Shown here: in pieces, positions 1 through 64,000 of the stretch | Layout of the letters: each line of letters opens with the position of its first letter | How positions within the stretch are numbered: position 1 is the stretch's first letter | Program-made: the position numbers and the translations under genes | Assembly: GCA_000004985.1 (NCBI GenBank) | Contig: GG738847.1 | Length of the DNA stretch: 64,000 nucleotides | From: Naegleria gruberi | Lineage: Eukaryota | Strand: one strand, 5' to 3' | The notes under the pieces: generated by a model | Database searches by the model: none | What the model saw: the letters and a program-made list of their open reading frames with translations, nothing else | What the model was told of the DNA's origin: nothing

Positions 1-3
1 GGA

Positions 4-1119
4 ATGAGTGGAGGTGTGGATAGTAGTTTAACAGCTTGTTTATTGAAGGAATTTGGATTTGATGTTGTTTCATTGCATATGAGAAATTGGGATAGTTCTG
101 AAGAGGATCCTTCTAGAGAACATTGTACATTTACCAAGGATTGGAATGATGTAAAAGTTATTTGTGAAACATTTGGTATTAAGCACGTTGGATCATCATT
201 TCATCCTGTTGAATTTATTGATCAATATTGGAATGACGTTTTTGAGAAATTATTGGATGGATATTCAATAGGCCAAACACCAAATCCTGATTTATTTTGC
301 AACAAGTTTATCAAATTTGATGCCATGTTAAACTATGCAATTGAGAAAGGAGGAGCAGATTATATTGCAACTGGTCACTACGCTCAATTGGGATATTCTG
401 ATAATGGAGAAACATCAAATACTCATTTATTACGTGCTATTGATCATTCTAAGGATCAAAGCTATTTTCTTTCTTTTGTTAACAAGAAAGCATTTGAGAA
501 GAGTCTTTTCCCACTTGGGCAATTTTTAAAGAAAGAAGAGGTTAGAGTTTTAGCCAGAGACCACTTTAAATTCCCAAACGAGCTTTGGGGAAGAAAGGAT
601 AGTGTTGGTATTTGTTTTATTGGAAAGAGAAAATTCAAAGATTTTCTTTCTAAATATATTGACTCTTCTAAGGGAAATATAGTTTCTATTGAGGATAAAA
701 CAACAATTCTTGGAGAACACGATGGAGCATCATTTTATACGATAGGACAAGGAATGTGTCTTTCAGGAATGAAAGAAAAATGGTTTGTTTGTGAAAAAGA
801 CTTTAAGAATAATATTTTATATGTTTGTCCTGGAAATAATCATCCAAGTCTACTTAAATCAAGTTTTACAATTTCAAATTGTCACTGGTTAGAAAATATT
901 GATAATTCAAAGGAATACTTTGTTAAAGTTAGATATAATCAAAGAGAGCCATTTAGATGTAAAGTATCATATTCAAATGATTCATCTCTTTGTGATATTA
1001 CTTTAGCAGATAGTGAGGAACCTGCAAGAGGTATTGCTTCTGGTCAAATTGCAGTTTTATACGATTCTAATAGTCAATTCTCAGAACAGATTTGTGTTGG
1101 TGGAGGAATTTACATTTGA
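4..1119 (+). CDS. tRNA-specific 2-thiouridylase (MnmA/TRMU/MTU1 family), 5' end probably truncated by the window edge
   Basis: PP-loop motif SGGVDSS lies right at the ORF start; in bacterial MnmA it is preceded by about 10 residues and eukaryotic forms carry a presequence. Downstream motifs (NPD..CN..IKF, ATGHY) match MnmA. Stop is TGA at 1117-1119. Confidence 0.85.
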   Translation: MSGGVDSSLTACLLKEFGFDVVSLHMRNWDSSEEDPSREHCTFTKDWNDVKVICETFGIKHVGSSFHPVEFIDQYWNDVFEKLLDGYSIGQTPNPDLFCNKFIKFDAMLNYAIEKGGADYIATGHYAQLGYSDNGETSNTHLLRAIDHSKDQSYFLSFVNKKAFEKSLFPLGQFLKKEEVRVLARDHFKFPNELWGRKDSVGICFIGKRKFKDFLSKYIDSSKGNIVSIEDKTTILGEHDGASFYTIGQGMCLSGMKEKWFVCEKDFKNNILYVCPGNNHPSLLKSSFTISNCHWLENIDNSKEYFVKVRYNQREPFRCKVSYSNDSSLCDITLADSEEPARGIASGQIAVLYDSNSQFSEQICVGGGIYI

Positions 1120-1124
1120 AGAAA

Positions 1125-1577
1125 TTAAAATCTTTCTTCCAAATATTCTCTTTCAGCTCTGGATGGAGAATAAGTGAAAATATCCTCATTTGGTATTGAT
1201 TTCTTGGTTGTTTTTGATAACTTTTCAATACGTTTTTTGATATCAGGTTTTTCTCTTCTTAAAATTACTAAACTTTGAATTGGATGAGAGAGTAAAATAT
1301 TTGTCATGAATGATAACAAATTTTGGTCCATTTGTCCAATAATATTTTCAGTAAAACTTCTTGGATTTAATTTAACAGAAATTGTATTCTTGTCATTATC
1401 ATTAATTGTTGTAGTAGTTAATTCTTCATAATTTTTAGGACCAATAATTGACCGTATTGTATCTGTATTAAATAATAAAATAATTTTTGTGGCATTACTG
1501 GCTTGATGTTTTCGGGATGAATAAATTACATTCCACACAAATTTAAAAATGTTGATAAATGATTGAATTAAAGTCAT
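1125..1577 (-). CDS. hypothetical 150-aa protein
   Basis: A 453-nt stop-free ORF in AT-rich DNA is very unlikely by chance. A true ATG sits at 1577 in an aaaaaaaATG context. No family recognised. Codon usage is more AT-biased than its neighbours. Confidence 0.6.
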   Translation of the reverse strand: MTLIQSFINIFKFVWNVIYSSRKHQASNATKIILLFNTDTIRSIIGPKNYEELTTTTINDNDKNTISVKLNPRSFTENIIGQMDQNLLSFMTNILLSHPIQSLVILRREKPDIKKRIEKLSKTTKKSIPNEDIFTYSPSRAEREYLEERF

Positions 1578-1582
1578 TTTTT

Positions 1583-4500
1583 TTATTGTTTCTTGAGATC
1601 ACTCTTAATCTTGTCAACAAGGGCTGCCATGGCATCTTCTCCTGAACCAACTGCTGAGATCTTAGCACCTAGACCTTTTGCTGGTTGTTTCTTCTTTTTT
1701 GCTTGTTCTCTCTTTATCTTGTCTAATGACCTCTTAATAATTTCATTAAATAAAAACATGGATCCAAAGAAGTCTTTTGTGTCAACTTTTGCAATATCCT
1801 TATCCTTGAATGAAAGATATTTAAGTAAACTAGTAAAGTTTGTCTTGAATTGTTCAAATCTCTTTTCAATAGTATCACATTCTTGTTTGGCTTTCTTGAA
1901 GAAGGAAGACATTTTCTTTAAAAAGATATCTTCAGCTTCCACTTTTCCTTGAACAGTTTTGATCTTCTTCTTAAAGTCATTCAGATTGTTGACAAGAGAT
2001 TCAACTTGATTTTTCATATCATCCAACGAAAATTCTTTAGACCTAGAAAAAACTTCGAATTCTGTTGTTATTTCTTCAAACTCTGCATCTTTTGGAAGAA
2101 CTTTTTGAACACAAAAATCTGCAAGGTTTCCTTTTGCGTTATCCTTTGTGTCTTCGAGCTTTGATAAGATATCTAATTGAAAACCTTCTGCTTGACCTTT
2201 CTTTGTGCCACCGTTTAAATAGTTACCAACAGCTAGAACAATACCTAAAATGTTCTTGAAATGAGTTGATTCTTTTAGAATTTTAACAGAATTTTCAAAT
2301 GTTTCTAATGGTTTTCCAACAATAAGCAACCCTGTTTCAAATTGTAAAGTATACGTCCAACATCTAATTCTTGTAGCAAATTCTGGTGTGTTAATAATAC
2401 AATACAAATACAACTCTGGATCGGAATATTCCTTCAAGTCTTTTGTTTTGTGAACTTCCTTGAATCCATTGATGGTATCAGCATCAGGCATATTTCCTAG
2501 TAATAATTCTACGTGTTCATAATTTAAAATTGTGCTGTCCAAGTTTAAAACACCTTGCTCAATATGAGAAACTTTTGGCAGTTTTTTCAACATGATAGAG
2601 ATGTTATTAAATGTCTTTTGATCCAACAATGGGACTGATTTTGGTTCTTCCTTTTTTTCTTTCTTTTCTGGAGCTTTTCTTTCCTTCTTTGAAAACATTT
2701 CTTCAAATTCATCAGCATCCAATTCCTGTTCTACCACATTTGTCCAAATTGTATTTTGACTTATGAGGTTAGTTTCCTTATTATTTCACTACTTACATTG
2801 TTGTTGCCTTATCCCATGAAAACATTTTCATCTTTTTCTTTGGCTTAATAACTGGTTTGACAGATGTTGCAGCAGCAGCTCCACATGAAGGGAATCCAGG
2901 TACTTGAGGTACACCAAATCCTGGTGGCATTGGCATTCCACCCATTCCTGGAGGAGGAACAGGCACACCAAATCCAGGAGGCATTGGAACACCCATACCA
3001 GGAGGAGGAGGGACGCCACCCATACCAGGAGGCATTGGAATTCCTGAACTAGGAGGAGGTGGTACACCAACCATACCAGGAGGCATTGGGATAGTAGATC
3101 CAGGAGGAGGAGGAACACTACCCATTATAGGAGGAGGAGGAACACCCATACCAGGAGGCATTGGAATTGAGCTACCAGGAGGAGGAGGAACACCAAAACC
3201 AGGAGGCACTGGAATTACCGATCCTGGTGGAGGAGACATTACTCATTCCTGGAGGCATAGGGATAGTAGATCCAGGAGGAGGAGGAACAGAGCTCATACC
3301 AGGAGGCATTGGTATCGAGCTACCAGGTGGAGGAACACCACCAAAACCGGGTGGGGGAGGTATTACTGAACCAGAAGGAGGAGGAACACCACCAAAACCA
3401 GGAGGCATTGGAATTCCCGATCCTGGTGGAGGAGGAACATTACTCATTCCTGGAGGCATAGGGATATCAGATACTGGTGGAGGAGGAACATTACCGACAG
3501 GTGGAGGAACAGATGTTGGCGGTACTGGAATAGTTGGATTTGACACAGGAGGGACTGATGTTGAAGGAGTTAGAGTTGTCGGTGGAGTATTGTTACTTGA
3601 CTGTGAGACTTGGTCGGCCAACTTTTCTGCATTTTGAATTTGCTGCTCGATTTCCTTCTGAAGATTCAAGTTATTGCTGGTGGCCTCTTTCAAGAGTCTA
3701 TTTGCGTTAGCCACTTCTTTTTTGAGGTTTTCGAGTTGCCTTGTTGCATAGTCAGCTTCTGCAAAACTTCTTGTTCTTTCATTATCTAATTCTAAAGAAA
3801 GTTCATCAATCTTTCTCTTTAAAACTTCAATTTCTTCATCTCTTGGGTCATCTTCTGGAGGCAGAGGCAATTCATCCTCTGAATCACTAGCAAAAAGCTC
3901 ATCAATTTCATCTTTCTTCACTTCTGGTTGTGGAATAATGTCCGCAAAGTTTGGATCCTTTAAAAATTGTTTGGCTAGCTCCTTTCTTGCTTGTTGAAGC
4001 AATTGAAATTGTTCAGTTAATTCAAGATTCTTTCTTTGGAACCTGCTAAGATCAATTACTTTATCTGGGGAGAATTCTAAAACAGCATCAGTATCAAGTC
4101 TTTGAGAAGTACACATTCTATCAGTAAATCCACATTTCATTGAAAAAATGTTTACAGTCTCGTAGCATTTTTGAAGCTCTTGTTTGAGAACTCTAATTGT
4201 GGATTGCTGTCTTTGGAATGCAAATAGTTTTTCTTGTGTTTGTTCATATTTACAAGAAACCTTGTCTAATTCAATCTTCATTTTCTCGCAAACATACCAT
4301 GATCTTGGTATTTCAATCTTCGAGATCTTTTGGAAGATTGATAATTGTTCTTTAACACCAGGAAATTCTGACCTATTGGCAAAATCCAATGTACTTTCCA
4401 GGTCAGCCTTTCTCCACATGAAGAGTAATTTTCTCTTCTTGTCCTCTGAAGACTTTGAAAGTATAACGTTAAGTAATGTCAAGCAATTTACTTGAACAAG

Positions 4501-4992
4501 CAAATCTCCACTCTTCAAAATATCCATTATGTTTTGGAAAGGTTGTTGTTTGCATTTAGTTGCAAGATCTTTTGCTGATCTTTTCACTAATTTAATACCA
4601 TTATCCAAATAACTACAGAAAACAATCATCAATTCTAAAGCATTTTTGTAAATCTGAACATTTTGATATCCACTTGAGGTATCAGTCAAGTTATAAATTT
4701 CTGAAACAGTAGAAGGAGATTGAGAAATTACATCCATGGCAGATACGTAAACTAGGGCACTTCTCAATGCGGCTAAACCATAACCTTGGAGGTTACCTTT
4801 CAGATGTGTAACTTCTTTTGCTAAAATGGCAATACCATTCATAGAAATAAATTCTTCAGAAAAAGTGGTATCTTGCAATGTTTCCTTCAATTGAAACAAT
4901 ATTTTACCCTTTTCAACTCTATCATCCGAGTCAAGAATATTGATATAGTCCCTAGATTTTAATTCAGGTCTTAGTTTTAAATAAGCAGACAT
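1583..4992 (-). CDS. diaphanous-type formin (GBD/FH3 - coiled coil - FH1 - FH2), gene model with one 37-nt intron and a frame discontinuity inside FH1
   Basis: N-terminal ORF 3172..4992 begins MSAYLK and carries armadillo-like GBD/FH3, a coiled coil and an FH1 with tandem (P)PPGMGGVPPPP repeats. ORF 2793..3239 continues FH1 in another frame and ends KKKMKMFSWDKATTM, the start of FH2. A GTAAGT...CTAAC..AAG intron at 2760..2796 splices in frame onto ORF 1583..2737: ...KATT|IQNTIWTNVVEQELDADEFEEMF... with GNYLNGG, a typical FH2 motif. Exons are roughly 1583..2759 and 2797..4992, with a frame shift near 3172-3239. Confidence 0.8.
2880..3560. repeat. tandem DNA repeats encoding FH1 poly-proline units (about 48-nt period, ccaggaggcattgg...ggaggaggaacacc...)
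   Basis: Near-identical units are visible by eye. The reverse-strand Gly-rich antisense ORFs in the track (3161..3637, 2864..3052) are artefacts of this repeat. Confidence 0.8.
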
Positions 4993-5035
4993 TTTCTACA
5001 ACAATAAATCACTAGGCTAACAATTAAAAACAAAC

Positions 5036-5260
5036 CTCTTTTCCCTTAAAAAAGTTCTTACTAAGAGTACTATCGCTAAAATAATATGTTCCGGTACTAG
5101 GATTATCAAATTGTAAAGAAAATTTATCCCTCTTAACGTTTTGTATTTCAAACAATCCACACACATTGTAAAATTGAGCTTGAAATTCAGCCTTATCATC
5201 AAATTGATAAGACTTTTCAATTTTCTTTAAACCATCCTCGAACACAACTGCCAGTTCAAT
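5036..5260 (-). CDS. candidate 5' exon of the formin gene (or an independent small ORF), 75 codons
   Basis: ORF 5024..5278 looks protein-like (MIELAVVFEDGLKKIEKSYQFDD...). It ends ...KGKE followed by GTTTGT; 40 nt later comes TAG|AAAATGTCT, which joins in frame to the formin MSAYLK ORF. Putative intron at 4996..5035. Confidence 0.35.
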
Positions 5261-5898
5261 CATGTTTAATATCCACAAAGCAGGTTTTTAATATTTTTTT
5301 TAAATGATAAAAATTAAGGTCGCACTCACTTTGTGCACCAGCTGTAATGGAGAGACATTGCCTCTTCTCACAAGAAAAAAGGCTTTTCGAAAATTGGTTT
5401 TTTACTTGGAGGAGGAGCTTGAGGTGCATTTGGACTGTTGATAGCTCCAAATGCGGTGATAAAAACACAGATAGCATCTTTCTCAGAAATAATAGCACAT
5501 AATGGGTTCGTCTTGATGCCCTTCCTTATTATCAGTAAAGACGATCTTCTAATATTGTCTTGCTTTCTAAAGAAGCATTGAGTATGCTGTGTGCCTGCTC
5601 CTTTCTTCTTGTTGACTTTCTTCTGTTTTACTCCATTAAATGAGTGAAAATACCAATTGAACTCAATAAATCATTCAATGAATGCTTCCTCATTCATTGA
5701 GTGTAAACGGATGAGATACGTTCTGTCAGTGTCTGAATGTGATAGAGGTGATTTTCTTTCAAAGAAATAATTGTGTTCACAAAAATAAATTTCAGATTAC
5801 AAAATAATAAAGTAAGATTAGTAAGATTAAAAAAGAGTCTTAATTGAACCAGAATTGAAAAACTAAAAAACTTTTTAAAATAAATTAATTTAAAAAAA

Positions 5899-7659
5899 AT
5901 GTCTTGGAGTGATATGGGTTTACCTCTCTCTTTCGGAGGAAAGAGAACACAATCCGGTACTGCAAAAAAATCAAACAATTCATCATCGGAAACAAAAAGT
6001 TTAATCACAATATCTAATACTAACGATTTAAATGGAAAAGCAATTTCAAAGAATTTAAAATCAAATCAAGAGGAAAAGAAGCCTATGGTTGTTAGTCAAG
6101 TTAGACATTTCGAAGATTTGGAAGAGGATACAAGTGATAATGATGATTTTTCTTCTGGTAATGATTTTGAAAAGATTCCACTGTCACAAACTGCAAAGAT
6201 GAAAGGACATAGAAAAGCAGTAACTGCTATAGCAATTGATACAAGTGGATCTAGATTAATTTCTGGTTCAAGTGATTATACACTCAAATTTTGGGACTTC
6301 CAAGGTATGGATGAATCACTTCAGTCGTACAAGGAAATTGATGAAATAACTGAGAGTGCTTCTTATGCGATTAAGCATTTATCATTTAGTAATAGTGGTG
6401 ACAAATTCATATTATCAGACAATTCGTTACAAGCAATTTTATATGATAGAGATGGTGGTCAACTAGGTAAATTCAAAAAGGGTGATACTTATATTGTGGA
6501 CATGACAAAAACCAATGGACATACAGCTTCTTGGACAGGTGTTCAGTGGAATCCTGATCAATCCAATAGACATGTCATTTCTAGTTCTATGGATACCACT
6601 GTCAGAGTGTGGGATATGGAAACTTTCACAACAAAGCAAATTACTGTATTCAAAGCAAGAAATAGTAAGGGACTCAAAACCCCTGTAACTTCATGTTGTT
6701 ACAGCAATGATGGAAAATTAATTACTGCTGGATGCTTGGATGGATCAATACAAATTTGGAAAAATAATGGCAACCCAAACAAGTGTGACATGAGTTTTAG
6801 AGAAAAGGATGAAAGAGGATCTAGAATAACTAGTATTGTTTTCCATAATGATGATCAAACACTTGTAACAAGAGATGAGGACAATTTGAAAATATTTGAT
6901 ATCAGAAACTTTAATTCTCCCATTTCAGTTCTTGATAATCTGCCAAATCTTTTGGAAAATTCAAATTGTGTCTTTTCTCCTCTCAACGATATTGTTGTCA
7001 CAGTTGTGAGTAGCATATCACCACAGGATAAGGGATCCATTGTATTTTATGATTGGAAGAATGATAAAGTTGTAGATACTGTACATATGAATGATGGAAT
7101 TAGTCCAGTGCAAGTGAGATGGCATCCAATTATTAATCAAATATTTGTTGCTGGCACAGATAGTTCTATCACTGGATTTTATGATAAAGAAGTGAGCTTG
7201 AGAGGATTGGTTACAAGTACATCAAAAACATTCAAGAAGAAGAATATTGATCAAGCCGAAATGGTACAGCCACAAATTATTGCACCTTATGCACTTTCAC
7301 AGAATAAGGAACCAAAAAAGAAGGGAAGAAAAGATCCTGTTAGCTCTCAAAAACCAAAAGATCCACCTCCAAAAGGTCCTGGATTTGGTGGTAGAATTAA
7401 TGACAGCTTTACTCATTTCTTAATGAAAGGAATGGGTGCCATTAATCAATTTAATGAACATGAAAATGCTCGTGATGCCATTCTGAAACATGCAGCAGAG
7501 GCAGAGAAAAATCCACTATTTATTTCACCAGCATACTCCAAAACTCAACCAAATGCAATCTTTGATTATGGTGAAGATGACGAAAGTGAAGAAGATCAAG
7601 AGCAACCACAAGATGAAAATGATCCAGAAAGTAGATTCAAAAAGAGAAAACTAGATTAA
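5899..7659 (+). CDS. WD40-repeat protein, WDR70 family
   Basis: ATG in an aaaaaaaATG context. N-terminus GLPLSFGGKR.., WD repeats (LISGSSDYTLKFWDF..) and a basic C-terminus ending KKRKLD fit the WDR70 architecture. Confidence 0.7.
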   Translation: MSWSDMGLPLSFGGKRTQSGTAKKSNNSSSETKSLITISNTNDLNGKAISKNLKSNQEEKKPMVVSQVRHFEDLEEDTSDNDDFSSGNDFEKIPLSQTAKMKGHRKAVTAIAIDTSGSRLISGSSDYTLKFWDFQGMDESLQSYKEIDEITESASYAIKHLSFSNSGDKFILSDNSLQAILYDRDGGQLGKFKKGDTYIVDMTKTNGHTASWTGVQWNPDQSNRHVISSSMDTTVRVWDMETFTTKQITVFKARNSKGLKTPVTSCCYSNDGKLITAGCLDGSIQIWKNNGNPNKCDMSFREKDERGSRITSIVFHNDDQTLVTRDEDNLKIFDIRNFNSPISVLDNLPNLLENSNCVFSPLNDIVVTVVSSISPQDKGSIVFYDWKNDKVVDTVHMNDGISPVQVRWHPIINQIFVAGTDSSITGFYDKEVSLRGLVTSTSKTFKKKNIDQAEMVQPQIIAPYALSQNKEPKKKGRKDPVSSQKPKDPPPKGPGFGGRINDSFTHFLMKGMGAINQFNEHENARDAILKHAAEAEKNPLFISPAYSKTQPNAIFDYGEDDESEEDQEQPQDENDPESRFKKRKLD

Positions 7660-7784
7660 ATCTCCCTCTGTCCTTCATCATGGCGACCATTATTAAGATA
7701 TTAAGATCTAAGGAAGGATAAAATTAAAGTACTCTTTAGTCCAAAATAAAATCTATTAGATTTTTATGGCAAGATATCTTCAAA

Positions 7785-9065
7785 TTATTTCTTCAATTGT
7801 TCAAGTCTTTGAATTTCTTCCAAGTTTCTCTTTAGTTCATTCTTCAACTGTTCTCTGAGTGGTTCAATACATGATTCTACCAGACAAACCATACTGGCAT
7901 TGAAAAGGCCAGAATTATAGGCTGTTGTAAACATATCATTTGGATCACAATTTGATTTAGCCTTTTCAAATTCCTCAGTTTCCTCCTCTGTAATTAACTG
8001 TTGTATTTGAATTATTCTTTCCATAGAACGCTTAGGATAAGAACCATTCTCGATGACTTCTATTGGAACATCCATGGCAATTGTTCCTTCAGCCATATTT
8101 AAAACATCTAGATCAGAAATATCCATACTGTTATTTCCTCGTCTCAGATCCTCAATAAGCTTGATACTTTGTTCATCAATTCCAGCCTGTTGAGATTGAA
8201 ATGCATATAATTTAATACTTCCAGTACTCGATTTGTCATTATTAAATACAGAGAAAATTAATCCAACAAATCCACTATCCATTTGTTGATATTGAGATTG
8301 GCAACTCAAATCTATTGGACTATTAAAGATTAATCACTATTTTAACATTAATAATACAAACCTTGGTAAATGAATGAATTGTGGATGAGAGTGATACCAT
8401 CCAATAACTCTAGTGGGTATTCCATCTTCAGTGCTCAATTTTTCAGCCATTGAAGCTGCATTTACCAATTGTTCTGGAGAAATTTCAACTCTATCTCTTC
8501 TCTTATCCACTCTCCTCAGTGGACAACAATCCCATATTGTTGAAACTCCAGTACTTTCATTAATATATCCTATCAAAAGTCCCATAATTTCCTCTTCACT
8601 TGTTGTCAATGCATGAGTTAAACAGGAATGATAACAGTCCTTAGTAATCCGAACCATCCTCAACGAAGGTTGATTACTTTTGTGTTGATTAACATTAAAG
8701 TGACTATTAATCGTTAAATTAGGTGATGGAGTTGATAATGATCGTGGTGTCTTTACTCCAGTATTTACATTGGAAACAGATAGAGTTTCATGTGGTGTTG
8801 ATGATCCTCCACTTTGAATATTACCAGAAACTGATGATAATTGTTGTTGTATTGTATTGCTACTATTATTATTAATATTATCAGTATTCATCAATCCATT
8901 CGTCGTTGGTGTTGATCGTTCCGAACTTAATGGTTGTTGCTGTTGTTGTTGTATTTGTTGCTGGGAGGAAGATGATTGTTGAGTTAATCCTCCATTATTA
9001 GCATTAATAGCCTCCAAAACTTCATAGGGATTGTAATTTACATTGGGAGAAGTAGAATTGGACAT
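7785..9065 (-). CDS. BRCC36-like MPN+/JAMM Lys63 deubiquitinase, two exons (8362..9065 and 7785..8319) with a 42-nt GTTTGT...TAG intron
   Basis: Exon 1 carries the JAMM motif (..EISPEQL..VIGWYHSHPQFI). After splicing, the protein continues ..HLPSPIDLSCQSQYQQMDSGFVGLIFSVF, which closely matches human BRCC36 (..TQAMYQMMDQGFVGLIFSCF). I checked the reading phases. Confidence 0.85.
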
Positions 9066-9229
9066 TTTTATTTGATTATTTATTAAATTATTATTAAATT
9101 ATAATATTAAATTGTAAAATGATGACTGGTCAATTCATTGGTCAATTGAGAGAACTATATTAATTGGTGGTTCTTTCGAATTTAATTCTCTTTTACTCTA
9201 TGAATTAATATGATTAATATATTAAAAAA

Positions 9230-10855
9230 ATGTTTAAAAGTCTTCTTGTACATCAACCACATTCCAAAACTAATTTATTAAAATTATGTAAATATAATTT
9301 ATCATCACCATCTTTTAAAAGTGGAGGAGGAGGAATTTTATCAATCGGAACATCTACTGGTAGTAATAATGTTCTTTCGAATTCTTCTATGAATAATGAT
9401 ATGAGACATTATTCTTCTATTACTATTGATCCGATTCCTTTTACTTATCAACCACAACCATCATCACATGGACATTTAATGAAGGAAAATGAAATTGTGC
9501 CAGGATTTACATTGAAAGATTTTGAGGAAAGATTGAATAATTTATTGAGTATTATGGATGATAATTCTCTTTTCATTTTGGGATCTAAGAAGGAATCCTA
9601 TATGAGTCCAAATGTAAAATATCCATATAGACAGGATTCAAATTTCTATTATTTATGTGGAGTGAGTGAACCAGAGTGTTATCTTGTTATTAGAAAGAAT
9701 AATGAATCCTCACAGATAAAGCATGAAATTACTCTCTATGTAAGGGAGAAGAGTAAGAGAGAATTCTTTCATGGAGTTGTTAATGGAGTGGAATCTCTTC
9801 AGAAATTATTTGGTAATTTAATTGAAGTGAAACCTGTCAAGGGTTTTTTGAGAGATTTACAAGGTCATGTTAGAAATTACAATATTATTTATCATGACCC
9901 TGATTTTGATGAAGGATTGAGTGATTTTATTGTAAAATCTGGAGGTGGAATTGAAGAATTCAGAGGAGAAAAGCAAAGGAAGAAGGTTATTTATCCAGAT
10001 TCATTGGTATCCATGTTGAGATCTAGAAAGAGTGCCTCTGAAATTGCTCATATTAAGAAATGTGCCTCTATTAGTGCTCAAGCATTTACAGAATTGATGA
10101 AAAAGATTAGACCTGGAATGTCAGAAGCTCATGTTGAAGCAATTTTAGAATTTGAATGTAGAATTAGAGGAGCTCAAAGATTGGCCTATCCTCCAGTGAT
10201 TGGTTCTGGTGACAGAGCTAACATTATTCACTATTTAACCAATAATCATTTGACTCAAGATGGTGATTTGATTAGAATTGATGCAGCAGCTGAATATTAT
10301 GGATATATGAATGATATTACTAGAACATTCCCAGTGAATGGTAAATTCACTGCTCCTCAAAGAAAGGTATATGAAGCTGTTTTAGACATTCAAAAGAAGT
10401 GCATTGAATATCTCAAGAAGCATACTACAGAAACCATCACTGTTCATTCCTATCATGACTATTCATATAGATTAATTATTGAATCACTGAGTCAACATTT
10501 TAACATTTCCAAGAGTAAGAATGAATTGTGTCAATTGGCTGACTCTGTTGTCTATCCACACATGGTTGGTCATCCAACAGGAATGTGGATTCATGAAGAT
10601 ATTCCAACAAGGGATGATAAATTGGGTCCAGGAATGATCATTACTTGTGAACCTGGTATTTACTTTTCCAATCAAGTGAAGGAGTACATTCCAAACTCTC
10701 TATTGCATGGTATTGGTGTACAAATAGAAGATGATATTCTATTAACGGAAGATGGTATAGAAGTTTTAAGTCATGAAACTCCAAAGGAAGTGGAAGAAAT
10801 TGAAGAAATTATGGCAAGAGGAAGAGCACAACATCCAATGTATTTTAGTTTTTAA
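9230..10855 (+). CDS. Xaa-Pro aminopeptidase, M24B family (XPNPEP3/AMPP-like)
   Basis: AMP_N-like N-terminal half followed by a pita-bread catalytic fold: HYLTNNH, DGDLIRIDAAAEY.GY..DITRTFPVNGKFT, HG.GVQIEDD. aaaaaaATG start. Confidence 0.85.
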   Translation: MFKSLLVHQPHSKTNLLKLCKYNLSSPSFKSGGGGILSIGTSTGSNNVLSNSSMNNDMRHYSSITIDPIPFTYQPQPSSHGHLMKENEIVPGFTLKDFEERLNNLLSIMDDNSLFILGSKKESYMSPNVKYPYRQDSNFYYLCGVSEPECYLVIRKNNESSQIKHEITLYVREKSKREFFHGVVNGVESLQKLFGNLIEVKPVKGFLRDLQGHVRNYNIIYHDPDFDEGLSDFIVKSGGGIEEFRGEKQRKKVIYPDSLVSMLRSRKSASEIAHIKKCASISAQAFTELMKKIRPGMSEAHVEAILEFECRIRGAQRLAYPPVIGSGDRANIIHYLTNNHLTQDGDLIRIDAAAEYYGYMNDITRTFPVNGKFTAPQRKVYEAVLDIQKKCIEYLKKHTTETITVHSYHDYSYRLIIESLSQHFNISKSKNELCQLADSVVYPHMVGHPTGMWIHEDIPTRDDKLGPGMIITCEPGIYFSNQVKEYIPNSLLHGIGVQIEDDILLTEDGIEVLSHETPKEVEEIEEIMARGRAQHPMYFSF

Positions 10856-11015
10856 TTGTTAAATTGTTATTACTCTGACATTAAAGATATGAAGCTAAGC
10901 ACCAAGCTGTTTGTTTTGTTTTGTCTCTCTAAAAACTGTTGTTGTAAAATACCAAAATGCCAGTCATCCATAAATTATTTTAAAAATTTGTTGAAAAAAA
11001 ATCCATAACATCATC

Positions 11016-11507
11016 ATGCCTCCAGCACAAAAGACCGTTGTTAAGAAGGAAATCGCCGAACCAAAGATCGTCGAAAAGAAGAGAGAACAAGCCAAGAAGA
11101 ACGTCGCCAAGATTACCAAGAGAGGTAAGGGCGTTAGAGCTCACAAGGTTTGGACTTCAGTCACCTTCAAGAGACCACACACTCTTAGATTGGCCAAGAA
11201 GCCAAAGTATGTTAGAAAGTCTATCCCAGCTACTAACGACATGGATACCTATCAAATTCTCCAATATCCACCAACTCTCCAAAATCCAAAGGTTACCAAG
11301 GCTATTGAAGATAACAACACTGTTGCTTTTGTTGTTGATTTGAAATCTAACAAGAAGTCCATCAAGAAGGCTTTCGAAGAATTGAGCAAGGTTAAGGTCC
11401 AAAGCATTAGAACCCAAATCACCGCCAAGGGTAAGAAGTTGGCTTGGATTAAGCTTCCATCGAACGTTGAAGCCATCGATGTCACATCTCAATTGGGTAT
11501 GCTCTAA
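11016..11507 (+). CDS. RPL23A: 60S ribosomal protein L23a (uL23; yeast L25)
   Basis: KRPHTLRLAKKPKYVRKS..DMDTYQIL.YP..NTVAFVVD..KAFEEL..V.SIRT closely matches uL23. Codon usage is strongly optimised (aag, gtc, atc, acc, gcc, ttg), unlike its neighbours, as expected for a highly expressed gene. Confidence 0.95.
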   Translation: MPPAQKTVVKKEIAEPKIVEKKREQAKKNVAKITKRGKGVRAHKVWTSVTFKRPHTLRLAKKPKYVRKSIPATNDMDTYQILQYPPTLQNPKVTKAIEDNNTVAFVVDLKSNKKSIKKAFEELSKVKVQSIRTQITAKGKKLAWIKLPSNVEAIDVTSQLGML

Positions 11508-11628
11508 ATCTTCCATAAAAACAAAAATTAATTTCAAAAAAAGTTTTTAATTTTATTTAATAGTATTCCTGAAATTGTTTGAAGCTAATATAAACTATCT
11601 AATGTAGATTTAGCAATATAATTTAAAA

Positions 11629-12120
11629 TTACAGGTTATATTTATTCCGATAGGCAAGAATCACTTTGCTGTACTTGGTAAATTTCAAATATTTAAAGTA
11701 GTAAATCTTACCACCAAAAAGTTGAATGGATTTGGTGTTGGATCTCAATTCTTTGTCGTCAGACGTGCTGTCGTACACTATATGAAGGGAATCAATACTT
11801 GTTCCACAAAATAATTTTCCATGACCTGTTATTCTTTCAATTGTGATATTATCCTTCTTTTGAATTTTCCAACTTGTGGAGTCTGAAATGGTTTTAGTTT
11901 TTAAATCACCAAATAATACAATTTGATCCACACTAATATCATTGATATCAGGGTTAGAGCTGCAATGTCTCAATTCTGATGGCGAATCAAGAAATTCGTC
12001 AATAATACTTGTACTCAAAGGAGAGTCGCTTTTAACACTTATTTCACTCAGGTCATCGTCATCATCAAAGAAATATGATTTATTGGATAAATAGGATTGT
12101 GAGGATGGTGAGTTTATCAT
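11629..12120 (-). CDS. hypothetical protein (163 aa, acidic/Ser-rich N-terminus)
   Basis: Clean ORF with a true ATG at 12120. No family recognised. Confidence 0.5.
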   Translation of the reverse strand: MINSPSSQSYLSNKSYFFDDDDDLSEISVKSDSPLSTSIIDEFLDSPSELRHCSSNPDINDISVDQIVLFGDLKTKTISDSTSWKIQKKDNITIERITGHGKLFCGTSIDSLHIVYDSTSDDKELRSNTKSIQLFGGKIYYFKYLKFTKYSKVILAYRNKYNL

Positions 12121-12391
12121 TTGTTTTCTGGAATGTGTTGTGATTCTTACTTGCCAGCTATTGAGTTATTGCGCATCATTACAGTCATGCATCATGGACA
12201 GAAAAAACTATCAACTTTCCTTAATGAACCGTCTGGCCCTTCCTCCCAATAATGGATGCTTATTGCATAAATTGAAGCATTCCAAAGTCCATTTAAAGAG
12301 TAAAAGAGCACAATTCGCAGAAAAAATAGTTCACACCCCACGAACAAACTCAGTTCATTAGAACCATTGCTCATAAATTTCATAATCCAAA

Positions 12392-13432
12392 TCAATGCTT
12401 ACTCTTCTTTGTACCACTCTTAGCTTGTGATGACTCTTTGAGTTTACGCTTGTTTGCTGAATTTGAATCAGATTCTCTCATGTAGGAGTCGACATAAATG
12501 ACTGGATCATCAAAGTCCAGTTTCTTCATGGTTTCCTTAAATTTGTTGGTCATCTTTGATTTTCCATGCAAAAATGGCCAATACCAATGATAACACAAAG
12601 TATTGTAAACTCTCTCAGCATTCAATTCTGGTGGTATTTGATCTTGTTCGACACTAATAAAGTGATTCATAATTTCAAACGTTTCCACTCTCGTTCCCTC
12701 TGTATAACACTCCTCCGAATAGAAAATCAAATTGTCAAATACTGAAACACTCTCATCAAAGTGAGTAGTTCCTTCGAAATGTTGGTAAGTACCACAAAAT
12801 AAAAACTGTAAGGGATAACCAAATCCCATGTAGATAGTGGCCTCAATTTCATATCCTCCTATCTTTGCAGTTAATTCAGGTTTTAACTTCTCAATGGAAT
12901 GGACAAAGATTTGCTTACATTCACCTCCTTTCCAGAATTGTGAGACATCTTTAATTTCATAAGTAGTGCCACCATCATTAATAATCAAGTCACAATTATA
13001 ATATTGTGAACATAATTTTTCACGAATTTCAACAGCCATGGTTATTTTGGAGATGGTGTCTTCAATTTCCTTGGCATATGTAGTGTCATTTGCACAAAAC
13101 TTTGAAACTAAACTTGTCAAATTTCTCTTTGGAATTAAACTATTACTGACGAACTCTTTAAAAAGTGACTGCATTGATTCATAGTTTTTCAACAATCTAT
13201 TATCAGAAACCTTTCCATTAACCATATTTTCTAAAAGACCAACTTGTTCACTAGTTAGGTTTAAAACATTGGCCATATAAAGTCTTGCGAAATGTTCGGA
13301 AGAGAATACTGTAGAAAATGTTCTACTAATCAGTGGTGGTTCATTTCTCAACCAATCAACCACATTGGAAAAGGAGAGGATTTTCTCTACTATCAATTCT
13401 TGACCAAAAACTGGATGGGAACTTGGATGCAT
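12392..13432 (-). CDS. hypothetical conserved-looking protein (about 346 aa)
   Basis: Long ORF. The most plausible start is the ATG at 13432 (MHPSSHP...) in a caaaacaaaaaaATG context; the track start at 13501 is a non-ATG codon. Globular composition and a basic C-terminal tail. Family not recognised. Confidence 0.6.
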   Translation of the reverse strand: MHPSSHPVFGQELIVEKILSFSNVVDWLRNEPPLISRTFSTVFSSEHFARLYMANVLNLTSEQVGLLENMVNGKVSDNRLLKNYESMQSLFKEFVSNSLIPKRNLTSLVSKFCANDTTYAKEIEDTISKITMAVEIREKLCSQYYNCDLIINDGGTTYEIKDVSQFWKGGECKQIFVHSIEKLKPELTAKIGGYEIEATIYMGFGYPLQFLFCGTYQHFEGTTHFDESVSVFDNLIFYSEECYTEGTRVETFEIMNHFISVEQDQIPPELNAERVYNTLCYHWYWPFLHGKSKMTNKFKETMKKLDFDDPVIYVDSYMRESDSNSANKRKLKESSQAKSGTKKSKH

Positions 13433-13534
13433 TTTTTTGTTTTGGAAATGAAAGTTCAACTTGGTAAAAACTTTTACCTTAGCACATCGGTTGACACACA
13501 TACTAAATATTTCATCTTACTTCAACCACGGTAA

Positions 13535-13607
13535 TCCCCCTTAGCTCAGTCGGTAGAGCGTCAGACTGTTAATCTGCAGGTCGGTGGTTCGAGCCCACCA
13601 GGGGGAG
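13535..13607 (+). tRNA. tRNA-Asn (anticodon GUU)
   Basis: 7-bp acceptor stem TCCCCCT/AGGGGGA, D-arm GCTCAGTCGGTAGAGC, anticodon loop CTGTTAA, T-arm GGTGGTTCGAGCCCACC, discriminator G. A T-run (GTTTTTGT) follows downstream. Confidence 0.9.
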
Positions 13608-13667
13608 AAGTGTTTTTGTAGCAATATTGTTGAATACACAAGTTTTGTTATTTTTAAAATTAAAAAA

Positions 13668-14071
13668 ATGTCCACAACAAATACTGAAAATACCATTCCT
13701 ATCATTCAACCACTTGGTAGGTTAATTATTCAACAATAGATTTGGAATATAATCGGAATAGAATTAATTGATAAGTGTATCGGATCTTCAATTTTTGTAT
13801 TGATGAAGGATGATAAGGAGCTTGTCGGAACTTTGAGAGGATTTGATGATTATATTAGTATGTAATTATAAATAATTATTGAATAATTAATTCATGAAAA
13901 ATAGATATGATTTTGGATAATGTGACTGAATATTCATATAGTGAAGATGGATCGTCTAGGACTGAAAGTAAATTACCTTCCATTATTTTGAACGGAAATA
14001 ATGTTGCTATTCTTGCTCCAGGCTTGAGTGAACCTCCAAAACATGAAATTAATCAAGATTGTAGATTTTAA
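13668..14071 (+). CDS. LSM5: U6 snRNA-associated Sm-like protein LSm5, three exons (13668..13716, 13762..13857, 13905..14071)
   Basis: Absent from the ORF track because the exons are short. Spliced protein [16 protein letters not shown]|[32 protein letters not shown]|[10 protein letters not shown]...[18 protein letters not shown] matches human LSm5 ([55 protein letters not shown]). Introns are 45 nt (GTAGGT..TAG) and 47 nt (GTATGT..TAG), with phases consistent. Confidence 0.85.
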
Positions 14072-14181
14072 ATTATTATTATTGAACCTGTAGAAAACTA
14101 AAAGTAAAACTAGATTTAAATTGCTCATTCTTTTTGTGAATTTTACAATATTCTAATAGAGTTAATTGTAAGAAACTTTAT

Positions 14182-15639
14182 TTAATCATCAGACAATTCA
14201 TCACCATTATCATCTTGCATGGTATTTCCAGCTCCTTGATATTTGGATTTATGTTGGGGCAGGTCAGTTGGATTATTGAGAACTCTTCTAATTTCTGAGG
14301 CCATACTTGTGTTTTGTTTGTGAAGTTTACAAACTTGTTTGATTTGATGCTTTTGTTCCTTTGAAAGTTTTGATCCGTAGTAAGTGACAAAAGTGAGGAG
14401 AGCTTGATACCAAACAGTGTGAATGTTGGCCTTTTCTGGTGGAATATTTAAGAATTTAGCAAAATAGGAGACAACACCTTGAATAACTTGTGTCGGAAGG
14501 GCATATCTCTTTTCCAAGAATACCTTAATAAATATGCAATTTGTGTTGGTATAATCGAGAGAGGCAATTTTCAATAAAGCAGCAGCAGAATGCATAACTG
14601 GAATGGTCATCTTTTTCAAAATACCTCCAATAATGTGGGCTTCTTTAACAGTACATTGACCATCTTCACAAAGTGGAATAATGAAACCTTTAAATAAAGC
14701 AGCTGGTCTCCACGTTGCCTTAATAATTGATTGATACAAGTGGTGATTTAACTTTAAGTGTTTACGGGAAGTGAATTGAGAATTGATTGGGGACTTTTTC
14801 TTATTGGAAGTGAGAATATCATTTCTAACTCTTGGCAATAAAATCATGTTCAAAAATCTTTGAGAAATTGAATCATTACCTTGAGAGACAAATAATTTAG
14901 TTGCTTTGTATACAGCTTGTGTAGACCACTTATCTGGTTGAGTTAAATAAAGGATTTCTTCCCAATTTGAAAGAGTTGGAATAATGGCAAAAACTTTTGG
15001 AAGTTTACCAGATCTATACTTTTTCAAAATTGTTCCCAAAGCTCTATAGGAAGTAACAACCTTCTTGTGAAGCTTTTCTTCCAAGGCCTTTTCATCAAAT
15101 GAAAGAGTTGAAACCATTGTTGGATCAACATGGCCATGTTGTGAAACTTCCTTTTCTTTGATTTTTTGAATAATCATTTCAGAAATATTGATTGGTTGTC
15201 TATTTTCTTCTTCTTCTGTACCTAAAAAGAAGTTCAAAGCGTTTTCATCCTCTTCTTCCAATTCAATTTCAACATATTCCGAAGTTGATTTTTTCTTTTC
15301 ATTTCCTGATGTTGGAATATCTAAAACACTACTAATTGGTTCATCATCGTCATCCATTTCCAATTCTACTTGTTGTCTCTTAACTGCTGATTCAATTCTT
15401 TTTGTTGTCTTTGCATCAAGAAATTCTTCTTCTTCTTCCTCTCCATCATTATAATCATCACCACTAATATTAACTTTCATTTTCTTTTGAAGTTTTTTAA
15501 GAGCTCTTCTTCCTTGTGGAGCATTTTGTTGTTCTTCATCCAATTGTTCATGTTCCAAATATTCTCTGTGCAATGGTTTTGTTGCTCTTTGTTGAATCAA
15601 CTTTTTGACTGTCTTGGCTTGTTTGGTTTCCTTTGGCAT
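14182..15639 (-). CDS. bystin (Enp1/BYSL) ribosome-biogenesis protein
   Basis: The conserved C-terminal bystin domain (..LPKVFAIIPTLSNWEEILYLTQPDKWS..VYKATKLF..LPRVRNDI..) follows an acidic, Lys-rich N-terminus. Real ATG at 15639 (MPKETKQ) in an a-run context. Confidence 0.85.
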   Translation of the reverse strand: MPKETKQAKTVKKLIQQRATKPLHREYLEHEQLDEEQQNAPQGRRALKKLQKKMKVNISGDDYNDGEEEEEEFLDAKTTKRIESAVKRQQVELEMDDDDEPISSVLDIPTSGNEKKKSTSEYVEIELEEEDENALNFFLGTEEEENRQPINISEMIIQKIKEKEVSQHGHVDPTMVSTLSFDEKALEEKLHKKVVTSYRALGTILKKYRSGKLPKVFAIIPTLSNWEEILYLTQPDKWSTQAVYKATKLFVSQGNDSISQRFLNMILLPRVRNDILTSNKKKSPINSQFTSRKHLKLNHHLYQSIIKATWRPAALFKGFIIPLCEDGQCTVKEAHIIGGILKKMTIPVMHSAAALLKIASLDYTNTNCIFIKVFLEKRYALPTQVIQGVVSYFAKFLNIPPEKANIHTVWYQALLTFVTYYGSKLSKEQKHQIKQVCKLHKQNTSMASEIRRVLNNPTDLPQHKSKYQGAGNTMQDDNGDELSDD

Positions 15640-16408
15640 TTTTTTTTCAAATTCAAAATTATTGCTGAAAATTTGATAATTGAACAATTTATGAATACAT
15701 AAGAAGAATATTTGATGAAGGATGATTAAAGATATTAAAGAAATTGTAAATGTTTCATGAACAATTAATAAATTTATTTATAAATAATAATAATATGTTA
15801 ATAATAATATTAAAATAATAAAAAGGAGGCTTGTGATGAATGGCATCAGAGTATTTTGAATTCATGATGGAAAATAGTGTACGGTTTTTGTGAAGGATTA
15901 CTGAACAAGGCTTGTTGCTATTTCATCCATACAAATCGTAAACCTCATTGCAATTATTTCCCATTGCCAATCCTGTTTTACTTTGGAAAGGCAACAAGAA
16001 ACAACACACAAAGTTTCTATATCACACCCCTTTGGTAGAGAATATTGATGTTGCTTGATACTCTCACCCTAAAAGTATGAAAAGAGAGGAGAAATCTATT
16101 CGAGATACAAATGTTTGTATATTCGTGCTCATCACAATAAGGGATCAATATGGAGAATAACAACAATCCCGATTCATCATCATCCACAATCCGTACAAGT
16201 TTAGATCATACCTTTTACTAACAGTCATCATTTAGCCTTTCCTCCCTTATTTTTTTTAATTATTAAATTAATTTAAATATATTTAATTAAATTATTAATA
16301 TTTTCATCAACACTATTCAAAATGTTCATCAAAATTGATTTTAATATTTATTAAATATTTAATAGTATTAAAATAATATAATATTTAATAGTAAAATATT
16401 AAAAAAAA

Positions 16409-19091
16409 ATGTCTGATGTAAAATCGCCCACCGTCTTGGGCATGGGTTTCAACTCATCACAAAATAATTTCAAATTGCCATCCTCTCACCTAGTGGGTAA
16501 TGTAAAAGTTGCTGATAAGAGTTGGAGAAATGCTCGATCTCTTTCCGGACTTCATGATGGTGGACAAAATGTAACAAAATCACTCCTACGTTCCGATATT
16601 ACTATTGAGGATAGTTCTTGTATTTGTGTAAATAATCAACAAAATTATATTGTACAGGCTGGTGTTGGAGGAAGATTTCAAACTATTAAAGTAATTCAAA
16701 AATCAAGGAGTGATGCTAAACAATTTACAAACACAACAACAGTTTTGGATAAAAAGGATTCACCAATACCAAATACTAATATATTTTCACCACAATTTAG
16801 TGGGAAATTTCCTGGACCTATTCACTGTATGGATATGTTAAATCAATATCTTCTTATTGGAAGTTCTAATGGAGAGTGTTATGTAAAAACTATGGATGTT
16901 GCTAGTGAAAAGAATAATTGTCTTCTTGATGATTCTCCAAATAGTATTGTTAAATGTCAGACATTTTCTCATTCAAAATTAAAGAAATCAGATCAATCAT
17001 CTATTCTCACAACTCCTTCTCCAGAACAATACACATTCAGCACTAAAATTAATAATGTACAAATAGAAAGATCAGAAAATCCAAAGAATTTTCACACATT
17101 GGAAAATAATAGACTTCACATTTGGTCTTTTGAAAAGGATGATGCTCCAATCCAAACTATTCAAGGCTCTAGAAGTCCTTTATGGTGCAGTTCATGGTCT
17201 AGTTTTAACTCTAATTTAATTCTCATTGGTGGTGTCAGTAAAGCTGTCAAGTTGATAGATACAAGAAGTATGGGAATTGCAAATGCCAACATCCAATTTT
17301 CTCATTGTGATGCAATTACTGATGTACAGTGGAGTCCTCTTCTTCCTTACTGGTTTGCCAGCTGCTCAACTGATGGACTCATTTATGTGTGGGATCAAAG
17401 ATATGCTGCAGAACCAATTAAAATTTTGGAAGGACATAACAATGTAGTCAAGAAGATATCTTGGTCTCGTTCACATGTTGAAGTTCTCGCCAGTGGTGGT
17501 GTAGATCATTCTGTAAAGTTGTGGAGTTTAAGAACAGAGCCTCATCATGTTCTGACAACATTAGATAAGGGCTTCTTTAGTGATTCAATTTTAGGTCTTA
17601 GCTTTTCAAATGTAACACCAAATCAATTGTTTGCCAACTCTGCTAGTGGTGAATTATTGGCCATATCAGTGGGCTCTCAAGTATTAGATCCACTTGTACA
17701 ACATAGATTCTTTGAAGAAGGATCAGAATCTAGTGGAAAGAAAGATAGCGAAAAAGACAATATTGAAAATGTTGAAACAAATATTTTCCATAGAAATTTG
17801 ACACAAGCTTTCAGTGATGTGGAGCAAATTGCTACCAAACTTAAAAATCAAAACAAACTCGAGAAGGCTCTCAAATTGCTCGAACTCTGTAAACCAAAAA
17901 TTAATACAGGAACTGAAAAGGCAAACACCAATCCAAAGGCAAGATTTAAGAAAGAACTTGAAGATTACTCTTACCATATTCCACCAAACTTTTCACTTGC
18001 TAAAAAGCCAGACGAGAAGAGAATTGATGACTTGATTTTGAATTGTAAAATATTGAGATTTGTACAAAGAAAAGAATTTAGTGAAATAGTTTCTTTAGAA
18101 AGCAAGTTGTTAGAATTGTTAAAGTCTGATACTCAAAGAATAGAACTTGGTACCATTAGAGATGTTATCAAACTTTACCTTGCACATGATTACAAGAAGG
18201 GAATGTCACTTGCTATTGAAATTGCTTATATTCTTAAAGATCAATTTGAAGAATATCAAAAGATTGTCAAGGAAATTATCAATCCATCCATATACGAAGT
18301 ATCTCACAATCAATCTCTGAGAGAAAGTGGCTACAGAAGTTTAGCTAAAGCTTTCCAAAATCAAGAGTACATAATCGAACAATTGAAATTGCAAAAAGAT
18401 GTTATTGGAGCTTTGTGGGGATATTCAGATAGCTCCAAGATGATTATCAACTATGTAGGAGATACCTATCTTGACATCATTTCTGCCTCGGTTTTGAGAA
18501 CCTATCTTAATGCTCTTCTGTGCCAGCAACAGTATGACAAGTTTTTCATTGTCTGTACAAAATTACTCCAAAAAATTCAAGGTTTTGATATTGCTGTAGT
18601 CATTCGTGATTTGATGAAAACCGTTGCCAATCCAGATTTTACCAAGCTTTTGAATACTGAAATTCTTAACTCTGAGGTTTGTTTATATTTTCATTCATGT
18701 TATTAACATTTAATAGCTTCTTAATGTTTTAGAAAATAAGAAGCCTTCTGCTTCTAGATTATTCCCTGCTGCTAAATGTTTGGATATTTTGAATCAGACT
18801 AAAGGTACAGTCTTTTCTGTCATTAGAATTGCTATCTTCTGCCCAGCAATACCGAGCTATATGACTGGCGTTTTGGAGCTTGCACTTCAAAAAATCTATG
18901 ACATTTATGAGTTTTCATTTGCTCAACTTGTGGATTCGGCACAAAAACCACTAGCTAAGAAATTTGCAGAAGAGTTACTTAAAAGGTTCGAGTTGAGAAA
19001 ATTGGCTGCCAAATCAGACGATTTAACAGAAATACAAGAAAAGGTGGCTGACCTTGTCCCAATATTGGAAAATGTTTACAATGAAGAATAA
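16409..19091 (+). CDS. large WD40-repeat plus alpha-solenoid protein, two exons (16409..18676, 18717..19091)
   Basis: WD repeats in the middle (..ASCSTDGLIYVWDQRY.., ..ASGGVDHSVKLWSL..). ORF 16409..18706 ends at GAG|GTTTGT; the 40-nt intron 18677..18716 ends TAATAG and continues in phase 0 into ORF 18780..19091 (..LLNVLENKKPSASRLFPAAKCLDILNQTKG...). Confidence 0.7.
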
Positions 19092-19254
19092 ACCCTATGG
19101 ATTATTTACTGTGTGCTCATAATTATTGAACTTCAATACGATTGTTACGAGATAGTAATGTACTAAATCTTATCATTTGGTTGCAGTTCTCTGACCCAGA
19201 AAATTCAATACTCGTTTCAACTTGATTGTCCTTTGATTACTTTGTAAAACAAGT

Positions 19255-20904
19255 TTAAGGCACCAAAAATCTTGACCCATTCTTGCTACTGTCAGCAGAA
19301 GTGTTTGAACCTCCAAATGACTTGTAGAGTGAAACCAAATGGCTTGGCAATTGACCTTTCTTCTTTTGTTTTGACATTACAGACAGTGATTTGTTAGCCT
19401 CAGCAAACTCTTCTTCGAAAGATTTCTTCTTTTTTGGTTTGAGGGATAGTAAGCTATGACTTTGGGAGTGTTCGTTAGGATAAACAATTTTACAAGTTCT
19501 GTCCCTTGCCGATTTTTCCTTTGAGGTTACTGCTCTCTTTTGTAGTGGTTCAAATATGACTGGCTCTGAAAATTCCTCTTCTCTAAAAGATTCGGGAAGT
19601 GATTGAGAATGAAGTTGAGGCTGGTCTTGTTGCATTTCTGAAGTATTTACATTGGAAAAGTTAGTATTCCACATTGAAAGAGCTTGCAAAACAGATATTG
19701 CTGGTTTTTCAACCTCTTCATCCACATTTTTCTTGATATTCTTAACAGTATTTCTGGCACTTTGAATCATCTCTTCTTTTGCATCGAGTAACTTACTGAG
19801 CTTTCTTGGAGTCAGGTCAATATCAACATGTTTTAATGCAAGAGCCCTTCCTCTCCACTTTTCCATTTCTGACATGGATGTCTTGTATCTTTCTGTCAAT
19901 CTTGTTAACTCATTGGCCATAACATCGAGCTCTGTATGTAACACATCATTGTCTGCAGAAGCATTTTTAGAATCATAGACATCCTCTTCTAGCAATCGTA
20001 TCTTTTCTTGATCTGAGAGTTGTTTTATCTGCATTTCTCTAATTAAATTTTCTCTCTTGATTAGATCTTCATCTCTTACTTGCTTATCCCTTTTCAATTT
20101 TTCATTTTGAGAAAGTATGCTTCTGATTTGTTCCAAAAACACATTGATATCAGAAGGAGGTCTATTTACCATGACCTCCTTAAAGAGGCCACTTCGAACT
20201 ATAGCATCCCACACGCCATCATTCTTTGTTACTGGTTCTTGTCTACTAACTGATTCTTCGAATTTCTTCTGATATTCCGATTCAATTTGTTTCCTAAATT
20301 TTTCCAATTCTACAGCAGATGTTTGAGATTCCAATGTTTTTACATGAGATAGTTTCTCTAATTGAGCGTGTAAACTCTTCACTATTGATCTGAGCTCAGC
20401 ATTTTCCTGCTCATAAAATTTATAGATATGCATTTCGCTCTCCATTCTCGATTTTTCAATTGATAATGTTTTAATTTTAAATTCATCCTCCATGCTTTTA
20501 GTTTTCATTTCTTCTGCAAACATATCAAATTCTTGCTTTGCTGTTACCCTAAGCTTTTTAATTTCCTTCCTCAATTCCTCAATTAACGATTCTCGTTGTT
20601 CTCCTGATTTACGAAGAAAATCGAGAGCACTTGTCTGTTCTTCAATCTTTTCTTTTAGTACTCCATTTTCCTGTCTTAATGCTTCAAATCTAATATGATC
20701 AATGTTATGAAATTAATAAATCTCTTCCGACACCTACTCTGATAAAACCTCCTTTACCGTTGCTTTTCTTCTCCCTTCTTTACTTGTTCTAACTTTTAGA
20801 CGTTTCTGATCATTCTCCTCTGAATAGGAAGTACTCTCTCCTCCAGCATCTAAGGAAGATGAGGCTGCTGCTGTGGGAGATACAATATGATACCTTACAG
20901 GCAT
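19255..20904 (-). CDS. coiled-coil protein, two exons (20738..20904, 19255..20689)
   Basis: An aaaaATG start at 20904 encodes MPVRYHIVSPTAAASS..KEVLS. Donor GA|GTAGGT, a 48-nt intron (20690..20737) ending TATTAG, then in frame into the long heptad-rich ORF (E|FEALRQENGVLKEK...). Exact junction has moderate confidence. Confidence 0.55.
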
Positions 20905-21023
20905 TTTTTATCTTTTGCCCTTTCGAAACGAACTTTAAAGTTGTTGTTTGTCTCTTCTAATGATGATGATTTTAAAAATTGGTTATTTACTCTGTAACGT
21001 TCTTTTTCAAACAAAGGCGATTA

Positions 21024-21036
21024 TTTGGCGGGAAAA
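21024..21036 (+). promoter_or_regulatory. canonical E2F site TTTGGCGGGAAAA in the shared promoter of two diverging genes (coiled-coil 20904- and ARM 21134+)
   Basis: Perfect match to the E2F/DP consensus TTTSGCGCS / TTTGGCGGGAA. Confidence 0.5.
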
Positions 21037-21133
21037 ATTTCAAAAAAACAAATCTACAGCCATCATTAAGCAGCTCTTGACCACTGGAAGAATTTAATTA
21101 TCACTTCTCTCTGTAACTTTAAAATATTTAAGA

Positions 21134-23877
21134 ATGAACAGGAGTATACAAAATAGACCCCTTGATGTTTTATTTTCAGGGGAATCGAAAGATAGAGTAA
21201 AAGGACAAACACAAATCATACACGGAATTGATGAGCCTATTGTTCCACCAAGGAAAATCAATTCCATCTCATCATCGAGAACTAAAAATCCAATACAAAA
21301 GAGCACAATAATGAATGCTTCTTTTACATCAACAAATAGTTTACGAGAGGATTTACAATCAACAACAAGAAGTTCTTTTTCTAAGGAAGTATTGAATACA
21401 ACAACATCGATCAAATCACCTTCCGATTATACATTTCAAAAAGTTATTAGTTTAATTAATGACAAGTATTCATTCGATTTATATGATAGACATTATGCCG
21501 AATTTCAAAAGGTTTTGGCAAACAGGGAATTAGGATTTTATGTGGACGAGAAAGATGATGTCACATTTCTTGTAAATTATTGTGTTGATATCATTCTTGA
21601 AGGAGAGAAGCCATTAGAGGCAAAAGAAAATTGTATCAAATTATTGGATGCTTTTGTTTCATTATGCTTCATTCCATTGAGAGAACGAAAAGCTAGTGAT
21701 TCTTTAATTAAAGCAGATTCCTATCTTTCAATTGTAAATTCTCTTGGAAAAATTATGAGATTGACTGTGGCTATTGCTAAACCAATTCAAGTTACAGTTG
21801 CTAAGGTAAGCAGCATAAATATTTTACTGAATGACTTAATATTTTCAGTGTTTGAGTGATTTAATTGAAAAATCATTTGATATTGAGTATTTACAGAAAG
21901 CAGTTAAAAATTCTGATATTCTGAGGGATGCTCTTAATGCAATTGTTAATTTGACAAATGAAAAGGAAAAAGTTGACACTGAAATATTTTTGGAGACGAT
22001 GACAGTCATTATGTGTCTTTCCAAGTATTCAGAATTTTCTGAAATTTTGACAAGAGAAGGAGGTTTAAATATTTTAGTCAATGTGCTGAATGCATCCGAA
22101 TTCAATGATATGATTGTATTCAAAGTTGTAGATACTTTGTGGAATGTTGTAGAAGTATTTCCAAAATCCACTCTTTACTTGGGAGATATTTCTTGTGTGA
22201 CATCTCTCTTCAATATCATTCAAGAAATTAATTGCAAGGGATTCAGAACAAAGGACAAAGAATTAAGAAATGATATTTTGATTCTATTTTCCTTCCTTGC
22301 CCGAGAACCTGAAAACCAAACAATCTTGAAGGATTGTGGACTTTTAGAATATCTTGCTGCTGTATCTATTGGATTAGACTTATATCCAGATGCAGTTACT
22401 GTACAATATTCTTTATCATCAACTTCCAATGAAGATTTTGAAATGAAAAAGCTATCATGGACAATTTTGTTCTACCTCACTTTCTCTGATAGCTGCCTTC
22501 CTTTGATTGTTGAGTTGGGATTTACTCTACTCTTATTGGAAACTATAAACGAGAATGGAACAATAATGAACAAATGGAATGAGAATCAAAAATGGGAGCT
22601 TAAAATCATCGCTCTCAAAGTATTGTTCATGTTGAGCGTACGAGTACCTGAGGAATTTTCTAAGGAGCAAGGTTCAAGAATCTGCTTGGAGGTTTTACAA
22701 ACTACAAAAGATGAAACAATTTTGGGAGGATGCTACAATACAATTATGAACATTTCGACAACAGTAATTGGGTCTGTCGACCTTTTTAATGCAGATGTCA
22801 TTCCAATAATGCTTGATGCATGTGTGGATACAGGAGTTTCGTTAAATTCAAGAACTGATGCCATCAGAATTGTTTCTAACGTATGCTCACATGTAATAGA
22901 ATCCAGAGAAGCTTTCAAATTTAATGGAGGTGTTACAAAATCTCTAGTACTTTTAGAGAGTTGTGTGAAAGATTATAACCAGGTGGAAAAGGGTAAGTAA
23001 CATTGAATGAACTTATTTTGTATAACGAATATGTTCAGATGAGTTCATTTTCAATAGTGTGGATTGTGTATGGTCTTGCGTTGTTGGAACAGAAGAGAGT
23101 GAAAAAATATTTATTGATGGTGATGGAATTCACTACTTATTGACCTTACTTACTCTTGTAAATGACTGGATTAAGCTCTCTATTTTGGGTTGTTTAGCAG
23201 ACTTTATGAATTGTTCAATGCAAGCAGTGGATGAAGTATTAACTTGGAAGGGAAGAAATAAGGAAAATGTAGTCACATATCTTATCAAATTGTGGAAAGA
23301 AAACGAAAGTGCTAAATCAGTTAAAGATAGATTTTTCTTAGAAAATATGGAAGTTGATCCAAAAGATTATGATCTGCAAAGAAAGATTTACCATGTCCTT
23401 AATATAATTGGAAATAGAATTGATTCATCTGCTCTTTCGGATGATGACAGTATGGAGCTTGTAAAAATTCAACATTACGACAAGTTACTGAACGATAAGG
23501 CATGGGAAGATATCTGTATGGAGCTTGAACAAGAAAATATTCGACCAACAACTCCAGATAGAGAATTAATTTCAGAAAAATTCAAAGAAAAAGAGGAAAG
23601 AGAAAACAATATTGCCTCTGGTAAGAAGGATATTGTAAATGAAATGCAAAATAGACTTATCAAAGAAGAGGAAACATTCTACAGAACAATTATTGATAGA
23701 CACAGCAATAATGCCTCAACAATGCAAAAACCATTCAACACCTCATTCGACGACAGATACACATGTAAATCAAGAGCAACAGCAAAAACCTCAACAGCTG
23801 TCAAGAATATCAGTGTTCAAGCATTTAAAATAATTGGAGGTTATGTAAATAGAAGAGCAGCAGAAGAAGAAATCTAA
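21134..23877 (+). CDS. armadillo/HEAT-like repeat protein, three exons (21134..21805, 21849..22992, 23039..23877)
   Basis: Three consecutive + ORFs are joined by a 43-nt (GTAAGC..TTTCAG) and a 46-nt (GTAAGT..TATAAC..TTCAG) intron with matching phases. The sequence is rich in Leu-rich helical repeats (..LNILVNVLNASEFNDMIVFKVVDTLWNVVE..). Confidence 0.65.
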
Positions 23878-24162
23878 AACTTCGTAAATAAAACCAAATC
23901 TATTAAGAGAAATGAGTTTATCAATTTAGTCAACCACTTCTCTCCTCACGTCAAACAATCCATCATCACACAAATTCATCATCACATAACATTAAAAATA
24001 ATATTTTAAAAATTTTCAATTAAGAAGATCCTGTGTAACATCCGGACACAGTTCCAACGAAATTAGAGAACATTACACGAACAAAAATTAAACAAGACTT
24101 CATCTTCCAAGAGAGTTCCTTTCTGTTCCTCCTTTCATTGACTTGCAACACTCTACAAAACA

Positions 24163-26994
24163 ATGCAAAAAGAACAAACGCATACCTTCCCTTTTGTTGA
24201 TATTCTGCAGCAGGCAACATTGGGAAATTCATCTACGACTACTCCTAATAATTCAAACAGTGTTGTACAATCTCAACCTCAACAACAACAGCCTACAGTT
24301 CTAACATCAAATCCTATTACTACTAACACAAATCTAAATTCTGATTCGGTTGATCTTGACGAAATATTTAAGTTTATCCAACAACCATCTACATCTTTTG
24401 ATATGAATATTATTAACCACCAATTTAATTCCCTCTCTGATAATAATAGTAACAACATGTATAATAATAACAATACCCGAAGACAATTTTCTGCTGACCA
24501 CCAACAACAACAACAGATAACGAATCAACACCACCATCATCATCACTATCCAAATAACTTCCACCAACAACAACCTCATACTACCAATAATATTGCTGAC
24601 TATGATACATTCCTTCCTGAATTTGATGTCAATGATCAACAAGTATTTGCCACCACTCCAAATAACAATATCCAACAACAACCACACATGAATATTAACG
24701 TAATGCCAATTGTTGATGACAATAACCTCCTCGAATTTATTAATAATGGCGGATATTTACAGGCTCCACAAGGTTACAGCTATATGCAAGCAACCACAAA
24801 TCCACAAACAAACTCCTATCCAAAGGGTTATGGTATTTTCAATCAGGGTGTTCCGTTTGTTAGTGAACAGAATAGTGCTCAACCACTTAAACCAGCTTCT
24901 AATCAATTTTCTGATACAGTGACAGTGTTGAATAGTTTACCAAATTTAAAGGGATATCCTCGTCCACATTCACCACTTTCTGGTTCTACATTATCACCTG
25001 GTTCTACAATTACACCAAGTCCATCTGCTCTCAATGGATTTACTTTCCAAGGTATTCAAATTCCAGATCTGATTAAATTAGTTGAAGGTTTTAATAAGCC
25101 AGTAACTGAAAAGCAAATTGGTGGTCGAGACAATACAAGACATCCATTGCCAAGACAAGTTATTGAATTGGATGTAACAAAACTCCCACAAGATAGTAAC
25201 CCAGCTGTAATTTCTGTTAGACCTTCAGTTATGGGTATTGACAAGTCAACCAGAAAGAATACAGCCCTAGCAGTTTTGGGAGAGAAGCCATTCGTTAAAG
25301 CTTCATCTCATCCAGTTGAGCGATGGGTTGCAATCTTTGATGATATTGTCATTCAATTTGCCTCACATAACAATGGACAAAAACTCAGAATCAAGTTTGA
25401 ATTACTTGATGCTGAAAAGCGAGTTGTCTGTAGTATTGAATCTTATGGATTTGAAACAATTACAAAGAGAGGTATTGAAAAGAAGAAGGAAAGAAGAAAG
25501 ACTAAGGATAAGAGAAAGAGAAATTCTGATACTGAAGAAGACGAAACAGATGAAGCAACCATTGAACATGTTTCTCCTGCCTTTGGTTTTACTTCTGGTG
25601 GTGCTTTGGTTAAGGTTATGGGTTCTGGTTTTGTTTCTACACCACTCTCCAAATGTGTTGTCAGATTTGGAGACAAGGATGCCAGAGAAATCCACACCAT
25701 TAAGAGAAATTACATTGTTTGCGAGACTCCTGAAAGTGAAAAGGCAGGCATCGTTGATGTTTCTGTCATGTTTGGAGAAAGCCTCATTGGTGGTGAAGCC
25801 AAGTTCCAATACATTGACCCAACCAATACCTATGATTTGCAACTCATGATTCAACACATGATTGGTAATCAAAATGCTTTAAATAACTTTAATGCAGATG
25901 CTTCTTCGTTCTCCAACAAGTGTTACGATCAAACCATGTTCTATTCTGGTAAGGTTACAGATGAATGTGGTTTCACTGTTTTGCACCATGCTAGCGCTCG
26001 TGGCTTGTTCGAACTCTCTCAATATTTGGTTACAGAATCTGTTGTTGACATTGATGCCAAAGATAATTATGGCAGGACTGCTTTACATTGGGCCAGTTTT
26101 GCCTCATCAGATCTTGTCTGTCTCTACCTGATTAATAATGGTGCTGACATTTCTGAAACTGATGAAGTTGGCGATAACTTGCTTCATATTGCTTGTAGAT
26201 ATGCTACTGTTGAACATGTTCAAAATGTTCTTGGTGTCTTGTTAAAGCATGACGACAAGTACAGAACTAATACCAACAATATTTATGAACTTTTAACCTC
26301 TAAGAACAATGAAGGTGAAACACCTCTAGATCTTGCTAAGAGCATGGAAATGGATGATTCTGTTATGCAACTCATTTCAGTCTTTGAATCAGCTGCTGAA
26401 TATTGTCAAGCTCGTCTCTCAGAATATAGAATTCATCAACTCAAGAATATCACTTTACGTTCTGGTGAATTCAACGGAAAGACCATTAGCTCTCTTGAAG
26501 GTGAAAATAATAACTTGTCATTCGATATTCAACTCAAGAAGGATAAGTTGGTTTTGTCAATTGACAATGGAGACGGTAACCAAATCAGAGTTTCTATTGA
26601 TTACAAACATATTGCTTTCCTAATCTTGATCAAGCCACAACTCAAAGCAGAAATCACATTAAATACATCACCATTAATTGAGTTTGGTGATGCTAATGGT
26701 AACTGGGCAAGAATTAACAACCACAGATACCTTTCCTCTTGTCTGAGTTTCCATTTAGAAGTTAAAGATTCTACTGATCTCGACAAGATTAACAAGTTCA
26801 TCTGTGATAATGACTTGTTGTATCCATTCCAAACTATGTGCTTCTGTTATAGACCAACAATTGAAGAATCCACAAACAAGCTCAAAACACTCCCATCTTC
26901 AAATACTACCCCAACAACCAATACTGTAAATAAGGTGACCATGATTTCACCACAAGTAGATTCAATCAATCAAAGACAAACAAACATTTTTTAA
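24163..26994 (+). CDS. IPT/TIG-domain plus ankyrin-repeat protein with polyQ/N/H tracts (Spt23/Mga2- or CAMTA-like transcription factor architecture)
   Basis: Long low-complexity N-terminus (Q, N, H runs), then a TIG domain (..HVSPAFGFTSGGALVKVMGSGF..CVVRFGDKDAREIHTIKRNYIVCETPESEKAGIVDVSVMF), then at least two ankyrin repeats (..GRTALHWAS.., ..GDNLLHIACRY.., ..EGETPLDLAKS). No CG-1 domain or transmembrane segment seen. Confidence 0.65.
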   Translation: MQKEQTHTFPFVDILQQATLGNSSTTTPNNSNSVVQSQPQQQQPTVLTSNPITTNTNLNSDSVDLDEIFKFIQQPSTSFDMNIINHQFNSLSDNNSNNMYNNNNTRRQFSADHQQQQQITNQHHHHHHYPNNFHQQQPHTTNNIADYDTFLPEFDVNDQQVFATTPNNNIQQQPHMNINVMPIVDDNNLLEFINNGGYLQAPQGYSYMQATTNPQTNSYPKGYGIFNQGVPFVSEQNSAQPLKPASNQFSDTVTVLNSLPNLKGYPRPHSPLSGSTLSPGSTITPSPSALNGFTFQGIQIPDLIKLVEGFNKPVTEKQIGGRDNTRHPLPRQVIELDVTKLPQDSNPAVISVRPSVMGIDKSTRKNTALAVLGEKPFVKASSHPVERWVAIFDDIVIQFASHNNGQKLRIKFELLDAEKRVVCSIESYGFETITKRGIEKKKERRKTKDKRKRNSDTEEDETDEATIEHVSPAFGFTSGGALVKVMGSGFVSTPLSKCVVRFGDKDAREIHTIKRNYIVCETPESEKAGIVDVSVMFGESLIGGEAKFQYIDPTNTYDLQLMIQHMIGNQNALNNFNADASSFSNKCYDQTMFYSGKVTDECGFTVLHHASARGLFELSQYLVTESVVDIDAKDNYGRTALHWASFASSDLVCLYLINNGADISETDEVGDNLLHIACRYATVEHVQNVLGVLLKHDDKYRTNTNNIYELLTSKNNEGETPLDLAKSMEMDDSVMQLISVFESAAEYCQARLSEYRIHQLKNITLRSGEFNGKTISSLEGENNNLSFDIQLKKDKLVLSIDNGDGNQIRVSIDYKHIAFLILIKPQLKAEITLNTSPLIEFGDANGNWARINNHRYLSSCLSFHLEVKDSTDLDKINKFICDNDLLYPFQTMCFCYRPTIEESTNKLKTLPSSNTTPTTNTVNKVTMISPQVDSINQRQTNIF

Positions 26995-27157
26995 ATAAAT
27001 AATTTATTTATTATTTACAGCACCAAAACTTTGAGTTTAATAATGTTAAGGTTAGTAATTTAACCTGTAATTTTGAAAATATTGATATTAACATTAATAA
27101 ACTCAAAGTAATAGACTAATCGTAAATTATTGTTCCAAATTAAAACTTACAAAAAAA

Positions 27158-28264
27158 ATGACTGATGAAAATCCACCACTCATCATTGATAATGGTTCCT
27201 CTCTAATGAAAGCTGGTTTTTCTGGTGATGAAGCTCCACTTGCAGTCTTTCCCACAGTAACTTCACAACAAAAAGTAGCACCCATCCTCCTTTCAATGGG
27301 CTCTATCACAACATACGTTGGAGATAATGCATTGTGTAGGAGGGGTATTAATGTTTACAAATATCCAATTGATCGTGGATTGATTACTGATTGGTATCAT
27401 ATGGAAAAGATATGGCATCATACATTTTATAATGAGTTAAGAGTTGCTCCTGAAGAACATGAAGTATTATTGATGGGAATGCCATTAAATTCAAAGGAAA
27501 CGAAAGCGAAAATGGCACAAATCATGTTTGAAAGTTTTAAGGTGCAAGGTTTGTGTTTGGCAAATCAATGTGCCATGTCAATATTTGCAAGTGGTAGAAT
27601 GACAGGTGTAGTATTGGGATCAGGAGATGGCGTCACTAATTCAGTACCTATTTATGAAGGATATGCCCTATCACATGCCACCAATAGATTGGAATTAGGA
27701 GGCAAAGACCTGACAGATTATTTGAAGAAAATGTTAATGGAACGAGGATATAATTTCAACACCATGGGCGAAACTGCAATAGTCATGGATATGAAGGAAA
27801 AAACTGGTTATGTTGCCAGTAATTTTGTGGAAGAAACAGCGAAAGAAAGTTTATATGAATTACCAGATGGAAATGTAATTTCACTTGGAAGGGAAAGATT
27901 CAAAACTACTGAGATATTATTTCAACCAAATCTTATTGGAATGGAGGTTGCTGGAATTCATGAAAATATTTTCACTTCTATTAGAAAGTCAGATTTGGAT
28001 ATTAGAAAGGAATTGTATTCGAATATTGTTCTTTCAGGAGGATCGACATTGTTTAATGGAATTGTTGAACGATTGAATAATGAGTTGAGAGAAATATCTC
28101 CCTCCACAATGAAAATTCGAATAACAGCACCACCAGAAAGAAAGTACAGTACATGGATTGGTGGCAGTATTTTCTCCCAATTGCCAACTTTCCAATCAAC
28201 TTGCATAACAGCACAGGAATATGCAGATGTTGGTAGTGCAATTGTTCATAGGAAATGTTTCTAG
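27158..28264 (+). CDS. divergent actin-like protein (about 50% identical to conventional actin by eye)
   Basis: Full-length actin fold: IIDNGSS..KAGFSGDEAP, DSGDGVTNSVPIYEGY, LSGGSTLF, KIRITAPPERKYSTWIGGSI, and the canonical C-terminus IVHRKCF. aaaaaaaATG start. Confidence 0.85.
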   Translation: MTDENPPLIIDNGSSLMKAGFSGDEAPLAVFPTVTSQQKVAPILLSMGSITTYVGDNALCRRGINVYKYPIDRGLITDWYHMEKIWHHTFYNELRVAPEEHEVLLMGMPLNSKETKAKMAQIMFESFKVQGLCLANQCAMSIFASGRMTGVVLGSGDGVTNSVPIYEGYALSHATNRLELGGKDLTDYLKKMLMERGYNFNTMGETAIVMDMKEKTGYVASNFVEETAKESLYELPDGNVISLGRERFKTTEILFQPNLIGMEVAGIHENIFTSIRKSDLDIRKELYSNIVLSGGSTLFNGIVERLNNELREISPSTMKIRITAPPERKYSTWIGGSIFSQLPTFQSTCITAQEYADVGSAIVHRKCF

Positions 28265-28353
28265 TAAACCATAAAGTCAAGGGAGGATTTCACGTATTAA
28301 GGAACGGTTATATCACGATGAAGGTTGAAAAACCTTAATTTACATTAAGTAAT

Positions 28354-28471
28354 GGCTACGGCCATATCACGATGAATGCACCTCATCCCGTCCGATTTGA
28401 GAAGTTAAGCATCGTCGAGCCACATCAGTACTGAGGTTGGAGACAACTTGGGAACCTGTGGTGCTGTAGTC
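28354..28471 (+). rRNA. 5S ribosomal RNA (copy 1) with a downstream T6 terminator
   Basis: GGCTACGGCCATATCACG...CATCCCGTCCGATTTGAGAAGTTAAGC...GTACTGAGG...GGGAACCTGTGGTGCTGTAGTC followed by TTTTTT. The 3' end can pair with the 5' end (helix I). Upstream at 28290-28350 is a degenerate partial copy of the 5S 5' end (cggttatatcacgatgaa). Confidence 0.9.
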
Positions 28472-28854
28472 TTTTTTGAATCTGTGAATACTGTAACAAT
28501 ATTTGAAGACTCAAACTCGAAATTTGAAGGTTTATTGATCAACCACAAGTTTCTATTTCTAAATAGATAAAATTCAAAGGTGATATATAGATGGTCACGT
28601 AGCAAGCTTTTCTAAACAACAAACTTACTGAACCAACAATCAATAGATTCGTTGCCTTCACTGTTCATACAGTCAAAGACTGTAGCGGGATAGTCGCCAT
28701 ATTCCTGGCAGGCTTCCCGTCTTAATTGTTTTACAAATGAAATAACAAACTTAATTTTATGGAGACTCACACTTTATTCTAATGTTAAATAATAATTAAA
28801 AGCAAAATTGTTTCAAAAATTTAGCCTTTTTAAAGAAATTGATTTCTGTTTCAA

Positions 28855-29259
28855 TTATTTACGCTTGTAAATATCAACTTTCTTATTCTTCTTGCCACCT
28901 CTTCTATTCTTTCTATTCTTTCTATTCTTCTTTCTGTAAGTGTCAATTCTTCTCTTCTTATTAAATCTTCTCTTCTTTCCATAAACATCAATCTTCTTTC
29001 TGATAATTCTCTTCTTTCCATATCTCTTCCATCCTCTTCTCTTTCTTCCATAGGTGTCAATGTACTTGTTGAGCTTTCTATTGTTCTTTCTCTTCTTGAG
29101 TCTGTATTTCTTGAGATTTCTCTTCTTGTTATTCTTTCTAATGTATAAGGAAAGTGTTGAGGCAGCAGTTGATTCTTCTGCAGAAACTCCAGAAGTGAAC
29201 GAAAGTGCAAGAATTGCCAAAGTCAAGGCAATCAATAAGATTGAAACGAATCTTTTCAT
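28855..29259 (-). CDS. small secreted, extremely basic repeat protein (134 aa)
   Basis: aaaaaATG start, then signal peptide MKRFVSILLIALTLAILALSFTSGVSA. The mature region is about 50% Lys/Arg with periodic (I/V)D(T/V/I)Y(G/R)KK(R/N)R units. The longer track ORF upstream of this ATG does not look coding. Confidence 0.6.
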   Translation of the reverse strand: MKRFVSILLIALTLAILALSFTSGVSAEESTAASTLSLYIRKNNKKRNLKKYRLKKRKNNRKLNKYIDTYGRKRRGWKRYGKKRIIRKKIDVYGKKRRFNKKRRIDTYRKKNRKNRKNRRGGKKNKKVDIYKRK

Positions 29260-30023
29260 TTTTTGTTTTTTTGATTGTGTTTGAGAAGTGAAACATGTTT
29301 CAGTATTTAAATGTTTGAAAAGAATAGTTTGATTAGTATATTGATTTTTATGGTATGATTGAAGATGAATGATTTTCCATAAAGAGAGTAGCCACAGATT
29401 TTGGACATTGTACATTTGGTCTTTGTTAATCGGTGCGGATAATTGAACAAGAACAGAATGAAAGAACTTCAATGGTTGGATTGTGCACAAAGATGTGGAA
29501 TATCTTGGAATGAAAAAAATTCCAATGTTTAAAGAACGAAAGGACTGTAAAGAAGTACTACAGTTGGTTACAAAAAAAGTCCATATTGAGTTTACAATGA
29601 CTCTATTCAACGATTATTAAAGGCACAAGACAAGTTTCAGATTGTTACAATCAAAGAAACTATAAAGAGTTGAATTTCTGGTTAAGGTATGTTGAAAAAT
29701 AGAGACAATATTGAAACTGAATTAATCTGATATACATCGTGCTTTTTATATTCTTGTTCTTAAAAGTGCTAGTAGTTTCAAGTTGTCAAATGAAGAGTGG
29801 GAATCCTCTCTTTAACTTTCGTACAGTTTGAAAATGAGATAAACAAGAGGTGCTTACCACTTGAGAACAAGCATTGTTATAAATGTTTGTTGTTGATTTC
29901 GGTTGGTTTATGAGGATGAAAAGGAAATATCAACTATTCTGAAAGAGAAAATTCACAACTTTTATACTAATTTACATTTATTAATCATCACAAGCACGAA
30001 CGATATTAATCAAAATAGAATTT

Positions 30024-30203
30024 TCATTTGGTTTTTACATCTCCTCTCTTTACAGCAGCCGATCTTTTATCAACATTTCCATTTTTGGTGAGAAGAACAT
30101 CACCACTTTTAACAGCAGCTGATCTTTTGTCAACGGAACCACTAGATGTGAATCTGACTTCGTTGTTTTTTGCTGCAGAGCTTCTCTTGTCGACGTTACT
30201 CAT
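30024..30203 (-). CDS. possible small repeat peptide (59 aa; three or four VDKRSAAVK.GDV repeats)
   Basis: ATG in an aaaaaaaaaATG context. The peptide and the DNA are internally repetitive. It could instead be a non-coding repeat. Confidence 0.3.
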   Translation of the reverse strand: MSNVDKRSSAAKNNEVRFTSSGSVDKRSAAVKSGDVLLTKNGNVDKRSAAVKRGDVKTK

Positions 30204-30486
30204 TTTTTTTTGGAGAATTGTTGAAACTGTCAAATTTCAAGCCTGTCAAATTCTATTAATATTTTTGCAAAATTGTAACGTCTTCGGAATCTTGTTTGTA
30301 AGCTAGTGTTTAATTCCGAAATTCCACAGGTTTTGCATTAATATTTCTCTTTCGGAATGTTTGAAATATTTGAATTCCTTTCTAATAGAAAAAGAAATGA
30401 GAAAATAATTATTTGAAAGTTGTAAACAAAATCTTATCCAAATAATCTATTTCATGAATATATACATAAACATAAGATTACAATTT

Positions 30487-31599
30487 CTAGAAATATCTTC
30501 CCTGAACAATTCGAGGTCCAGTTTCTTCATATTCCTCCTTTGTTATCCAATGTTGTTGAAACATTCCAAGTGTTGAAAGTATTGATCCTCCAATCCAAAC
30601 TGAATATTTTCTCTCAGGTGGAGTAATGATATTGACATGAAATGTTGAGGGAGCTAGCTCTACAATTTCCTTTTTCAATCTCCTTTCCAATCCTTTCAAC
30701 ATGGTATTTCCACCAGAAAGAACAATACTCCCATACAAATTCCTTCTCATTTCGACATCACATTTAACGACAGAGTGAACGGCCTTCTCATGAATTCCTA
30801 GAGAATCCTTTCCAATTAAATTTGTTTGAAAAAGTGCTTCTGGACAAGTGAATAATTCCTTTCCAATATTAATTACATTCCCATCGGGTAGTTCATAATT
30901 CTGTTCCACCACTTTTTCATTTTCATAATCATATGCCACATGGCAGAGTTTCTCCTTAATATCTCTAACAATTTCCTTTTTAGTAAAGGGTGAATATTCC
31001 AAATCTTTCAACAAGGTCATTAAATATTGAGTCAAATCGCTACCAGCCAAATCCATATACGAAAGTGCTGTATTAGGATACCCTTCATAAACAGGAACTG
31101 TAAGTGTCATGCCATCTCCTGAATCCACCACAAGACCAGTTGTCCTCCCAGATGCATACAGAGCCAGCACTGAATGATTAGCAACATACATGGCTGGAAC
31201 TCCAAAGGTTTCGAACATGATTCGTGTCATCTTTTCTCGATTTGCTTTCGGATTCAATGGTGATTCAGTCAACATGATGGGATGATGCTCCGGAGCAATA
31301 CTCAATTCATTGTAAAATATGAAATGCCACAATTTTTCCATATCTTCCCAATTCGAAACTAAACCACGTTCAATAGGATTTGATAAATCCAACAGTCCTC
31401 TCTTTGATTGAGCTTCATCACCAACAAATACACTCCGTTGACCTAAGAGAGAAGAAAGTTTGGAATTTTGTTTTGGTTTTCCAATAATTGATGGCAAAAC
31501 ACATCTCGGAGCATCGTCACCTCCAAAACCAGCTTTTGATACTCCAGAACCGATATCAATGATCACTGGTTGAGGTTCTTCATCATTATGATGTGACAT
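30487..31599 (-). CDS. divergent actin-like protein (closer to actin than the 27158 paralog)
   Basis: Full actin fold: [75 protein letters not shown]. The C-terminus IVQGRYF deviates from canonical HRKCF. Confidence 0.85.
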
Positions 31600-31711
31600 T
31601 TATATGTTGGTATTTTTTAATTTTGAAAATTTGTTTGGTCCAAAATTACCTATGTTCGCTTTTCATCATCTGTATCAAAGATCCTTAATTTAAATAAAAT
31701 AATATAAAATT

Positions 31712-31784
31712 TGCCGACACCAGGGATCGAACCAGGGACCTTAAGATCTTCAGTCTTACGCTCTCCCAACTGAGCTATGTCGGC
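31712..31784 (-). tRNA. tRNA-Phe (anticodon GAA)
   Basis: The reverse complement reads GCCGACATAGCTCAGTTGGGAGAGCGTAAGACTGAAGATCTTAAGGTCCCTGGTTCGATCCCTGGTGTCGGCA, nearly identical to eukaryotic tRNA-Phe. A T-run follows the 3' end. Track ORF 31650..31835 overlapping it is spurious. Confidence 0.95.
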
Positions 31785-31877
31785 TTCTTGATCAACATAA
31801 ATTAATCTTCTCATCAGAACAACACGTGTAATCAATTTTTGTTTTTTATTGGGATTTAATATTACAGATTAGGTTTA

Positions 31878-32642
31878 TTATTTTTGATTTTTTACATAAT
31901 CATTCAATGAAAGTGGTTTAACATTGAAGAGGTCGTTATCAGTTTTTGGTGGATGTGCAACTCCTGAAATTGCAATCCATTGCAATTGTTGATATATAAT
32001 TGGACCAATTTGTTCTGGTTTCAATCCTTGTTGAATTTCTTTCTGGATGTGATTCTTCAAATCTTGGGCGGATCCCAACTTTTCAAATTCGAGTTGAGTT
32101 TGAGGGAAACTCAAGTGAGCTAATTCTTCTAAGGTCTTTTCATCACCAGCAACGTTTATTGATTTGTTCTTTAATTGTGGATTCAAAGATGCTTCGACAA
32201 CATACTTGGCAATATCTGAAGTGTCAGTCAATTGGATTCTGACATTCAAATCTCCATAGTATTTAACAGTGTCATTCTCCTTTTGGAATAAGAAACTTGG
32301 AAAGAAAGCATAACTATAGAATAATCCATTGTGAATCAATAGATAGTCAACTTGGTTTTGAGATTGCAAATCACTAATCAATTTCTTCTTTGGATCGATG
32401 AGGAAACTATCACCTAATTGCAAATAATCTTGGAAATTGAAACCGTAACTTGAAGGAACAAACTTTTTAACACCACTCAACTTGGCAGCATTCAATAATT
32501 TCAGTTGACCATCATAAACAATTGACTGATCTCCAGAAAGTGCGCTTACAATGACTTCAATTCCTTTGAATAATTGAGCCAAATCTTCAACACTTGAAGT
32601 TACAACATCTCCCTCAATAATGTGAGCATTAGAAATATTCAT
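31878..32642 (-). CDS. NmrA-like/atypical SDR-family protein (isoflavone-reductase-like); N-terminal Rossmann segment not found
   Basis: Resembles the NmrA/PCBER family from about residue 50 onward (..GIEVIVSAL..DGQLKLLNAAKLSGVKKFVPSSYGF..). The expected GxxGxxG N-terminal exon was not convincingly located in 32643-33000. Confidence 0.5.
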   Translation of the reverse strand: MNISNAHIIEGDVVTSSVEDLAQLFKGIEVIVSALSGDQSIVYDGQLKLLNAAKLSGVKKFVPSSYGFNFQDYLQLGDSFLIDPKKKLISDLQSQNQVDYLLIHNGLFYSYAFFPSFLFQKENDTVKYYGDLNVRIQLTDTSDIAKYVVEASLNPQLKNKSINVAGDEKTLEELAHLSFPQTQLEFEKLGSAQDLKNHIQKEIQQGLKPEQIGPIIYQQLQWIAISGVAHPPKTDNDLFNVKPLSLNDYVKNQK

Positions 32643-33086
32643 TTACTGGCCATTTAAATTAAAATAGAGAGATAGTACGCAGTGAGTGAGGAAAAATTTG
32701 TACGCCCTAAGACACACCATCGGGATTGACAAAGAGTGCATGGACATACATTGTTATTCCAAGCTTGAGGAGCGCAAACATTCCATAATGGAATTTTTCA
32801 AACTTCCAAACAGTGGTTCACATTTTCAATGTTTCTCTTTTTGTTGAAGAGGAAAATTACTCTCCGTCCTCCTACTAATACTAATACAGCAACCTTCTTT
32901 AATTCTCTTCTTTCTCTAACTGCCATTGAATACAAAGTGTTGAGGGAGTAGATGCTTGTTCTTCAGTGGTGGCACTAGCTCTTGATGTGAAAGGGTTAGA
33001 CATTTTCTAGTATTACATAATACTTGTTTGGCCGTATATTGAAAACTCTTAATTTACTAGAAATTGGAAGTATTAAGGAAGTGAAT

Positions 33087-33204
33087 GGCTACGGCCATAT
33101 CACGATTCATGCACCTCATCCCGTCCGATTTGAGAAGTTAAGCATCGTCGAGCCACATCAGTACTGAGGTTGGAGACAACTTGGGAACCTGTGGTGCTGT
33201 AGTC
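33087..33204 (+). rRNA. 5S ribosomal RNA (copy 2) with a downstream T5 terminator
   Basis: Differs from copy 1 only at about 2 positions (gattcat versus gatgaat). Shares the upstream motif gtattaaggaag with the copy-1 locus. Confidence 0.9.
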
Positions 33205-33265
33205 TTTTTACAAAATTTGAAAAACAAGGTAAATTAATTTGGTAGTTTTGTATCTTATGTTTATT

Positions 33266-34510
33266 TTAAACTGAAAATCTCTTACTTTTAATCATAAAAA
33301 CCAATAATTGATACAATAGGAAATCGGAGAGTTCTTTTCTTGAAGGAACTTGATCAATAAAGGCAAGATTATTTTCACAATAATTTACAATGGGAAGTAA
33401 GCTAACATCCATCTTTTCAACTGATTTGATAGGTTTGGAATAATTGCCAAACAAGACATCTGTTTCTCTTTGATCAATTTCTTCGAATACATGACCATCA
33501 AAAACAAAACTCTTGAAATCTTTCAATGTTCTTTCCTTATTTAGGAAAGAGGAAGAATTATCGAGAGCTGTTGCTACCAAAACAGTTGGGACGCCTTTCT
33601 TCCATGAGTATTCATTCAACTCTGAGAATAAGTTTCGTGCAGGAGGTGAGGTAGTTATCTTGTCATGACTAGCACAATACAGAATAATGTTTGGTTTGGA
33701 AATTGGATTAGGATTTGAAATAAATACTTCATTGTTGTCCATACCACTTCTGACTTTTCCTTTAAAGATTCTTCCGAGAATTTTCTTTGCCGGTTCAATA
33801 TCTGATTTCAAAGGTTCTCTCAATTGATTCCAAAATCCAGGACAATCAATAATCTCAATTTCTACGTGCTTTCCATCAATTTCCTTTGAAAGCTTCAAAT
33901 TGAAAATTTGTGTAGTGACAGTTTGTTCAGATTTGTAACATTTAATCATTTCTCTCTTTCCTTCTGTCAAGACGAAACCCAAATTTTGTTCAAGTAAATC
34001 AACAATTGCTTTGAGGAGAGTTGACTTTCCTTCACCACAACCTCCACAAGTTAAAAATTTGAAAGTTTCTTCAACCTTTAGTAAATTTAGGAATGATTGC
34101 TGAAGGGTTTTAATTCTGGACGAAAGTGGAATATTCTTTTCGATTTCTAAGGAGTAAAGCTTGGTTTTGAATTCAACTCCTTGTTGATCCTTGATGGTCG
34201 CATAAATTTCTTCCTTAAATTTTGACTTGTCGTTGGAAGAAAGGAAGAGAATATTCGAATTGAAAGCTTCCAATATTTTCGTATTATTCTTGGTGAATAG
34301 TGCAACATGATAAGGAACCTGACCCAAGTTTCCTGAGAGATGAAACTCAACCATTGCAAGGGAATCATAAACTTTTGAAATGGATACGGACCATTCAGGT
34401 TTACGTTTGGTTTCTTCTTGTTTAGTTTGATTATCTGTTTGATAGGTTTTGTACATGTAACCAGCTGCAATAGATGCAACACTGAAAAGAGCAGGAAGAA
34501 GGTAATTCAT
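33266..34510 (-). CDS. P-loop GTPase of the paraseptin type (AIG1/GIMAP/IRG/septin-like) with an N-terminal membrane anchor
   Basis: G1 TCGGCGEGKSTLLKAI, G3 IDCPGFW (compare septin DTPGFG and IRG DLPGIG), G4-like TALD. Hydrophobic N-terminus MNYLLPALFSVASIAAGYMY. Confidence 0.55.
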   Translation of the reverse strand: MNYLLPALFSVASIAAGYMYKTYQTDNQTKQEETKRKPEWSVSISKVYDSLAMVEFHLSGNLGQVPYHVALFTKNNTKILEAFNSNILFLSSNDKSKFKEEIYATIKDQQGVEFKTKLYSLEIEKNIPLSSRIKTLQQSFLNLLKVEETFKFLTCGGCGEGKSTLLKAIVDLLEQNLGFVLTEGKREMIKCYKSEQTVTTQIFNLKLSKEIDGKHVEIEIIDCPGFWNQLREPLKSDIEPAKKILGRIFKGKVRSGMDNNEVFISNPNPISKPNIILYCASHDKITTSPPARNLFSELNEYSWKKGVPTVLVATALDNSSSFLNKERTLKDFKSFVFDGHVFEEIDQRETDVLFGNYSKPIKSVEKMDVSLLPIVNYCENNLAFIDQVPSRKELSDFLLYQLLVFMIKSKRFSV

Positions 34511-34749
34511 TTAGTTTTTTGTATTAGAGAAATTGATCAGTCCAACAACTTCGAATGATTTATTCGAAACGTGTGTAAATTTTTGATTCTCTTTGATCCA
34601 ACCAATAGAAATCGTCCTGCAACACTTTACAATGGAATTCCAAAGTCAGTTTTTGTAATTCTTGATCAAAAATGGTCTTTGATCAATAAATACCTTCATT
34701 TGTTTGCATCACGTTTTCCACAAACTATAGTTTAGTTTCTTTTAAAAAA

Positions 34750-35565
34750 ATGATCAAAACAATTCTTGCTACCATTGCAGCAATTTCAACTTCAATTGGT
34801 TTTGGAGTTTTGGCTACACAACCCACGAGACAAGATCCTTATGGGGAATCTGTTATTTCACAAAATTCGAATAATCCTTCGTCTATTGTTCAAACTAATC
34901 TAGATGCCGCTATCAAGTATGAAAATTTGCAGCGTGAAGTTGAAATTATCAATCAAAAAATTCAAGATTTAATGTCACAACTTTCCACTCAGGGAAAATT
35001 AATCGAAACTTTGAAAACTAAACTGGAAATGGTAGAATTGAAATGGGTAACTTCTATTGTGGAATTAACAAGGAAACAAGATGGAGTTATTTGGACTTGT
35101 TTGATTGCAGGAGGTGGATTATTAACAATTTTCCTTATTTACAAGTTTATTTTAAGGAAGAAGAAAGTTTTTTCAAAGTTATTCGAAACAAATTCATCTC
35201 CTCCTCAGAAAGTCCCAAATCCAAAACCTTCTACAATTCTGTACTATTACCTTGCAGAGAAGGAATTTTTTGATGTACATTTTCAAAAAATACTCTCCTC
35301 ACTCAATTCTCATTCGAATGTTAAATTTGAAAGAGTTTCCAATCAATCTCAAAGTCATTTCACAATTCTAAACTTTAGCAATAGACAGAGAATGGGTAAT
35401 AACGTTCCAGATTCCATCAATCAATACCTTTCCATTGGTGGGAATGTGAACAGCACTGAATGGGCTAATAATGAAGTGAGATTATTTAGTGATGAGAATG
35501 GAAATGTTGATTGGAATGAAGATGTCATTGAAACTCTTATTAAGCTGGGAAATAAATTAGATTAA
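34750..35565 (+). CDS. hypothetical type I membrane protein (signal peptide, coiled coil, one TM helix, Asn-rich tail)
   Basis: aaaaaaATG start, then MIKTILATIAAISTSIGFGVLA, a heptad region, TM helix VIWTCLIAGGGLLTIFLIYKFIL followed by RKKK. Confidence 0.55.
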   Translation: MIKTILATIAAISTSIGFGVLATQPTRQDPYGESVISQNSNNPSSIVQTNLDAAIKYENLQREVEIINQKIQDLMSQLSTQGKLIETLKTKLEMVELKWVTSIVELTRKQDGVIWTCLIAGGGLLTIFLIYKFILRKKKVFSKLFETNSSPPQKVPNPKPSTILYYYLAEKEFFDVHFQKILSSLNSHSNVKFERVSNQSQSHFTILNFSNRQRMGNNVPDSINQYLSIGGNVNSTEWANNEVRLFSDENGNVDWNEDVIETLIKLGNKLD

Positions 35566-35744
35566 ACTATATTCCTCCTGTTTTTCCAAGAAATTGTTGT
35601 CATAAAAAAAGGATTTGTTAATACTATCTACCAAATACCATGCCAATTAACAAGAGTTAAAGTGATATGCTGCATAAATTTTAAAATTAATTGGATTAAT
35701 ACACCAGTTCGTTATCATTCAAAGGCAAACTCTCTTTGAAACAA

Positions 35745-38489
35745 CTATTTGTATTCAAGTAAATTATTAAAAACCCATCTAACAATTATGTTTTTAACTG
35801 CAAGACTCTTAATTTCAAGTGGTTGTGCAAAGGCATGACTAATCTTTGCTTCTTTGTCACCATTAAAACTAATCAAAGCATCAATAATATTGTCCAAGTC
35901 ACGTCCTTTCAATTTGAGGTTTTGGGACTCTTCTTCATCCAATCCAACACCTTGCTCAGCATCTAATAATACCACTTTAACTTGCTCAGGGCTCCAACTT
36001 TTTGGCCTGCTTTTATCCAATAGATTATCTTGGATAATTAACATTCCACAAGCTCTTTGTAATGTTTTTGAGTTTGATGCTTGATTGGCATGCATTTGAG
36101 AGGATCCAATATTTGATGTCAAAGGAGTGTATGAAGATTCAATGCTTGAAAAAGAAGGTTTTTGGGGGAATCCAACATGATAACAAATCATTTTTCTATA
36201 CAGTTCTTCCTTTTTCTGGGTGTGGTCATGAAACAGAGTATACAAATCCTTGCTTAATAAATTCTCTAAGCCTTTTTTAGTTAACAATAGAACTTCGAAA
36301 CCTCCTTTTTTCAATTTCAACCAAGATTTTGTTCCAAATTTTGGCTTTGTGTAGCTTATTGTTTCATTCTCTAGATAGCATGTTCCTGTTATAAGAAGAG
36401 ATCCATAATTATTCGCATTTTTTTCTATAACTCGAAGTACGCTATCTGAATATCCCATAACTACCATTATTACTGTGAAGTGTAAATTTTCTCCATTCAA
36501 AGATGGCTTTTCTTCAACTGAATAGGTATTGGGTAAAAAAGCCGATGCTTGATTGATTTCTTCTTGCAACTTTGATAAAGAAAAATCCTTTTCATAGAGT
36601 TTCATTTCAAATAATAACAATTTTCTTAATACTTGTAATGGAGTTTTGTTCAGTGCTATCAATACATCAAATCCACTATTAATTTCTCCAGGAATAGCTG
36701 CACAAAATTGATTTTCACTCATAGCATCGTCTAACACTGAGGTGAATGATACGTAATTTGGATGTAGGTAATTACTAAACCCCATCTCTTGATCGTACTG
36801 TTGTTTTGTGCTAATTGGTGAAAATCCAGGGATTAAAATATTTTGTGTTAAAAAATTGGGAGGTAACTCTAAACTACTAAAAAATGTTTCTTTGAAAATC
36901 CCGCCACATAAATCCCCAAATACAGTAATTTCGTTCGTTTTTGTAAAAGAGAGAGTCAATATTTGTTCAGCTAATAAATCAATGACTGATAATTCCAACG
37001 CCTTTGAAGTGTGGAGTAAAATGGAATTATTTTGCAACAAATTATAGCGCACTCCACTTATTGATGTTTTGAATTTTGATAATTTCATTAAAATATCATC
37101 TTTTAGTAGCTTGGGTATATTAATCTTGACAGTCTTATCTTCCATGACTTGAAAATGCATTTTTAAATATGGAAGTATTTCAATAAAGTTTCTGTGCCTC
37201 TTATTAAAGTACAATTTCTAAAACTCATTAAACTGAAAACTAAAGAATTCTACACTTACTGTTTGAGATGGTATGGCAATACCAAAGGAATGGAGTAAAT
37301 ATAAATGAGCTACCAATTTGGCTTGTTCATCATTGCGCAGAGCAATCGTCACATCGTGTTGTTTTTGCTCAGATTTTTCAATAGCTTCACATATTTTCTC
37401 TTTTGATGATAAATTATTCAAGTTACGCAAAATGCTATTGAATGCATTTTCCATTATTCTTGGAGCAGTTCCAGTATATTCCACAAGAATATCTATGAAA
37501 TCATCAATATCATTTAAGCCTAACAATTGTAAAGCATCCAATAGTGTGATACACGAATTACCTTTTTGAACATGACTCTGTCTGAGCATGATTTCGACGA
37601 CCTGGTTTTCCATAGGTGACAGAAATACAAGACAGTAATCAGAAGGTGGACTTTTTTTAACATCTTGATTCTCTGTCAAAGCTAAGTGTACAGGAATATG
37701 ACCACTAAATATAACAGTGCTCTTATAGGGGATCAGAAGTGGCATTACTTCATTCCATAATTCTAGAAAGCGACTCAAATAAATATCACAACCTTCTTTA
37801 CATGTTGTCCATTTCGAGTCTTGCAATAGTTGCCCAAAATTATTCTGTAAAATTCCATCTACTTCATCAACAAGTACTAAATATCCTTCAGGTAAGGATG
37901 AATCAATATTTAAAGCTTCAAAAATAAGGTTAGCTCCATAATCGTTTTGGTTTGCAAAATCCAACATCTTTTGGTAAAAATCTTGTCTTTTCTGTAAAAG
38001 ATCTTGTGATCCATTTGGTTGGAATTTTGTTATAAATTGCTTGCAATATTCCTTAACCACGAAATCAGCAATTTTTTTGCTCATATCTGAAATACTTTCT
38101 TCCGAAGAGACTTTAAATAATCTAAAATCCAATTCAAATAGCTGTAAATCTTTCACCCATTCCGATTGTTGATCCCATTTTCCATATACCTCTCTAAATC
38201 TTCTGACCAAGGTTGTTTTACCAATACCAAAGGTTTGAAAAAGCGACACTAATTTAGCTTGGCTCAAGTTTTGTTGCTTCTTGTTTTGCACTAAAGTATT
38301 AACAATTCGTTCCGACTCATTTTCACGATTAACAAATTTAAGTTGTAATGCAGAGTTTTTGAGGTCTTCTTTTGTTATTAATACATGAGTCTGTGGAGAA
38401 GAGAAAGGTTTGGTGGTTTCGGGTTCTTGTTTTTGCTTTTTGTTTTTAGGACCATCACCTGCCATTACACATTTTGTGCATTTTTTCAT
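35745..38489 (-). CDS. STAND/AAA-type P-loop NTPase (about 913 aa), two exons (37260..38489, 35745..37217) separated by a 42-nt intron whose 3' TAG is the in-frame stop seen in the track
   Basis: The two track ORFs lie in the same frame, separated by one TAG. GTAAGT follows ..PSQT at 37259 and the 42-nt intron ends TTTTAG at 37218-37220. Walker A FQTFGIGKTTLVRRF. True ATG at 38489. Confidence 0.6.
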
Positions 38490-38559
38490 TATTGTTTGGC
38501 GAGAAGATCACCCGAAATCCCAAACAACAACTTTTATTTCTTGTTGGAATTCCAAGTAT

Positions 38560-39125
38560 TAAATCCACTTAGGGTTATTCACGAATTGAAAATGGAATGG
38601 AATAGAATGGAATGAAATTTTTCTAAAAAATTCTATCCAAATAATTCCGTGTCCAGAATTTTTTTTTAGAATTGGTTGTGAACGTTTATTACATTATTCA
38701 AACGTTGTAAACGTTTTAACGTTTTTTAAATGTTTAAAACGTTAAATATGTTTTTCTTGTAATAAGGAAACCATTATTGGAGGCCTCCAATAATCATCCC
38801 TATATTGTGATGATATAGTTGAGCTTGCTTAATGTCCTTAATATCTGTGTGGGCGGGAATCAAACTGATTTTCCATTTCTTTCAAATGTGTAAATACGTT
38901 TTCAACATTTAGAACGTTTCAAACGTTTTTAACGTGTTTAATCAGTTTAGTTTAATAAATTCTTTTCAAAAATTAAAAATAACCACCAACGAAATAATTG
39001 GAATTTTTTCACGGAATCATTCTGAATTATTCTAAAAAATTCTGAAAAATTCCGTCAATTCCATCAATTCCATCAATTCCGTCAATTCTTTCCAATTCGT
39101 GAATAACCCTAACTAGTAATTGATT
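38560..39125. mobile_element. 565-bp inverted-repeat element (MITE-like)
   Basis: Imperfect terminal inverted repeats of about 90 bp, each starting TTAGGGTTATTCACGAATTG and containing GGAAT/ATTCC satellite-like runs. Inside are two subterminal arrays of the palindromic hexamer AACGTT and a perfect 22-bp central palindrome, attattggagg|cctccaataat, at 38773..38794. No ORF. It sits between two diverging genes. Confidence 0.5.
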
Positions 39126-39364
39126 TGACATTTTTTTCTAAAGATTTTAGGTTCTTTTTACGTGGCCCATTTCCAGCCATACAAATGATCCTTTTTTCAA
39201 TTCAAGTTGAAAAATAAGTTGAAATTTACATGTTCATTTGAATTTATTGCTTTTATTTTGTCTAATATAGTGTAAATTTACTGTCCAACAGTGGAGTCCT
39301 TGTACAGGAAATTGTTGCCTTCCTTGCAAATGATGAAGATAAATCCAACATTGGTCAAATTCTC

Positions 39365-39817
39365 ATGATGAGATTAGTTTGCAAAGATTGGAACGAAACT
39401 TTTATTAATTCTCATGATTTCTGGTACAGTATGATGATTACCAATTTGGATAAGGGTATGAAAGCAAGAGGAATTGAAGAGAAGGTTGAAATTCTTTCAC
39501 ATCCCAATCGAAACAATACTCAGTTCATGTTAAATTGTATTCGAAACTGTTTTCTTGCTCAACAATCGATTGACTGTTTGAAATCAGTGGAAGCCGAACA
39601 ATCAATGTGTTATGAGCCTGCTATCCTTAACGAATCCAATGACGAATTAGTTTCCGAAATGATTCGCCAACTTTCACCTTACATCTTTATCCAGAAAACC
39701 TCTTTTGATTTCTTTTCTTATGATCAATCAGAATGTGAATATGATTTTATCATTCCAAATATTCAAGGAAATACCGAATTGACTGAACTATATTTTAAAG
39801 TTTATAGATGCGATTAA
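39365..39817 (+). CDS. F-box domain protein (5' end uncertain)
   Basis: The reading frame is open from about 39264 and encodes ..VLVQEIVAFLANDEDKSNIGQILMMRLVCKDWNETF, an F-box consensus (..LVCK.W). The first ATG lies inside the F-box, so there is either an upstream exon (acceptor ..tccaacag|TGG at about 39291) or a non-AUG or upstream start. Confidence 0.5.
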   Translation: MMRLVCKDWNETFINSHDFWYSMMITNLDKGMKARGIEEKVEILSHPNRNNTQFMLNCIRNCFLAQQSIDCLKSVEAEQSMCYEPAILNESNDELVSEMIRQLSPYIFIQKTSFDFFSYDQSECEYDFIIPNIQGNTELTELYFKVYRCD

Positions 39818-39943
39818 GGATGTGGTAATGGTTCACTACTAAGATCTATTGAAGTAGTTTTCCAAGAAGAAAAAGAAATTCTAAAAAATGAAGTTTGCTA
39901 CGAGTATGATGGCTCACGCTCAGAATACGTTGCAGATAAGGAG

Positions 39944-40126
39944 ATGATTAAGGTTGTTATGGAGAGAATTGGGTTGAGTGCAGAAATGATAAAATCTAAA
40001 GCTTGTTTCGATGAATTTATGATTGCATTGTATTATAAAGCAGTTGTGGGAGTAATTCCTATTGCTCTATGTGAAAGAGATATGTTTTATATTGATAGAA
40101 CAAGCAGAATAAAAGATATTATGTAA
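39944..40126 (+). CDS. possible small ORF (60 aa), or the 3' part of a frameshifted roughly 80-aa gene starting at the aaaaaATG at 39886
   Basis: ORF with hydrophobic/helical composition. An a-run ATG 58 nt upstream opens a 19-codon ORF in the +1 frame (MKFATSMMAHAQNTLQIRR). Confidence 0.25.
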   Translation: MIKVVMERIGLSAEMIKSKACFDEFMIALYYKAVVGVIPIALCERDMFYIDRTSRIKDIM

Positions 40127-40197
40127 ACGGCCAATGCAAAACGACAAAATTATTGACAAAAAAAATAAAATAAAAGGAATATGGTTATGAACCAGAT

Positions 40198-41556
40198 TTA
40201 TTGCTTCTTATTAGCCTTCATTCTTTCCCTTAATTTATTCTTAGAATCGGATGAATTCATTTGAGCTTTTTGTTGTTCCATTCTCAATTTCTCGTAATGT
40301 TTTACTGTCCAGTCACCTCCTTCAATTGAGTAAAAGTCCATTGGATAGATTGGTCTCCATTCAGTGGCTGTTAAAGCTACCTCAGCTTCATAGGCAGTCA
40401 GTAATGGTTTATCAAAGAAGTGACCCCAATCGATTGAGAGACGAGGACAAGCAATTTGAATCCAACACTCAACATCGTGGAATAGTTGAAGTTTGCTTGG
40501 GAAAATTTCACTCAAAAGGAGAGAAACATATGGAATATTCTTTTCGTTCAGTAATCGTTCAATAGTTTCAAGAATTTTTGGAGAACCTTGTCTACCCAAA
40601 GTTCCTAGAATTACACCAAACTTTTTGGCTTTCTTTGCCTTTTCAATGGCATCTTGTCTGATGGAAAATAATTGTGGATGATCATAGTGTTCCTCTGTGA
40701 ATTTCTTTCCATATGGATCATATTTGTAATATTTCAATTCTGGATTTTGAATCATGACACTTTCCAAATGGAATCTACCATCTCCCAAATAAACCATAGT
40801 TTCAATTTGATGATTTTTAGCTAAATCTTTTGGACTTGTGCAACCCAGAACTTCACCAGGTGACAATGGTTTAACTTGAGGAATAAATACAGGAGTTGTG
40901 AAATGTTTGTCCAATTCTGCCTTGGCAGTTCTTAAACTTGAAACAAATTGAATAGTTGCAACCATAGCCATTTTGGTTTCTTTTGGAAAGTTGTTAATCA
41001 TTGATTGAACAAAATAATTAATATCAATTTGAATATCCACAAAAACGTATAGAATATTCTTAATGCAACAATCACTGACAGGAACAAGACAACTGTGAGC
41101 ATAATGCACCATGAAATCAGCACCCAAAGCTCTAGCAGTAAGATCATCTATACAGCATGCTCCGTATGTGACATCTCCCATAATTACTGTACTTGTTTCT
41201 GGACAAAATCTTTCAATAATATCACTAATCACACAACTAAACAAGAGCAATCCTTCAGGAAATTGCAAAGCAACTCTCTTTGGTTTAATTTGTTGAATTC
41301 TATGAATAGTTTTATGAATTTCAAAATTATAATTTGTTGGAAGTGTTTCCTTGATGAGTCTATTCAATTCTTCGTTTTCTAAAATTGAAGCAGGAACACT
41401 TTGTTGTAATTTAATACTAGATGAAAGATTAACTCCTGCATATGGATTTGATTGTTGTTGTTGTTCAGGAGTTTGTCCAATATTGTTGTTATTGTTATTA
41501 CTATCTTCCGATGATGAAGAAGAAACGGCAACAAGACTTGTTTCTTGATTTTCCAT
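40198..41556 (-). CDS. DPH1: diphthamide biosynthesis protein 1 (DPH1)
   Basis: [35 protein letters not shown], typical of DPH1/DPH2 radical-SAM-like family members. Length and C-terminus fit DPH1. aaaaaaaATG start. PolyN/Q N-terminus. Confidence 0.85.
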
Positions 41557-41757
41557 TTTTTTTTATTCGTTTCAAAATTTTTATTAATTTACAATTTTAA
41601 ATTATTATATACTAGTCATAATAATAATATTAAATTATTATCACTTCTTCATGGTTATTAATTTTTTAATTATAATTCTATATGGAGGACTTGATAGTTT
41701 TCTATTTTTCATTGTTATTATTTTAATAAAATTACTTGATGATTATTTACATATAAA

Positions 41758-42168
41758 TTAGACCTTTGGAATATCATTATATTCGGTTAGTTTAGAAATA
41801 CGATCGTTAAATTCATTGATTTTTTCTCTGTAGGATTTTTGAGCTCTTTCCTTGATGAGTTTCTTCTTTCTTTCCATCGATTTGGTTTCATATTTTTGTT
41901 CGGCTTCAGTCTTTTCCACTACAATTGCCTTTTGATTAGAGTTGTTATTATTTGTTTTATGTTGTTTGGTAATTCCGCCAATTGTTCCTGTTCTACCTTT
42001 TAATTTAAGTGGTCCTTTAATGACATTATCAAAGGAGAGGGAATATTTGTGTGCGTCATCATCGTGGTGGTGATGATCACTACCACTCTTCGGAGTAGTG
42101 GTTGCAGTTGTTGTTGTATTACTACTCGCTCTTTGATTGTTGTTTGATGAAGAAGTGTTTGGTTTCAT
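41758..42168 (-). CDS. FAM32A-like protein (OTAG-12/7h3 family)
   Basis: Conserved GPLKLKG motif and C-terminus ..ISKLTEYNDIPKV (compare human FAM32A ..TLTEHYDIPKVSWTK). Basic middle region. Confidence 0.75.
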   Translation of the reverse strand: MKPNTSSSNNNQRASSNTTTTATTTPKSGSDHHHHDDDAHKYSLSFDNVIKGPLKLKGRTGTIGGITKQHKTNNNNSNQKAIVVEKTEAEQKYETKSMERKKKLIKERAQKSYREKINEFNDRISKLTEYNDIPKV

Positions 42169-42334
42169 TTTTTTTAAACTATTTTTAGATCTTTAAAATA
42201 TTTAATATTATTGAACAAGAAGTAAAAACAACATTACAATGCAGTAAGTGAAATAGTTAAGGTTCAAGTTTTGCATTAGAATCTATTGAATCAATGTCAA
42301 AAGTCAATAGTTCACAAAAAACAATTCAAAAAAA

Positions 42335-43294
42335 ATGCAACTGTTATCTTCAGAAGTTCTCATCACAGTTTTTGATTTTCTGCTCGATATTTCCAATAAT
42401 TGCATAAATATTTATGATTGTGAAATTAGAAAAGTAATTTTTTCACTTCAATCAGTCAACTCTCAATTCAAGCAATTTTATGATGAAAATTATTGGTGGG
42501 AAGTATTGAAAACTCATCTATTGATGAGTCACTCTGTATTGTCAATGTCCGAGAAGGAGATTGTCATGAATATGAAAGAGAAATTGAAACAAAATCCATC
42601 TTTCCAATCATTTCGAAGATGTACTTTATTATTCGAAATGATGAGACGAAAGGGATTTGGTTTAAAAATGAATGATATGAATAATGAAAATGTATTATTT
42701 AATAAGATATTAATTATTGGAATGAAGGGTGTTGGAAAAACCAAATGCATATTAAATTACGTCTATTCTAATGCTTTCCCATATAATCACGAAATTGCAA
42801 TTGAGGATAGCTATAGGAAAATGTCACATTACATTGAAAAGTTTCCAGTGATTGTAGAATTATTCGAGTTAATTGAAATCAATCCAATTAGTGATTACAA
42901 TTTGAAATACGTTAACGAGTCTAACATTGTTATTGTAATGTGTGAATTATATTCTGAAGAATCAGTTCAGTATTTGGAGAGTACTTTATTTCCAGCTATG
43001 GAGGATAAAATAGCAAACCTTCCAACTTTAATTGTAATTAATGATAAGCTCAATAAGGAAAATCATACAAAAAAACGAATTAAGAAACAAAATATCAAAT
43101 CAATTCTAGAAAAGTTTAAAATTCATAATTATTCATTCATAGATATAAGTACAAGTAATTATTCAACGATTGTAAATTTATTTTCTCATTGTACTACTAT
43201 TTTTGCTTTTACATTCCAACAAAATATTGAACTTGTAGAAGTAATTTTAAAAAAGGATAAGAAATTACTCTCCAAAAATTGTGTAATCAATTAA
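42335..43294 (+). CDS. F-box-like N-terminus fused to a Ras-superfamily GTPase-like domain with degenerate catalytic motifs
   Basis: N-terminus LLSSEVLITVFDFL (F-box-like). P-loop ILIIGMKGVGKTKCIL. No DTAGQE: the G3 position reads VELFELIE. G4 is weak (INDKLNK). Confidence 0.6.
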   Translation: MQLLSSEVLITVFDFLLDISNNCINIYDCEIRKVIFSLQSVNSQFKQFYDENYWWEVLKTHLLMSHSVLSMSEKEIVMNMKEKLKQNPSFQSFRRCTLLFEMMRRKGFGLKMNDMNNENVLFNKILIIGMKGVGKTKCILNYVYSNAFPYNHEIAIEDSYRKMSHYIEKFPVIVELFELIEINPISDYNLKYVNESNIVIVMCELYSEESVQYLESTLFPAMEDKIANLPTLIVINDKLNKENHTKKRIKKQNIKSILEKFKIHNYSFIDISTSNYSTIVNLFSHCTTIFAFTFQQNIELVEVILKKDKKLLSKNCVIN

Positions 43295-43599
43295 AATTGG
43301 GAGGTGAAGTTATTGTTATTTATTTTTAAAGATCCTAGAATTCTCCTCAAGATCTTCAAGTATTTCCGATAGTGATGGTGATTCTGTATCTTTCTCAATT
43401 TTCTGCATATGACAGCTTTGGTAGGAACTTGGAACTTACAGTAATATTTTTTAAAAGGAAAATGAGGGTGTAAAATCTTTGATTATTTTATCAGTGGTTT
43501 TAAGAGATGAAACTTTGAAAATTGATATATAGGTAGATTACATATCATTCCTCCTAATATGCAAAAAGAAAAACTCAAATCTTGGAGATAGTGTCTAAA

Positions 43600-44075
43600 A
43601 TTGATCTCGAGTGCCGGGAATTGAAAACTCTCGTTCATATCATGGCTACCGGGAATGAAACTTCCTAATTTGGAAGATGACTTCAACAACAATAATAACA
43701 ACAAAACAAATTAACAGTAATAAATTAATGGTTATTAATGTTTATTAAATAGTGACCGTTAGGTCACTGATTGTTAATTAATTATTGATGATTTGTTGTT
43801 GAACAGATACTAACTGTAATAAAAACACATTGCAATCACCGTGACGCCAAATTAACATTTAATAATAACACATTATTAATATAATACCGTGTCGCCAAAT
43901 TCCTTGATAATTATTCATAACTGTAACTTCTTGATCAAAAGCACTCGAGTAATTTAACACAGTCAAAACTCTCGTTCATACCATGGGTACCGGGAATGAA
44001 ATTTCCAAATAAGGAATGACCGATATCATTCAACTAACAAAACAAATTGAACCCGGGTCGCCAGAGTGACAGTCT
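43600..44075. repeat. cluster of short direct repeats in an intergenic region
   Basis: A 42-bp unit aaaactctcgttcata(t/c)catgg(c/g)taccgggaatgaaa(c/t)ttcc occurs at 43624..43665 and 43965..44006. gtg(a/t)cgccaaatt occurs at 43841, 43889 and roughly 44056. Confidence 0.6.
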
Positions 44076-44295
44076 GGAATGCTACCACTATACACACCCG
44101 ATTCACATTGATGTTCTTAAAAATATATCCTGAACACTCCCTATATACTATTATGTTAGTACGGTGTTTTATTAATGAAAATCACCCACTCATCAAATAA
44201 CTAATAAATATGAAAAATTTTTGTCTGAAAAAATTTCAACACAACAAGATGTTAAAAGACAAGATTTACGTGTTGTTTTCACACAAGTTGGTTGT

Positions 44296-47200
44296 TTATT
44301 GTTGATCTTGTTGCATGGATGGTGGTTGATAGACTTCATCTTGTTGCAATAACAATTCGTCGTCTTCATCTGATTCACTTTCTTCACCATCTTCGAGAAC
44401 TTGAATTTCACTTTCTTGTTGGAAGACATAGTCACCAGGCTTCTTTCTTTCACTCTTCAATTTCTTCAACTTTCTCTTACCCTTTCTAATGTAAACTCTA
44501 GTGAGAGTCTTGATTCTTTCGACAGCTTGTGGATCTCTCATAACCAAACCAACGAATGATAATACCAAGAAAATGATAGTGATAGCAATCAAGATAATTG
44601 GTGAAATATAGTAGGCCTTATAGGAGAAACCATAATTTTCCAAAGCAGTAGCAACATTTTGATTACTTTCTTGATACTTTCTAATTTCAACAGTGTACAT
44701 TAATTCGACAGCCCATCTCACTGGAGAAGAACAAACCAAAACCAATGTATACCATTCCTTAGACATGGTACGAACTGTTGGTTGAACACCACCCAACAAG
44801 GCACACAAAATAATGTACATTACACCAACAAATTCAGCATGAGTTCTTTGAACGAAAACTGAAATGAAATAGCCAAGAGAACTGAAAACAATTTCGAATA
44901 ATAAGAAGAGTCCATAGTATGTGTAAAATTCAGCTTCAGGATTAACGAGGATATACCAGAAAGTAACAAAGACCAATGGATAGATCAACAAGGAAGGAAT
45001 TTCACCAGTCAATTTACCAAGGAAGTAACTCATCTTGTTGATACCATTCTGAGCTTCACGTCTATAGAGTTCCTTATCAGCACCAAAACATTTGAGTGAA
45101 GATTGCATAGCAGCAATGGCAAGAGCAGAAACTGTAACAATACTCATTGGTGCAATCTTATCAATTCTTGGCAATGAACATTGATTACTAATAAATGTTG
45201 GACACAACTTTTGAAGAGTTGATGAAAGAGGACCAATAAAGTCCATGTTAAAGTAGAAACCTCCAATAATTACAGCAAGAGCAAAGTGGAAGAAGAAATC
45301 AAAGAAGACACCCTTGTAGTGACGACTCAATTGAAGCAAAGCACGAAGAGAGAATAAGAGATATTGACCCAAGAACGCAATTGGCTTTCTTTGTCTTTCC
45401 TTAGCAACTTCACTGCCCAACAAAACTTGTTGTGGATCAATAACAGAAGCACCAACTTCTTCATCATCTTCTTGTTCTTGTTCTGATTGTTGAGTTTCAT
45501 TACCATTTCTTGATTTGAGCCATTTCTTTTCATTTTCTTCCTTCTTCAAGTCCCACAAGTGCAACAAACGTTCTGGTTCAAAGTTTGGATCACCAGGTCT
45601 TTCAACATTACCCAAACAAACATCAACAAAAAAGTCTGGAGGATTTTCATAGTTTGGACATTTGAAGCCAATTTCTTCAAAGAATCTCAAAGCATCCTTG
45701 GTTGGACCATTGTAAACAATGCCACCATTCTTACCCATGATAATACAATCGTCAAAGAGGAGGAATACATCATTTCTTGGTCTGAGCATGGTAGAAACAA
45801 CTGTAGTACCACTTTCAGCAGCCAACTTGAAGGCCTTACACAAGAATTTCTTTCTTTCGAGTGGAATTTCATCGAATGGATTATCGACAAATAAACAAAC
45901 TGGATCAGCAACCATTTCAAGAGCCATGTTAACAAAGACTCTGAGTTCTTCATCGAGACCGTGCTTCTTTGATTTACCAATTGTATCATACATAAAGTTT
46001 TCAATACCCAAAACCTTACATGTCTTTTCAACACGTCTACCAACTTGACTGTATGTATAATAACTTGGCAAACGAGAGTGACCAGCAAATCTCAACAATT
46101 CGTGAACCTTCAATTCCTTAGCCATATCAAGTTGCTTTGGGGCAAAGCTGATAATATTTCTGAATTCGTGCGGATCCTTAATTTGTTCATTAATCATAAT
46201 TTTACCATGAACGAAACCCAAGTGATGTCTACCAGAAAGAGTATTGAGCAATGCAGAAGTTGCTTCAGAATCAACACCAATAATACATGTAGTTCTTCCG
46301 TGATAGACACGACCAGTGACACCTTCGAAAATAACTTCTTCACTCTTCTTTCTGATATATGACAAATCCTCAAAGGCATAATCAATTGTAAAGTTCTTCT
46401 TTGAGAATGGTGGTTCATTGACGAGAGAACCAGTACTATCATAATTGAATTGTTCATTTCCTTGAATAAAGTTGGCAATATTAATACCAATGTTGGCAAG
46501 ACCATTTTGTCCTGAGATTTCTTGGTCTTGTTTAATCTTCTTTTGCTTCATCTTCTTCTTCTTGTAAGAGGCAGTGACACATCTGACAACAACGAAAGTG
46601 ACCAAAACGAGGAAGACAACAACGAACATTAACAAGATACCCAAATAGAAGGATTGTTGCTTGGCAGAACCTTCTGGACAATAGGAGAACCATTGACAAC
46701 GTTTAGGATAAGTAGAGCCAGCAGCACAGTGATAACCAGATGGACACAACAACATTGAGTTGGTATTAGGGCAATAATAACCAGCAGTACAAGCAAGTGG
46801 TTCCTTAGTACCTCTTGGGCAATAATAACCATCTTCACACAAGACTTTGCTTGACAAGGTTGGACAATAGTAACCTTCTGGACAATAGTGCTCATCACTA
46901 CCATAAGTACCAGTTGGACAGTATTGAGTTCTGTTACCAATTTGTTCCAAACATGGAGTTGGAGTCATAGAGTATGGAGTTTCACAATAGTTCAATGCAG
47001 GACAAGCATTTACGAGAGTAGTGCCTGTAGTGTCAAGTCCTTGAGTAGCTAATGGACAATATTGACCATTTCTACAAGTGTATAATTGACTTCTAGTTTT
47101 TCTTGCAAGATAACCTGGTGGTACTGGAATAGACATCAAAGGGTTCAAACAAATTTGACCATCAGGACATCTTTGCTCAGTAGAGGAACCTTCAATTCCA

Positions 47201-49403
47201 CAAGTTGTTTCAAATGTTGAGGAAGGTGAACAAGCAGTAGGTGCAGTCATGGCCGAATCTTTACATTTGAATCCAACAGGACAAGGTCTTCTACGACCTT
47301 CGTTATTGGTTGGACAGTAAAATCCTGGTTCACATTTAAAGACCATTGTTGGTCTAATTGTGTGATAACCAGCAGAAATAGAAACAGTATTGGCGTAACC
47401 TTCAGCAAGAGTTTTCCAGAATCACCATATCTTGGACAAGTCCAACCTCCATTACACATTGAGAAGTAACCAATAAAATCGAATGCAGTATACTTGGTTG
47501 GATATTTCTTACAAGCTTCAGTAAATTTAGTCAATGAAGATGGAGGATTTGAAGAAGCCAACAAGGTGCAAATATCTTGCAATCTTATTCTGGCATCAAT
47601 ATCAAAGGCCTTTCTAGAAAGGACAGCAAAGATGTGTTGTGCATTTTCAGAAACATAAATGTCATTAATTTTACCATCACTGTTCAATAATGCAGTTTGT
47701 TGCAATGTAAATAAGCTTGAACTAGAAGTGGAAGCAGAAGTGTCAGTACAAGCATACTCTTGGAAGGAAAATACTTCAATACTTTCTCTTGTGGCAATGT
47801 TGATGGTGTGATAAAATGTTGAATAGGCATCAGTGATAGCAGTGTCACTTGTTTTGTACATTCCAATAACCATCTTTGAAGGAACAGCTGATGTGGTTTT
47901 CAAATCTGATTCCTTATTAGGTCTGTTAGTACAGGTTCCACTCTTTGAGTATTGAGGTTTGGTAGTTGATGTATAAGAAGTTGAGCATGTTGTGTCAGCT
48001 GGTATACCAACGGCCTTGTATATGCCAGCTGGGTCAGAACTAATATCAGTTACATCCTGACTTGCCATTTCTGGAAGGTTAAAGACAAATAATCTTGGGC
48101 CGAAAGCATTTGCAGAGGCTGTAGTTGAAGCAACACCAACAGCAACCCAAACAGATTGGGAAGTCTTAGCAAGAGTACCATAACATTCAGTAAATGCACT
48201 CACAGAATAAATACTTTCACCAGAGACACCATGTGTATAAATGATTGAGGTCTTCTTTGTTAAGTCAACAGGTGAGTCATTTGGCGTACCAACGAGTTGA
48301 ATCAAATTGACTTGTGACTTGGATTGAATTAAAAGAAGAGGTCTACTGGCTTTAACTGAATTACAGTCAACCTTTGATGAATATGTTGGGTCAGCACCAA
48401 ATTGTCCATGAGCAAAACCGAAAATCTTTCTTTCCTCAGTTTGGTCAGCAAATGCCCATTTATAAAGTGTAGAACCCTTGTAAATGATAATACCATTGGT
48501 AGAAGTAGAAGTACCATATGAGAGAACAGCCATATGAGTTGCAGTTCCAAGAGTATCAATGTAGGCAATTGTTTGCAAATCTTGCACAAATTCGCTTGAG
48601 GACAATTTGGTTGTTGTATCAATGGTAAGAGCAATAGTTTTAGAAGATGAAACTGTGAGAGTACCAGTAGTATCCAATTTAAGAACCAATAATGTTTGAG
48701 TTGACAAGGTAACATAAATTGTTGCCTCAGTAGAGCTAGTTCTATAGACAGCCATCTTACTTGGTTTATCTGTTAAAGCAGTTTTAGCATCAAGTACTTG
48801 ATAAGAGTAGGCCAATTGTTCAGTAGTCATATCAAGAACAAGCAAATGTCTATTGGTCAATACTAGTAAATATTGTTTGGCACCATCAGCTGACATTTCC
48901 AAAGGTTTAGCAGCTCTAACAAAGAAACAACGATTGTTTTCGGATTGTGATGATTGATCAGTAGTGGTAACATTTCCTCCAGAATAGTCTTCCTTATAAA
49001 TTTTAACAATATTATCAACATCTTGATCTTTCACACAAATCATGTTATTTTCAGTTGATGTAATTGGTGTCTTGTCTGTTATTTTGGTATATAAACATTG
49101 TGCACCAGTGGCATCACAATTAAAAATGTCAGGATCTCTAAAAGTGATTGGTTGACTTGCTCTAAAGTTATTATATGTACACCATGATGGTCTTGAAGTG
49201 GATAAAGATGGATCACATAATCCAAAGGCTGATTTAACTTGTTCACCAGATAATGCAGCACACCAGTCTGGAGGTGTGGCAGCAAGAGTTGAAGCACAAC
49301 TCAAAGTAATCATCAACAAGATGGAGACGATTAAATATCGAACAGCAACACGTTGTTGTGCTTGTCCTTTCAACAATGGTCTATTATCATTACGTATCAT
49401 CAT
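44296..49403 (-). CDS. giant secreted/type I membrane protein: large extracellular domain plus Cys-rich GYYCP/EGF-like repeats plus a degenerate ABCG-type module, with an apparent 1-nt frameshift at 47412-47415
   Basis: ORF 47247..49403 has a signal peptide (..LLMITLSCASTLAATP) and a 700-aa Thr/Ser-rich ectodomain. ORF 44296..47346 continues in a different frame with CxxC/GYYCP repeats, a TM helix followed by KKKKMKQKK, an ABC NBD with degenerate Walker A (IIGVDSEATSALLNTLSGR), degenerate signature and Walker B (LFVDNPFDEIP), and a six-helix ABCG-type TMD. The two frames would fuse if the run GGAAAAC (minus strand) had one more A. Confidence 0.7.
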
Positions 49404-50060
49404 TGTTGATCGCGCAACGATATTGTTGTTGTTGTTTGTTATTAAATATTATTCGAAACTCTTCTCAAGAGGAGATGCAAACAAGTTAATTGTTATCAAT
49501 TTCTTTTAGAAAGTGGAGAGAGGAATGGATAAATAATAGCTAGCAGCAAATACACAACAATTATTCAGTGATGAAAGCTTTGTAAATTTTTTTTTCTTGT
49601 TGATTGTTGTGATGGGTCAATCAGATGTCTGTGAATGTTTAGACTTTGGGTTGCTGGTTTATTTCACAATAGGTTCTCATGTTGGATGTTGCGAAAGTGA
49701 TCTTGATATTCGGTATGTATTGGAGACATAAGATATTAGAAACTTCACAGACCTATAATATTTAATAGCATTTTATACTTTTCTTTGAACAATTGAAACA
49801 TGAGGGTTATTGCTTCCGATTAGATCAAATTTATCTTCTTCGTATCAATGATGTTGTGGAATTAGGAATGTTGAAAGACAGAGGAAGAAATTATTGAATG
49901 AGCACCACTACACTGCGAGAGTCAAACAACAAGAATCGATTCATCATTGGGAGAACTAGCCAAGTTACGCTGCCGCGACTCTAAGGTTTGGTTAGGAAAC
50001 AATTTTTTAAGAGCGCTGAAATTTCAAGACTTCCTTAGTTTTCCTCACCAATGTTAAAAA

Positions 50061-50072
50061 TTTGGCGGGGAA
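50061..50072 (+). promoter_or_regulatory. E2F-like site TTTGGCGGGGAA, 80 bp upstream of the 50153 ORF
   Basis: Second copy of the same motif in the window, same orientation relative to the downstream gene. Confidence 0.45.
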
Positions 50073-50152
50073 TCCCAAGCTGTGTTGATTTCTTCATCGT
50101 CCAACATTGAGTTTGTTTACAATCCTCAATTTTAACCATAAAAAGAACCGTA

Positions 50153-51217
50153 ATGGAAAGACTCAACCGTAAACCACACACTCTCAAACACACACCACAA
50201 CAATTGTTTACGGTTGAGTCTTTCCATTACGAGAAATTGAGAAAGGAGAAGGAAGAACAAGTAGCATTGGAGCTAAAAAAGTTGAGAAAGGAAAAAAAAG
50301 AAAAGGAAAAGCTTGCACAAGAAAATAAGGAATTGCAAAGAAAACTTGAAATGATTGAAAGAGAAAAACTTTTTAAATTGGAGCAAGAGAATGAACTTTT
50401 AAAGAAGGCAACTCAAGAAGTAAAGCAAGAAGAAAAGAAGCAAGATAAACAAGAAACGAAATTGAAAAGAAAGGTTAATGATGAGGAAGTTTCCACACCA
50501 ACAAAGAAAACTAAAACAGATCCAACCATTACAGTTGTGAATAATTATTATGCTAGTCCATCAAGTATTGAAACAAAAAAGCAATCAAGCCCAAAGACTG
50601 TAGCTACTCAAGAGGGTTGCAAACACAAACGCATTTACGATCAATTTATTTACATCTACTGTTCAATGACAGGTCAGAAACCTAAAGAGTTTATTGACAA
50701 TCCAAAACAGGTTCAAGAATTTATTACCTTTTTTGAATTGAAATTGAAACCGAAAACACTTGTAAAGAACTTCAAACCTGATCCAAATATGACAACCTCT
50801 GACTATCAGGAAATTCTCTTCTACCTTCTCAACAGCATGAAGGGTAAAGAAGGTGAAAAGAAACAAGATGAAGTCATATCTGGTATTTTAAAGGGCAAGT
50901 TGAAAAGCAAATTTAACAAAGAGCTTGTGCCATACCTCATCGCTTTTGCCTATAACAATGTAGAAGGAAAAAAGCAATTACAAGGAAAAATGGAGGATTT
51001 TTTGAATGATAAAACTAAAGTTGATTCATTCATAAAGACATACAATCTCGATTTAAATCCAGAAACAAACAAACCATACCTTAAAGCTGAAACTATTTCC
51101 AATAACAAAGCTAAGATTATGGACATTGTAAAGAATCCAAAAACTCTGAAAGATTTGTTGAATGAAGCATGCAAGGAGGTGATTCAAAGATTCTTTGGCT
51201 CTCCAAAAACTAAATAG
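50153..51217 (+). CDS. hypothetical protein with a Lys/Glu-rich coiled-coil N-terminus and a conserved-looking C-terminal domain
   Basis: 354-aa ORF. The ATG lies inside a 26-bp perfect inverted repeat (see finding), so a start further downstream is possible. Confidence 0.5.
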   Translation: MERLNRKPHTLKHTPQQLFTVESFHYEKLRKEKEEQVALELKKLRKEKKEKEKLAQENKELQRKLEMIEREKLFKLEQENELLKKATQEVKQEEKKQDKQETKLKRKVNDEEVSTPTKKTKTDPTITVVNNYYASPSSIETKKQSSPKTVATQEGCKHKRIYDQFIYIYCSMTGQKPKEFIDNPKQVQEFITFFELKLKPKTLVKNFKPDPNMTTSDYQEILFYLLNSMKGKEGEKKQDEVISGILKGKLKSKFNKELVPYLIAFAYNNVEGKKQLQGKMEDFLNDKTKVDSFIKTYNLDLNPETNKPYLKAETISNNKAKIMDIVKNPKTLKDLLNEACKEVIQRFFGSPKTK

Positions 51218-51543
51218 GAAGAAAAATAAGTGTTTGAATAATTCTCCTTAACTGAATGATAGGCAGCGAAAAAGGAATAAAGAAGTGATTACGTAGCATC
51301 ACGTTTAGTTCGTCCTTAAGAATATTGATTCATTGACCGTAGCAGGTTTGTGCACATTTCCATGGTAGTTCATTGGCTTGTTTTGTAATGTAATAGTTAT
51401 TTTGTATTATTGAAAGCTTACAACAAATATGAGCTTGCGTTTATTTATTGAGTAACACAGTTCTTCCTTAATGATTGGCATCAACTTTTGTTTTTGGCTT
51501 GTTTGCAAAAACACGAAAATAACAATAATTGTGCAAAGAGTAA

Positions 51544-54500
51544 TTATTGCGTTACGTTTATTGGGCCAGATACTTCTGGTGTTACTTCCTCCTTTTCCTC
51601 AATAGGAGTGGAATGTGAAGATAAGAATCCGAGAGCTTGTAAAGATTGATTATTCACATCTTCTTGTTTCAATTTTTTCTTCGCAAACGAGCCTCTTACA
51701 GTTGGACCTTCAACACTCTTATTTGGTCCAATTCCATACAAGTTTTCCAAGTTATCATAATTTTCATGTTGATCTGCTTCAGATTCTTGACGAACTGAAT
51801 CTTCATTATGCTTGCTATTTGAAATTTTACCAACTTCAAGAGATGTGTCTGTCTTTTCATCTGCTCCTTCTTCAGAATGATGAGAATCAGTTTCATATTG
51901 TAAAGGATCAACGTGATGCTTCCTCTTGAGCAGATAAGTTTGACATAAACCTTTTCCTTTTACATCAATTTTACGTTCTTCAAATTCCATTCCCATGTCA
52001 TGAACTCTTTCATAGGTAGCTCTAGAAATTTGAATTCTGCCTGGTTCACCAGTTGACTCCATTCTTGAGGCTGTATTAATGGTATCTCCCCACAAATCGT
52101 AGGCAAACTTTTTGATACCAATCACACCAGCAACAACTGGTCCTGTATGTAGACCCACACTATGTAGTTTCAATTTAAGAAAATTTCTTAGTAATTACAT
52201 TATAAATTATATACTTACCGAATATTAACATTAGTATTCTCACTTGAATTATATTCCTTGATTACTTGAAGTGTATCAATGGCAAATCTCAATGATCTCT
52301 CAGGGTGATCTGATTGAGCATTCAAGTTGATACCACCAACACAAAAATAGGCATCTCCAATAGTTTTAATCTTTTCCAAATTATACTTTTCAGTGAGTAC
52401 ATCAAAACCATTTACAATTGCATTCAACATCAACACAAGCTCAGAAGGATTCATTCCAGAGCTGATTTTTGTAAATCCAACCATATCTGAGAAGAAAACT
52501 GTTACATCATTGAACTTTTCAGCAATGAATGTTTCACCTCCCTTCAATCTTGAAGCAACACTCTCTGGCATAATATTTAACAATAATTGTTCAGATTTTT
52601 TCTTTTCTTCAGCTAATAACATATTTTGTTTCTTTTCAGGTGTGAAATCTTTAACAAAGCAACTAATAATTGGTTTCTTATTGGCTACACTAACTGAAAG
52701 ATTAACCTTGGATGGAAATTTACTTCCATTCTTTCTGACACATTCCACTTCAAGTGTTTCACCAAATGACTGGGTTGCATTTACCATTTGCTGGATAATT
52801 TGTGCTAGTTTTTGTCTATTTGGGTCCATAGGGTCAAATAGCTTGGTCAATTGCTCGCCCAAAACATCACTATTATTCATACCATACATCTTTTGAGCAA
52901 CAGGATTGAAAAGTTCAATATCACCTTGTGAATTACATAAAATGGCTCCATCAACTGCAGAATTCAAAATTGCCCTCACCTTACCATCTCCACCACCATC
53001 TTTTTCCTTGCTTTTTTCTGATGAAGAGGCCCTAGATTTAGACGAGAGATCATTGAAAAGTACAAATTGTTTAAGAGCATCATTGGAATCAATATACTCC
53101 ACAGGTAAGTAATTGAGTAAACTTCTTAATTGTTGAATCTGATCCCAAAAATCTCTTATTAACACATATGCAAAATATGATAGTGATATTAATGCAATGT
53201 ATCCTATAACAACTGCAATTATGGATAATGTAAAACTTGGAGTCGATGCATATGTAGAATATAAATCAAAAATGTCTATTATTCTATCCATAAGGGCATT
53301 TGACATTTCACTTCCCTTAAGCAAGGTCAAGAATAAATTGTCTATAGCGTAATTACTGTAATATACATCTTCGTTCAATCTTAATGACACAGTACTAATT
53401 TCTGTAACGAGCTCATCCAAATTGGTGCAATAAAATGTGGAAACGTTGGTACAATTTGTAATTGGAGAAATAAGAATATCAATATCCTCATAAGTATTCA
53501 TAAATCTACCACCATATCTTAATACTTCCCATGAAGAAGCAATAGTTCCAAATAGTGATTTCATTTGAACGTGGTAAGTGCTAAGGTCTGATTGTGAGAG
53601 CAAACGATCATCATTCAAACTACTCTTGGAAGTATATCTCATAAAACTAAATAATTCTGTCATACGGTAGGCTGCTCTGTTTGTATTTCTGAAAATTTCA
53701 ACTCCAGAAGTAACGTATTTAATCGCTAAACTTTCAGTATTAGAAATAATTTGCATATCAACGAAAAGCATTGTAATGCAAAGAACAGTTACAATGATAC
53801 TTGACACAACAACGAGTGAAATGGTTGTCTGAGGTTTTGAAATAATTCCATTCTCTTTGATATCCATTTCTTCATCAGACTTCTTGTCGAGACCTTGAAA
53901 TATTTTACCAACTTGATCCTTGGGTAAGGTTGTGGCAATAAACTTAATAGATGATCTCAATGACCTCAAATGTACTAACAATATCATAACCACAATTGCT
54001 GCACAAACACCATATACAACAACTGCAGCTACGTAGAAGGCAATAAATTGAATGTTCATATTTTGAACAGATTCAGAATTTCTACGCAAAAATAAATCAC
54101 AATAAGCATCAAAAGCTGAGCTACCTCCATTTCTATTTGTCCATAAAAACATGAAATCACCAGATGTTATTGTAGTATTAAAGCTATTTGCTTCCTTCTT
54201 CAAATAAGTCTTGGCATATTTGATTAAACTATCAGTAATTTCTGAAATGGAAGCATTTTTGGATTGAATGTAATCGGAAGGAATTGTTGAATCATTACTG
54301 TAATAGAGAACTGGTGTAACAAGAGTATATATAGGATTGGTATAGTCTGCTATGGATTCAGAAGACATTGTACCAGAGGCCTCAGCCAATTTTAACTCAT
54401 CCAAAAGTCCCTTATACTTTTCCATTCTCTCTAATTTGTCTTGGAAAAAGTCTGTAACATTAACCACATCATGTAAACCAGAGGATATAAGTTCATTCTT

Positions 54501-56953
54501 ATAGGTTGGATAGAGTATCATAAAGTTTTGGAATACTCTAATTTCCCTCAAAAGCAATCTAGGTACAGCAGATGGCATGCAAACATAGTAGGAATTCTTA
54601 ATGTTGCTAGAGAGCTGACCAGCAAAGGAAACTGACATACCAATACCAATAGATACAATACACATTGAAAGAAAAGATAGAATCAGGAAAAAGAATAAAT
54701 AAATATTGTGTGTGTGTTGTCTGTTAAGAGAAACTCTAAACTGGTATTCCTTCTTTTGGTTGCCTACAATATTTTCAATGCCACTGAATTCATCAATTCT
54801 ATCTTCGTAGGAATGACTAATGCCACTTCTTGCTCCAGATGTTTTTTGTACATCAACGCTTGCTTGATTAGTAAATCCTTCACCAAAGTAATTACTTTCT
54901 GGCAGTACTCTATTATTTTTTCCAATCTTTTTTGGAACTGAGGTCTTTTTTGTTTCTTCTTCTTCAATATAGTTGGCTTCTTCATACATTTCATATGCTT
55001 GATCTCTTTCAAATTTGACTTCTTCTAAGAATTTTGCATATGTTCTCAATACAGTCTTATTGTTACCATAGTTTGACATGAGGCCCTTAAGAGTAATTCC
55101 AACTTCCCTTGTGATGGAAGTAATTTGTTTGTTGATACTTTCTACCTTCTCGAACGAAATATTATCATTAATAAATTCTTTAAAGAAGGACTTGTGGAGT
55201 GAGGAAATAATTTGTTGTTTCTTTTCAACTTTTTGTAAAATATGTTTAATTTCTAGCAATCCTTTGCCACTGTCAAGAATTGTCTCAATTTCTTTAGTTC
55301 TCTCTACAATAGTAAATCTTTGTAACAGAGAGGGTTGATTTTTCTTTGCCTGAATAAATTTGTTAGATAAATGAAAATACTTTAAATACGTACTTTTTCT
55401 AAAATTGCAAGTGATTTTTGTTGTCCTGTTTCAAAAAAGTTACCACAAATAATGGAGGCTGCAATTAATAAATCAACATTTTGGTAAGTTTTTTGATTGG
55501 CAACACCCTTAATAAAACATTTGGAAAGTTCCAAATCACTGAGATTACCCAAAGTAGAGGTAGATCCTTTCTTCATACACCATTTTAAGAAGAGGAATAG
55601 TCTTCTTGAGCGATTGGTTTCTTCAATTTCTTGTAAGATTTTGATAGACTCCTTTTCTAGAATGTATTTAGGATTCATAATGTCATCATTACTCAAATTG
55701 TCTAATCCACGTTCCAAGTGATTCATAAATATTCCTCTCAGATCCTTATTAATGTATCTAGTCCATAAATCCATGCACAACCAACCAATGAAGGAAAATA
55801 TTATCATTACACCAATAGTCATGCCTAACAGTCCTAAACCAAGACCATACTCATTTTGAGTATTCACATATGTGGAAACAACACCACACAAAGAACCTCC
55901 AAGAGTGGCACAAACAAAACCAAAGTAAACAGCATTCTCCCATCTTCTATAAAAAGGCATTGAAAATAAAAAGAAAATAGTGATGCAAAAGCTAGCTACC
56001 ACAAAGTAAACTGCTTGAATTACCACAAATTGATCTCCTACAACATTAATCAACAAATAGTAAATTTGATAGCTTAGAACGCTTAAAAAATAGAGATGAG
56101 CATCAAATGTTAAGAAGGGAGTTTCACTCCTTGGATTTGCATCTGTTGTTGTGTAAAAACCAACAAAGGTTGTGAAAATTGTGAGCACATATGACAAAAG
56201 ACCAATTATAATGAAAGCCAAATTGGTGCCCGAATAACAGGCCACGTCAGGAAATCTATTCAAAACTTGTTCAGCTGTTGTTGAAGAAGTGACCAGCACT
56301 GCTGACGAATAATTACAATTCAAAAACCCCAACATGAGCCAACTGATTGGCAAACTTGTTAAAGAGATTGTTACATTCAATATTCTAGTAATGACTTTGA
56401 TTTTGGGCCAATACTTGCTCATTCTGTAGATAGATCTGTAGGCAATTATTAAAATAATGACTTGAAGTAGCTGTATGGCAAATATAATACCTGCAATAAT
56501 GACCGCTGCAGTGTAAGGTAAATGTTCAAAACCAAATGTTAGAGGATAATTAACAGCTCTTGCTATCCACCTTCCATACTCGCCAAAGTTATAACTAGGT
56601 TGAATGGCAATCACTAATGTTGCCCATATGAAATATAGTCTGATGAGTAGAGTTTTGATATATTCATTTCTTCCAACTAATTCTTGTCTGGTTTGTAAAT
56701 TAAGAAGGAACATGAAGGATCTCTCCTCTAACTGAGTAACAATAGACTCATTATAGTAATCTTCCAGTGATGATGTGGTACTACCCACTTGTGAAGCATT
56801 CACAACACTACCTGCTGCATTGGCATCATTAGGTTGTCTTGTTGAAGTAATATAACTTCGCTTATCTATTGAGGCAACATTGGTAGAAAAGTTATAATCT
56901 AGCACACTTCCGGATTCACCATCTGAACCAATAATACTTCCTCTCCTACTCAT
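51544..56953 (-). CDS. membrane adenylyl/guanylyl cyclase with N-terminal polytopic domain, second TM cluster, PAS domain and one class III cyclase catalytic domain; three exons (55394..56953, 52219..55349, 51544..52159)
   Basis: Exon 1 (MSRRGSIIG.., at least 8 TM helices) ends ..ILEK|GTACGT. A 44-nt intron (55350..55393, branch ATCTAAC, ..TTCAG) continues in frame into AKKNQPSLLQRF..LLEIKHIL... Exon 2 has TM helices, PAS (..GAILCNSQGDIELFNP..) and the cyclase core (..FSDMVGFT..KIKTIGDAYFCVGG..). It ends NIR|GTAAGT, and a 59-nt intron (52160..52218, TACTAAG..CATAG) joins ..VGLHTGPVVAGVIG..DLWGDTINTASRMES. All phases checked. Confidence 0.8.
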
Positions 56954-57492
56954 ATTTACAGTTGGTTGTATATTCCTAGAAAATAAATTATATTATATGA
57001 TTATTTTGATGATAGCAGTTTAATAGTAGATACTAGATATTAAGGAACCTTAGTTATAAATCCAACACTCTCCTATCACACAATACACAAAGGTGAGTTT
57101 TAACTGATACAGAAAAGAGAGCAAATAAACAACAGTTCTTTTGTTTTTGAGAAACGGCTCAATAAAGAGAGGGTGGCGCTTTTTTTTCTGTAAATTTTTC
57201 TGTTAAGTTCAAACTGATAAGGTAAGGATATTGATTCTTAAGGGAATCACTTTCCCAAAAACTGCTGGAACAACCAAGGGACAAAAGATGTCAATGTAAG
57301 TACATGCGTTTCCCATAGAGGTCAATATATTGTTGTGAAATGTAAAATTATAACGTGCAAGGTTCAAGCAGTAGCATAGGAGATGATTCTTTTGGATAAT
57401 TATGTGGTGATTACTGGGAAGTGGTGTGTTGTTAACACAAAAAATGTTTAAAACGAGCTGTTTGGCTGAATGTTCCAATGGTATTTCGGTAA

Positions 57493-58026
57493 TTATTTGT
57501 GCTCAACGTTATTACTATTTCCATTAATGTTTTCCTCATTACTGCAACAGTTGGTTTGTTCCGTTGAGGTTGTCTTAATGGTTAGAGTGGTGGTAACCTC
57601 AGGTAATTGTTCCTTTCTCCACTCTTGCATACCCCCTTTTAATTGATAGGCTGTGTATCCTTGTTGGGAAAGCCACTTTACTGCTGCAATAGATCGATGG
57701 GCACTCAAACAAATAGCATAAACAGGCTTATTCTTGTCTAATTTGGGAAGAATACTTTGATTCATACGTGATGAAAAACTGAAAACATTGGGAAGGAAGG
57801 AACAATTTATCGATCCTTCAATATGACCATTATTATATTCTGACTCGGTTCTAACATCAACAATTTGAAGGGAGTATTGACTTGTTTGATTTAATTGATC
57901 AAGTTGGTGAGCAGGTAATTCTGGAACTGATCCGAAAGTCCACCACCAAGGACCTGATGATTTTAAATTATTGGATGAATTATTGTTGTTATCAGTAGAT
58001 GATGATGTGTTGTCGTTTGAAGACAT
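57493..58026 (-). CDS. single-domain rhodanese-like protein
   Basis: ..IVDVRTESEYNNGHIEGSIN..PVYAICLSAHRSIAAVKWL..GYTAYQLKGGMQEW, with active-site Cys in the CLSAHRS loop. PolyN/S N-terminus. aaaaaATG start. Confidence 0.8.
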   Translation of the reverse strand: MSSNDNTSSSTDNNNNSSNNLKSSGPWWWTFGSVPELPAHQLDQLNQTSQYSLQIVDVRTESEYNNGHIEGSINCSFLPNVFSFSSRMNQSILPKLDKNKPVYAICLSAHRSIAAVKWLSQQGYTAYQLKGGMQEWRKEQLPEVTTTLTIKTTSTEQTNCCSNEENINGNSNNVEHK

Positions 58027-58119
58027 TTTTTGTTATTAATTTAAATTAATTTGTGATTTATTAGATTTGTCTTGAGCGAAGGGTTTACAATAGGATAAGA
58101 AAGATCTTAAGTTTCCTTA

Positions 58120-58914
58120 CTAGTAAAATTCAGCCATCTCTCCCATCTCTTCTTCCTCAGACATTCCCAATGAAATGCAATACCCTTTTGAAATGTAGTC
58201 TTTGAATGTGCTAATATTTTCCACATTGTAAACCTTCTTTCCACACACTCTACATGACCGTTCATCTCCATATCCATCCAAGCTATTAAATTTCAATGGA
58301 CACTTGTAGATATATTCACAATTTTCAATAAAGCCGTCATCACTCTTGAAATCATAGATTGGATCTCCTTCTTTCCTTCTGAGTATTGGAAGGAAGTTGG
58401 CTCCATTAATTTTGATGTGAGCAACTCTTCTCCTTAATACATGCATCCAATTCTTAATATTCAATGCCTTTTCAAATCTTGGGAAATAGAAACAAACTAA
58501 TGGTTTCCAAACTTGAATTTGAACTAGATCAAAGTCAATTGATTCCTCATCCTTTTGGTATTTCTTTTCCTGTGTTTTTAATTCGTTTTGTTTTGCATGT
58601 TCTCCAAAATGTGTTTGAATTTTACTCTTAATTACTGTATGGTTTGGAAAATTTGAAATTTCCTGATTGAACAGTAATTTCAAGTATCTTGAATTTGACT
58701 CGGAAAACCTTGCCAGCTCTCCTCCTTGACAATAGGTTGCAATATGTACAATCAATTCATCAGGAATGAGATTGAAATTACAATTCTTCTTTTTCTTTGG
58801 TACTGTTGTTTTCATTGATGCACTGGTGTTCGTTTTCTTTTTATCGACAGCCACAACAGCCAGATCATCTTCGGCTGTTGCTTTGGAAAGGTTGGAAAGT
58901 TTAAGAGTTGGCAT
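58120..58914 (-). CDS. F-box domain protein with a C-terminal Cys-rich (zinc-ribbon-like) region
   Basis: Real start MPTLKLS at 58914 (aaaaaaaaATG). F-box LIPDELIVHIATYC..L. C-terminus ..CPLKFNSLDGYGDERSCRVCGKK. Confidence 0.6.
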   Translation of the reverse strand: MPTLKLSNLSKATAEDDLAVVAVDKKKTNTSASMKTTVPKKKKNCNFNLIPDELIVHIATYCQGGELARFSESNSRYLKLLFNQEISNFPNHTVIKSKIQTHFGEHAKQNELKTQEKKYQKDEESIDFDLVQIQVWKPLVCFYFPRFEKALNIKNWMHVLRRRVAHIKINGANFLPILRRKEGDPIYDFKSDDGFIENCEYIYKCPLKFNSLDGYGDERSCRVCGKKVYNVENISTFKDYISKGYCISLGMSEEEEMGEMAEFY

Positions 58915-59013
58915 TTTTTTTGAAATTGAAGTGAACTTTTCCAAATACATTACAACACTGAGATTTTCAAAATAGTTTAATATCATTTAAGAAAATTAAC
59001 ATTTATTTACAAA

Positions 59014-62000
59014 TTAAAGTTCAGAATCATCATCACCAATCTTTTTCCTCACTGTTGACTTCTTTAACGAGACACCACCACCAAGAATGTTTGTACCAGC
59101 TTTTGGATCGTCCTTCTTGGCAGTTGATGCTGTGAGACGACTTGTTGTACTTGCATTTTTGAGATCTTGTTTAAGTTTTTCCTTCTTAAGCTTTTCTTCT
59201 TCTGCCTTCTTTTTCTTTTCGTCGGCCTTTTGTTGTTGAATATTCTTGTCGGCAGCTTGTTTAAATTGTTGAACAAAGGCATCAATCATTTGGAAGAATT
59301 TGTCTGGTTCTTTCATAAGATCGTCCTTAGTTTCATTGTACAATTCTGCGAGCTCTGTTAATTGATTCTTCATAGCTTCCATATCTTCCTTGATCTTGTT
59401 AATGGTATTGTCAACCTTCTCACAGAATGGTTGCATTTTTTCAACAAATTTGTCTCCATCAAGTTGTTCTTCAATGGCTTCTCTAATTTGAGTTTGTAAA
59501 ATGTTTTGTCCTTTTTTAAGTTCTTCCAAATCATCTTCCAAAGAGGAAATGTTCACTCTGGTGGCAGCTTGAACGTGTTCTAATTCTGTATCAAAACCAG
59601 CAACTTCTGGTTCGTTGTCTTGGACAAACTTGACAATATATTGGAGGAGAGAACTCTTACCGTCACCAGTCTTAGTATCATTCAACTTGGCAAGTGATTT
59701 GAGTTTAAAACCATAACTGATCTTATTCTTTTGTTTACCATTCAAAAAGTTACCAATTGTAAGAATAATACCCAACAATCTGATGAAATTCTTAGAGTTT
59801 TGCATTTCTTTACAGGCTAATGTAAGATTTTGAATATCAGGTCTAATTTTACCACTGATATCAGGGAATTTAAATTTAAATTCCCACGCATCAAGTCTTC
59901 CTTTGAGATTTGGAATTCCATCCATGACTTTGAAGAATTTATCAGGTTCTGCTAATTCATCCATTGGTCCATCATATGTATTGACAGTATCAATTTCTTC
60001 TCTCTCAGGAGCAATTTGCTTAATTGTACCAACATTATCAGAAGTAACAACAGCTTCATCGAGAGCAATAATAGCTTTCTTCAATGATTCATAACTTGTA
60101 CCTCTCAATGAACCTAATTGAAGGGAAACAGCATAACTACGTTTTGCATCCAACATTGATTTAACTTCCTTCTTCTTTTCTGTTGGCTTAACTTCTTTGT
60201 TTGGATCTTCCTTTTTCTTTGTAGAGAAACATGATGTCAAATGATCCAAATCTATTTCCTCAATAATGGAATTTGTCTTATTTGCAATACCTTTTGTCAT
60301 AAATACGGTATTGGTAAGTGTTGTCTTATTAATTTGGTCAAAGTGAACATTTCTGGTTGCTTCTTTTGGAGCTCTATCTGGAAGAACAGGTAATCCACCA
60401 CCAACAGCAGCACCTCTTCCAAAACCTCCTGGAACCATTGGTACACCTCTTCCAAAACCTGGTGGCATAGGAACACCCATACCAGGTGGCATTGGTACAC
60501 CTCCCATTCCTGGAGGCATTGGAACACCACCACCAGGAGGAGGAGGCACACCACCCATACCAGGAGGAGGAGGCACGCCTCCCATACCAGGTGGAGGATT
60601 GGAACACCTCCCATTCCTGGAGGCATTGGAATACCTGATCCTAAAGGAGGAGGAACACCGCCCATACCAGGTGGAGGAGGAACACCAAAACCTGGAGGAG
60701 GAGGAATACCACTATCCATTCCTGGAGGCATTGGAATACCTGATCCTGGAGGTGGTGGAATACCACCAAAACCTGGAGGAGGAGGAACAAATCCCATATC
60801 ACCACCAGGTGGAGGAGGAACAAATCCTGAGCCACCAGGAGGTGGAGGAACAAATCCAGTAGATCCAGGAGGTGGAGGCACGCCAAAATCACCACCAGGA
60901 GGTGGAGGCACAAATCCTGAGCTACCAGGTGGAAGTGGTACTGAACCACCAGGTGGAGGAGGAACGAATCCTGTCGAACCAGGTGGAGGAGGAACAGATC
61001 CAGTACTAGCTACTGTGCTAGTTGGAGGTACCTTAATAGGATTACTTTTGATAGATGAAATTTCTTTTTCGATGGCCGCAATAGTCTCCTTTAGCTTGGT
61101 TTCGTTTTCTTGATGCTTTTTGAGATCTGCTTGTAACTTTTCAATCTTTGATTTTCCTTCCTTTTCAACCTTTTCGGTTTCGTCTGTCACCTCCTTAACT
61201 TGATTTTTAACATCATCGTCTTGATCGCTTGAGTCTAATTTCTTTGTCCAAGTTTCCTTTTCCTCATGGAGCTTAATTTTTGATGCCACAGATTCAGAAA
61301 GTTCCTTACTGATTGTCTCTATTTCAACCTTCAGGTCTTCAATCTTCTTCTTGTTATCTTCACATTCTTTTTGAATATTTTGTTTCTCCGATTCGAGTTT
61401 TTGAACAAGTTCATTAATAATTTGCTCATTTTGTTGTCTTTCGTACTCAATTTTGTGTAACTTTTCATTCTGTTCTTGTTTAAATTTGTATTGAGAGTCT
61501 TCTAAATCAATAATTTGACTTTGGTTCAATCTGACTTGTTCTTCCAACTTGATTTCCAAATTAGTCCAATATTCTACATTTCCTGTTTCTCTGGACTGCT
61601 TTAAACTTCTCTTAACAAGTGCTAACATATTTTTCCAAGCTTCAAGAACGGTTTCTCTGTCCAAATCTCCATCTTTCATCTTTAAAACAATGTTAAGTAA
61701 TCTTTGAAGGATGTTAAGCATACTGGTCATGGATGCTTCGTTTAACATCAAGTTCAAAAGTTTTACAATTTCAGTTGGGTCACTTAAATCTTTAAGGACA
61801 GCGTGAGCATCTCCAAGATCACTGATTTTGTCTTCGAATCTTTCAATTTCTTTACTCAGATCCATTAATGTTTCTTCATTTTCATTACCTCCATAAGAAT
61901 TGGCAAGTTCATTCTTCAATTCATCTACTAACTCAACCATACCTAAATTTCTCATTTCCTTCTTGATGAGAGATTTACTACCTTCATCAGGTGCATTTGT

Positions 62001-62969
62001 CAAAATTGCATTCACTAAAATCATGACAGCCAATTTGTAATCCAAATCTCTTGTTTCTTGAACTCTTTGAACAATATCAAAGAATCTTCTCTTTTCTCTT
62101 TTAACCAATTTATAGTGATTAAAAGCATTCATAACAAGGGAGAAACCTTGATATGACCATCCACAAAGTAATGCTAATATTCTCAGACATTGACTTGCTG
62201 TGTTAACATTGTAAGTATCAAGAATTAAAGCCAAATTTTTAACAGCTTCAGTTTCGGATAAAAATTCATCTGCACCGATATTGGTATGTACAAGTGCACG
62301 TAAAGAGCTCACACACAAAGCTTGTTTTTGCAATTCTTCTTGATCACGTTTCTTTCCCAATACATTTGTCAATGCTAAACATTCTCCCAAAGCTCTAATA
62401 CCTCTTTCCATAATAAATTGGTTGACCCAACGTGTTGGAGCTGTTCTAATAAGAACATGAATAGTTTCCAAAATTTGTAAATCATAACCTCTTTGTTCCC
62501 ATAAGGCTAACATTTCACCAACACCTTGTTCAGTTGTTTCTTGGTCATCAATATCACGTTTGTTTTGTTTATATCTTTTCAATTCTCTAAATTTTGAAAT
62601 GAGTGGCTTGTTAGCAGATTCGTACTCTCTAACTTCTTCCGAAACACCAATATCAATCAACATTTCAATAAATTGTTCATTGATATCATCAGGAGAAATA
62701 TTGGAAGGAATTTCAGAGTGATGATCTAATGTTGAATCACCAGAATGATCCGTAAATGTACTAGCTGCTGTTGTATAACTTGTTGAGTCATCACCAAGAG
62801 TTGCCGTGTTGATACTCTGTTCTACTCTCTTCTTGTATTCATCCTTCTTCTTCTTTCTGTCCTTTTTGATTTTTTTTTTCAATTGATCTTTTACAGTTTT
62901 GGCGGTTTGATTGTTTTGATTTTCAATACTGTTTGTATCCACAGAAGAACCTATTAGTTTCTTTAACAT
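59014..62969 (-). CDS. diaphanous-type formin (GBD/FH3 - coiled coil - FH1 - FH2 - basic DAD-like tail) with a frame discontinuity inside the FH1 repeats near 60590-60600
   Basis: ORF 60297..62969 has GBD/FH3 armadillo, a long coiled coil, FH1 (..GFVPPPPGG.. and GIPMPPGMGGVP..) and ends in frame-garbled sequence. ORF 59014..60585 begins MGGVPPPPGMGG.. and carries a complete FH2 (..LLGIILTIGNFLNGK..) plus a Lys-rich C-terminus. The two ORFs overlap in different frames. Confidence 0.8.
60390..61010. repeat. tandem DNA repeats encoding FH1 poly-proline units (second formin)
   Basis: Same ccaggtggaggaggaacacc...cataccagg unit family as at 2880..3560. The antisense Gly/Glu-rich track ORFs (60599..60862, 60641..60949) are artefacts. 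Confidence 0.8.
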
Positions 62970-63128
62970 TTTGAAATTGGAAACCGAATGTTATTAGTCC
63001 TTCTACTAGCACAGTGATGTTATTGTTTTTTTTTAAAATAGTAGGATGACAGGTTAATTTATTTTTTGTGATGACAGATGAGGGATGATGATTGATTTCC
63101 AAGTTCTAAAAACATTAAGGACTAACAA

Positions 63129-63935
63129 TCAAAAAATGTACAAGGAAATAAAGGTAGCACGATAGAATGCTCTCCAACCTTCCTTCTTGTATATTCTATT
63201 CACACAATCAAGGAAACTGGAATATTCATTTTCATAATCAGATTGATATCTCATTCTTGCAAATGTGAAAGGTGCAACAATTAAATGGCTCAAAGAAAAC
63301 GTAATAATTGTTTTGGTAAATTCATAATTTGAGTTGTTTGAATTTCCCTTCCAAATATTCCAAAACAAATCGAATACATTTCCAATAAGTAAATTACTAC
63401 ACATTGAAACTATGGATTCCAATAAAAATCCAGAAAAATAACCTCTGTACAGTCCTTGTAATCCATTGGTGTTCTTCAAAGTTTCCATCTCCTCAAATAC
63501 CTTCTTAACCTTACCCATTGCATTATTAATTATCACTTCGATTTCATTATTTCCTGAATTTCCTTTAAGGAATTGGCTTATTACTTTTGGAGTTTTGAAG
63601 AGACGAACTTGTTTTGATCTGAGGTGAGTTAATGAAATAGTATCAAATGGATAGCTAATCATTGATGAAATAATTGGAGAGAGTATTGAATGAATTGATG
63701 ATGGAATTAACAATTTGGAACAATATCGGAATAGTGATGAAATCAAACCTCCAATCATTCTGGCTTGTTGTGCAGTTCCACCTTTAAATATCCGAACTAC
63801 ATTATGCATAATACAGTACGTAATAAATCGATATGTTAAATATAGTATTATAAAACCTACACAATCCTTGATTATTATAAATATGGTAGAGTAAGTGTTG
63901 AACTGAATCATACTGATGTCTTCCACTATTTGCAT
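63129..63935 (-). CDS. mitochondrial carrier family (SLC25) protein; 5' end possibly beyond the called start
   Basis: Carrier signatures PFDTISLTHLRS, GLYRGYFSGF and PFTFARMRYQ in a tripartite arrangement. Only about 2.5 repeats fit in the ORF from the called start. Confidence 0.7.
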   Translation of the reverse strand: MQIVEDISMIQFNTYSTIFIIIKDCVGFIILYLTYRFITYCIMHNVVRIFKGGTAQQARMIGGLISSLFRYCSKLLIPSSIHSILSPIISSMISYPFDTISLTHLRSKQVRLFKTPKVISQFLKGNSGNNEIEVIINNAMGKVKKVFEEMETLKNTNGLQGLYRGYFSGFLLESIVSMCSNLLIGNVFDLFWNIWKGNSNNSNYEFTKTIITFSLSHLIVAPFTFARMRYQSDYENEYSSFLDCVNRIYKKEGWRAFYRATFISLYIF

Positions 63936-64000
63936 TTACATCAACAACCATCCGAAGGTTCAAACTTGTGTGATCACCAATTAATGAATCAATGCCACCT

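Follow-up and report, generated by a model that had tools for sequence, protein, structure and literature searches.

The 150-codon open reading frame (ORF) that lies between the formin and MnmA genes of Naegleria gruberi NEG-M is, as its conservation across species shows, a real and independent protein-coding gene under purifying selection, and only 5 nt part it from either neighbor. The locus most likely represents extreme gene crowding rather than a new way of gene expression. It was studied within a stretch of 64,000 nt, referred to here as the window.

Geometry of the formin-MnmA interval

The gene order in the window, with formin followed by the small gene on the same strand and by MnmA in convergent orientation, was confirmed at exact coordinates (Table 1). 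The preliminary description had placed the small gene 5 nt after the formin stop and 5 nt from the MnmA stop, which the coordinates match exactly, and had considered such distances too short for a 3' UTR, a poly(A) signal and a promoter, with which we agree since both spacers are 5 nt. Together, the formin TAA, the spacer and the small-gene ATG read TAAAAAAAATG.

Table 1. Coordinates of genes, exons and spacers at the locus (window positions).
Feature	Position	Strand	Remarks
MnmA/MTU1 tRNA 2-thiouridylase gene, C-terminal 371 codons	4..1119	+	truncated by window start
MnmA stop codon	1117-1119	+	TGA
MnmA/small-gene spacer, 5 nt between convergent stops	1120..1124		AGAAA on + strand
Small gene, 150 codons/150 aa	1125..1577	-	ATG 1575-1577, TAA 1125-1127
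Formin/small-gene spacer, 5 nt between formin TAA and small-gene ATG	1578..1582	-	AAAAA
Formin last exon, FH2 domain and C-terminal tail	1583..2759	-	stop TAA 1583-1585
Formin intron, 37 nt	2760..2796	-	GTAAGT...ACTAAC...AG; predicted from sequence
Formin first exon, FHOD-type FH3/ARM, coiled coil, FH1 proline repeats	2797..4992	-	ATG 4990-4992

Both neighbors are readily recognized. MnmA contains the Pfam domains tRNA_Me_trans HUP (E = 4.7e-63), PRC-barrel (3.7e-19) and C-terminal (2.3e-10), and ends in the conserved ...VGGGIY, as it does in N. lovaniensis and in lineages L003 and L009. For formin, the first exon matches FH3_FHOD1-3 (E = 2.3e-26) and ELMO_ARM (E = 1.5e-9) and the last exon matches FH2 (E = 1e-62). 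Judging from the splice sites, the last exon would start at about 2759; joining 2797 to 2759 preserves the frame (...KATT-I-QNTIWTNVVEQE), and an identical ORF break occurs in L002, an independent metagenome contig. The first-exon frame is broken at about 3237 by a 2-nt deletion relative to L002. The formin protein ends in ...DLKKQ, and its C-terminus (...AMAALVDKIKSDLKKQ, then the stop) is kept in L002, L004, L001 and L009.

The tight junctions are not an assembly artefact, because both 5-nt spacers recur in L002, which is 98.4% identical to the window at the nucleotide level across 3225 nt. The two spacers are the smallest among about 40 inter-ORF gaps in the window, followed, where distinct ORFs are concerned, by gaps of 27 nt (start uncertain), 57 nt and 93 nt; as window spacers typically measure 120-600 nt, the locus is a local extreme and not the outcome of genome-wide reduction. 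The N. gruberi genome reportedly measures about 41 Mb, roughly 58% of it coding, and to our knowledge it is not extremely compact overall. Within the window, divergent genes lie 164-166 nt apart from ATG to ATG, convergent genes 121-125 nt from stop to stop, and tandem genes are separated by gaps of 57-160 nt. Such distances mean that, as a rule, UTRs and core promoters have to overlap or be very short, and because short spacers are common in this window the small-gene locus is less exceptional than the eukaryotic norm implies. The AAAAA spacer itself is the usual A-run start context of N. gruberi: of 30 window genes, 10 have five A directly before the start codon, compared with 1.1% of ATGs overall.

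The order formin, small gene and convergent MnmA is maintained within Naegleria, with very different spacers. Between formin and the small gene there are 5 nt in the window and L002, 7 nt in L004 (ACAAAAA), 80 nt in N. lovaniensis and 130 nt in L009; between the small gene and MnmA, 5 nt in the window and L002, 3 nt in L003, 202 nt in N. lovaniensis and 242 nt in L009. In Acrasis kona (L005), L006 and L007 the small gene has other neighbors, with no formin adjoining. Since all three genes stop at identical conserved residues in every species compared, the compaction is due to spacer deletion and not to ORF extension, and these comparisons show that the tight packing is local and lineage-specific. 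When the longer spacers of N. lovaniensis and L009 are aligned with each other, the only conserved block is CAAAAAATG, the A-run at the ATG, which N. gruberi keeps; nothing else in these two spacers could be aligned.

A conserved small-protein family

That the small ORF is protein-coding, as first proposed, is borne out by protein conservation and by a length far beyond chance. Local composition gives 150 open codons a probability of about 8e-7, and in 30 shuffles of the window no ORF reached 150 aa. Orthologues are 99%, 61%, 55% and 56% identical, and those of four other Naegleria lineages 55-64%. Among Naegleria orthologues dN/dS is 0.13-0.21, with dS saturated, including for L004.

The small protein matches that of N. 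lovaniensis at E = 3.4e-39. A profile search against 1.8 billion representatives returned 14 matches, 12 of them at E <= 1e-10, including Acrasis kona P0007 (E = 9.1e-24, or 3.0e-48 with a wider profile). The more distant relatives come from Acrasis kona and metagenomic protists. The protein groups with C9374_006951 and AKO1_000476 both by full-length similarity and by conserved motifs. Members are about 125-250 aa long and share TKxIxxxNTD, NLLSFxxNxLLSH and a C-terminal SRAERxxLEERF; mean column identity is 69% in alignment A1, and the invariant columns (alignments A1, A2 and A3) include T30, N37, L53, I66, L95, Y136, A141, E142, L146 and E147. The small gene is part of a small family of orphans in which the members with a species name are heteroloboseans (Naegleria and Acrasis).

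A Pfam scan of the small protein and 14 family members gave no match, a PDB profile search gave only noise, and no usable fold was obtained for the small protein. Its N-terminal hydrophobic or amphipathic helix suggests, speculatively, targeting to a membrane or an organelle. The 150-aa protein is unrelated to the 288-aa ORF located downstream of a second formin.

The exact product is missing from a 15-billion-protein collection that contains neighboring NEG-M proteins, so the small gene is apparently missing from the N. gruberi NEG-M reference protein set and hence unannotated. No assembled contig or transcript that encodes the small protein came up in an exact-sequence look-up; the same look-up was likewise empty for the neighboring WD40 protein.

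Expression of a gene without flanking space

How can a gene with 5 nt on either side be expressed? Three mechanisms had been put forward at the outset, namely a dicistronic transcript with reinitiation, overlapping UTRs and an undetected splice linking the ORFs, and of these overlapping UTRs appear best supported. This independent gene most likely lies in a setting of extreme crowding, with transcription units that are separate but overlap; the spacers on both sides are shorter than any plausible UTR together with a promoter or a poly(A) region. Deletions in the N. gruberi lineage stripped nearly all intergenic DNA flanking the small gene; what is left is the A-run translation-start context on the upstream side (TAA+AAAAA+ATG) and 5 nt on the downstream side. 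Most likely, the small gene would produce its own monocistronic mRNA with a short leader, whose 5' end would lie in the final few tens of nucleotides of formin coding sequence. The predicted 3' end of the formin mRNA falls within the small gene, and the small-gene and MnmA transcripts would each extend at their 3' ends, in antisense, into the coding region of the other.

The final 48 nt of the formin coding sequence contain no upstream ATG, and its last 60 nt are not AT-rich, unlike many N. gruberi upstream regions. The window yielded no definable promoter or poly(A) motif: in a k-mer analysis of 32 3' flanks only general AT-richness was enriched, and TGTAA, a candidate picked out by eye, was not. 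Neither Rfam nor tRNA scans detected any element at the junctions. Synonymous constraint in the formin 3' coding sequence, which could betray an embedded promoter or a reinitiation element, was examined as well. Synonymous identity is nominally higher in the last ~27 codons, between the two tight-junction lineages only (14/18 vs 50%, nominal p = 0.02), but it loses significance after correction for the number of windows (permutation p = 0.77). For Naegleria, literature searches on dicistrons, on the length of UTRs and on mapped TSS or poly(A) sites brought up no directly relevant work.

It is unlikely that a single mRNA, transcribed from the formin promoter, carries both ORFs and is either subject to reinitiation 5 nt after the UAA or processed as a precursor into two mRNAs. 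Such a transcript would be in keeping with the junction TAA-AAAAA-ATG, where stop and restart codons lie within a few nucleotides on one strand, and with a stop-to-start distance of 5 nt in N. gruberi and 7 nt in the deeply diverged L004 (FH2 only 61% identical), an abutment that is either stable or recurrent. The junction is also unstructured (it folds less stably than shuffled sequence, z = +1.87) and A-rich, and is thus permissive for 40S retention and scanning, and the nominal synonymous-site signal, not significant after correction, would be in keeping with it too. However, the upstream ORF, at about 1,100 codons, is not short, and neither a TURBS motif (no TGGGA within the last 120 nt of formin) nor structure was found upstream of the formin stop; an IRES-like element was likewise not found. 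Without a TURBS-type element, ribosomes that have translated a long ORF normally reinitiate at a negligible rate. Moreover, N. lovaniensis and L009 retain spacers of 80-130 nt, and the gene is not linked to formin in Acrasis, L006 and L007.

The placement of Naegleria in Discoba, sister to the polycistronic Euglenozoa, might also favor a shared transcript, but Heterolobosea have about 2 genes per same-strand run (directon) and no polycistronic architecture (preprint 10.64898/2026.07.29.740908). A trans-spliced polycistron of the Euglenozoan spliced-leader type was rejected on this ground, together with the frequent strand switches in the window and an AAAAA spacer that offers neither an AG nor a polypyrimidine acceptor for trans-splicing. 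In its more specific form, in which the N. gruberi and L004 lineages would make the small protein from a dicistronic formin mRNA by termination-reinitiation at UAA-A5-AUG, the proposal seems highly doubtful. If true, Heterolobosea would have their first translationally coupled pair of nuclear genes, which would tie the dosage of an orphan protein targeted to a membrane or an organelle to a formin.

Very improbable, too, is a reading in which N. gruberi retains the small ORF as a silent relic, one that other species conserve but that here lost its expression together with its promoter and terminator space. The gene indeed has no room for conventional signals, and its product is absent from the NEG-M protein set and from the transcripts of the exact look-up. 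Yet two N. gruberi isolates, 1.6% apart at the nucleotide level, both keep the ORF intact and differ in it by a single amino acid, and the consensus A-run start context is retained. Similarly tight junctions accompany intact ORFs in the diverged L003 and L004, under the low dN/dS given above where it is computable (dS being saturated for L004). The missing annotation is readily accounted for by gene finders that reject 5-nt spacers, which is probably the source of the gap.

The small ORF lies 5 nt away on the formin strand, in a frame that stays open for 7 codons 5' of its ATG and overlaps the last formin codons, but a C-terminal extension of formin through a cryptic splice, a ribosomal frameshift or stop-codon readthrough is hardly tenable and was rejected on the frame offsets and the conservation of the formin stop and the small-protein Met. 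In-frame readthrough reaches a TGA after two codons, no canonical slippery heptamer precedes the formin stop, and the offset between the two frames varies (+2 in the window, +1 in L004 and L009). Formin ends in ...DLK(K/R)Q (...DLKSKQ in L009) with its stop at the same aligned point in all five Naegleria, where the Met and N-terminal helix of the small protein are conserved as well. Homologues stand alone in Acrasis and other relatives, and the N. lovaniensis annotation has two separate genes. The undetected splice suggested earlier fails for the same reasons.

Significance and relation to known systems

The locus adds a conserved gene that is apparently absent from the N. gruberi NEG-M protein set, and defines a domain-less small protein family in heteroloboseans and related metagenomic protists. 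The blind spot of gene finders for 5-nt spacers may conceal other small genes. With sister species carrying 80-240 nt where N. gruberi has only the A5 context, the locus is also a clean natural test of the minimal flanking sequence for a Naegleria gene, useful for the design of promoters and UTRs while Naegleria transfection systems are still immature, and for finding out whether this group ever uses reinitiation.

Among the closest counterparts are two uncharacterized orthologues. C9374_006951 of N. lovaniensis (56% identity) shares family, length class, motifs and flanking genes, and differs in having ordinary spacers of 80 and 202 nt; AKO1_000476 of Acrasis kona (33% identity) shares family, length class and motifs, with other neighbors. 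As in calicivirus VP1/VP2 (TURBS) and Drosophila dicistronic genes, the stop and the next AUG are a few nucleotides apart at the small-gene junction. Unlike those dicistrons, the junction has no TURBS or structure, follows a very long ORF and is not kept in sister species.

The overlapping transcription units favored here resemble what has been described for compact genomes. In microsporidia (Encephalitozoon, Antonospora) and nucleomorphs, spacers are likewise too short for UTRs and promoters, so that transcripts are expected to begin within the gene upstream, to finish within a downstream or convergent one, or both (Williams et al., 2005, PMC1182411, as summarized in PMC3629993). PMC3629993, citing Williams et al., documents such overlap for compact microsporidian genomes, with transcripts beginning in the preceding gene or running on into the next. 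Each ORF is translated from its own mRNA despite the overlap, as would be expected at the small-gene locus. Unlike microsporidia, N. gruberi is a free-living amoeboflagellate, and its small-gene locus is a local extreme.

Geometry of the locus and the small gene

The preliminary description placed a 150-codon ORF 5 nt from the formin stop on one side and 5 nt from the stop of the convergent MnmA gene on the other, and this observation is confirmed exactly on re-reading the coordinates. The window is AT-rich (~33% GC) and belongs to the nuclear genome of Naegleria gruberi NEG-M, a heterolobosean amoeboflagellate with a free-living habit. An assembly artefact is excluded, since both 5-nt spacers recur in L002, an independently assembled metagenome contig from an N. 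gruberi isolate (98.4% identity over 3225 nt). The upstream formin exon encodes an FHOD-type FH3 domain (Pfam, E = 2.3e-26). Elsewhere in the formin gene, a very short putative intron is suggested by the frame and by the same ORF break in L002. A 2-nt deletion relative to the near-identical L002, in the proline-rich FH1 repeats, splits the formin reading frame into ORFs 3172-4992 and 2793-3239; an allele, an assembly error in the repeat or a real NEG-M frameshift may account for it.

Features of the window, in order of position
Feature	Coordinates	Strand	Details
MnmA gene	4..1119	+	TGA at 1117-1119; Pfam tRNA_Me_trans, E = 4.7e-63
MnmA/small-gene spacer	between TGA 1117-1119 and TAA 1125-1127		AGAAA, 5 bases
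Small gene	1125..1577	-	ATG 1575-1577, TAA 1125-1127
Small-gene/formin spacer	between ATG 1575-1577 and TAA 1583-1585		AAAAA on minus strand, 5 bases
Formin stop	TAA 1583-1585	-	stop of the FH2 exon (Pfam FH2, E = 1e-62)
Putative formin intron	2760-2796	-	37 nt; GTAAGT 5' end, ACTAAC branch-like motif 12 nt before AG
Formin FH1 deletion	~3230-3245		2 nt (GT--CTCC)
WD40 gene	5899-7659		exact match to NEG-M protein EFC49547.1
tRNA-Asn(GTT)	13535-13607	+	
ORF	27158-28264		exact match to NEG-M protein EFC49554.1
5S rRNA	28354-28472	+	105 bits
tRNA-Phe(GAA)	31712-31784	-	
5S rRNA	33087-33205	+	100 bits
Second formin region	58120-62969	-	Drf_GBD/FH3 exon 60297-62969; FH2 exon 59014-60585
288-aa ORF	58120-58986		ATG 27 nt past second formin's TAA

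The ORF is a gene, as its protein-like appearance had suggested. At the base composition found locally, a stretch of 150 open codons has a chance probability of ~8e-7, and 30 shuffles of the window yielded no ATG-initiated ORF of at least 150 aa. Four relatives were found among 5.8 billion protein clusters (99%, 61%, 55% and 56% identical, the last being N. lovaniensis hypothetical protein C9374_006951). Mean column identity is 69% across the five aligned sequences, which share long invariant blocks, including HPIQSLVILRREKPD and SRAERExLEERF. Sequence comparison clearly points to purifying selection on the protein (Nei-Gojobori dN/dS of 0.13-0.21, with synonymous sites saturated), and the ORF is unlikely to be a silent relic.

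When 1.84 billion representatives were searched with a profile, no more than 14 proteins matched, 12 with E <= 1e-10. Most are 124-250 aa long, with two shorter fragments among them, and the weakest of the long matches (P0016) is a repeat protein aligning along a short stretch only. Naegleria and Acrasis kona (AKO1_000476) supply the named members; the others are from metagenomes or read assemblies. The family begins with a hydrophobic or amphipathic helix of variable sequence, for which membrane or organelle targeting is a guess. Next come the strand TKVIxxLNTD, an acidic loop that varies, a pair of strands, the helix NLLSFxxNxLLSH and one further strand; an acidic linker then leads to the C-terminal helix, which closes with LEERF. 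The exact product was not found in a 15-billion-protein collection that contains the neighbouring NEG-M proteins, nor was an N. gruberi entry found among the homologues in the protein clusters. The locus thus adds a conserved orphan gene that appears to be unannotated in the N. gruberi reference. On L009, an N. fowleri/lovaniensis-like contig close to N. lovaniensis, the gene was called only as an 80-aa fragment.

Spacer loss within Naegleria

Within Naegleria the order of formin, small gene and convergent MnmA is kept, while spacer lengths vary.

Spacer lengths at Naegleria loci
Locus	Formin stop to small-gene ATG	Small-gene stop to MnmA stop
Window (N. gruberi)	5 nt	5 nt
L002 (N. gruberi isolate)	5 nt	5 nt
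L004 (another lineage)	7 nt (TAA-ACAAAAA-ATG)	no MnmA within 231 nt
L003 (another lineage)	formin end not recognisable within the 41 nt of upstream sequence	3 nt
L001 (N. lovaniensis)	80 nt	202 nt
L009 (close to N. lovaniensis)	130 nt	242 nt

In all of the species, the formin C-terminus is ...DLK(K/R)Q (...DLKSKQ in L009) and its stop codon does not shift in the alignment; the small protein's is ...LEERF*, and that of MnmA lies 0-4 residues from ...GGGIY. Because the ends of all three genes align, the spacers were lost by deletion and not by ORF extension. L004 is the most divergent lineage, given its low FH2 identities (0.61 to the window and 0.59 to L001/L009, vs 0.67-0.68 between the window and L001/L009), and since it too has an abutting formin junction, comparison of these loci suggests that the junction is either old or arose twice.

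What does so short a spacer retain? A comparison of N. lovaniensis with L009 (FH2 91% identical) leaves the spacers unalignable but for a CAAAAAATG block that both share at the ATG, the one recognisably conserved upstream feature, which N. gruberi keeps; nothing else in the upstream spacer looks to be required. The formin TAA and AAAAA together read TAAAAAAAATG, matching the N. gruberi consensus start context: AAAAA directly precedes the ATG in 10 of 30 window genes vs 1.1% of all ATGs, and A occupies positions -1 to -4 in 19-25 of the 30 (63-83%). Runs of A5-A9 directly before the ATG, present in a third of genes (e.g. 5899, 9230, 15639, 16409 and 27158; also 34750, 41556, 42168 and 42335), could aid start-codon calling in N. 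gruberi annotation.

Outside Naegleria the small gene has different neighbours and no adjoining formin. In A. kona (L005, gene 6001-6456) the nearest upstream gene is 2.5 kb off, and on the downstream side a GTPase gene converges on it to within 20 nt; at L006 (gene 5958-6597) the gene is 42 nt from a divergent neighbour and 89 nt from a convergent one, Snf7; no formin adjoins it at L007 either. The gene is therefore autonomous, and its linkage to formin Naegleria-specific.

Expression of the small gene

Among the explanations first offered for the 5-nt gaps (a dicistron with reinitiation, overlapping UTRs or an undetected splice), overlapping transcripts stand as the best-supported reading. 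The small gene probably has its own short-leader mRNA, initiated in the 3'-terminal part of the formin coding sequence; no upstream ATG occurs in the 48 nt leading up to the small gene's start codon. With the boundaries we infer, the formin transcript would have its 3' end within the small gene, and the 3' ends of small gene and MnmA would overlap antisense. As to poly(A) sites, k-mer enrichment in 32 3' flanks gave AT-richness alone as a 3' signal, and Rfam and tRNA scans found no RNA genes at the junctions.

A dicistronic mRNA with reinitiation or processing is improbable: the stop-to-start distance is compatible with reinitiation, but the upstream ORF is ~1,100 codons long, a TGGGA (TURBS-like) motif was not found in the last 120 nt, and shuffling yields more stable folds than the 161-nt junction RNA itself forms (z = +1.87). 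Heterolobosea are described as having ~2 genes per same-strand run and no polycistronic architecture (preprint 10.64898/2026.07.29.740908), with which the frequent strand switches in the window agree. As a test for an embedded nucleotide element, synonymous codons were compared over the last ~27 formin codons: they are identical at 14 of 18 sites between the two tight-junction lineages vs 50% elsewhere (nominal p = 0.02, window-corrected p = 0.77); against spacer-bearing species, identity there is 45-53%.

A fusion protein is unlikely, and the splice, frameshift and readthrough models, including the undetected splice, are rejected because in-frame readthrough reaches a TGA after two codons, the small ORF lies at +2 relative to formin in the window and at +1 in L004 and L009, the starting Met is conserved along with the N-terminal helix, and homologues stand alone; a slippery site was not found before the formin stop.

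Gene crowding and compact genomes

The window, roughly mapped for ORFs, contains ~40 gaps, and the two of 5 nt are smaller than all the others; divergent genes lie 164-166 nt apart (ATG to ATG), convergent ones 121-125 nt (stop to stop), and tandem gaps include 57, 93, 139 and 152-163 nt. Dispersed 5S rRNA genes and tRNA genes sit in short intergenic gaps among protein-coding genes. The apparent 27-nt gap 3' of the second formin is uncertain, as homologues cover only 62-92% of the downstream 288-aa ORF, whose start is thus in doubt; this ORF is unrelated to the 150-aa protein and belongs to a multi-copy Naegleria family with N. lovaniensis paralogues annotated as F-box proteins.

N. gruberi genes evidently use very short, or overlapping, UTRs and promoters, and the small-gene locus is the extreme end of a spacing continuum. 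Short spacers may be general in heteroloboseans, the distant orthologues of Acrasis and L006 being tightly packed. The phenomenon, gene crowding with overlapping units, is ordinary; such an extreme has not been described before in N. gruberi. In microsporidia and nucleomorphs, transcripts are described as starting in upstream genes or ending in downstream genes (PMC3629993, citing PMC1182411), and the overlap proposed for the small gene would follow the same pattern.

What the first reader, a model, noticed from the sequence alone, without database searches (positions are those of the whole stretch)
3172..3239. Both formin paralogs carry a frame break inside their FH1 tandem repeats, at homologous repeat positions
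In formin 1 the ggaggaGGAacacc element reads ggaggag-acatt, an apparent 2-nt loss. In formin 2 at about 60590 it reads ggaggaTTggaacacc, an apparent 2-nt gain. In each gene the upstream and downstream ORFs overlap in different frames and both sides encode good FH1/FH2 sequence. No GT..AG intron of the local size class fits. Two independent lesions at the same element of a 48-nt repeat suggest repeat-collapse or polishing artefacts. Real slippage mutations or pseudogenisation of both diaphanous-type formins would be biologically important.
Basis: seen in the sequence. Interest (0 to 1): 0.5.

Follow-up and report, generated by a model that had tools for sequence, protein, structure and literature searches.

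The report
Frame breaks in two Naegleria formins
Two known formin genes in the draft Naegleria gruberi genome each carry a 1-2 base reading-frame break in their proline-rich repeat, and these are most likely small sequence errors (or very recent strain-specific lesions), not dead genes or new biology.

Summary
Both minus-strand formins change reading frame inside FH1, at window 3235/3236 and 60597-60600, and no AT-rich intron lies at either site.

The window is Naegleria gruberi NEG-M scaffold_3:512001-576000, from a Sanger draft. The genes are already catalogued as Naegr1 (JGI 62347; GenBank EFC49750.1) and Naegr14 (JGI 78061).

GenBank bridges the formin-1 break with a 34-nt, 50% GC "intron" (3242->3209). 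An independent Illumina metagenome contig from a near-identical Naegleria (0.43% SNPs outside FH1) covers that site. It has the two missing bases (GT-TC-CTCC) and one continuous ORF, and it lacks both the GT and the AG of that "intron". Every other indel between the two sequences is a multiple of 3.

Orthologues read through FH1 in one frame: N. fowleri and N. lovaniensis for formin 1, N. fowleri and Willaertia for formin 2. The FH2 halves downstream of the breaks are under strong purifying selection.

A third frame break sits at an A4 run in an unrelated transporter gene (47412-47415), so 3 of about 40 genes are broken.

Best reading (about 0.6): draft-consensus indel errors. Main rival (about 0.27): real, very recent, possibly heterozygous frameshift alleles. 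Real introns and ribosomal frameshifting are unlikely. Interest is low.

The parts
1583..5263 (-). Formin 1 gene. It is Naegr1 (JGI protein 62347) of Grunt et al. 2008 and GenBank EFC49750.1 / XP_002682494.1 / UniProt D2V0M6. The architecture is FHOD-type FH3, coiled coil, FH1, FH2 and a conserved C-terminal tail.
   Evidence: - ATG at 5263 and stop at 1583.
- These coordinates equal scaffold_3:513583-517263.
- Pfam domains.
- Orthologues N. fowleri FDP41_007891 and N. lovaniensis C9374_006952 are about 77% identical, with conserved synteny.
- An exact protein match to GenBank was obtained when a 34-nt interval is removed.
4996..5035 (-). Canonical intron A of formin 1: 40 nt, GTTTGT..TAG, GC 0.28.
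   Evidence: An intron lies at the homologous position in N. fowleri (48 nt).
2760..2796 (-). Canonical intron B of formin 1: 37 nt, GTAAGT..ACTAAC..AAG, GC 0.30.
   Evidence: The homologous N. fowleri intron is 47 nt.
2870..3560 (-). FH1 proline-rich repeat array of formin 1, with units of 24/48/51 nt.
3172..3242 (-). Zone where the upstream and downstream reading frames of formin 1 overlap. The break itself is at 3235/3236: GT^CTCCTCC, where the paralogous unit and the related contig read GTTCCTCCTCC.
3209..3242 (-). The 34-nt GT..AG interval (GTAATGTCTCCTCCACCAGGATCGGTAATTCCAG, GC 0.50) that the GenBank model removes as an intron to bridge the break. It is judged spurious.
   Evidence: - The exact look-up matched EFC49750.1 only with this interval removed.
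- In contig L004 the same stretch is in frame and codes for ..SSVPPPPGSVIPM...
- L004 has GC in place of the GT and AA in place of the AG.
- The nine canonical introns in the window are 37-59 nt with GC 0.17-0.30.
59014..62969 (-). Formin 2 gene. It is Naegr14 (JGI protein 78061). It is intronless, with architecture Drf_GBD, FH3, coiled coil, FH1, FH2.
   Evidence: -.
- scaffold_3:570989-575016 equals window 58989-63016.
- Orthologues: N. fowleri FDP41_007923, W. magna ABK040_007833 and A. kona formin-F.
- The N. fowleri locus aligns in a single frame through FH1.
60400..61020 (-). FH1 proline-rich repeat array of formin 2, with units of 24/27/30/51/54 nt.
60597..60600 (-). Frame-break point of formin 2. 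The coding strand reads GGTGTTCCAATCCTCCACC. It is repaired either by adding G after 60598 (..GVPMPPPG..) or by removing AA at 60599-60600 (..GVPPPPG..). The zone where the two frames overlap is 60297-60711.

Best explanation
Both formins are ordinary, functional, full-length genes. The 1-2 nt frame breaks are most likely errors in the consensus of the unfinished Sanger draft of N. gruberi NEG-M.

The likely mechanism is inferred, not shown. FH1 arrays are runs of (CCT/CCA)n whose length varies in 3-nt steps within this species. In a heterozygous diploid assembled into one consensus, a 3-nt length difference inside such a run can be gapped inconsistently between reads. Compressions in the G-rich strand can be miscalled as well. 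Either leaves 1 or 2 of the 3 bases in the consensus.

Gene modellers then bridged the resulting break with a false 34-nt intron. That step is shown for formin 1.
For: Shown:
1. The window is the NEG-M assembly, which is a Sanger assembly. Naegleria is described as mainly a heterozygous diploid.
2. An independent Illumina metagenome contig (L004; ENA ERZ929261, run ERR1078381, k127_278847) differs from the window by 12 SNPs in about 2770 nt outside FH1.
   - At the formin-1 break it carries exactly the two bases needed (TC).
   - It reads as one continuous ORF, PMPPGMSSVPPPPGSVIPMPPGFG.
3. All other indels between L004 and the window are in frame: 3 nt at 3287 and 21 nt at 3075. This shows that FH1 length is polymorphic in 3n steps.
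4. Orthologous genes are not interrupted in FH1.
   - Formin 1: N. fowleri (1129 aa) and N. lovaniensis (1205 aa).
   - Formin 2: N. fowleri aligns in one frame through FH1, and W. magna is a single 1301-aa protein.
5. Sequence downstream of the breaks is constrained as strongly as sequence upstream.
   - Formin 1 against N. fowleri: pN 0.215 downstream and 0.22 upstream, with pS 0.77-0.84.
   - Formin 2 against N. fowleri: pN 0.119 downstream and 0.186 upstream, with pS 0.72-0.73.
   - Between NEG-M and L004 the FH2 exon has 5 synonymous and 1 non-synonymous change.
6. A single repair at each site gives a stop-free ORF of 1201 aa for formin 1 and 1317-1318 aa for formin 2.
7. A third non-intron frame break lies at an A4 run (47412-47415) in an unrelated signal-peptide / Cys-repeat / ABC transporter gene.
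   - Adding one A gives a 1702-aa ORF.
   - That makes 3 broken genes out of roughly 40 in 64 kb. This rate fits draft error better than real gene loss.
8. Other heterolobosean assemblies show the same kind of damage in the same genes.
   - The W. magna formin-1 orthologue is split inside FH1.
   - A. kona formin-F has an out-of-frame stretch inside FH1.
   - N. fowleri FDP41_007923 changes frame inside the GNFLNG motif of FH2, and the model bridges it.
Against: - No read-level data from NEG-M itself could be examined. L004 is a different genotype, so it shows what the intact sequence looks like but not what NEG-M truly carries.
- The formin-1 break lies inside a 33-nt patch with 6 SNPs relative to L004. 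The patch looks like a gene-conversion tract from the neighbouring repeat unit. That is a real biological difference, and an imperfect conversion could truly have removed 2 nt.
- Sanger reads at the nominal coverage usually give an accurate consensus.
- No independent sequence was found for the formin-2 site.
Confidence: 0.6

Rival explanations
1. The frameshifts are real, very recent, NEG-M-specific alleles, possibly heterozygous. They would have arisen by imperfect gene conversion or template switching between diverged FH1 repeat units in a long-cultured axenic lab strain. The affected alleles would encode truncated proteins with a GBD/FH3 region and part of FH1 but no FH2.
For: - The formin-1 break sits inside a cluster of 6 SNPs in 33 nt that matches the paralogous unit about 200 nt upstream, as expected of a conversion tract.
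- The formin-2 junction looks like a hybrid of two unit types, GGTGGAGGA|GGAACACC and GGTGGC|ATTGGTACACC.
- FH1 arrays are demonstrably unstable in length.
- Two of the three frame breaks in the window fall in about 1.3 kb of FH1.
- An intact downstream ORF is compatible with a lesion only decades old.
Against: - Slippage or unequal exchange between units of 3n length should give 3n changes, as seen at 3287 and 3075.
- Three broken, otherwise perfectly conserved genes among about 40 would imply an implausibly high load if real.
- The third break is a classic homopolymer miscount.
- Comparable FH1 and FH2 breaks appear in three other species' assemblies of the same genes, which points to a technical cause.
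Confidence: 0.27
2. The breaks are spanned by real, unusually short, GC-rich spliceosomal introns. For formin 1 this would be the annotated 34-nt GTAATG..CCAG interval, possibly a new intron made from coding sequence. The mRNA would then be in frame.
For: - A GT..AG interval of the right length class exists (3242->3209, 34 nt, length 3n+1), and it is the one used in GenBank EFC49750.1.
- Its AG, created by the base at 3209, is specific to NEG-M relative to L004. L004 also has GC in place of its GT.
Against: - The nine canonical introns in the window are 37-59 nt with GC 0.17-0.30 and GTAAGT, GTTTGT or GTACGT donors. All candidates at both breaks have GC 0.46-0.65 and weak donors.
- In L004 the homologous stretch lacks both GT and AG, is in frame, and encodes a standard FH1 unit.
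- N. fowleri has introns only at the two canonical positions.
- Many GT..AG pairs of the right phase occur by chance: 25 of 120 nt or less at formin 1.
- The two formin-2 guesses tested, with 56-nt and 29-nt intervals removed, are not in the protein collection.
Confidence: 0.05
3. Programmed ribosomal frameshifting joins the two frames. Formin 1 would need +1 and formin 2 would need -1.
For: Only that both halves are intact and conserved.
Against: - The two genes need opposite shifts.
- No X_XXY_YYZ slippery heptamer lies in the formin-2 overlap zone.
- No stop-adjacent or rare-codon +1 motif lies at the formin-1 break, where the upstream frame runs on for 21 nonsense codons.
- Close relatives and orthologues encode the protein in one frame.
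Confidence: 0.01

Closest known systems
Naegr1 and Naegr14, two of the 15 N. gruberi formins catalogued by Grunt et al. 2008 (PMC2386819, Additional file 1). For Naegr1 the GenBank protein is EFC49750.1 / D2V0M6.
   Same: They are the same loci. scaffold_3:513583-517263 equals window 1583-5263, and scaffold_3:570989-575016 equals window 58989-63016. The GenBank protein equals the gene model derived here.
   Different: The published models treat each locus as one uninterrupted gene. The frame break is hidden, in formin 1 by a 34-nt pseudo-intron that deletes about 12 FH1 residues. The terms 'frameshift', 'sequencing error' and 'pseudogene' do not occur in that paper's main text, and 'frameshift' or 'frame shift' do not occur in its supplements.
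Orthologous formins of other heteroloboseans. For formin 1: N. fowleri FDP41_007891 and N. lovaniensis C9374_006952. For formin 2: N. fowleri FDP41_007923, W. magna ABK040_007833 and A. kona formin-F.
   Same: - Same domain order.
- 62-82% identity for the Naegleria and Willaertia orthologues, and 52% for A. kona.
- Same flanking genes for formin 1 in N. fowleri.
- In N. fowleri both formins lie on one contig about 60 kb apart, as in the window.
   Different: Their FH1 regions read through in a single frame. The W. magna formin-1 orthologue and A. kona formin-F are exceptions: each has its own FH1 frame problem in its assembly or model.
Frame breaks in draft assemblies that gene models bridge with false introns, for example the FH2 of N. 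fowleri FDP41_007923.
   Same: A 1-2 nt frame change sits inside conserved coding sequence, and the model skips it. The N. fowleri model drops the conserved NFLNGKQKNKISYGFKLKSLAKLNDTKT segment.
   Different: That case is in a different assembly and lies in FH2, not FH1. The window's cases are in a Sanger draft.
Unitary pseudogenes.
   Same: A frameshift interrupts the ORF.
   Different: There is only one lesion per gene. There are no stops or further indels in 1.6-1.9 kb downstream, and pN/pS stays low.

Membership tests
Formin (FH2-domain actin nucleator) | An FH2 domain | tested here: met
   Pfam PF02181 matches at E=1e-62 for formin 1 and E=2e-80 for formin 2.
Formin (FH2-domain actin nucleator) | A proline-rich FH1 directly upstream of FH2 in the same polypeptide | tested here: inconclusive
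   The FH1 arrays are present. In the assembly as written, FH1 is split between two frames. It is continuous after a 1-2 nt repair and in the related contig L004.
Diaphanous-related formin (DRF) | An N-terminal GTPase-binding domain plus an FH3/DID | tested here: met
   This applies to formin 2 only: Drf_GBD E=3e-19 and Drf_FH3 E=1.3e-11. Formin 1 matches only the FHOD-type FH3 and ELMO_ARM profiles, with no GBD hit.
Diaphanous-related formin (DRF) | A C-terminal autoregulatory DAD motif | not tested
   A conserved C-terminal GEDAMAALVDKIKSDLK segment is seen in formin 1 and its orthologues. No DAD profile or structure test was run.
Spliceosomal intron of the local class | GT..AG ends, 37-59 nt, AT-rich (GC 0.30 or less), GTAAGT / GTTTGT / GTACGT donor | tested here: not met
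   All phase-correct candidates at both breaks have GC 0.46-0.65 and non-consensus donors. The annotated one is 34 nt with GC 0.50.
Spliceosomal intron of the local class | Splice sites or intron position conserved in close relatives | tested here: not met
   L004 has GC..AA at the annotated sites and reads through in frame. N. fowleri has no FH1 intron.
Programmed ribosomal frameshift site | A slippery sequence (X_XXY_YYZ for -1, or a shift-prone codon with a stop or rare codon for +1) at the frame junction | tested here: not met
   No heptamer lies in the formin-2 overlap zone, and no +1 motif lies at the formin-1 junction. The two genes also need opposite shifts.
Pseudogene | Relaxed constraint, or further disabling mutations downstream of the first lesion | tested here: not met
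   There are no further stops or indels. Downstream pN is no higher than upstream pN while pS is saturated. NEG-M and L004 differ by 5 synonymous and 1 non-synonymous change in FH2.
Assembly or consensus artefact | The base count at the site disagrees with the underlying reads of the same strain | not testable with these tools
   No NEG-M reads or independent NEG-M assembly are reachable. Exact look-ups of the broken ORFs found no second occurrence. Only a 0.43%-diverged relative could be compared.

The most novel reading that the evidence does not exclude
Strain NEG-M really carries the 2-nt deletion in formin 1 and rescues it by splicing out the 34-nt GTAATG..CCAG interval. This would be a brand-new intron made from FH1 coding sequence. 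Relative to the sister lineage L004, NEG-M has GT where L004 has GC, and its AG acceptor was created by the change at 3209. A parallel event would be needed in formin 2.
Probability: 0.04. Interest if true: 0.6.

Novelty: not a real feature. Interest (0 to 1): 0.12.

Why it matters
The practical value is mainly curation.
- The reference protein for N. gruberi formin Naegr1 (EFC49750.1 / D2V0M6) lacks about 12 FH1 residues because a false intron hides a frame break.
- Formin Naegr14 and a large ABC-type transporter in the same window have similar hidden breaks.
One pangenome study reports 599 genes 'absent' in N. gruberi.

If the lesions were instead real, the standard lab strain would carry null alleles of two formins. 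That would bear on formin-inhibitor and motility work done in this strain.

Tried and rejected
- **Canonical introns.** I enumerated every GT/GC..AG interval of the right phase at both breaks and compared them with nine bona fide introns in the window. None fits.
- **Ribosomal frameshifting.** A scan for slippery sites found none, and the two genes need opposite directions.
- **Old pseudogenes.** Rejected by codon-level comparison with N. fowleri and with L004.
- **Repeat collapse.** The units are only 60-89% alike and the lesions are 1-2 nt.
- **Independent sequence for the formin-2 break.** Nothing was found by any route:
  - exact look-ups of both broken ORFs and of two neighbouring ORFs;
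  - a scan of JGI metagenome contigs;
  - exact look-up of two guessed formin-2 GenBank models, with 56-nt and 29-nt bridges.
- **Word-indexed protein searches.** Searches missed even the 82%-identical N. fowleri orthologue. The likely reason is that proline-rich and lysine/glutamate-rich words filled the candidate list. Their silence about N. gruberi models is therefore not evidence of absence. The full HMMER scan found the orthologues.
- **Locus look-ups.** Look-ups by NCBI N. gruberi neighbour proteins failed.
- **Literature.** Supplements of Velle & Fritz-Laylin 2020 are not held. No paper mentions PRJEB11402.
Full report
**What the window is.** Five intronless ORFs in the window are exact matches to GenBank proteins of Naegleria gruberi strain NEG-M, on a 941,567-bp scaffold. 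Additional file 1 of Grunt et al. 2008 lists two N. gruberi formins on scaffold_3. Naegr1 (JGI 62347) is at 513583-517263 and Naegr14 (JGI 78061) is at 570989-575016. The first interval is exactly as long as the formin-1 gene derived here (window 1583-5263). That places the window at scaffold_3:512001-576000 and puts Naegr14 over formin 2. The NEG-M assembly was made by Sanger sequencing, and Naegleria is described as mainly a heterozygous diploid. The window is gene-dense, about 33% GC, and holds roughly 40 genes.

**The observation.** Both genes lie on the minus strand.

Formin 1:
- It starts at ATG 5263 and has two canonical introns, 5035-4996 and 2796-2760. It ends at 1583.
- Inside FH1 the frame changes. 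ORF 3172-4995 and ORF 2793-3242 overlap by 71 nt in different frames.
- The + strand reads GGTGGAGGAGACATT where the closest paralogous unit reads GGTGGAGGAGGAACATT.
- Copy-to-copy spacings in the array are all multiples of 3 except 100 and 172 nt across this point.
- Adding two bases at 3235/3236 gives one 1201-aa ORF.

Formin 2:
- It is intronless, running from 62969 to 59014. ORFs 60297-62990 and 59014-60711 overlap by 415 nt.
- Proline-rich sense switches frame at GGTGTTCCAATCCTCCACC, positions 60597-60600.
- Spacings are multiples of 3 except 56 and 80 nt across this point.
- Removing AA, or adding one G, gives an ORF of 1317 or 1318 aa.

Pfam confirms an FH3 domain, or GBD plus FH3, upstream and FH2 downstream in each gene. 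Some details need correcting. The FH2 domains are only 26% identical, so these are ancient paralogues. Only formin 2 shows the diaphanous GBD. The repeat periods are mixed.

**Are the breaks introns?** Nine clear introns in the window are 37-59 nt long, have GC 0.17-0.30, and use GTAAGT, GTTTGT or GTACGT donors. Every phase-correct GT/GC..AG interval at the two breaks has GC 0.46-0.65 and a weak donor.

I built candidate proteins with such intervals removed and looked them up by exact sequence. The one lacking 3242->3209 (34 nt, GTAATGTC..TTCCAG) is exactly GenBank EFC49750.1 / XP_002682494.1 / D2V0M6, 1189 aa. The public annotation therefore already 'solves' the formin-1 break with a 34-nt intron.

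**Independent sequence across the formin-1 break.** The 90% cluster of EFC49750.1 also holds a 384-aa ENA protein that differs by one residue. Its contig is L004 (ENA ERZ929261, run ERR1078381, PRJEB11402, k127_278847, 3225 nt). L004 is colinear with window ~3314 down to ~116.
- Outside FH1 it differs from the window by 12 SNPs in about 2770 nt, or 0.43%. It is a different but very closely related genotype.
- At the break it reads GGAATGAGCTCTGTTCCTCCTCCTCCTGGATCGGTAATTCCAATG, against the window's GGAATGAGTAATGT--CTCCTCCACCAGGATCGGTAATTCCAGTG. It has exactly the two bases that restore the frame.
- Its translation runs without interruption through peptides that NEG-M encodes in two different frames: PMPPGMSSVPPPPPGSTIPMPPGMSSVPPPPGSVIPMPPGFGVPPPPGSS....
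- The stretch homologous to the annotated intron starts with GC and ends with AA in L004, so both splice sites are missing.
- The other indels between the two sequences are 3 nt and 21 nt, both in frame.

This rules out a conserved intron and an old pseudogene. It also shows directly that FH1 length is polymorphic in 3n steps in this lineage.

**Orthologues and constraint.**
- Formin 1 has syntenic orthologues in N. fowleri (FDP41_007891, 1129 aa) and N. lovaniensis (C9374_006952, 1205 aa). These are single proteins with continuous FH1. In N. fowleri the only two introns sit at the canonical positions.
- Formin 2 has orthologues in N. fowleri (FDP41_007923), W. magna (ABK040_007833, 1301 aa) and A. 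kona (formin-F).
- The N. fowleri formin-2 locus aligns to the repaired N. gruberi protein in one frame from residue 35 to 1075, straight through FH1.
- In N. fowleri the two formins lie about 60 kb apart on one contig, as in the window.
- Against N. fowleri, synonymous sites are saturated (pS 0.72-0.84), while pN is 0.22 upstream and 0.215 downstream for formin 1, and 0.186 and 0.119 for formin 2.
- Between NEG-M and L004 the FH2 exon has five synonymous changes and one non-synonymous change.

Any real frameshift must therefore be extremely recent.

**Context in the same window and in other assemblies.** A third frame break with no intron lies at an A4 run (47412-47415).
- The gene encodes a signal peptide, a large extracellular region, CxxGxxC repeats that continue across the break, and an ABC-2 transporter membrane domain near its C-terminus.
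- Adding one A gives a 1702-aa ORF.

That makes three of about 40 genes broken, each by a single small indel and each otherwise intact. This rate is typical of an unfinished draft and implausible as real gene loss. Two of the three breaks fall in about 1.3 kb of FH1, so FH1 is a hot spot.

The same genes are damaged in other species' assemblies:
- The W. magna formin-1 orthologue is annotated as two genes split inside FH1, with several frame changes.
- A. kona formin-F contains an out-of-frame run, IWRATTATTANGRRIW..., inside FH1.
- The N. fowleri FDP41_007923 locus changes frame inside the GNFLNG motif, and the model skips 28 conserved residues.

**Mechanism.** The breaks, the false intron and the in-frame state of the close relative and orthologues are shown. 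The cause is inferred. I favour a consensus error at (CCT)n runs. Heterozygous 3-nt length differences, of the kind seen between NEG-M and L004, can be gapped inconsistently among reads, and G-rich strands are prone to compression. Either can leave 1 or 2 of 3 bases in the consensus. Each observed sequence is in fact intermediate between two in-frame variants that both occur among neighbouring units:
- Formin 1: PPPP or PPP.
- Formin 2: GVPPPPG or GVPMPPPG.

**The main rival.** The formin-1 break sits inside a 33-nt patch with six SNPs relative to L004, and the patch matches the unit about 200 nt upstream. That is a real conversion-like difference, and an imperfect conversion could truly have deleted 2 nt. 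The formin-2 junction likewise looks like a hybrid of two unit types. Without NEG-M reads this cannot be excluded.

Ribosomal frameshifting is very unlikely. The two genes need opposite directions, and there are no slippery sites.

**Comparison with what is known, and verdict.** The genes are known, the FH1-FH2 architecture is standard, and hidden frame breaks bridged by false introns are a familiar property of draft assemblies. The finding is best filed as not a real biological feature. It has modest curation value: EFC49750.1 lacks about 12 FH1 residues, and Naegr14 and the transporter need repair. My confidence is about 0.6 for artefact, 0.27 for real recent alleles, 0.05 for real short introns and 0.01 for recoding.

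The most novel reading not excluded is that a true 2-nt deletion is rescued by a newly created 34-nt intron. Its probability is about 0.04, and it would be interesting if true.

Noticed in passing
window 47412-47415 (gene 44296-49403, minus strand): A third frame break with no intron lies at an A4 run. The gene encodes a signal peptide, a large extracellular region, CxxGxxC repeats and an ABC-2 transporter membrane domain. Adding one A gives a single 1702-aa ORF. The only GT..AG candidate is a 26-nt interval, GTGATT..GAAG.
   Followed up: partly
L002 about 8150-8260 (Willaertia magna, GCA_041937235.1): The W. magna orthologue of formin 1 is annotated as two genes, a 715-aa FH3 part and a 561-aa FH2 part. 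They are split inside FH1 by frame changes, for example ATTCCAATCCTCCAGG where neighbouring units read ATTCCAATGCCTCCAGG or ATACCAAATCCTCCAGG.
   Followed up: partly
L003 about 8133-8136 (N. fowleri ATCC 30863, VFQX01000004.1): The N. fowleri orthologue of formin 2 changes frame inside the conserved GNFLNG motif of FH2. The GenBank model FDP41_007923 skips 28 conserved residues. A second N. fowleri model (CAG4716402.1, 1303 aa) is longer.
   Followed up: partly
P0052 (Acrasis kona formin-F, KAL0489291.1), FH1 region: The model contains the run GGIWRATTATTANGRRIWRTPTTATTNGRRRIWRTTAATATNWEEEDLEDH between poly-proline tracts. This looks like proline codons read out of frame between two compensating frame changes.
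   Followed up: no
window 3075, 3287 and 3209-3241, compared with L004: FH1 of formin 1 differs from the near-identical contig by in-frame indels of 21 nt and 3 nt. It also differs by a 33-nt cluster of 6 SNPs that matches a neighbouring repeat unit, which suggests gene conversion between units.
   Followed up: partly
window 1125-1577 (minus strand): A 150-aa ORF with no Pfam match is squeezed between the formin-1 stop and the tRNA methyltransferase gene. ORFs are called at the same position in N. fowleri (164 aa), in L004 (150 aa), and possibly in W. magna. It is probably a real small gene.
   Followed up: no
window 59014-59080 (3' end of formin 2): N. gruberi formin 2 ends at ..KKIGDDDSEL. 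It lacks the conserved C-terminal ..LNAAFVKK / LNSAFVKATKK tail of the N. fowleri, W. magna and A. kona orthologues. The true 3' end may differ from the simple ORF.
   Followed up: no
searches compared: A note on method. The word-indexed protein search missed the 82%-identical N. fowleri orthologue of formin 2 and every N. gruberi model. The likely reason is that proline-rich and lysine/glutamate-rich words filled the candidate list. The full HMMER scan found the orthologues.
   Followed up: yes

Follow-up and report, generated by a model that had tools for sequence, protein, structure and literature searches.

Two dispersed 5S rRNA genes and a tRNA-Phe gene in a 64-kb stretch of the Naegleria gruberi genome, and a candidate upstream element of 5S units in Naegleria

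Introduction

The fungus Neurospora crassa reportedly carries about 100 dispersed 5S rRNA gene copies with unrelated flanks, and a short conserved A/T-rich element located approximately 25–30 nt upstream of these genes (a TATA box near −29) is said to be required together with the internal promoter. In Naegleria, the other rRNA genes reside on an rDNA circle that is present in thousands of copies. This circle is extrachromosomal and in N. gruberi includes 18S, 5.8S and 28S only (PMC5805870), whereas the 5S genes of this species are chromosomal, scattered and located apart from the rDNA (PMC3369914). Feng et al. (2012; PLoS One 7:e36878, PMC3369914, Table S1) listed 279 N. gruberi 5S genes and also reported an internal control region (ICR), a TATA box, T-run terminators and the separation from the rDNA. 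TFIIIA was not found in N. gruberi by BLASTp or PSI-BLAST in the same study. For Yarrowia, 108 dispersed 5S genes have been described, alongside eight relics with 5′ and/or 3′ deletions (PMC2566860). The type-1 promoter of Xenopus 5S genes consists of box A (+50 to +60), an IE (+67 to +72) and box C (+80 to +90) and is bound by TFIIIA (PMC7279448).

The two 5S genes described here, which are located in a 64-kb stretch of N. gruberi DNA (the window), are the very same genes as two members of the family described by Feng et al. (2012). Their organisation, the copy number and both loci are thus already published, and the locus is an ordinary and known one. The positional conservation of a box at −29 across Naegleria species is an addition to that description, and a 5S relic upstream of one of the genes is absent from it.

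Results

A scan of the window with Rfam covariance models yielded two 5S rRNA genes, both far above the RF00001 gathering score of 38 (Table 1). In agreement with the first-pass annotation of this DNA, they are near-identical, lie on the same strand and are each followed by a T-run. The two copies share 117 of 119 positions, their sole differences being GA versus TC at positions 21–22, and their starts are 4733 bp apart. Among the 39 base pairs predicted for the secondary structure, pair 21:57 is U-C in copy 2 only (G-C in the rest), which breaks this helix pair, and the adjacent loop base is changed as well. Two pairs differ by compensatory changes between the 5S rRNA of N. gruberi and that of N. 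fowleri and N. lovaniensis (68:107, CG to UA; 69:106, AU to GC), and pair 2:117 changes from G-U to G-C. The box A core recurs in copy 2 (33136–33143) and agrees with the consensus N(G/C)(C/T)(C/T)AANC used in PMC3369914. All eight Naegleria 5S copies compared, six of which lie outside the window, end in a run of four to seven T.

Table 1. Features of the locus, with positions in the 64-kb window.
Feature	Position	Strand	Basis and remarks
Actin-family gene NAEGRDRAFT_29917	27158..28264	+	100% identity; Pfam PF00022, E = 1.6e-114
5S relic, 29 nt	28294..28322	+	GTATTAAGGAA then CGGTTATATCACGATGAA (5S positions 6–23, 16/18)
Proximal upstream region of copy 1, −29 to −1	28325..28353	+	TTGAAAAACCTTAATTTACATTAAGTAAT; TTGAAAA box at −29 to −23; ungapped alignment anchored at +1
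5S rRNA gene, copy 1	28354..28472	+	RF00001, 105.4 bits, model 1–120; canonical N. gruberi sequence
Box A core, putative internal control region	28403..28410	+	AGTTAAGC; 5S positions 50–57; sequence
Box C-like element	28435..28447	+	GGTTGGAGACAAC; 5S positions 82–94; sequence; consensus agreement partial
T6 run, Pol III terminator of copy 1	28472..28477	+	sequence
Second, divergent actin-family gene	30487..31599	−	PF00022, E = 1.6e-120; neighbour, between the 5S genes
tRNA-Phe (GAA), independent Pol III type-2 gene	31712..31784	−	RF00005, 67.9 bits (threshold 29); ARAGORN anticodon GAA
Proximal upstream region of copy 2, −29 to −1	33058..33086	+	TAGAAATTGGAAGTATTAAGGAAGTGAAT; TAGAAAT box at −29 to −23; ungapped alignment
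5S rRNA gene, copy 2	33087..33205	+	RF00001, 100.3 bits, model 1–120; variant G21U + A22C
T5 run, Pol III terminator of copy 2	33205..33209	+	sequence

The presence of a tRNA-Phe gene between the two 5S genes, which had been claimed earlier with the strand left unstated, was confirmed. This gene is encoded on the minus strand and thus runs opposite to both 5S genes, at distances of about 3.2 kb (copy 1) and about 1.3 kb (copy 2). It is flanked by TTAATTTA at −21 to −14 and by a T4 run after its 3′ end. The same annotation had described two actin-like genes as interleaved with the 5S genes. Both do belong to PF00022, but only the second is located between them. The first is a neighbour outside the Pol III units and outside the interval given for the cluster, its stop codon being 89 nt upstream of copy 1, and its 100% match to NAEGRDRAFT_29917 identifies the organism as N. 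gruberi. The two actin-family genes are 48% identical to each other, and the region between the 5S genes includes four or five ORFs (the second actin-family gene and at least three others) in addition to the tRNA gene. The linkage of 5S to actin-family genes is incidental. In a search for an orthologous locus, the NmrA-like neighbour gave one close homologue, on an ENA contig of 1 kb whose flanks differ, and a paralogue at 60%, and an N. fowleri locus (L009) had only actin and 5S in common with the window. The actin locus of Willaertia magna is without 5S.

The degenerate duplicate of the 5S 5′ end, which had been noticed in front of copy 1, could be substantiated. It comprises 19 nt (ACGGTTATATCACGATGAA, 28304–28322) starting 50 nt upstream of copy 1, of which 17 match 5S positions 5–23, with 0.01 matches expected by chance. 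Across 127,184 strand positions, the window has no other site with 17 of 19 matches to any 5S 19-mer. Together with the adjacent GTATTAAGGAA, this relic looks like the region from −17 to +23 of a copy-2-type unit from which about 11 nt (gtgaatggcta) would have been lost. Its 3′ end coincides exactly with the start of the upstream block of the next unit. Further 5S fragments were found neither by an Rfam E-value scan of positions 27000–35000 nor by nhmmer --max and blastn-short over the whole window, and the relic of copy 1 is the only one around all eight Naegleria copies, around which no target-site duplications were found either. A 15/17 match at 29280 was rejected as a 5S fragment, as it is within chance when all 5S 17-mers are counted.

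Upstream of the 5S genes, an ungapped alignment anchored at +1 revealed a block that keeps its position in N. gruberi, N. fowleri, N. lovaniensis and one environmental copy, consisting of a WTNAAAA box at −29 to −23 and (T)GAAT at −5 to −1. Among the seven copies that could be used in register out of eight upstream regions, the columns AAA (−26 to −24), T (−14) and AT (−2 and −1) are invariant, a conservation that is inflated by three N. lovaniensis copies which are close relatives of each other. In a test with four sequences, the region from −29 to −1 exhibited seven invariant columns versus 1.57 expected, a number reached in five of 20,000 shuffles, and the region from −60 to −30 contained none. 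No similarity was found among the compared Naegleria 5S copies after the T-run or beyond about −35. The A-rich box is shifted by about 8 nt in one N. lovaniensis copy (L016), so its spacing is not absolutely fixed. Most probably, the WTNAAAA box represents an upstream element of the TATA-like kind for Pol III, and it is treated here as a candidate for such an element.

A different motif had been proposed earlier as a shared upstream promoter or insertion-site element. This motif, GTATTAAGGAA, is indeed present at both copies, but it is 11 nt and not 12 nt long, as the next base is C at copy 1 and G at copy 2. It occurs exactly twice in the window (28294 and 33070; 0.04 expected), at −60 to −50 of copy 1, where it abuts the relic, and at −17 to −7 within the upstream region of copy 2. 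This 43-nt offset, together with its absence from the six other recovered Naegleria 5S upstream regions, argues against a general promoter or insertion-site function. A second TTGAAAACTCTTAATTTAC is located farther upstream of copy 2, at 33039–33057. TTAATTTA occurs upstream of both 5S genes and of the tRNA-Phe gene, but at differing distances, and is absent from tRNA-Asn and from other species. It was therefore rejected as a shared Pol III element in favour of the −29 box, which is conserved in position.

A genome-wide census of 5S copies, as had been recommended for this locus, is already available in Table S1 of PMC3369914. Its sole entries for scaffold_3, R33893 (540357–540473) and R33609 (545090–545206), are 4733 bp apart. 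This spacing is identical to that in the window, which shows that both window genes have already been catalogued, an assignment that rests on the spacing, the organism and the order of the variants. R33609 has the lower similarity value of 0.733, as expected of the 2-nt variant copy 2, and about 27 census entries share this value. When grouped with a linkage of at most 10 kb, the entries form 200 singletons, 32 pairs and five triplets, which makes the loose pair a typical arrangement and speaks against a tandem array. Close pairs are commoner than expected, with 42 gaps of at most 10 kb versus 18.6 ± 3.9 expected. The smallest gaps genome-wide are irregular and exceed 1.1 kb except for one of 462 nt. 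Feng et al. (2012) marked N. gruberi as "tandem arrangement: yes", whereas the coordinates in their table are mostly those of singletons and loose pairs. In the window, only two copies occur within 64 kb, with ORFs and a tRNA gene between them, and Rfam gave no match to SSU, LSU or 5.8S. The two genes are hence not part of a tandem rDNA array, and their linkage to protein-coding genes, which had been called informative for the lineage, fits Naegleria with its 18S, 5.8S and 28S on a circle and its scattered chromosomal 5S.

Further copies were also searched for in sequence collections. A 5S 25-mer led to one metagenome locus (L001) and gave no match in genome and viral contig collections. Peptides translated from the 5S gene, as would arise from spurious ORF calls, yielded one contig, which ends within the 5S, and a search by protein (P0100) retrieved a 1.2-kb Logan contig only.

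Discussion

The locus very probably comprises one tRNA-Phe gene and two chromosomal 5S genes that are transcribed independently and belong to a family of about 279 5S copies in the intergenic spaces of a gene-dense genome. A 5S unit would span about 155 bp and comprise the upstream block (−29 to −1), the 119-nt gene with its putative ICR (box A at +50 to +57 and the box C-like element at +82 to +94) and the oligo-T terminator. For factor binding, the start site and the activity of each copy the following can be proposed. The internal elements would recruit the assembly factors of Pol III, and the A-rich box at about −26 may help to position TFIIIB/TBP. Initiation would take place at the G of GGCUAC and termination inside the T-run, and the tRNA-Phe gene, on the minus strand, would form a type-2 unit of its own. 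As TFIIIA was not detected by BLAST, the classical ICR/TFIIIA route is not established for N. gruberi. The relic may be the decayed 5′ end of another copy-2-type unit and presumably serves no function. It may plausibly have arisen by partial duplication of local sequence or by the truncation of an older copy, which corresponds to the unequal recombination that had been considered in the first-pass annotation.

Whether both copies contribute to the 5S rRNA pool can be questioned. Copy 2 alone carries the broken pair 21:57 and the altered loop base, its Rfam score is 5 bits lower and its upstream block agrees with that of copy 1 at just 12 of 29 positions. It is thus possible, though not probable, that copy 2 and perhaps the other copies with a value of 0.733 are decaying or weakly active pseudogenes and that only copy 1 supplies 5S rRNA. 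Nevertheless, copy 2 still reaches 100 bits and has kept the A-rich box (−26 to −24), TGAAT, box A and T5, and the number of census entries with its similarity value indicates that it may represent a tolerated variant class. For copy 1, such a pseudogene status of copy 2 is compatible with the main explanation. Another matter is how the copies have spread. The 5S unit from −29 to the T-run could be a DNA cassette that spreads as a block, by copying or by movement and with either orientation, to intergenic sites and sometimes into another 5S, the relic then being the 5′ stump of a unit struck in this way. The excess of close pairs in N. gruberi, a locus (L015) with three copies of mixed orientation within 3 kb and an orthologous intergenic site at which the 5S orientation is opposite in N. 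fowleri and N. lovaniensis would all fit with this. Two N. lovaniensis copies are moreover identical over −29 to −1 and unrelated from −30 outward and past the T-run, but gene conversion combined with promoter selection would give equally sharp edges of homology. Likewise, the relic stops exactly where the next upstream block starts, yet the rest of the presumed target 5S, its 3′ part, was not found downstream of copy 1. As terminal repeats, target-site duplications and associated enzyme genes were not seen, and the sample is very small, this reading appears improbable. Its extension to cassettes of about 155 bp which are copied as blocks, turn over fast between species, are transcribed mainly via the upstream box instead of TFIIIA and have left the relic as a disrupted stump is quite improbable.

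5S retroposition had been suggested earlier from the partial duplication. An origin of the dispersed copies and the relic from transcripts, in the manner of 5S-derived SINEs or processed pseudogenes, would account for many dispersed near-identical copies and for a 5′ fragment adjoining a full copy, but is very unlikely: poly-A tails are missing, the full copies are all 5′-complete and the only repeats flanking the 5S copies are 7–8-mers, as expected by chance in AT-rich DNA. In addition, the shared block extends to about 29 nt upstream of +1, which would not be expected in a Pol III transcript, and the relic includes the non-transcribed upstream sequence GTATTAAGGAA. A tandem segmental duplication of 4.7 kb that carried actin and 5S, with the pair as its remnant and the upstream motifs as leftover homology, is extremely unlikely. 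Although the two copies share a strand, actin-family genes lie close to each of them and a 37-nt match of 70% exists at an offset of 4732, the second actin-family gene is in the opposite orientation and is found on the wrong side, and the upstream block also occurs in other species and at loci without relation to these. Scanning the flanks for identity at fixed offsets around 4733 gave no signal, as offsets of 4728–4739 give z values of at most 2.7 per flank segment and the best random offsets reach about 4. The lack of target-site duplications, poly-A tails and flank homology thus leaves both retroposition and segmental duplication unsupported.

The two genes are ordinary members of a dispersed family and of little wider importance, and two small additions can be made to what is known. 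The block from −29 to −1, being conserved in position in three Naegleria species, offers a concrete candidate for an upstream element of Pol III genes in a heterolobosean. The differences in 5S sites and orientations between sister species point to turnover. The locus also confirms the split of the Naegleria rRNA genes between an extrachromosomal circle (18S, 5.8S and 28S) and a few hundred chromosomal 5S genes, which raises the question of how their dosage is coordinated.

Among the known systems, the closest match in architecture to the Naegleria 5S units is what is reported for N. crassa, with the difference that the element of the fungus is said to be a TATA box and that of the heterolobosean is a candidate WTNAAAA box. 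Like Naegleria, Yarrowia (108 copies) and a second system that was compared (about 30 copies) have their 5S genes outside the rDNA and scattered over the genome. Half of the Yarrowia copies are, however, fused 3′ of tRNA genes and co-transcribed with them, which is not the case for the tRNA-Phe gene of the window. As the latter is encoded on the opposite strand at a distance from both 5S genes, and has its own T4 run, no dicistronic tRNA-5S unit is formed. With Xenopus, the 5S genes of the window share a box A core (AGTTAAGC) at +50 to +57, a box C-like element (GGTTGGAGAC, +82 to +91) and a subsequent oligo-T terminator. Unlike in Xenopus, a conserved upstream block is present and TFIIIA was not detected by BLAST in N. 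gruberi (PMC3369914), so that internal and upstream control may be weighted differently in the two systems.

5S rRNA and tRNA genes of the window

A scan of the whole window with Rfam at gathering threshold yielded four matches, two 5S rRNA genes and two tRNA genes, the latter assigned by ARAGORN. The two 5S genes and the tRNA-Phe claimed in the first-pass annotation were all confirmed, with both 5S scores above the threshold.

Features of the window with coordinates
Feature	Position	Strand	Basis or remark
5S rRNA copy 1	28354-28472	+	Rfam, 105.4 bits (threshold 38)
5S rRNA copy 2	33087-33205	+	Rfam, 100.3 bits (threshold 38)
tRNA-Phe(GAA)	31712-31784	-	Rfam; ARAGORN assignment
tRNA-Asn(GTT)	13535-13607	+	Rfam; ARAGORN assignment
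K/R-rich ORF	28855-29259	-	between 5S copies; 134 aa, secreted-looking
59-aa repeat ORF	30027-30203	-	between 5S copies; three VDKRSAAVK-type repeats
NmrA-like ORF	31878-32642	-	between 5S copies

The two 5S genes are spaced by 4733 bp and differ solely at positions 21-22 (GA in copy 1, TC in copy 2); a T-run directly follows each of them (T6 in copy 1, T5 in copy 2). As pair 21:57 is broken in copy 2, this copy may be a weaker variant. The tRNA-Asn gene has an A/T-rich CTAAATATTTCA at about −34 to −23 and a T5 terminator.

A previous BLASTn search of the N. gruberi genome reported 279 putative 5S genes, which are unlinked to the rDNA (Feng et al., 2012; PMC3369914). The 18S, 5.8S and 28S rRNAs of Naegleria are encoded on a circular extrachromosomal element (PMC5805870 and related announcements). 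For scaffold_3, the published gene list (Table S1 of PMC3369914) has two entries only, 540357-540473 and 545090-545206. These lie 4733 bp apart, exactly the spacing in the window, and the similarity value of the second entry (0.733 vs 0.75 for the first) fits the 2-nt variant. Based on this identical spacing and the order of the similarity values, the window most likely corresponds to scaffold_3:512004-576003, with both of its 5S genes already catalogued.

For a genome-wide census, to which the first-pass annotation had also pointed, all 279 rows of this list, both window genes among them, were transcribed and grouped at a linkage cut-off of 10 kb or less. The entries are distributed over 117 scaffolds; 200 of them stand alone, and the others form 32 pairs and 5 triplets. 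Neighbor gaps of at most 10 kb number 42, compared to 18.6 ± 3.9 for randomly placed copies. At the lower end, gap sizes are irregular and, except for one case of 462 nt, exceed 1.1 kb. These gap and grouping statistics show that the 5S family of N. gruberi is dispersed, as had been claimed for the Pol III genes of the window; loose pairs are modestly over-represented, and a tandem organization is absent. The window pair is a typical member of this family, and its genes are ordinary for the genome and already published. Table 1 of the same publication scores the arrangement of N. gruberi 5S genes as tandem (PMC3369914), which is contradicted by its own Table S1 coordinates, as a regular array is absent from them.

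Related 5S copies and the conserved upstream block

A 25-mer scan of JGI metagenomes retrieved one full 5S copy of the N. gruberi type (locus L001). DNA of relatives was fetched via their canonical actins (about 170 kb from N. fowleri, 63 kb from N. lovaniensis and 21 kb from Willaertia). In these loci, nhmmer found one distinct N. fowleri 5S gene (L009, duplicated as L012) and four of N. lovaniensis, of which three share a 3-kb stretch of L015 in mixed orientation and the fourth is in L016. In both species, the 5S differs from that of N. gruberi by compensatory changes at two pairs and by a G-U pair turned into G-C; these differences support a functional RNA under constraint.

The upstream regions of seven copies, three of the N. 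gruberi type, one from N. fowleri and three from N. lovaniensis, were aligned without gaps, anchored at the first 5S nucleotide (+1). All seven share AAA at −26 to −24, T at −14 and AT at −2/−1, while T at −28 and TGA at −5 to −3 are near-invariant. Among the four most independent sequences, seven columns of −29 to −1 are invariant where 1.57 are expected, a number reached in 5 of 20000 shuffles; the stretch −60 to −30 has no invariant column. Two N. lovaniensis copies are identical over −29 to −1 and unrelated outside. An eighth copy (L016) also carries the block, with its A-rich box shifted by about 8 nt. When anchored at +1, copy 2 shows a box of its own, TAGAAATT, at −29; further upstream, the motif recurs in displaced form as TTGAAAACTCTTAATTTAC.

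The first-pass annotation had described a partial 5' duplicate of 5S before copy 1, which proved real. At 28304-28322, ACGGTTATATCACGATGAA agrees with 5S positions 5-23 in 17 of 19 nt, with 0.01 matches of this 19-mer expected by chance. Over all 127,184 strand positions, no further site in the window matched any 5S 19-mer this well. The proposal of a shared upstream element held in that such an element exists, but GTATTAAGGAA, the motif named for it, was the wrong one. It occurs exactly twice in the window (0.04 expected), each time upstream of a 5S gene, at −60 to −50 of copy 1, where it touches the relic, vs −17 to −7 of copy 2, and the two sites diverge at base 12. GTATTAAGGAA is a piece of the copy-2-type proximal block, seen again before the relic, and the relic is accordingly best read as the −17 to +23 portion of a copy-2-type unit minus about 11 nt, rather than as promoter or insertion-site signal for copy 1.

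Protein-coding neighbors

Two adjoining ORFs both belong to the actin family (PF00022) and share 48% identity. The first, 100% identical to NAEGRDRAFT_29917 of N. gruberi, which is encoded on a contig of 941,567 bp, ends 89 nt upstream of copy 1; the second lies on the minus strand between the 5S copies. In N. gruberi (window 27158-33205), N. fowleri (L009) and N. lovaniensis (L015, L016) a 5S gene and an actin-family gene lie at most 5 kb apart; an association cannot be claimed, as fetching the loci via actin biased the sample. An identical 375-aa actin gene is present at eight N. fowleri loci (L005-L012, GCA_008403515.1). Its flanks are combined like a mosaic, the left one being HSP70, peptidase M1 or abhydrolase and the right one NRPS-like, M16 peptidase or PARP. 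Either recombination has its junctions in these actin copies, or the repeat has led to chimeric contigs. One of these loci, L011, contains three tRNA-Arg(TCT) genes (15614, 16944 and 18421; 1.3-1.5 kb apart), whose 60-nt upstream regions are essentially identical and include CTTATAAAAATAC; the related L008 has a single one at 15616.

The K/R-rich ORF exhibits extreme K/R content and internal repeats of about 66-69 nt; a Pfam search with it gave no match. The NmrA-like ORF (254 aa) lacks the N-terminal GxxGxxG Rossmann segment, which is present in a 296-aa homolog on an ENA metagenome contig (L003 1-1075; 97% nucleotide identity). Homology between the two ends near window position 32625 and again just past the stop codon. 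The ORF could be a copy that was truncated, a pseudogene, or a gene whose 5' exon went unrecognized. A 943-aa Q/N-rich protein (24163-26994, +) carries ankyrin repeats C-terminal to an IPT/TIG domain.

Origin of the copies and proposed mechanism

Retroposition, which the first-pass annotation had suggested from the partial duplicate, is disfavored: A-tails and target-site duplications were looked for at the copies and not found, and homology reaches upstream of +1. A 4.7-kb segmental duplication giving rise to the pair is not supported either, as flank identity is absent at the relevant offsets. Several observations hint that the 5S unit may be copied as a block, like a cassette. Naegleria 5S similarity has sharp edges, ending at about −30 to −35 and directly past the T-run, and the mixed orientation in L015 and the surplus of close pairs in N. 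gruberi point the same way. So does an orthologous intergenic site (100-aa gene, actin, ARPC4), where 5S lies in opposite orientation in N. fowleri (L009 8504-8622, +) and N. lovaniensis (L015 8280-8398, −). Distances at this site are unequal and the spacer is unalignable; taken together, this suggests turnover or inversion of 5S between the sister species. However, the sample is small, and gene conversion together with promoter selection accounts for the same facts.

N. gruberi 5S genes have been reported to contain an internal control region and a TATA box and to end in T-run terminators; TFIIIA was not detectable (PMC3369914). With TFIIIA reportedly lacking, the weight of the upstream block in 5S transcription may differ from the canonical case. 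The window genes are best read as standard 5S Pol III units, for which we infer factor binding and start site. Box A AGTTAAGC at +50 to +57 and a box C-like element at +82 to +94 would be the promoter parts inside the gene, a TATA-like element would act about 26 nt ahead of the start, and the oligo-T would serve as terminator. This putative architecture resembles the one known from Neurospora and fission yeast, where 5S genes are dispersed too. A dispersed 5S family with relics is also known from Yarrowia (PMC2566860).

Follow-up and report, generated by a model that had tools for sequence, protein, structure and literature searches.

An unannotated member of a lineage-restricted family of predicted polybasic pre-proteins in Naegleria gruberi

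Between two divergent actin-like genes of Naegleria gruberi, in a window of 64,000 nucleotides (the whole stretch of DNA analyzed here, from contig GG738847.1), lies an uninterrupted open reading frame of 134 codons plus TAA (28855-29259, minus strand; ATG at 29259, TAA at 28855-28857) that, judged by its pattern of conservation, is a functional protein-coding gene without annotation. Sequence comparison assigns it to a small, lineage-restricted pre-protein family (~110-140 aa), of which it is the sixth copy in the genome, and its 134-aa product reads, in order, MKRFVSILLIALTLAILALSFTSGVSA (residues 1-27), EESTAASTLSLYI (residues 28-40), and a tail running from RKNNKK to KVDIYKRK. By analogy with known cationic proteins, the reading we favor, at a probability of roughly 45%, is that the product would be a secreted or lumen-delivered disordered polycation, acting whole or in large fragments on polyanionic targets. 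The family is an uncharacterized orphan family with the focal gene as a new unannotated member; it falls within the secreted cationic low-complexity proteins, a broad class already known, in which its punctuation by Tyr motifs is unusual. The features of the locus are as follows, L001, L002, and L003 being relatives on three environmental contigs.

28855-29259, minus strand: complete coding sequence of an N. gruberi polybasic pre-protein family member without annotation (paralogs 74-87% identical; dN/dS 0.24 against L002)
29179-29259, minus strand: predicted signal peptide, residues 1-27, predicted cut after VSA (hydropathy, the (-3,-1) rule, and an invariant core; heuristic)
29140-29178, minus strand: acidic/neutral spacer, residues 28-40, with conserved EE and [ST]STLS.YI (alignments)
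28858-29139, minus strand: polybasic tail, residues 41-134 (K+R at 54%, Glu absent; purines make up 77% of the coding strand)
29050-29061, minus strand: motif 1, IDTY, residues 67-70, then GRKRR (in all N. gruberi copies; lost in L001 and L003)
28981-28992, minus strand: motif 2, IDVY, residues 90-93, then GKKRR (deleted in L001 and L003)
28936-28947, minus strand: motif 3, IDTY, residues 105-108, in KKRRIDTY[R/G]KK (in all members; the best-conserved motif of the family)
28867-28878, minus strand: motif 4, VDIY, residues 128-131, in the conserved C-terminus KK[VF]D[ILF]YK[RK]K-stop (alignments)
28902-28929, minus strand: 9-nt tandem repeat in three units, coding NRKNRKNRK (length varies among paralogs, with 3n-base indels here)
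28773-28778, minus strand: AATAAA, putative polyadenylation signal 77 nt past the stop (a related element lies downstream of the L002 coding sequence)
29305-29311, minus strand: TTTAAAT, putatively TATA-like, ~50 nt upstream of the ATG (identical heptamer ~50 nt upstream of the L002 MKR ATG)
29397-29424, minus strand: 28-nt upstream block (AAAGACCAAATGTACAATGTCCAAAATC), candidate regulatory element (conserved with the paralogous locus L002)

After the predicted cleavage, 107 residues would remain, comprising 30 Lys, 21 Arg, 11 Asn, 8 Tyr, and only 6 Asp plus Glu, with a calculated pI of 11.7 and a net charge of ~+45. The resulting K+R share of 47.7% agrees with the original prediction, which had put the mature region at about 50% Lys/Arg and had correctly described both the coordinates and the KNRKNRKNRR run (residues 111-120). 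The same share rises to 54% in the 94-residue tail, which holds 11 Asn, 7 Tyr, and neither Glu nor Cys, while the mature part has 3 Ser, none of them in the tail. On reading the sequence, we found the protein to be free of Cys and of N-x-S/T sequons and to lack any Ser/Thr-rich region for glycosylation. The Tyr-containing polybasic repeats and short acidic linker described earlier correspond to a Tyr-punctuated polycation behind a 13-residue acidic/neutral spacer.

The exact product was not found in a collection of 15 billion proteins in which the products of the flanking genes are present, and the best database match, from another scaffold, reaches no more than 84% identity; hence, the focal copy is unannotated. 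The flanking ORFs are exact matches to EFC49553, EFC49554, EFC49757, and EFC49758 of N. gruberi NEG-M (941,567-bp scaffold). Compared over 132 codons with L002, an environmental genomic contig carrying the ortholog of NAEGRDRAFT_71365, the window copy shows a dS of 0.29, a dN of 0.07, and a dN/dS of 0.24. DNA identity to L002 is ~95% in the tail and ~92% in the predicted signal peptide versus 60-70% in the flanks, and all indels within the coding sequence are multiples of three. All homologs begin with MKR, and L001, L002, and L003 each have an in-frame stop 5-15 codons upstream of this start, which identifies the ATG at 29259, the start named in the original prediction, as the conserved one.

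Codon usage points the same way. Lys is encoded by AAG at 27 of 31 positions (87%) in the focal gene versus 66 of 116 (57%) in four neighboring genes (p=0.0016), Arg is encoded by AGA at 21 of 22 positions, and the longest A-run is 4, against a mean of 7.7 when Lys codons are re-drawn at the neighbors' frequencies (P=0.0002). Poly(A) tracks stall ribosomes, and their avoidance is what selection on translating a poly-Lys protein would produce. Further, the coding strand of the tail is 77% purine and codes Lys, Arg, and Gly but never Glu, which suggests that negative charge has been selected against.

That no functional gene exists here, the frame having arisen by chance in low-complexity, purine-rich DNA or belonging to a duplicate in decay, is scarcely credible. 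Such a reading would suit the gene's absence from the published annotation and the AG-rich simple sequence of the tail, where an alternative frame is open (28851-29210), but it conflicts with the dN/dS value, with a reading frame intact in 9/9 family sequences (environmental ones included), with the conservation of start codon, predicted signal peptide, and C-terminus, with the avoidance of poly(A) tracks, and with elements conserved with the paralog both upstream and downstream. The coding claim of the original prediction is therefore upheld by the dN/dS of 0.24, the conserved start, the in-frame indels, and the poly(A) avoidance, which together indicate a genuine gene.

Two further frames overlap or adjoin the gene. 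Ahead of the conserved ATG, the focal frame continues without a stop for another 117 codons (29260-29610, minus strand), with an in-frame ATG at 29412; we rejected this extension as coding, since it is closed in all homologous loci, and the in-frame stops of L001, L002, and L003 imply that the upstream opening is accidental. The alternative frame within the gene is an overlapping 119-aa Arg/Glu-rich ORF (28851-29210, minus strand, +1 frame), a by-product of the purine-rich coding sequence, and was rejected as it has neither the conserved start nor a signal peptide.

Homology between the window copy and L002 extends from ~-205 to ~+105 around the coding sequence, and the element AATAAA..TGTGAG..CCATAAAA follows the stop at both loci, while the neighboring genes differ. 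This combination of flank homology and different neighbors indicates that L002 is a dispersed duplicate with its own regulatory flanks and no conserved gene cluster.

The original prediction had recognized no homolog, which proved wrong, and had proposed a genome-wide search for paralogs, which was productive: a word-indexed search returned, at 74-87% identity, four proteins annotated in N. gruberi as "predicted proteins" (D2VQW0/NAEGRDRAFT_71365, D2VQ94/71069, D2VGK2/68008, and D2VHX6/68479) and one environmental protein at 47% identity. Similarity of the window copy to the N. gruberi paralogs is full-length, with E-values of 5e-58 to 2e-28. An exhaustive HMMER search, run with a family profile across 1.84 billion cluster representatives, recovered the family only (E <= 7e-19), adding D2VKU9/NAEGRDRAFT_50395 and bringing the annotated N. 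gruberi paralogs to five, all on scaffolds other than the focal one. By these comparisons the family comprises at least six N. gruberi copies plus the relatives on three environmental contigs, of which L001 and L003 are ~620-nt contigs from a more distant lineage.

Members share an architecture that opens with MKR and a hydrophobic core leading to a small-x-small site, continues with EE and STLS.YI, and closes with a polybasic tail that contains [IVF]D.Y units and terminates in KK[VF]D.YK[RK]K; alignments show the window copy to carry every one of these blocks. KKRRIDTY[RG]KK and the C-terminal KK[VF]D.YK[RK]K-stop are common to all members, and the EE straight after the predicted cleavage site, together with STLS, occurs in every member having that region. 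The number of motif units varies: D2VKU9 (which also has 8 His) carries five by regular expression and, on visual inspection of the alignment, a further FDTY, and two of the four units (motifs 1 and 2) are missing from L001 and L003.

Outside this set, the profile search found no homolog in other annotated Naegleria or heterolobosean proteomes, so that restriction to the N. gruberi lineage here means "not annotated elsewhere," and the family function would not be a conserved core one. JGI metagenomes, scanned with peptide patterns and with a DNA pattern of the signal peptide, yielded no relatives; the focal protein had no Pfam or NCBIfam match above the curated threshold (sub-threshold composition matches only), and a PDB sequence search gave no match at E <= 10. 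One paralog has a sub-threshold match to Pfam Protamine_P2 (E=0.024, 15.5 bits versus a cut-off of 25), a composition effect. We found no literature on the family gene IDs, nor the IDs themselves in the supplements of Naegleria omics papers that were searched. No second copy lies within the window: a tblastn match at 44440-44598 was rejected as chance, falling in a 1016-aa ORF (44296-47346, minus strand) that is Cys-rich in its N-terminal region and resembles a transporter in its body, where a transmembrane segment followed by the basic stretch KKGKRKLKKLK matches the focal protein at E=2.6e-4 without composition correction.

Beyond filling a gap in the N. gruberi reference annotation, the family analysis exposes three faulty models or calls. 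The public model of NAEGRDRAFT_50395/D2VKU9 is a chimera, with a family member in residues 1-~130 and a NOT2/3/5 C-terminal domain in residues 436-557 (E=4e-35). The model of NAEGRDRAFT_68479/D2VHX6 has an unrelated N-terminus (MVMGFRHTQTQTQTHTQ...) where the family signal peptide is expected, probably from a wrong start or exon. The ENA calls on L001 (110-601) and L003 (127-621) run through a TAG, which adds ~24 spurious residues; both proteins actually end in ...KKVD[FL]YKKK, in line with the other members.

L001 and L003 both stop 14 nt past AATAAA, and the first bases of L003 are an Illumina adapter tail. Both contigs may derive from mRNA, although breaks in the assembly where a repeated gene begins or ends would look the same. 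Their coding sequences differ by 14 nonsynonymous and 1 synonymous substitutions, and their 87-nt 3' flanks are identical; we gave this substitution excess no weight, as it is not significantly off neutral and the differences are clustered in one stretch.

Judged by sequence rules, the N-terminus has all the hallmarks of a signal peptide that can be cleaved, as had been predicted: an MKR n-region, an 18-residue hydrophobic core (mean Kyte-Doolittle hydropathy of 2.73 over residues 4-21), V-S-A at -3/-1, and acidic residues right after, with Ala27 conforming to the (-3,-1) rule. The core SILLIALTL.ILA is invariant in 8/8 aligned family sequences, and the predicted site (cut marked by a slash) reads V-S-A/E in the window copy and V-N-C/E or V-N-G/E in distant homologs. 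The charges flanking the core are +2 on the N-terminal and -2 on the C-terminal side. The positive-inside rule predicts topology from flanking charge, and it would here orient the protein N-in/C-out, so that the tail would be translocated. From these features we infer that residues 1-27 act as a cleavable signal peptide and that the EE and neutral spacer would hold positive charge away from the cleavage site.

The same segment might instead be retained as an uncleaved signal anchor, which would make the product a type II membrane protein with its tail on the cell surface or the lumenal face of a vesicle. Its invariant 18-residue core is more conserved than the tail, which would be unusual for a discarded segment. 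We nevertheless consider this very unlikely, given a textbook small-x-small site after the core in 7/8 aligned sequences (VSA/E, VNC/E, or VNG/E; the exception, NAEGRDRAFT_50395, reads RNVRG/EEE), the EE after the site in all members, and a 27-residue total with an MKR n-region, as is typical of cleaved signal peptides.

The tail contains four copies of the motif [IV]D[TVI]Y (at residues 67, 90, 105, and 128), a count reached in 0/20,000 composition-preserving shuffles, and every Asp of the tail (4/4) falls inside these units. YG[KR][KR] occurs in three copies (p=5e-5, shuffles); motif 4 lacks it, as does motif 3 in the window copy. Each of the four [IV]D[TVI]Y units is flanked by at least two basic residues, although such sites are expected from composition alone. 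The strict RX[KR]R consensus was observed once versus 1.8+-1.2 in shuffles, and 0-2 times per family member, never above expectation; dibasic pairs are in modest excess (31 versus 23.9+-2.6). Given that basic pairs are unavoidable at ~50% K/R and that the furin consensus is unenriched, the multibasic sites offer no evidence of processing, and the earlier description of them as typical convertase motifs does not hold, as composition alone yields such sites.

These units nonetheless bear on whether the protein could be a multi-copy peptide precursor resembling KEPs, yeast alpha-factor, or pro-TRH, in which kexin-like cuts at multibasic stretches and carboxypeptidase trimming would release 4-6 [IVF]D[TSVI]Y(G) tetra- or pentapeptides as signals or modification cores. 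The predicted signal peptide, the four short conserved units with at least two basic residues on each side, and a unit that is conserved while its copy number differs between members are all consistent with this, as is the strong enrichment of YG[KR][KR] (p=5e-5). Gly-dibasic is a classical amidation/processing site, and pro-TRH units end in Gly before a basic pair, as some units of the family do. KEPs are operationally defined by a signal peptide, at least three repeats, KR/RR/KK between them, and repeats making up at least 15% of the protein (PMC6339444). By that definition, the focal protein resembles these precursors in its (predicted) signal peptide, short pro-region, and several short units, at least three in number, bounded by KR/RR/KK, but the units are only 4-5 residues long, and with 16-20 of 134 residues (12-15%) the repeats lie at or below the cut-off.

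Unlike in those precursors, most of the protein here consists of its spacers, long and conserved polybasic stretches that appear to be under selection. There is also no sequence homology to them, the host is a heterolobosean, and processing of the focal protein is only hypothetical. L001 and L003 keep a tail of similar length but show only two motifs by eye (the VDFY of L001 falls outside the regular expression), the strict furin consensus is unenriched, and Gly never follows the last motif and follows the third in some members only. A review describes the amidating enzyme PAM (peptidylglycine alpha-amidating monooxygenase) as completely absent from excavates, naming Trypanosoma and not Naegleria (PMC6529398), which also counts against amidated products. 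No modifying-enzyme gene lies nearby, and the neighbors differ at L002, the one paralogous locus compared at the DNA level. A literature search found nothing relevant on kexin in Naegleria.

On balance, a precursor of this kind is unlikely. That it would represent a protist counterpart of the known multi-copy precursors, with multibasic cleavage into several [IVF]D.Y(G) peptides, possibly Tyr/Gly-modified, that would serve as secreted signals (e.g., of density, encystment, or differentiation) or as RiPP-like cores, is quite unlikely. If true, it would be the first such system in Heterolobosea, and processing to Tyr peptides would make it a rare case of peptide signaling or RiPP-like chemistry beyond animals, fungi, and plants.

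What the distant homologs retain speaks for the whole tail. L001 and L003 have a tail of similar length and ~43% K+R, with Arg switched to Lys, and the ~55 residues ahead of their conserved RIDTY unit are polybasic without a complete [IVF]D.Y unit. That they keep the polybasic tail while losing two of the four motifs suggests that the polycation itself, rather than short peptides between cleavage sites, is the selected product. AlphaFold2 run with the family alignment gave a single long low-confidence helix (mean pLDDT 61.5, pTM 0.22; residues 71-134 at pLDDT 46-53), so that the focal protein has, by this prediction, no confident fold.

In the secreted polycation that we favor, residues 1-27 would serve as a cleavable signal peptide whose cleavage site is shielded from positive charge by Glu-Glu and the neutral spacer, and the ~+45 tail would then reach the secretory/endolysosomal lumen or the cell exterior. 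In the least certain step, an intrinsically disordered mature product, whole or in large fragments, would bind polyanions by charge, whether these belong to bacterial prey (envelopes or nucleic acids, encountered in the phagosome or in the medium) or to a polyanionic matrix, with the regularly spaced hydrophobic/aromatic [IVF]D.Y patches giving extra contacts. Overall, this would amount to a protamine-, histatin-, or molluscidin-like cationic effector in a bacterivorous amoeba. The antimicrobial, adhesive, or nucleic-acid-binding function suggested in the original prediction remains plausible, and by analogy we infer that the most plausible targets are surfaces or nucleic acids of bacterial prey.

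In precursor families of antimicrobial peptides and toxins, conservation is known to be higher in the signal peptide than in the mature part. The family's signal segment is likewise better conserved than its mature region, in keeping with an effector: identity to the distant environmental homolog is 18/27 in the signal segment and 43/86 in the tail, the latter over an alignment with 24 gapped columns and inflated by composition. Against an effector, the 18-residue core is long enough for an uncleaved anchor, the hydrophobic residues of the tail are too few for a classical amphipathic antimicrobial peptide, and the Tyr-Gly-dibasic enrichment is unexplained by a purely electrostatic role.

Molluscidin (with Lys-rich dibasic repeats), histatins, and protamines are small, Cys-free, and disordered, with very high charge, dibasic runs, and some Tyr/His. 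The focal family is similarly small, Cys-free, highly charged, and by prediction disordered, with dibasic runs, and D2VKU9 has its 8 His, but there is no sequence similarity to any of them and the [IV]D.Y punctuation has no counterpart there. Diatom silaffins combine a signal peptide, a short acidic N-terminal part, and a repetitive Lys/Arg-rich domain with basic cleavage motifs, a layout that the focal protein resembles; unlike the focal protein with its few Ser, however, they are rich in Ser and carry heavy phosphorylation, their units end in RXL, and to our knowledge Naegleria makes no silica. Naegleriapores offer a same-genus precedent of antimicrobial effectors from multi-peptide precursors, although these are Cys-rich with a saposin-like fold, whereas the focal family has no Cys, predicted fold, or homology to them. 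Molluscidin has been cited as a conserved mollusc antimicrobial peptide (bioRxiv 10.64898/2026.08.23.746575).

Such a protein could also serve in a matrix, structurally or as an adhesive (for example in the cyst wall, in a pore plug, or in attachment to a substrate), where it would bind acidic polysaccharide by charge and be cross-linked through Tyr (dityrosine) or Lys. It would likewise be (predicted) secreted, disordered, and Lys/Tyr/Gly-containing, its Tyr positions are conserved and stand beside Lys/Gly (YGKK, KYGKK), a feature of Lys/Tyr adhesive proteins, and a multi-copy family suits bulk production. Proteins of the mussel foot type, however, contain roughly 15-30% Tyr, with Lys and Gly. 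At 8/107 residues (7.5%) of the mature part, Tyr in the focal protein is far below mussel and worm adhesives and Tyr-rich wall proteins, and with Cys, a glycosylation region, and sequons all missing we judge a matrix role to be quite unlikely also.

The family members are orphan, lineage-restricted extreme polycations with a predicted secretion signal in a bacterivorous relative of the pathogen N. fowleri and, if antibacterial or cell-penetrating effectors, would be a new source of such molecules.

The neighborhood itself (two actin-like genes and a 5S rRNA gene) gives no hint at function. The actin-family genes D2V0N9 (27158-28264, plus strand) and D2V0P1 (30487-31599, minus strand) are both intronless. 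The complete 5S rRNA gene (28354-28472, plus strand; Rfam RF00001, 105 bits, E=1.6e-23) lies ~380 nt past the focal stop on the opposite strand, isolated among protein-coding genes, and none is present at the paralogous locus L002. At 30027-30203 (minus strand), a 59-aa ORF (MSNVDKRSSAAKNNEVRFTSSGSVDKRSAAVKSGDVLLTKNGNVDKRSAAVKRGDVKTK) has three G.VDKRSAAVK.GDV repeats and an A-rich leader (aaaaaaaaATG) of the focal gene's kind; a search of 5.8 billion proteins found no homolog of it, and it matches no Pfam or NCBIfam family. It may be a further unannotated small gene, or chance. The window also contains tRNA-Phe(GAA) at 31712-31784 (minus strand) and tRNA-Asn(GTT) at 13535-13607 (plus strand).

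Follow-up and report, generated by a model that had tools for sequence, protein, structure and literature searches.

A 544-bp nested inverted-repeat element between two divergent ORFs of Naegleria gruberi, a candidate MITE- or foldback-type transposon

The short intergenic region between two diverging open reading frames (ORFs) of Naegleria gruberi contains an inverted-repeat structure that is real, statistically secure and nested. It lies in a stretch of DNA of 64,000 nucleotides, here called the window. The best-supported reading, to which we give a probability of about 0.5, is that the structure is a non-autonomous cut-and-paste DNA transposon of the MITE or foldback type, or a recent relic of such an element.

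The limits of the element are set by its termini. The left terminal inverted repeat, TTAGGGTTATTCACGAATTG, occupies 38569-38588 on the plus strand, and pairing reaches 38592 with one mismatch; the right terminal inverted repeat, CAATTCGTGAATAACCCTAA (39093-39112, minus strand), is its perfect reverse complement, with pairing that extends inward to 39089. The inverted match is 20/20 nt, or 23/24 when lengthened to 24 nt, and the outer boundary is sharp. At up to 3 mismatches, the 20-nt terminus has just two matches in the whole window, a result that was obtained in 0 of 100 shuffles. By an estimate from base composition, chance pairs of 20-nt inverted-repeat length within 1 kb are expected ~5e-4 times per 64-kb window. 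The first-pass annotation had reported termini that are inverted copies, and these figures bear it out. Its length of 565 bp (38560-39125) has to be corrected, since the positions of the termini give an element of 544 bp (38569-39112). It had also noted a telomere-like TTAGGG at the termini; the hexamer is there, but as a single copy per end and not as a tandem repeat, and it occurs six times in the whole window.

Inside the termini, the two arms share one order of blocks, seen when the left arm is set against the reverse complement of the right: terminus, GGAAT-type array, T-rich block, ATTCCGTG, TTGGTNGT block and AAACGTTT array. On the left, the subterminal (GGAAT)n run (38591-38618, plus strand) has a 5-bp unit in 5.6 copies. 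The right subterminal array (39048-39088, minus strand) comprises 4.6 copies of the 9-bp unit AATTCCATC, with the consensus AATTCCRTC, which is GGAATTGAY on the minus strand. The two have the GGAAT core in common and differ in period (5 vs 9 bp). GGAAT runs therefore do adjoin both termini, as had been claimed, but with 5.6 and 4.6 copies they are short motif arrays and not satellite. Further inward, the 8-mer ATTCCGTG (38644-38651, plus strand) has an exact inverted partner, CACGGAAT, at an equal relative position in the right arm (39010-39017, minus strand).

The innermost blocks are two mirrored arrays of palindromic sites. The true repeat unit, AAACGTTT, is a self-complementary 8-mer, of which nine sites are found at no more than one mismatch within 250 bp, plus two at 2 mismatches, giving six sites on the left and five on the right with a spacing of about 9 bp. 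The left array (38680-38744) has sites starting at 38680, 38700, 38709, 38717, 38728 and 38737, with spacings of 20, 9, 8, 11 and 9, and five of the six contain an exact AACGTT. The right array (38894-38937) has sites starting at 38894, 38903, 38912, 38921 and 38930, an exact 9-bp period, and an exact AACGTT in two of the five; in inverted orientation it aligns with the left array at ~80% over 49 nt. Altogether, exact AACGTT is present seven times in the element (38681-38927; 5 left, 2 right), compared with 18 times in the whole window. The description of two mirror-arranged arrays thus stands, but the count of at least 10 AACGTT copies does not hold for exact copies (7) and is reached with degenerate ones included (11). 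In an unbiased 6-mer count, AAACGT/ACGTTT was the most enriched 6-mer of the intergenic region, observed 10 times against 0.28 expected. Homology between the arms is not confined to the termini: local alignment of the remaining arm sequence gives z = 7.4 against shuffles, and the inner arms are ~70-80% identical, with many indels.

Between the arrays lies a perfect 22-bp palindrome, ATTATTGGAGGCCTCCAATAAT (38773-38794), which contains two inverted CCAAT pentamers around AGGCCT. It had been placed at the centre of the element; it is indeed perfect, but its midpoint (38783.5) falls 57 bp to the left of the midpoint between the termini (38840.5). The palindrome is followed by an asymmetric unique core of ~100 bp (38795-38893), which has no counterpart in the left arm and which holds the sole GGGCGG of the intergenic region, at 38851. 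The element is AT-rich, and its longest internal ORF is 34 aa. The earlier claim that it has no coding capacity is therefore confirmed, internal ORFs being 34 aa or shorter. As single-stranded DNA, it is predicted to fold into one long hairpin (-84 kcal/mol, z = -7.1), and 0 of 100 shuffles fold as well. No Rfam family reached its gathering score in the element, where the best matches had E-values of at least 3.

The source of the DNA is clear from its genes. Seven long ORFs in the window are identical to annotated N. gruberi NEG-M proteins, for example DPH1 (EFC49761) and two actins. GC content across the window is 29-41%, and the standard genetic code fits. An alternative code was considered, since in-frame stops were seen, and was rejected on that fit. 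The window also carries two tRNA genes and two 5S rRNA genes. The latter are dispersed copies at 28354-28472 and 33087-33205, both on the plus strand, 95% identical, 4.7 kb apart and with Rfam scores of 105 and 100 bits; an actin gene and a tRNA-Phe gene lie between them. Two further repeats of the window lie away from the element. The longest perfect hairpin in the window is formed by a 26-nt inverted repeat (50149-50174 and 50206-50231) with a C/A-rich loop of 31 nt; the start codon of gene EFC49557 (ATG at 50153) falls within it, and it is partly coding. In addition, a 52-nt direct repeat (AAAACTCTCGTTCATAYCATGG.TACCGGGAATGAAA) is present at 43624-43675 and 43965-44016, with 88% identity between copies 341 bp apart. 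This repeat is intergenic, downstream of a Ras-like gene, and has no Rfam match.

The ORFs that flank the element are both orphans, and look-ups by exact protein returned no identical entry in the protein collection for either. The left gene (35745-38489, minus strand) encodes a P-loop protein of ~900 aa; 80 nt separate its ATG (38489) from the left terminus. An in-frame TAG in this gene falls inside a canonical 42-nt intron, GTAAGT...TTTTAG, at 37218-37259 on the minus strand; the gene is therefore probably intact. The same intron is supported by a gap relative to the homologue in Willaertia. A weak AAA_22 match is the only Pfam hit of the protein, and two homologues were found, one in Willaertia magna (65% identity) and one a 58% paralogue on another N. 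gruberi scaffold. The 65% identity is unusually high for a comparison across genera.

The right ORF (39308-40126, plus strand; first ATG at 39365) belongs to an orphan family and has an in-frame stop at 39815-39817. It is absent from the annotated protein set for the source scaffold. Over 39605-40120 it matches at 93% the N. gruberi protein P0132, an intact copy that is encoded on a separate scaffold of 1,315 bp. The right ORF is probably a pseudogene copy, and the pair would reflect either a recent duplication or divergent haplotypes. The 1,315-bp scaffold might extend as far as another copy of the element. The element was first described as lying between two diverging genes; two diverging ORFs are present, but the one on the right is unannotated and interrupted. 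An F-box identity for the right ORF, suggested by eye from LxxVCKDW, was rejected as it has no Pfam support. Also rejected was a duplication of the flanks, which was considered from the likeness of MAGDGPKNKK in the left gene to MAGNGPRKKN, which is encoded by a small ORF on the minus strand beyond the right end of the element; this likeness is not significant (z = 0.9).

The features just described are those by which the transposon reading is favored. Perfect, sharp termini beside diverged inner arms are the pattern expected if the ends alone are constrained. Also counted for a transposon are the motif blocks in mirror order, the length of 544 bp, the AT-richness, the non-coding nature, the strong predicted hairpin and the position close to genes. 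In Ac/Ds (AAACGG hexamers), En/Spm and foldback elements, the transposase is known to bind arrays of short repeats just inside the ends. Without the element the intergenic region would measure 331 bp, a length inside the 164-906 bp found for the window's seven other divergent gene pairs, and this too is counted for an insertion. No comparable inverted structure was found in the other intergenic regions of the window, so this inverted-repeat design is not the usual promoter layout in N. gruberi.

If the element is a transposon, its history would have begun with insertion into a short intergenic region (~330 bp beforehand) between the two divergent orphan genes. A transposase encoded elsewhere in the genome would recognize the 20-bp termini. 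The GGAAT-type units and the AAACGTTT sites, with their ~9-bp spacing, may serve as extra binding sites that bring the two ends together, after which the element would be excised and reinserted. The genome offers some precedent for such a system: the repeat content of N. gruberi is 5.1% (PMC6125883), a full-length MuDR-type element has been reported in it (PMC3164196), and its methylated repeats include DNA transposons (PMC12344493).

Target-site duplications, which could point to a superfamily, were sought at seven boundary choices and at lengths of 2-10 bp. None of 4 bp or longer was found at any of the seven. Two shorter candidates appeared, TA if the ends are taken as GGG/CCC and ACT if they are taken as TAGGG/CCCTA, and both are weak. 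A 3-bp flank match is expected by chance in about one in ten such searches. The TA candidate carries little weight because it sits within the extended inverted repeat, but with GGG...CCC as the true ends, the TA on either side could possibly be a target-site duplication of the Tc1/mariner type. The characteristic duplications of hAT (8 bp), Mutator (9-11 bp), piggyBac (TTAA), Merlin and P are absent, which argues against these and similar superfamilies. PIF/Harbinger, with its TWA direct repeat, was also rejected, the flanks being TTA (left) and TAA (right), an inverted pair and not a direct repeat.

Further copies would be expected of a mobile family, and the searches made so far count against the transposon reading: the element is present once in 64 kb, and no relatives were found in the metagenome and viral contigs that were scanned. 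Within the window, neither a second copy nor any partial similarity was detected, whether 3 mismatches were allowed or blastn was run with a word size of 7 nt. The seven other divergent intergenic regions of the window have no similarity to the element or its flanks. Beyond the inverted pair of the element, the terminus does not recur in the window, where no transposase with matching termini was found. When a 17-mer of the terminus was searched in metagenome contigs, 21 isolated matches were obtained. These are regarded as chance, since none extends past the 17-mer, none has a second, inverted copy, and the contigs are mostly GC-rich. Viral contigs were scanned four times, with the terminus, the palindrome, the 9-bp array and the paired termini, and no related sequence emerged; four matches to the 9-bp array were repeats in unrelated, apparently coding sequence, with no likeness beyond the array.

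Orthologous sites were sought in related organisms. The Willaertia homologue of the left gene has a different neighborhood, and no comparable element lies upstream of it. The upstream sequence in W. magna (JBEGDK010000055, 6000-9000) is ~3 kb of DNA with a GC content of 9-18%. The DPH1 locus of N. fowleri has just DPH1 and a single small gene in common with the window, and there is no synteny on the element side. Close relatives of the window come from an N. gruberi-like strain in the environmental metagenome ERZ929261, where two contigs (L001 and L026) are 95-99% identical to the window; they cover 33082-37746 and 40174-41614 and so flank the element without reaching into it. In these contigs (L001 1437-1582, L026 3942-7896) synteny is lost directly 3' of DPH1 and again past the 5S gene at 33084, a sign that close strains differ in structure. 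In the literature searched, we found no description of this sequence or of any Naegleria MITE family.

The first-pass annotation had proposed three explanations, namely a MITE, a replication origin or centromere-like module, and an elaborate bidirectional regulatory region. A MITE or foldback-type element fits the anatomy best. A regulatory role is the main alternative, which we judge possible at well under even odds. Under it, an old inverted duplication of ~230 bp would have been retained in place as a shared upstream region, forming a locus-specific palindromic bidirectional module. Dimeric transcription factors would bind cooperatively to the arrays, the CCAAT palindrome and the 20-bp terminal motif; AAACGTTT, with its ACGT core of the T-box type, could be a bZIP site, and the GGAAT/GAA arrays resemble heat-shock elements, although these factor assignments are motif resemblance only. 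The placement suits such a role: the two divergent ORFs have their 5' ends on either side of the element, the left ATG being 80 nt away, and the 20-bp terminal motif is equally oriented upstream of each flanking gene. So do the enrichment of AAACGT/ACGTTT at sites ~9 bp apart, near one helical turn, the CCAAT on both strands of the palindrome and the GGGCGG in the core. The CCAAT-bearing 22-bp palindrome and the helically spaced arrays would suit a transcription-factor platform as well as they suit a transposon, and this is counted against the latter. Selection acting in place would likewise give perfect termini beside diverged arms, and there is no convincing target-site duplication here. The GGAAT motif is also not confined to the element, for a 12-bp palindrome centred on GGAATTCC lies outside the termini at 38544-38555. 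Against all this, the other divergent intergenic regions of the window have no mirrored arrays, long inverted repeats or shared sequence, and co-regulation of two working genes is doubtful because the right ORF is unannotated and has an in-frame stop. In addition, no sign of conservation was seen: the N. fowleri DPH1 region is not syntenic here, and nothing similar lies upstream of the left gene's homologue in Willaertia. A related proposal, which we hold to be slightly less probable still, is a single-copy control module of nested symmetry (terminal motif, GGAAT, AAACGTTT arrays and CCAAT palindrome), kept by selection or derived from a domesticated transposon, that would drive the two divergent orphan genes; promoter architecture in Heterolobosea is essentially undescribed. 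As a separate observation, the 12-bp palindrome, TTGGAATTCCAA, occurs exactly or with 1 mismatch at 38544-38555, 34632-34643 and 59910-59921 (3 copies vs 0.7 expected). Two of the three copies are in short intergenic regions between divergent genes, so this palindrome may be a promoter motif.

The remaining explanations are improbable. One is a hairpin-RNA or small-RNA locus, in which read-through or an internal promoter would yield a hairpin processed by RNAi, or in which the core would encode a small RNA. The strong predicted hairpin agrees with this, as does a C/D-box-like UGAUGA...CUGA pair noticed by eye in the core. However, any inverted repeat yields a hairpin fold, the boxes have no terminal stem, and Rfam gave no match in the element at an E-value below 3 and none at a gathering score; we consider such a locus very unlikely. 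Least probable, by a little, is a replication origin or a centromere-like or telomere-related module, in which the palindrome would sit between iteron-like arrays. Its resemblance to viral and plasmid origins, with a palindrome between repeated binding sites, is formal only, and the palindrome is off-centre. TTAGGG in the termini could recall a telomere, but it is found once per end and non-tandem, and the runs of 5.6 (GGAAT) and 4.6 (9-bp unit) copies are far from satellite. No feature of the locus speaks to replication or segregation, and, to our knowledge, point centromeres of 0.5 kb are known in budding yeasts only.

What the element would mean depends on which of these readings is correct. 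If it is a MITE, it would represent a routine, so far undescribed repeat family in N. gruberi, a genome with few classified transposons. Such a family would then help in annotating repeats and in tracking variation among strains, and the matching transposase could be traced through its termini. If the element is single-copy and conserved, it would be among the first candidate cis-regulatory architectures in Heterolobosea, and AAACGTTT, GGAAT and the 20-bp terminal box would provide concrete motifs for factor binding.

Several known systems can be compared with the element. Bidirectional promoters of the CCAAT/bZIP type (T-box AACGTT) are like it in their divergent 5' position, inverted CCAAT pentamers and arrayed palindromic sites with an ACGT core, spaced at about one helical turn. 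However, the known promoters of this kind are not bounded by perfect 20-bp inverted repeats and have no mirror homology over whole arms. Among transposons, MITEs derived from Tc1/mariner (Stowaway-like) come to mind if the ends are read as GGG...CCC, since TA then flanks both. This TA lies inside the extended inverted repeat, where it is indistinguishable from terminus, and if the terminus is TTAGGG, the flanks become AC and CT. The alternative end, TTAGG..., resembles mariner termini such as the TTAGGT of Hsmar1, a possible lead.

The closer likenesses are to elements with repeats beneath their termini. MITEs and terminal-inverted-repeat transposons with subterminal arrays, such as Ac/Ds of the hAT superfamily and En/Spm with its 12-bp motifs, share with the element the short perfect termini, the subterminal motifs in mirror order, the non-coding sequence of a few hundred bp, the AT-richness, the proximity to genes and the strong hairpin potential. 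The element differs from hAT in having no 8-bp target-site duplication, from CACTA in having neither a CACTA-type terminus nor a clean 3-bp duplication, and from both the Ac/Ds and En/Spm motifs in that its own AAACGTTT motif is itself palindromic. Drosophila Foldback (FB) and the foldback-like MITEs are the other comparison. The arms of the element are much shorter (~180-230 bp) than those of FB and carry two different motif arrays, with periods of 5 vs 9 bp. Nevertheless, it is like FB and its relatives in having long imperfect arms built of short tandem sub-repeats and, like FB, it has a unique middle section and the capacity to fold back over its whole length.
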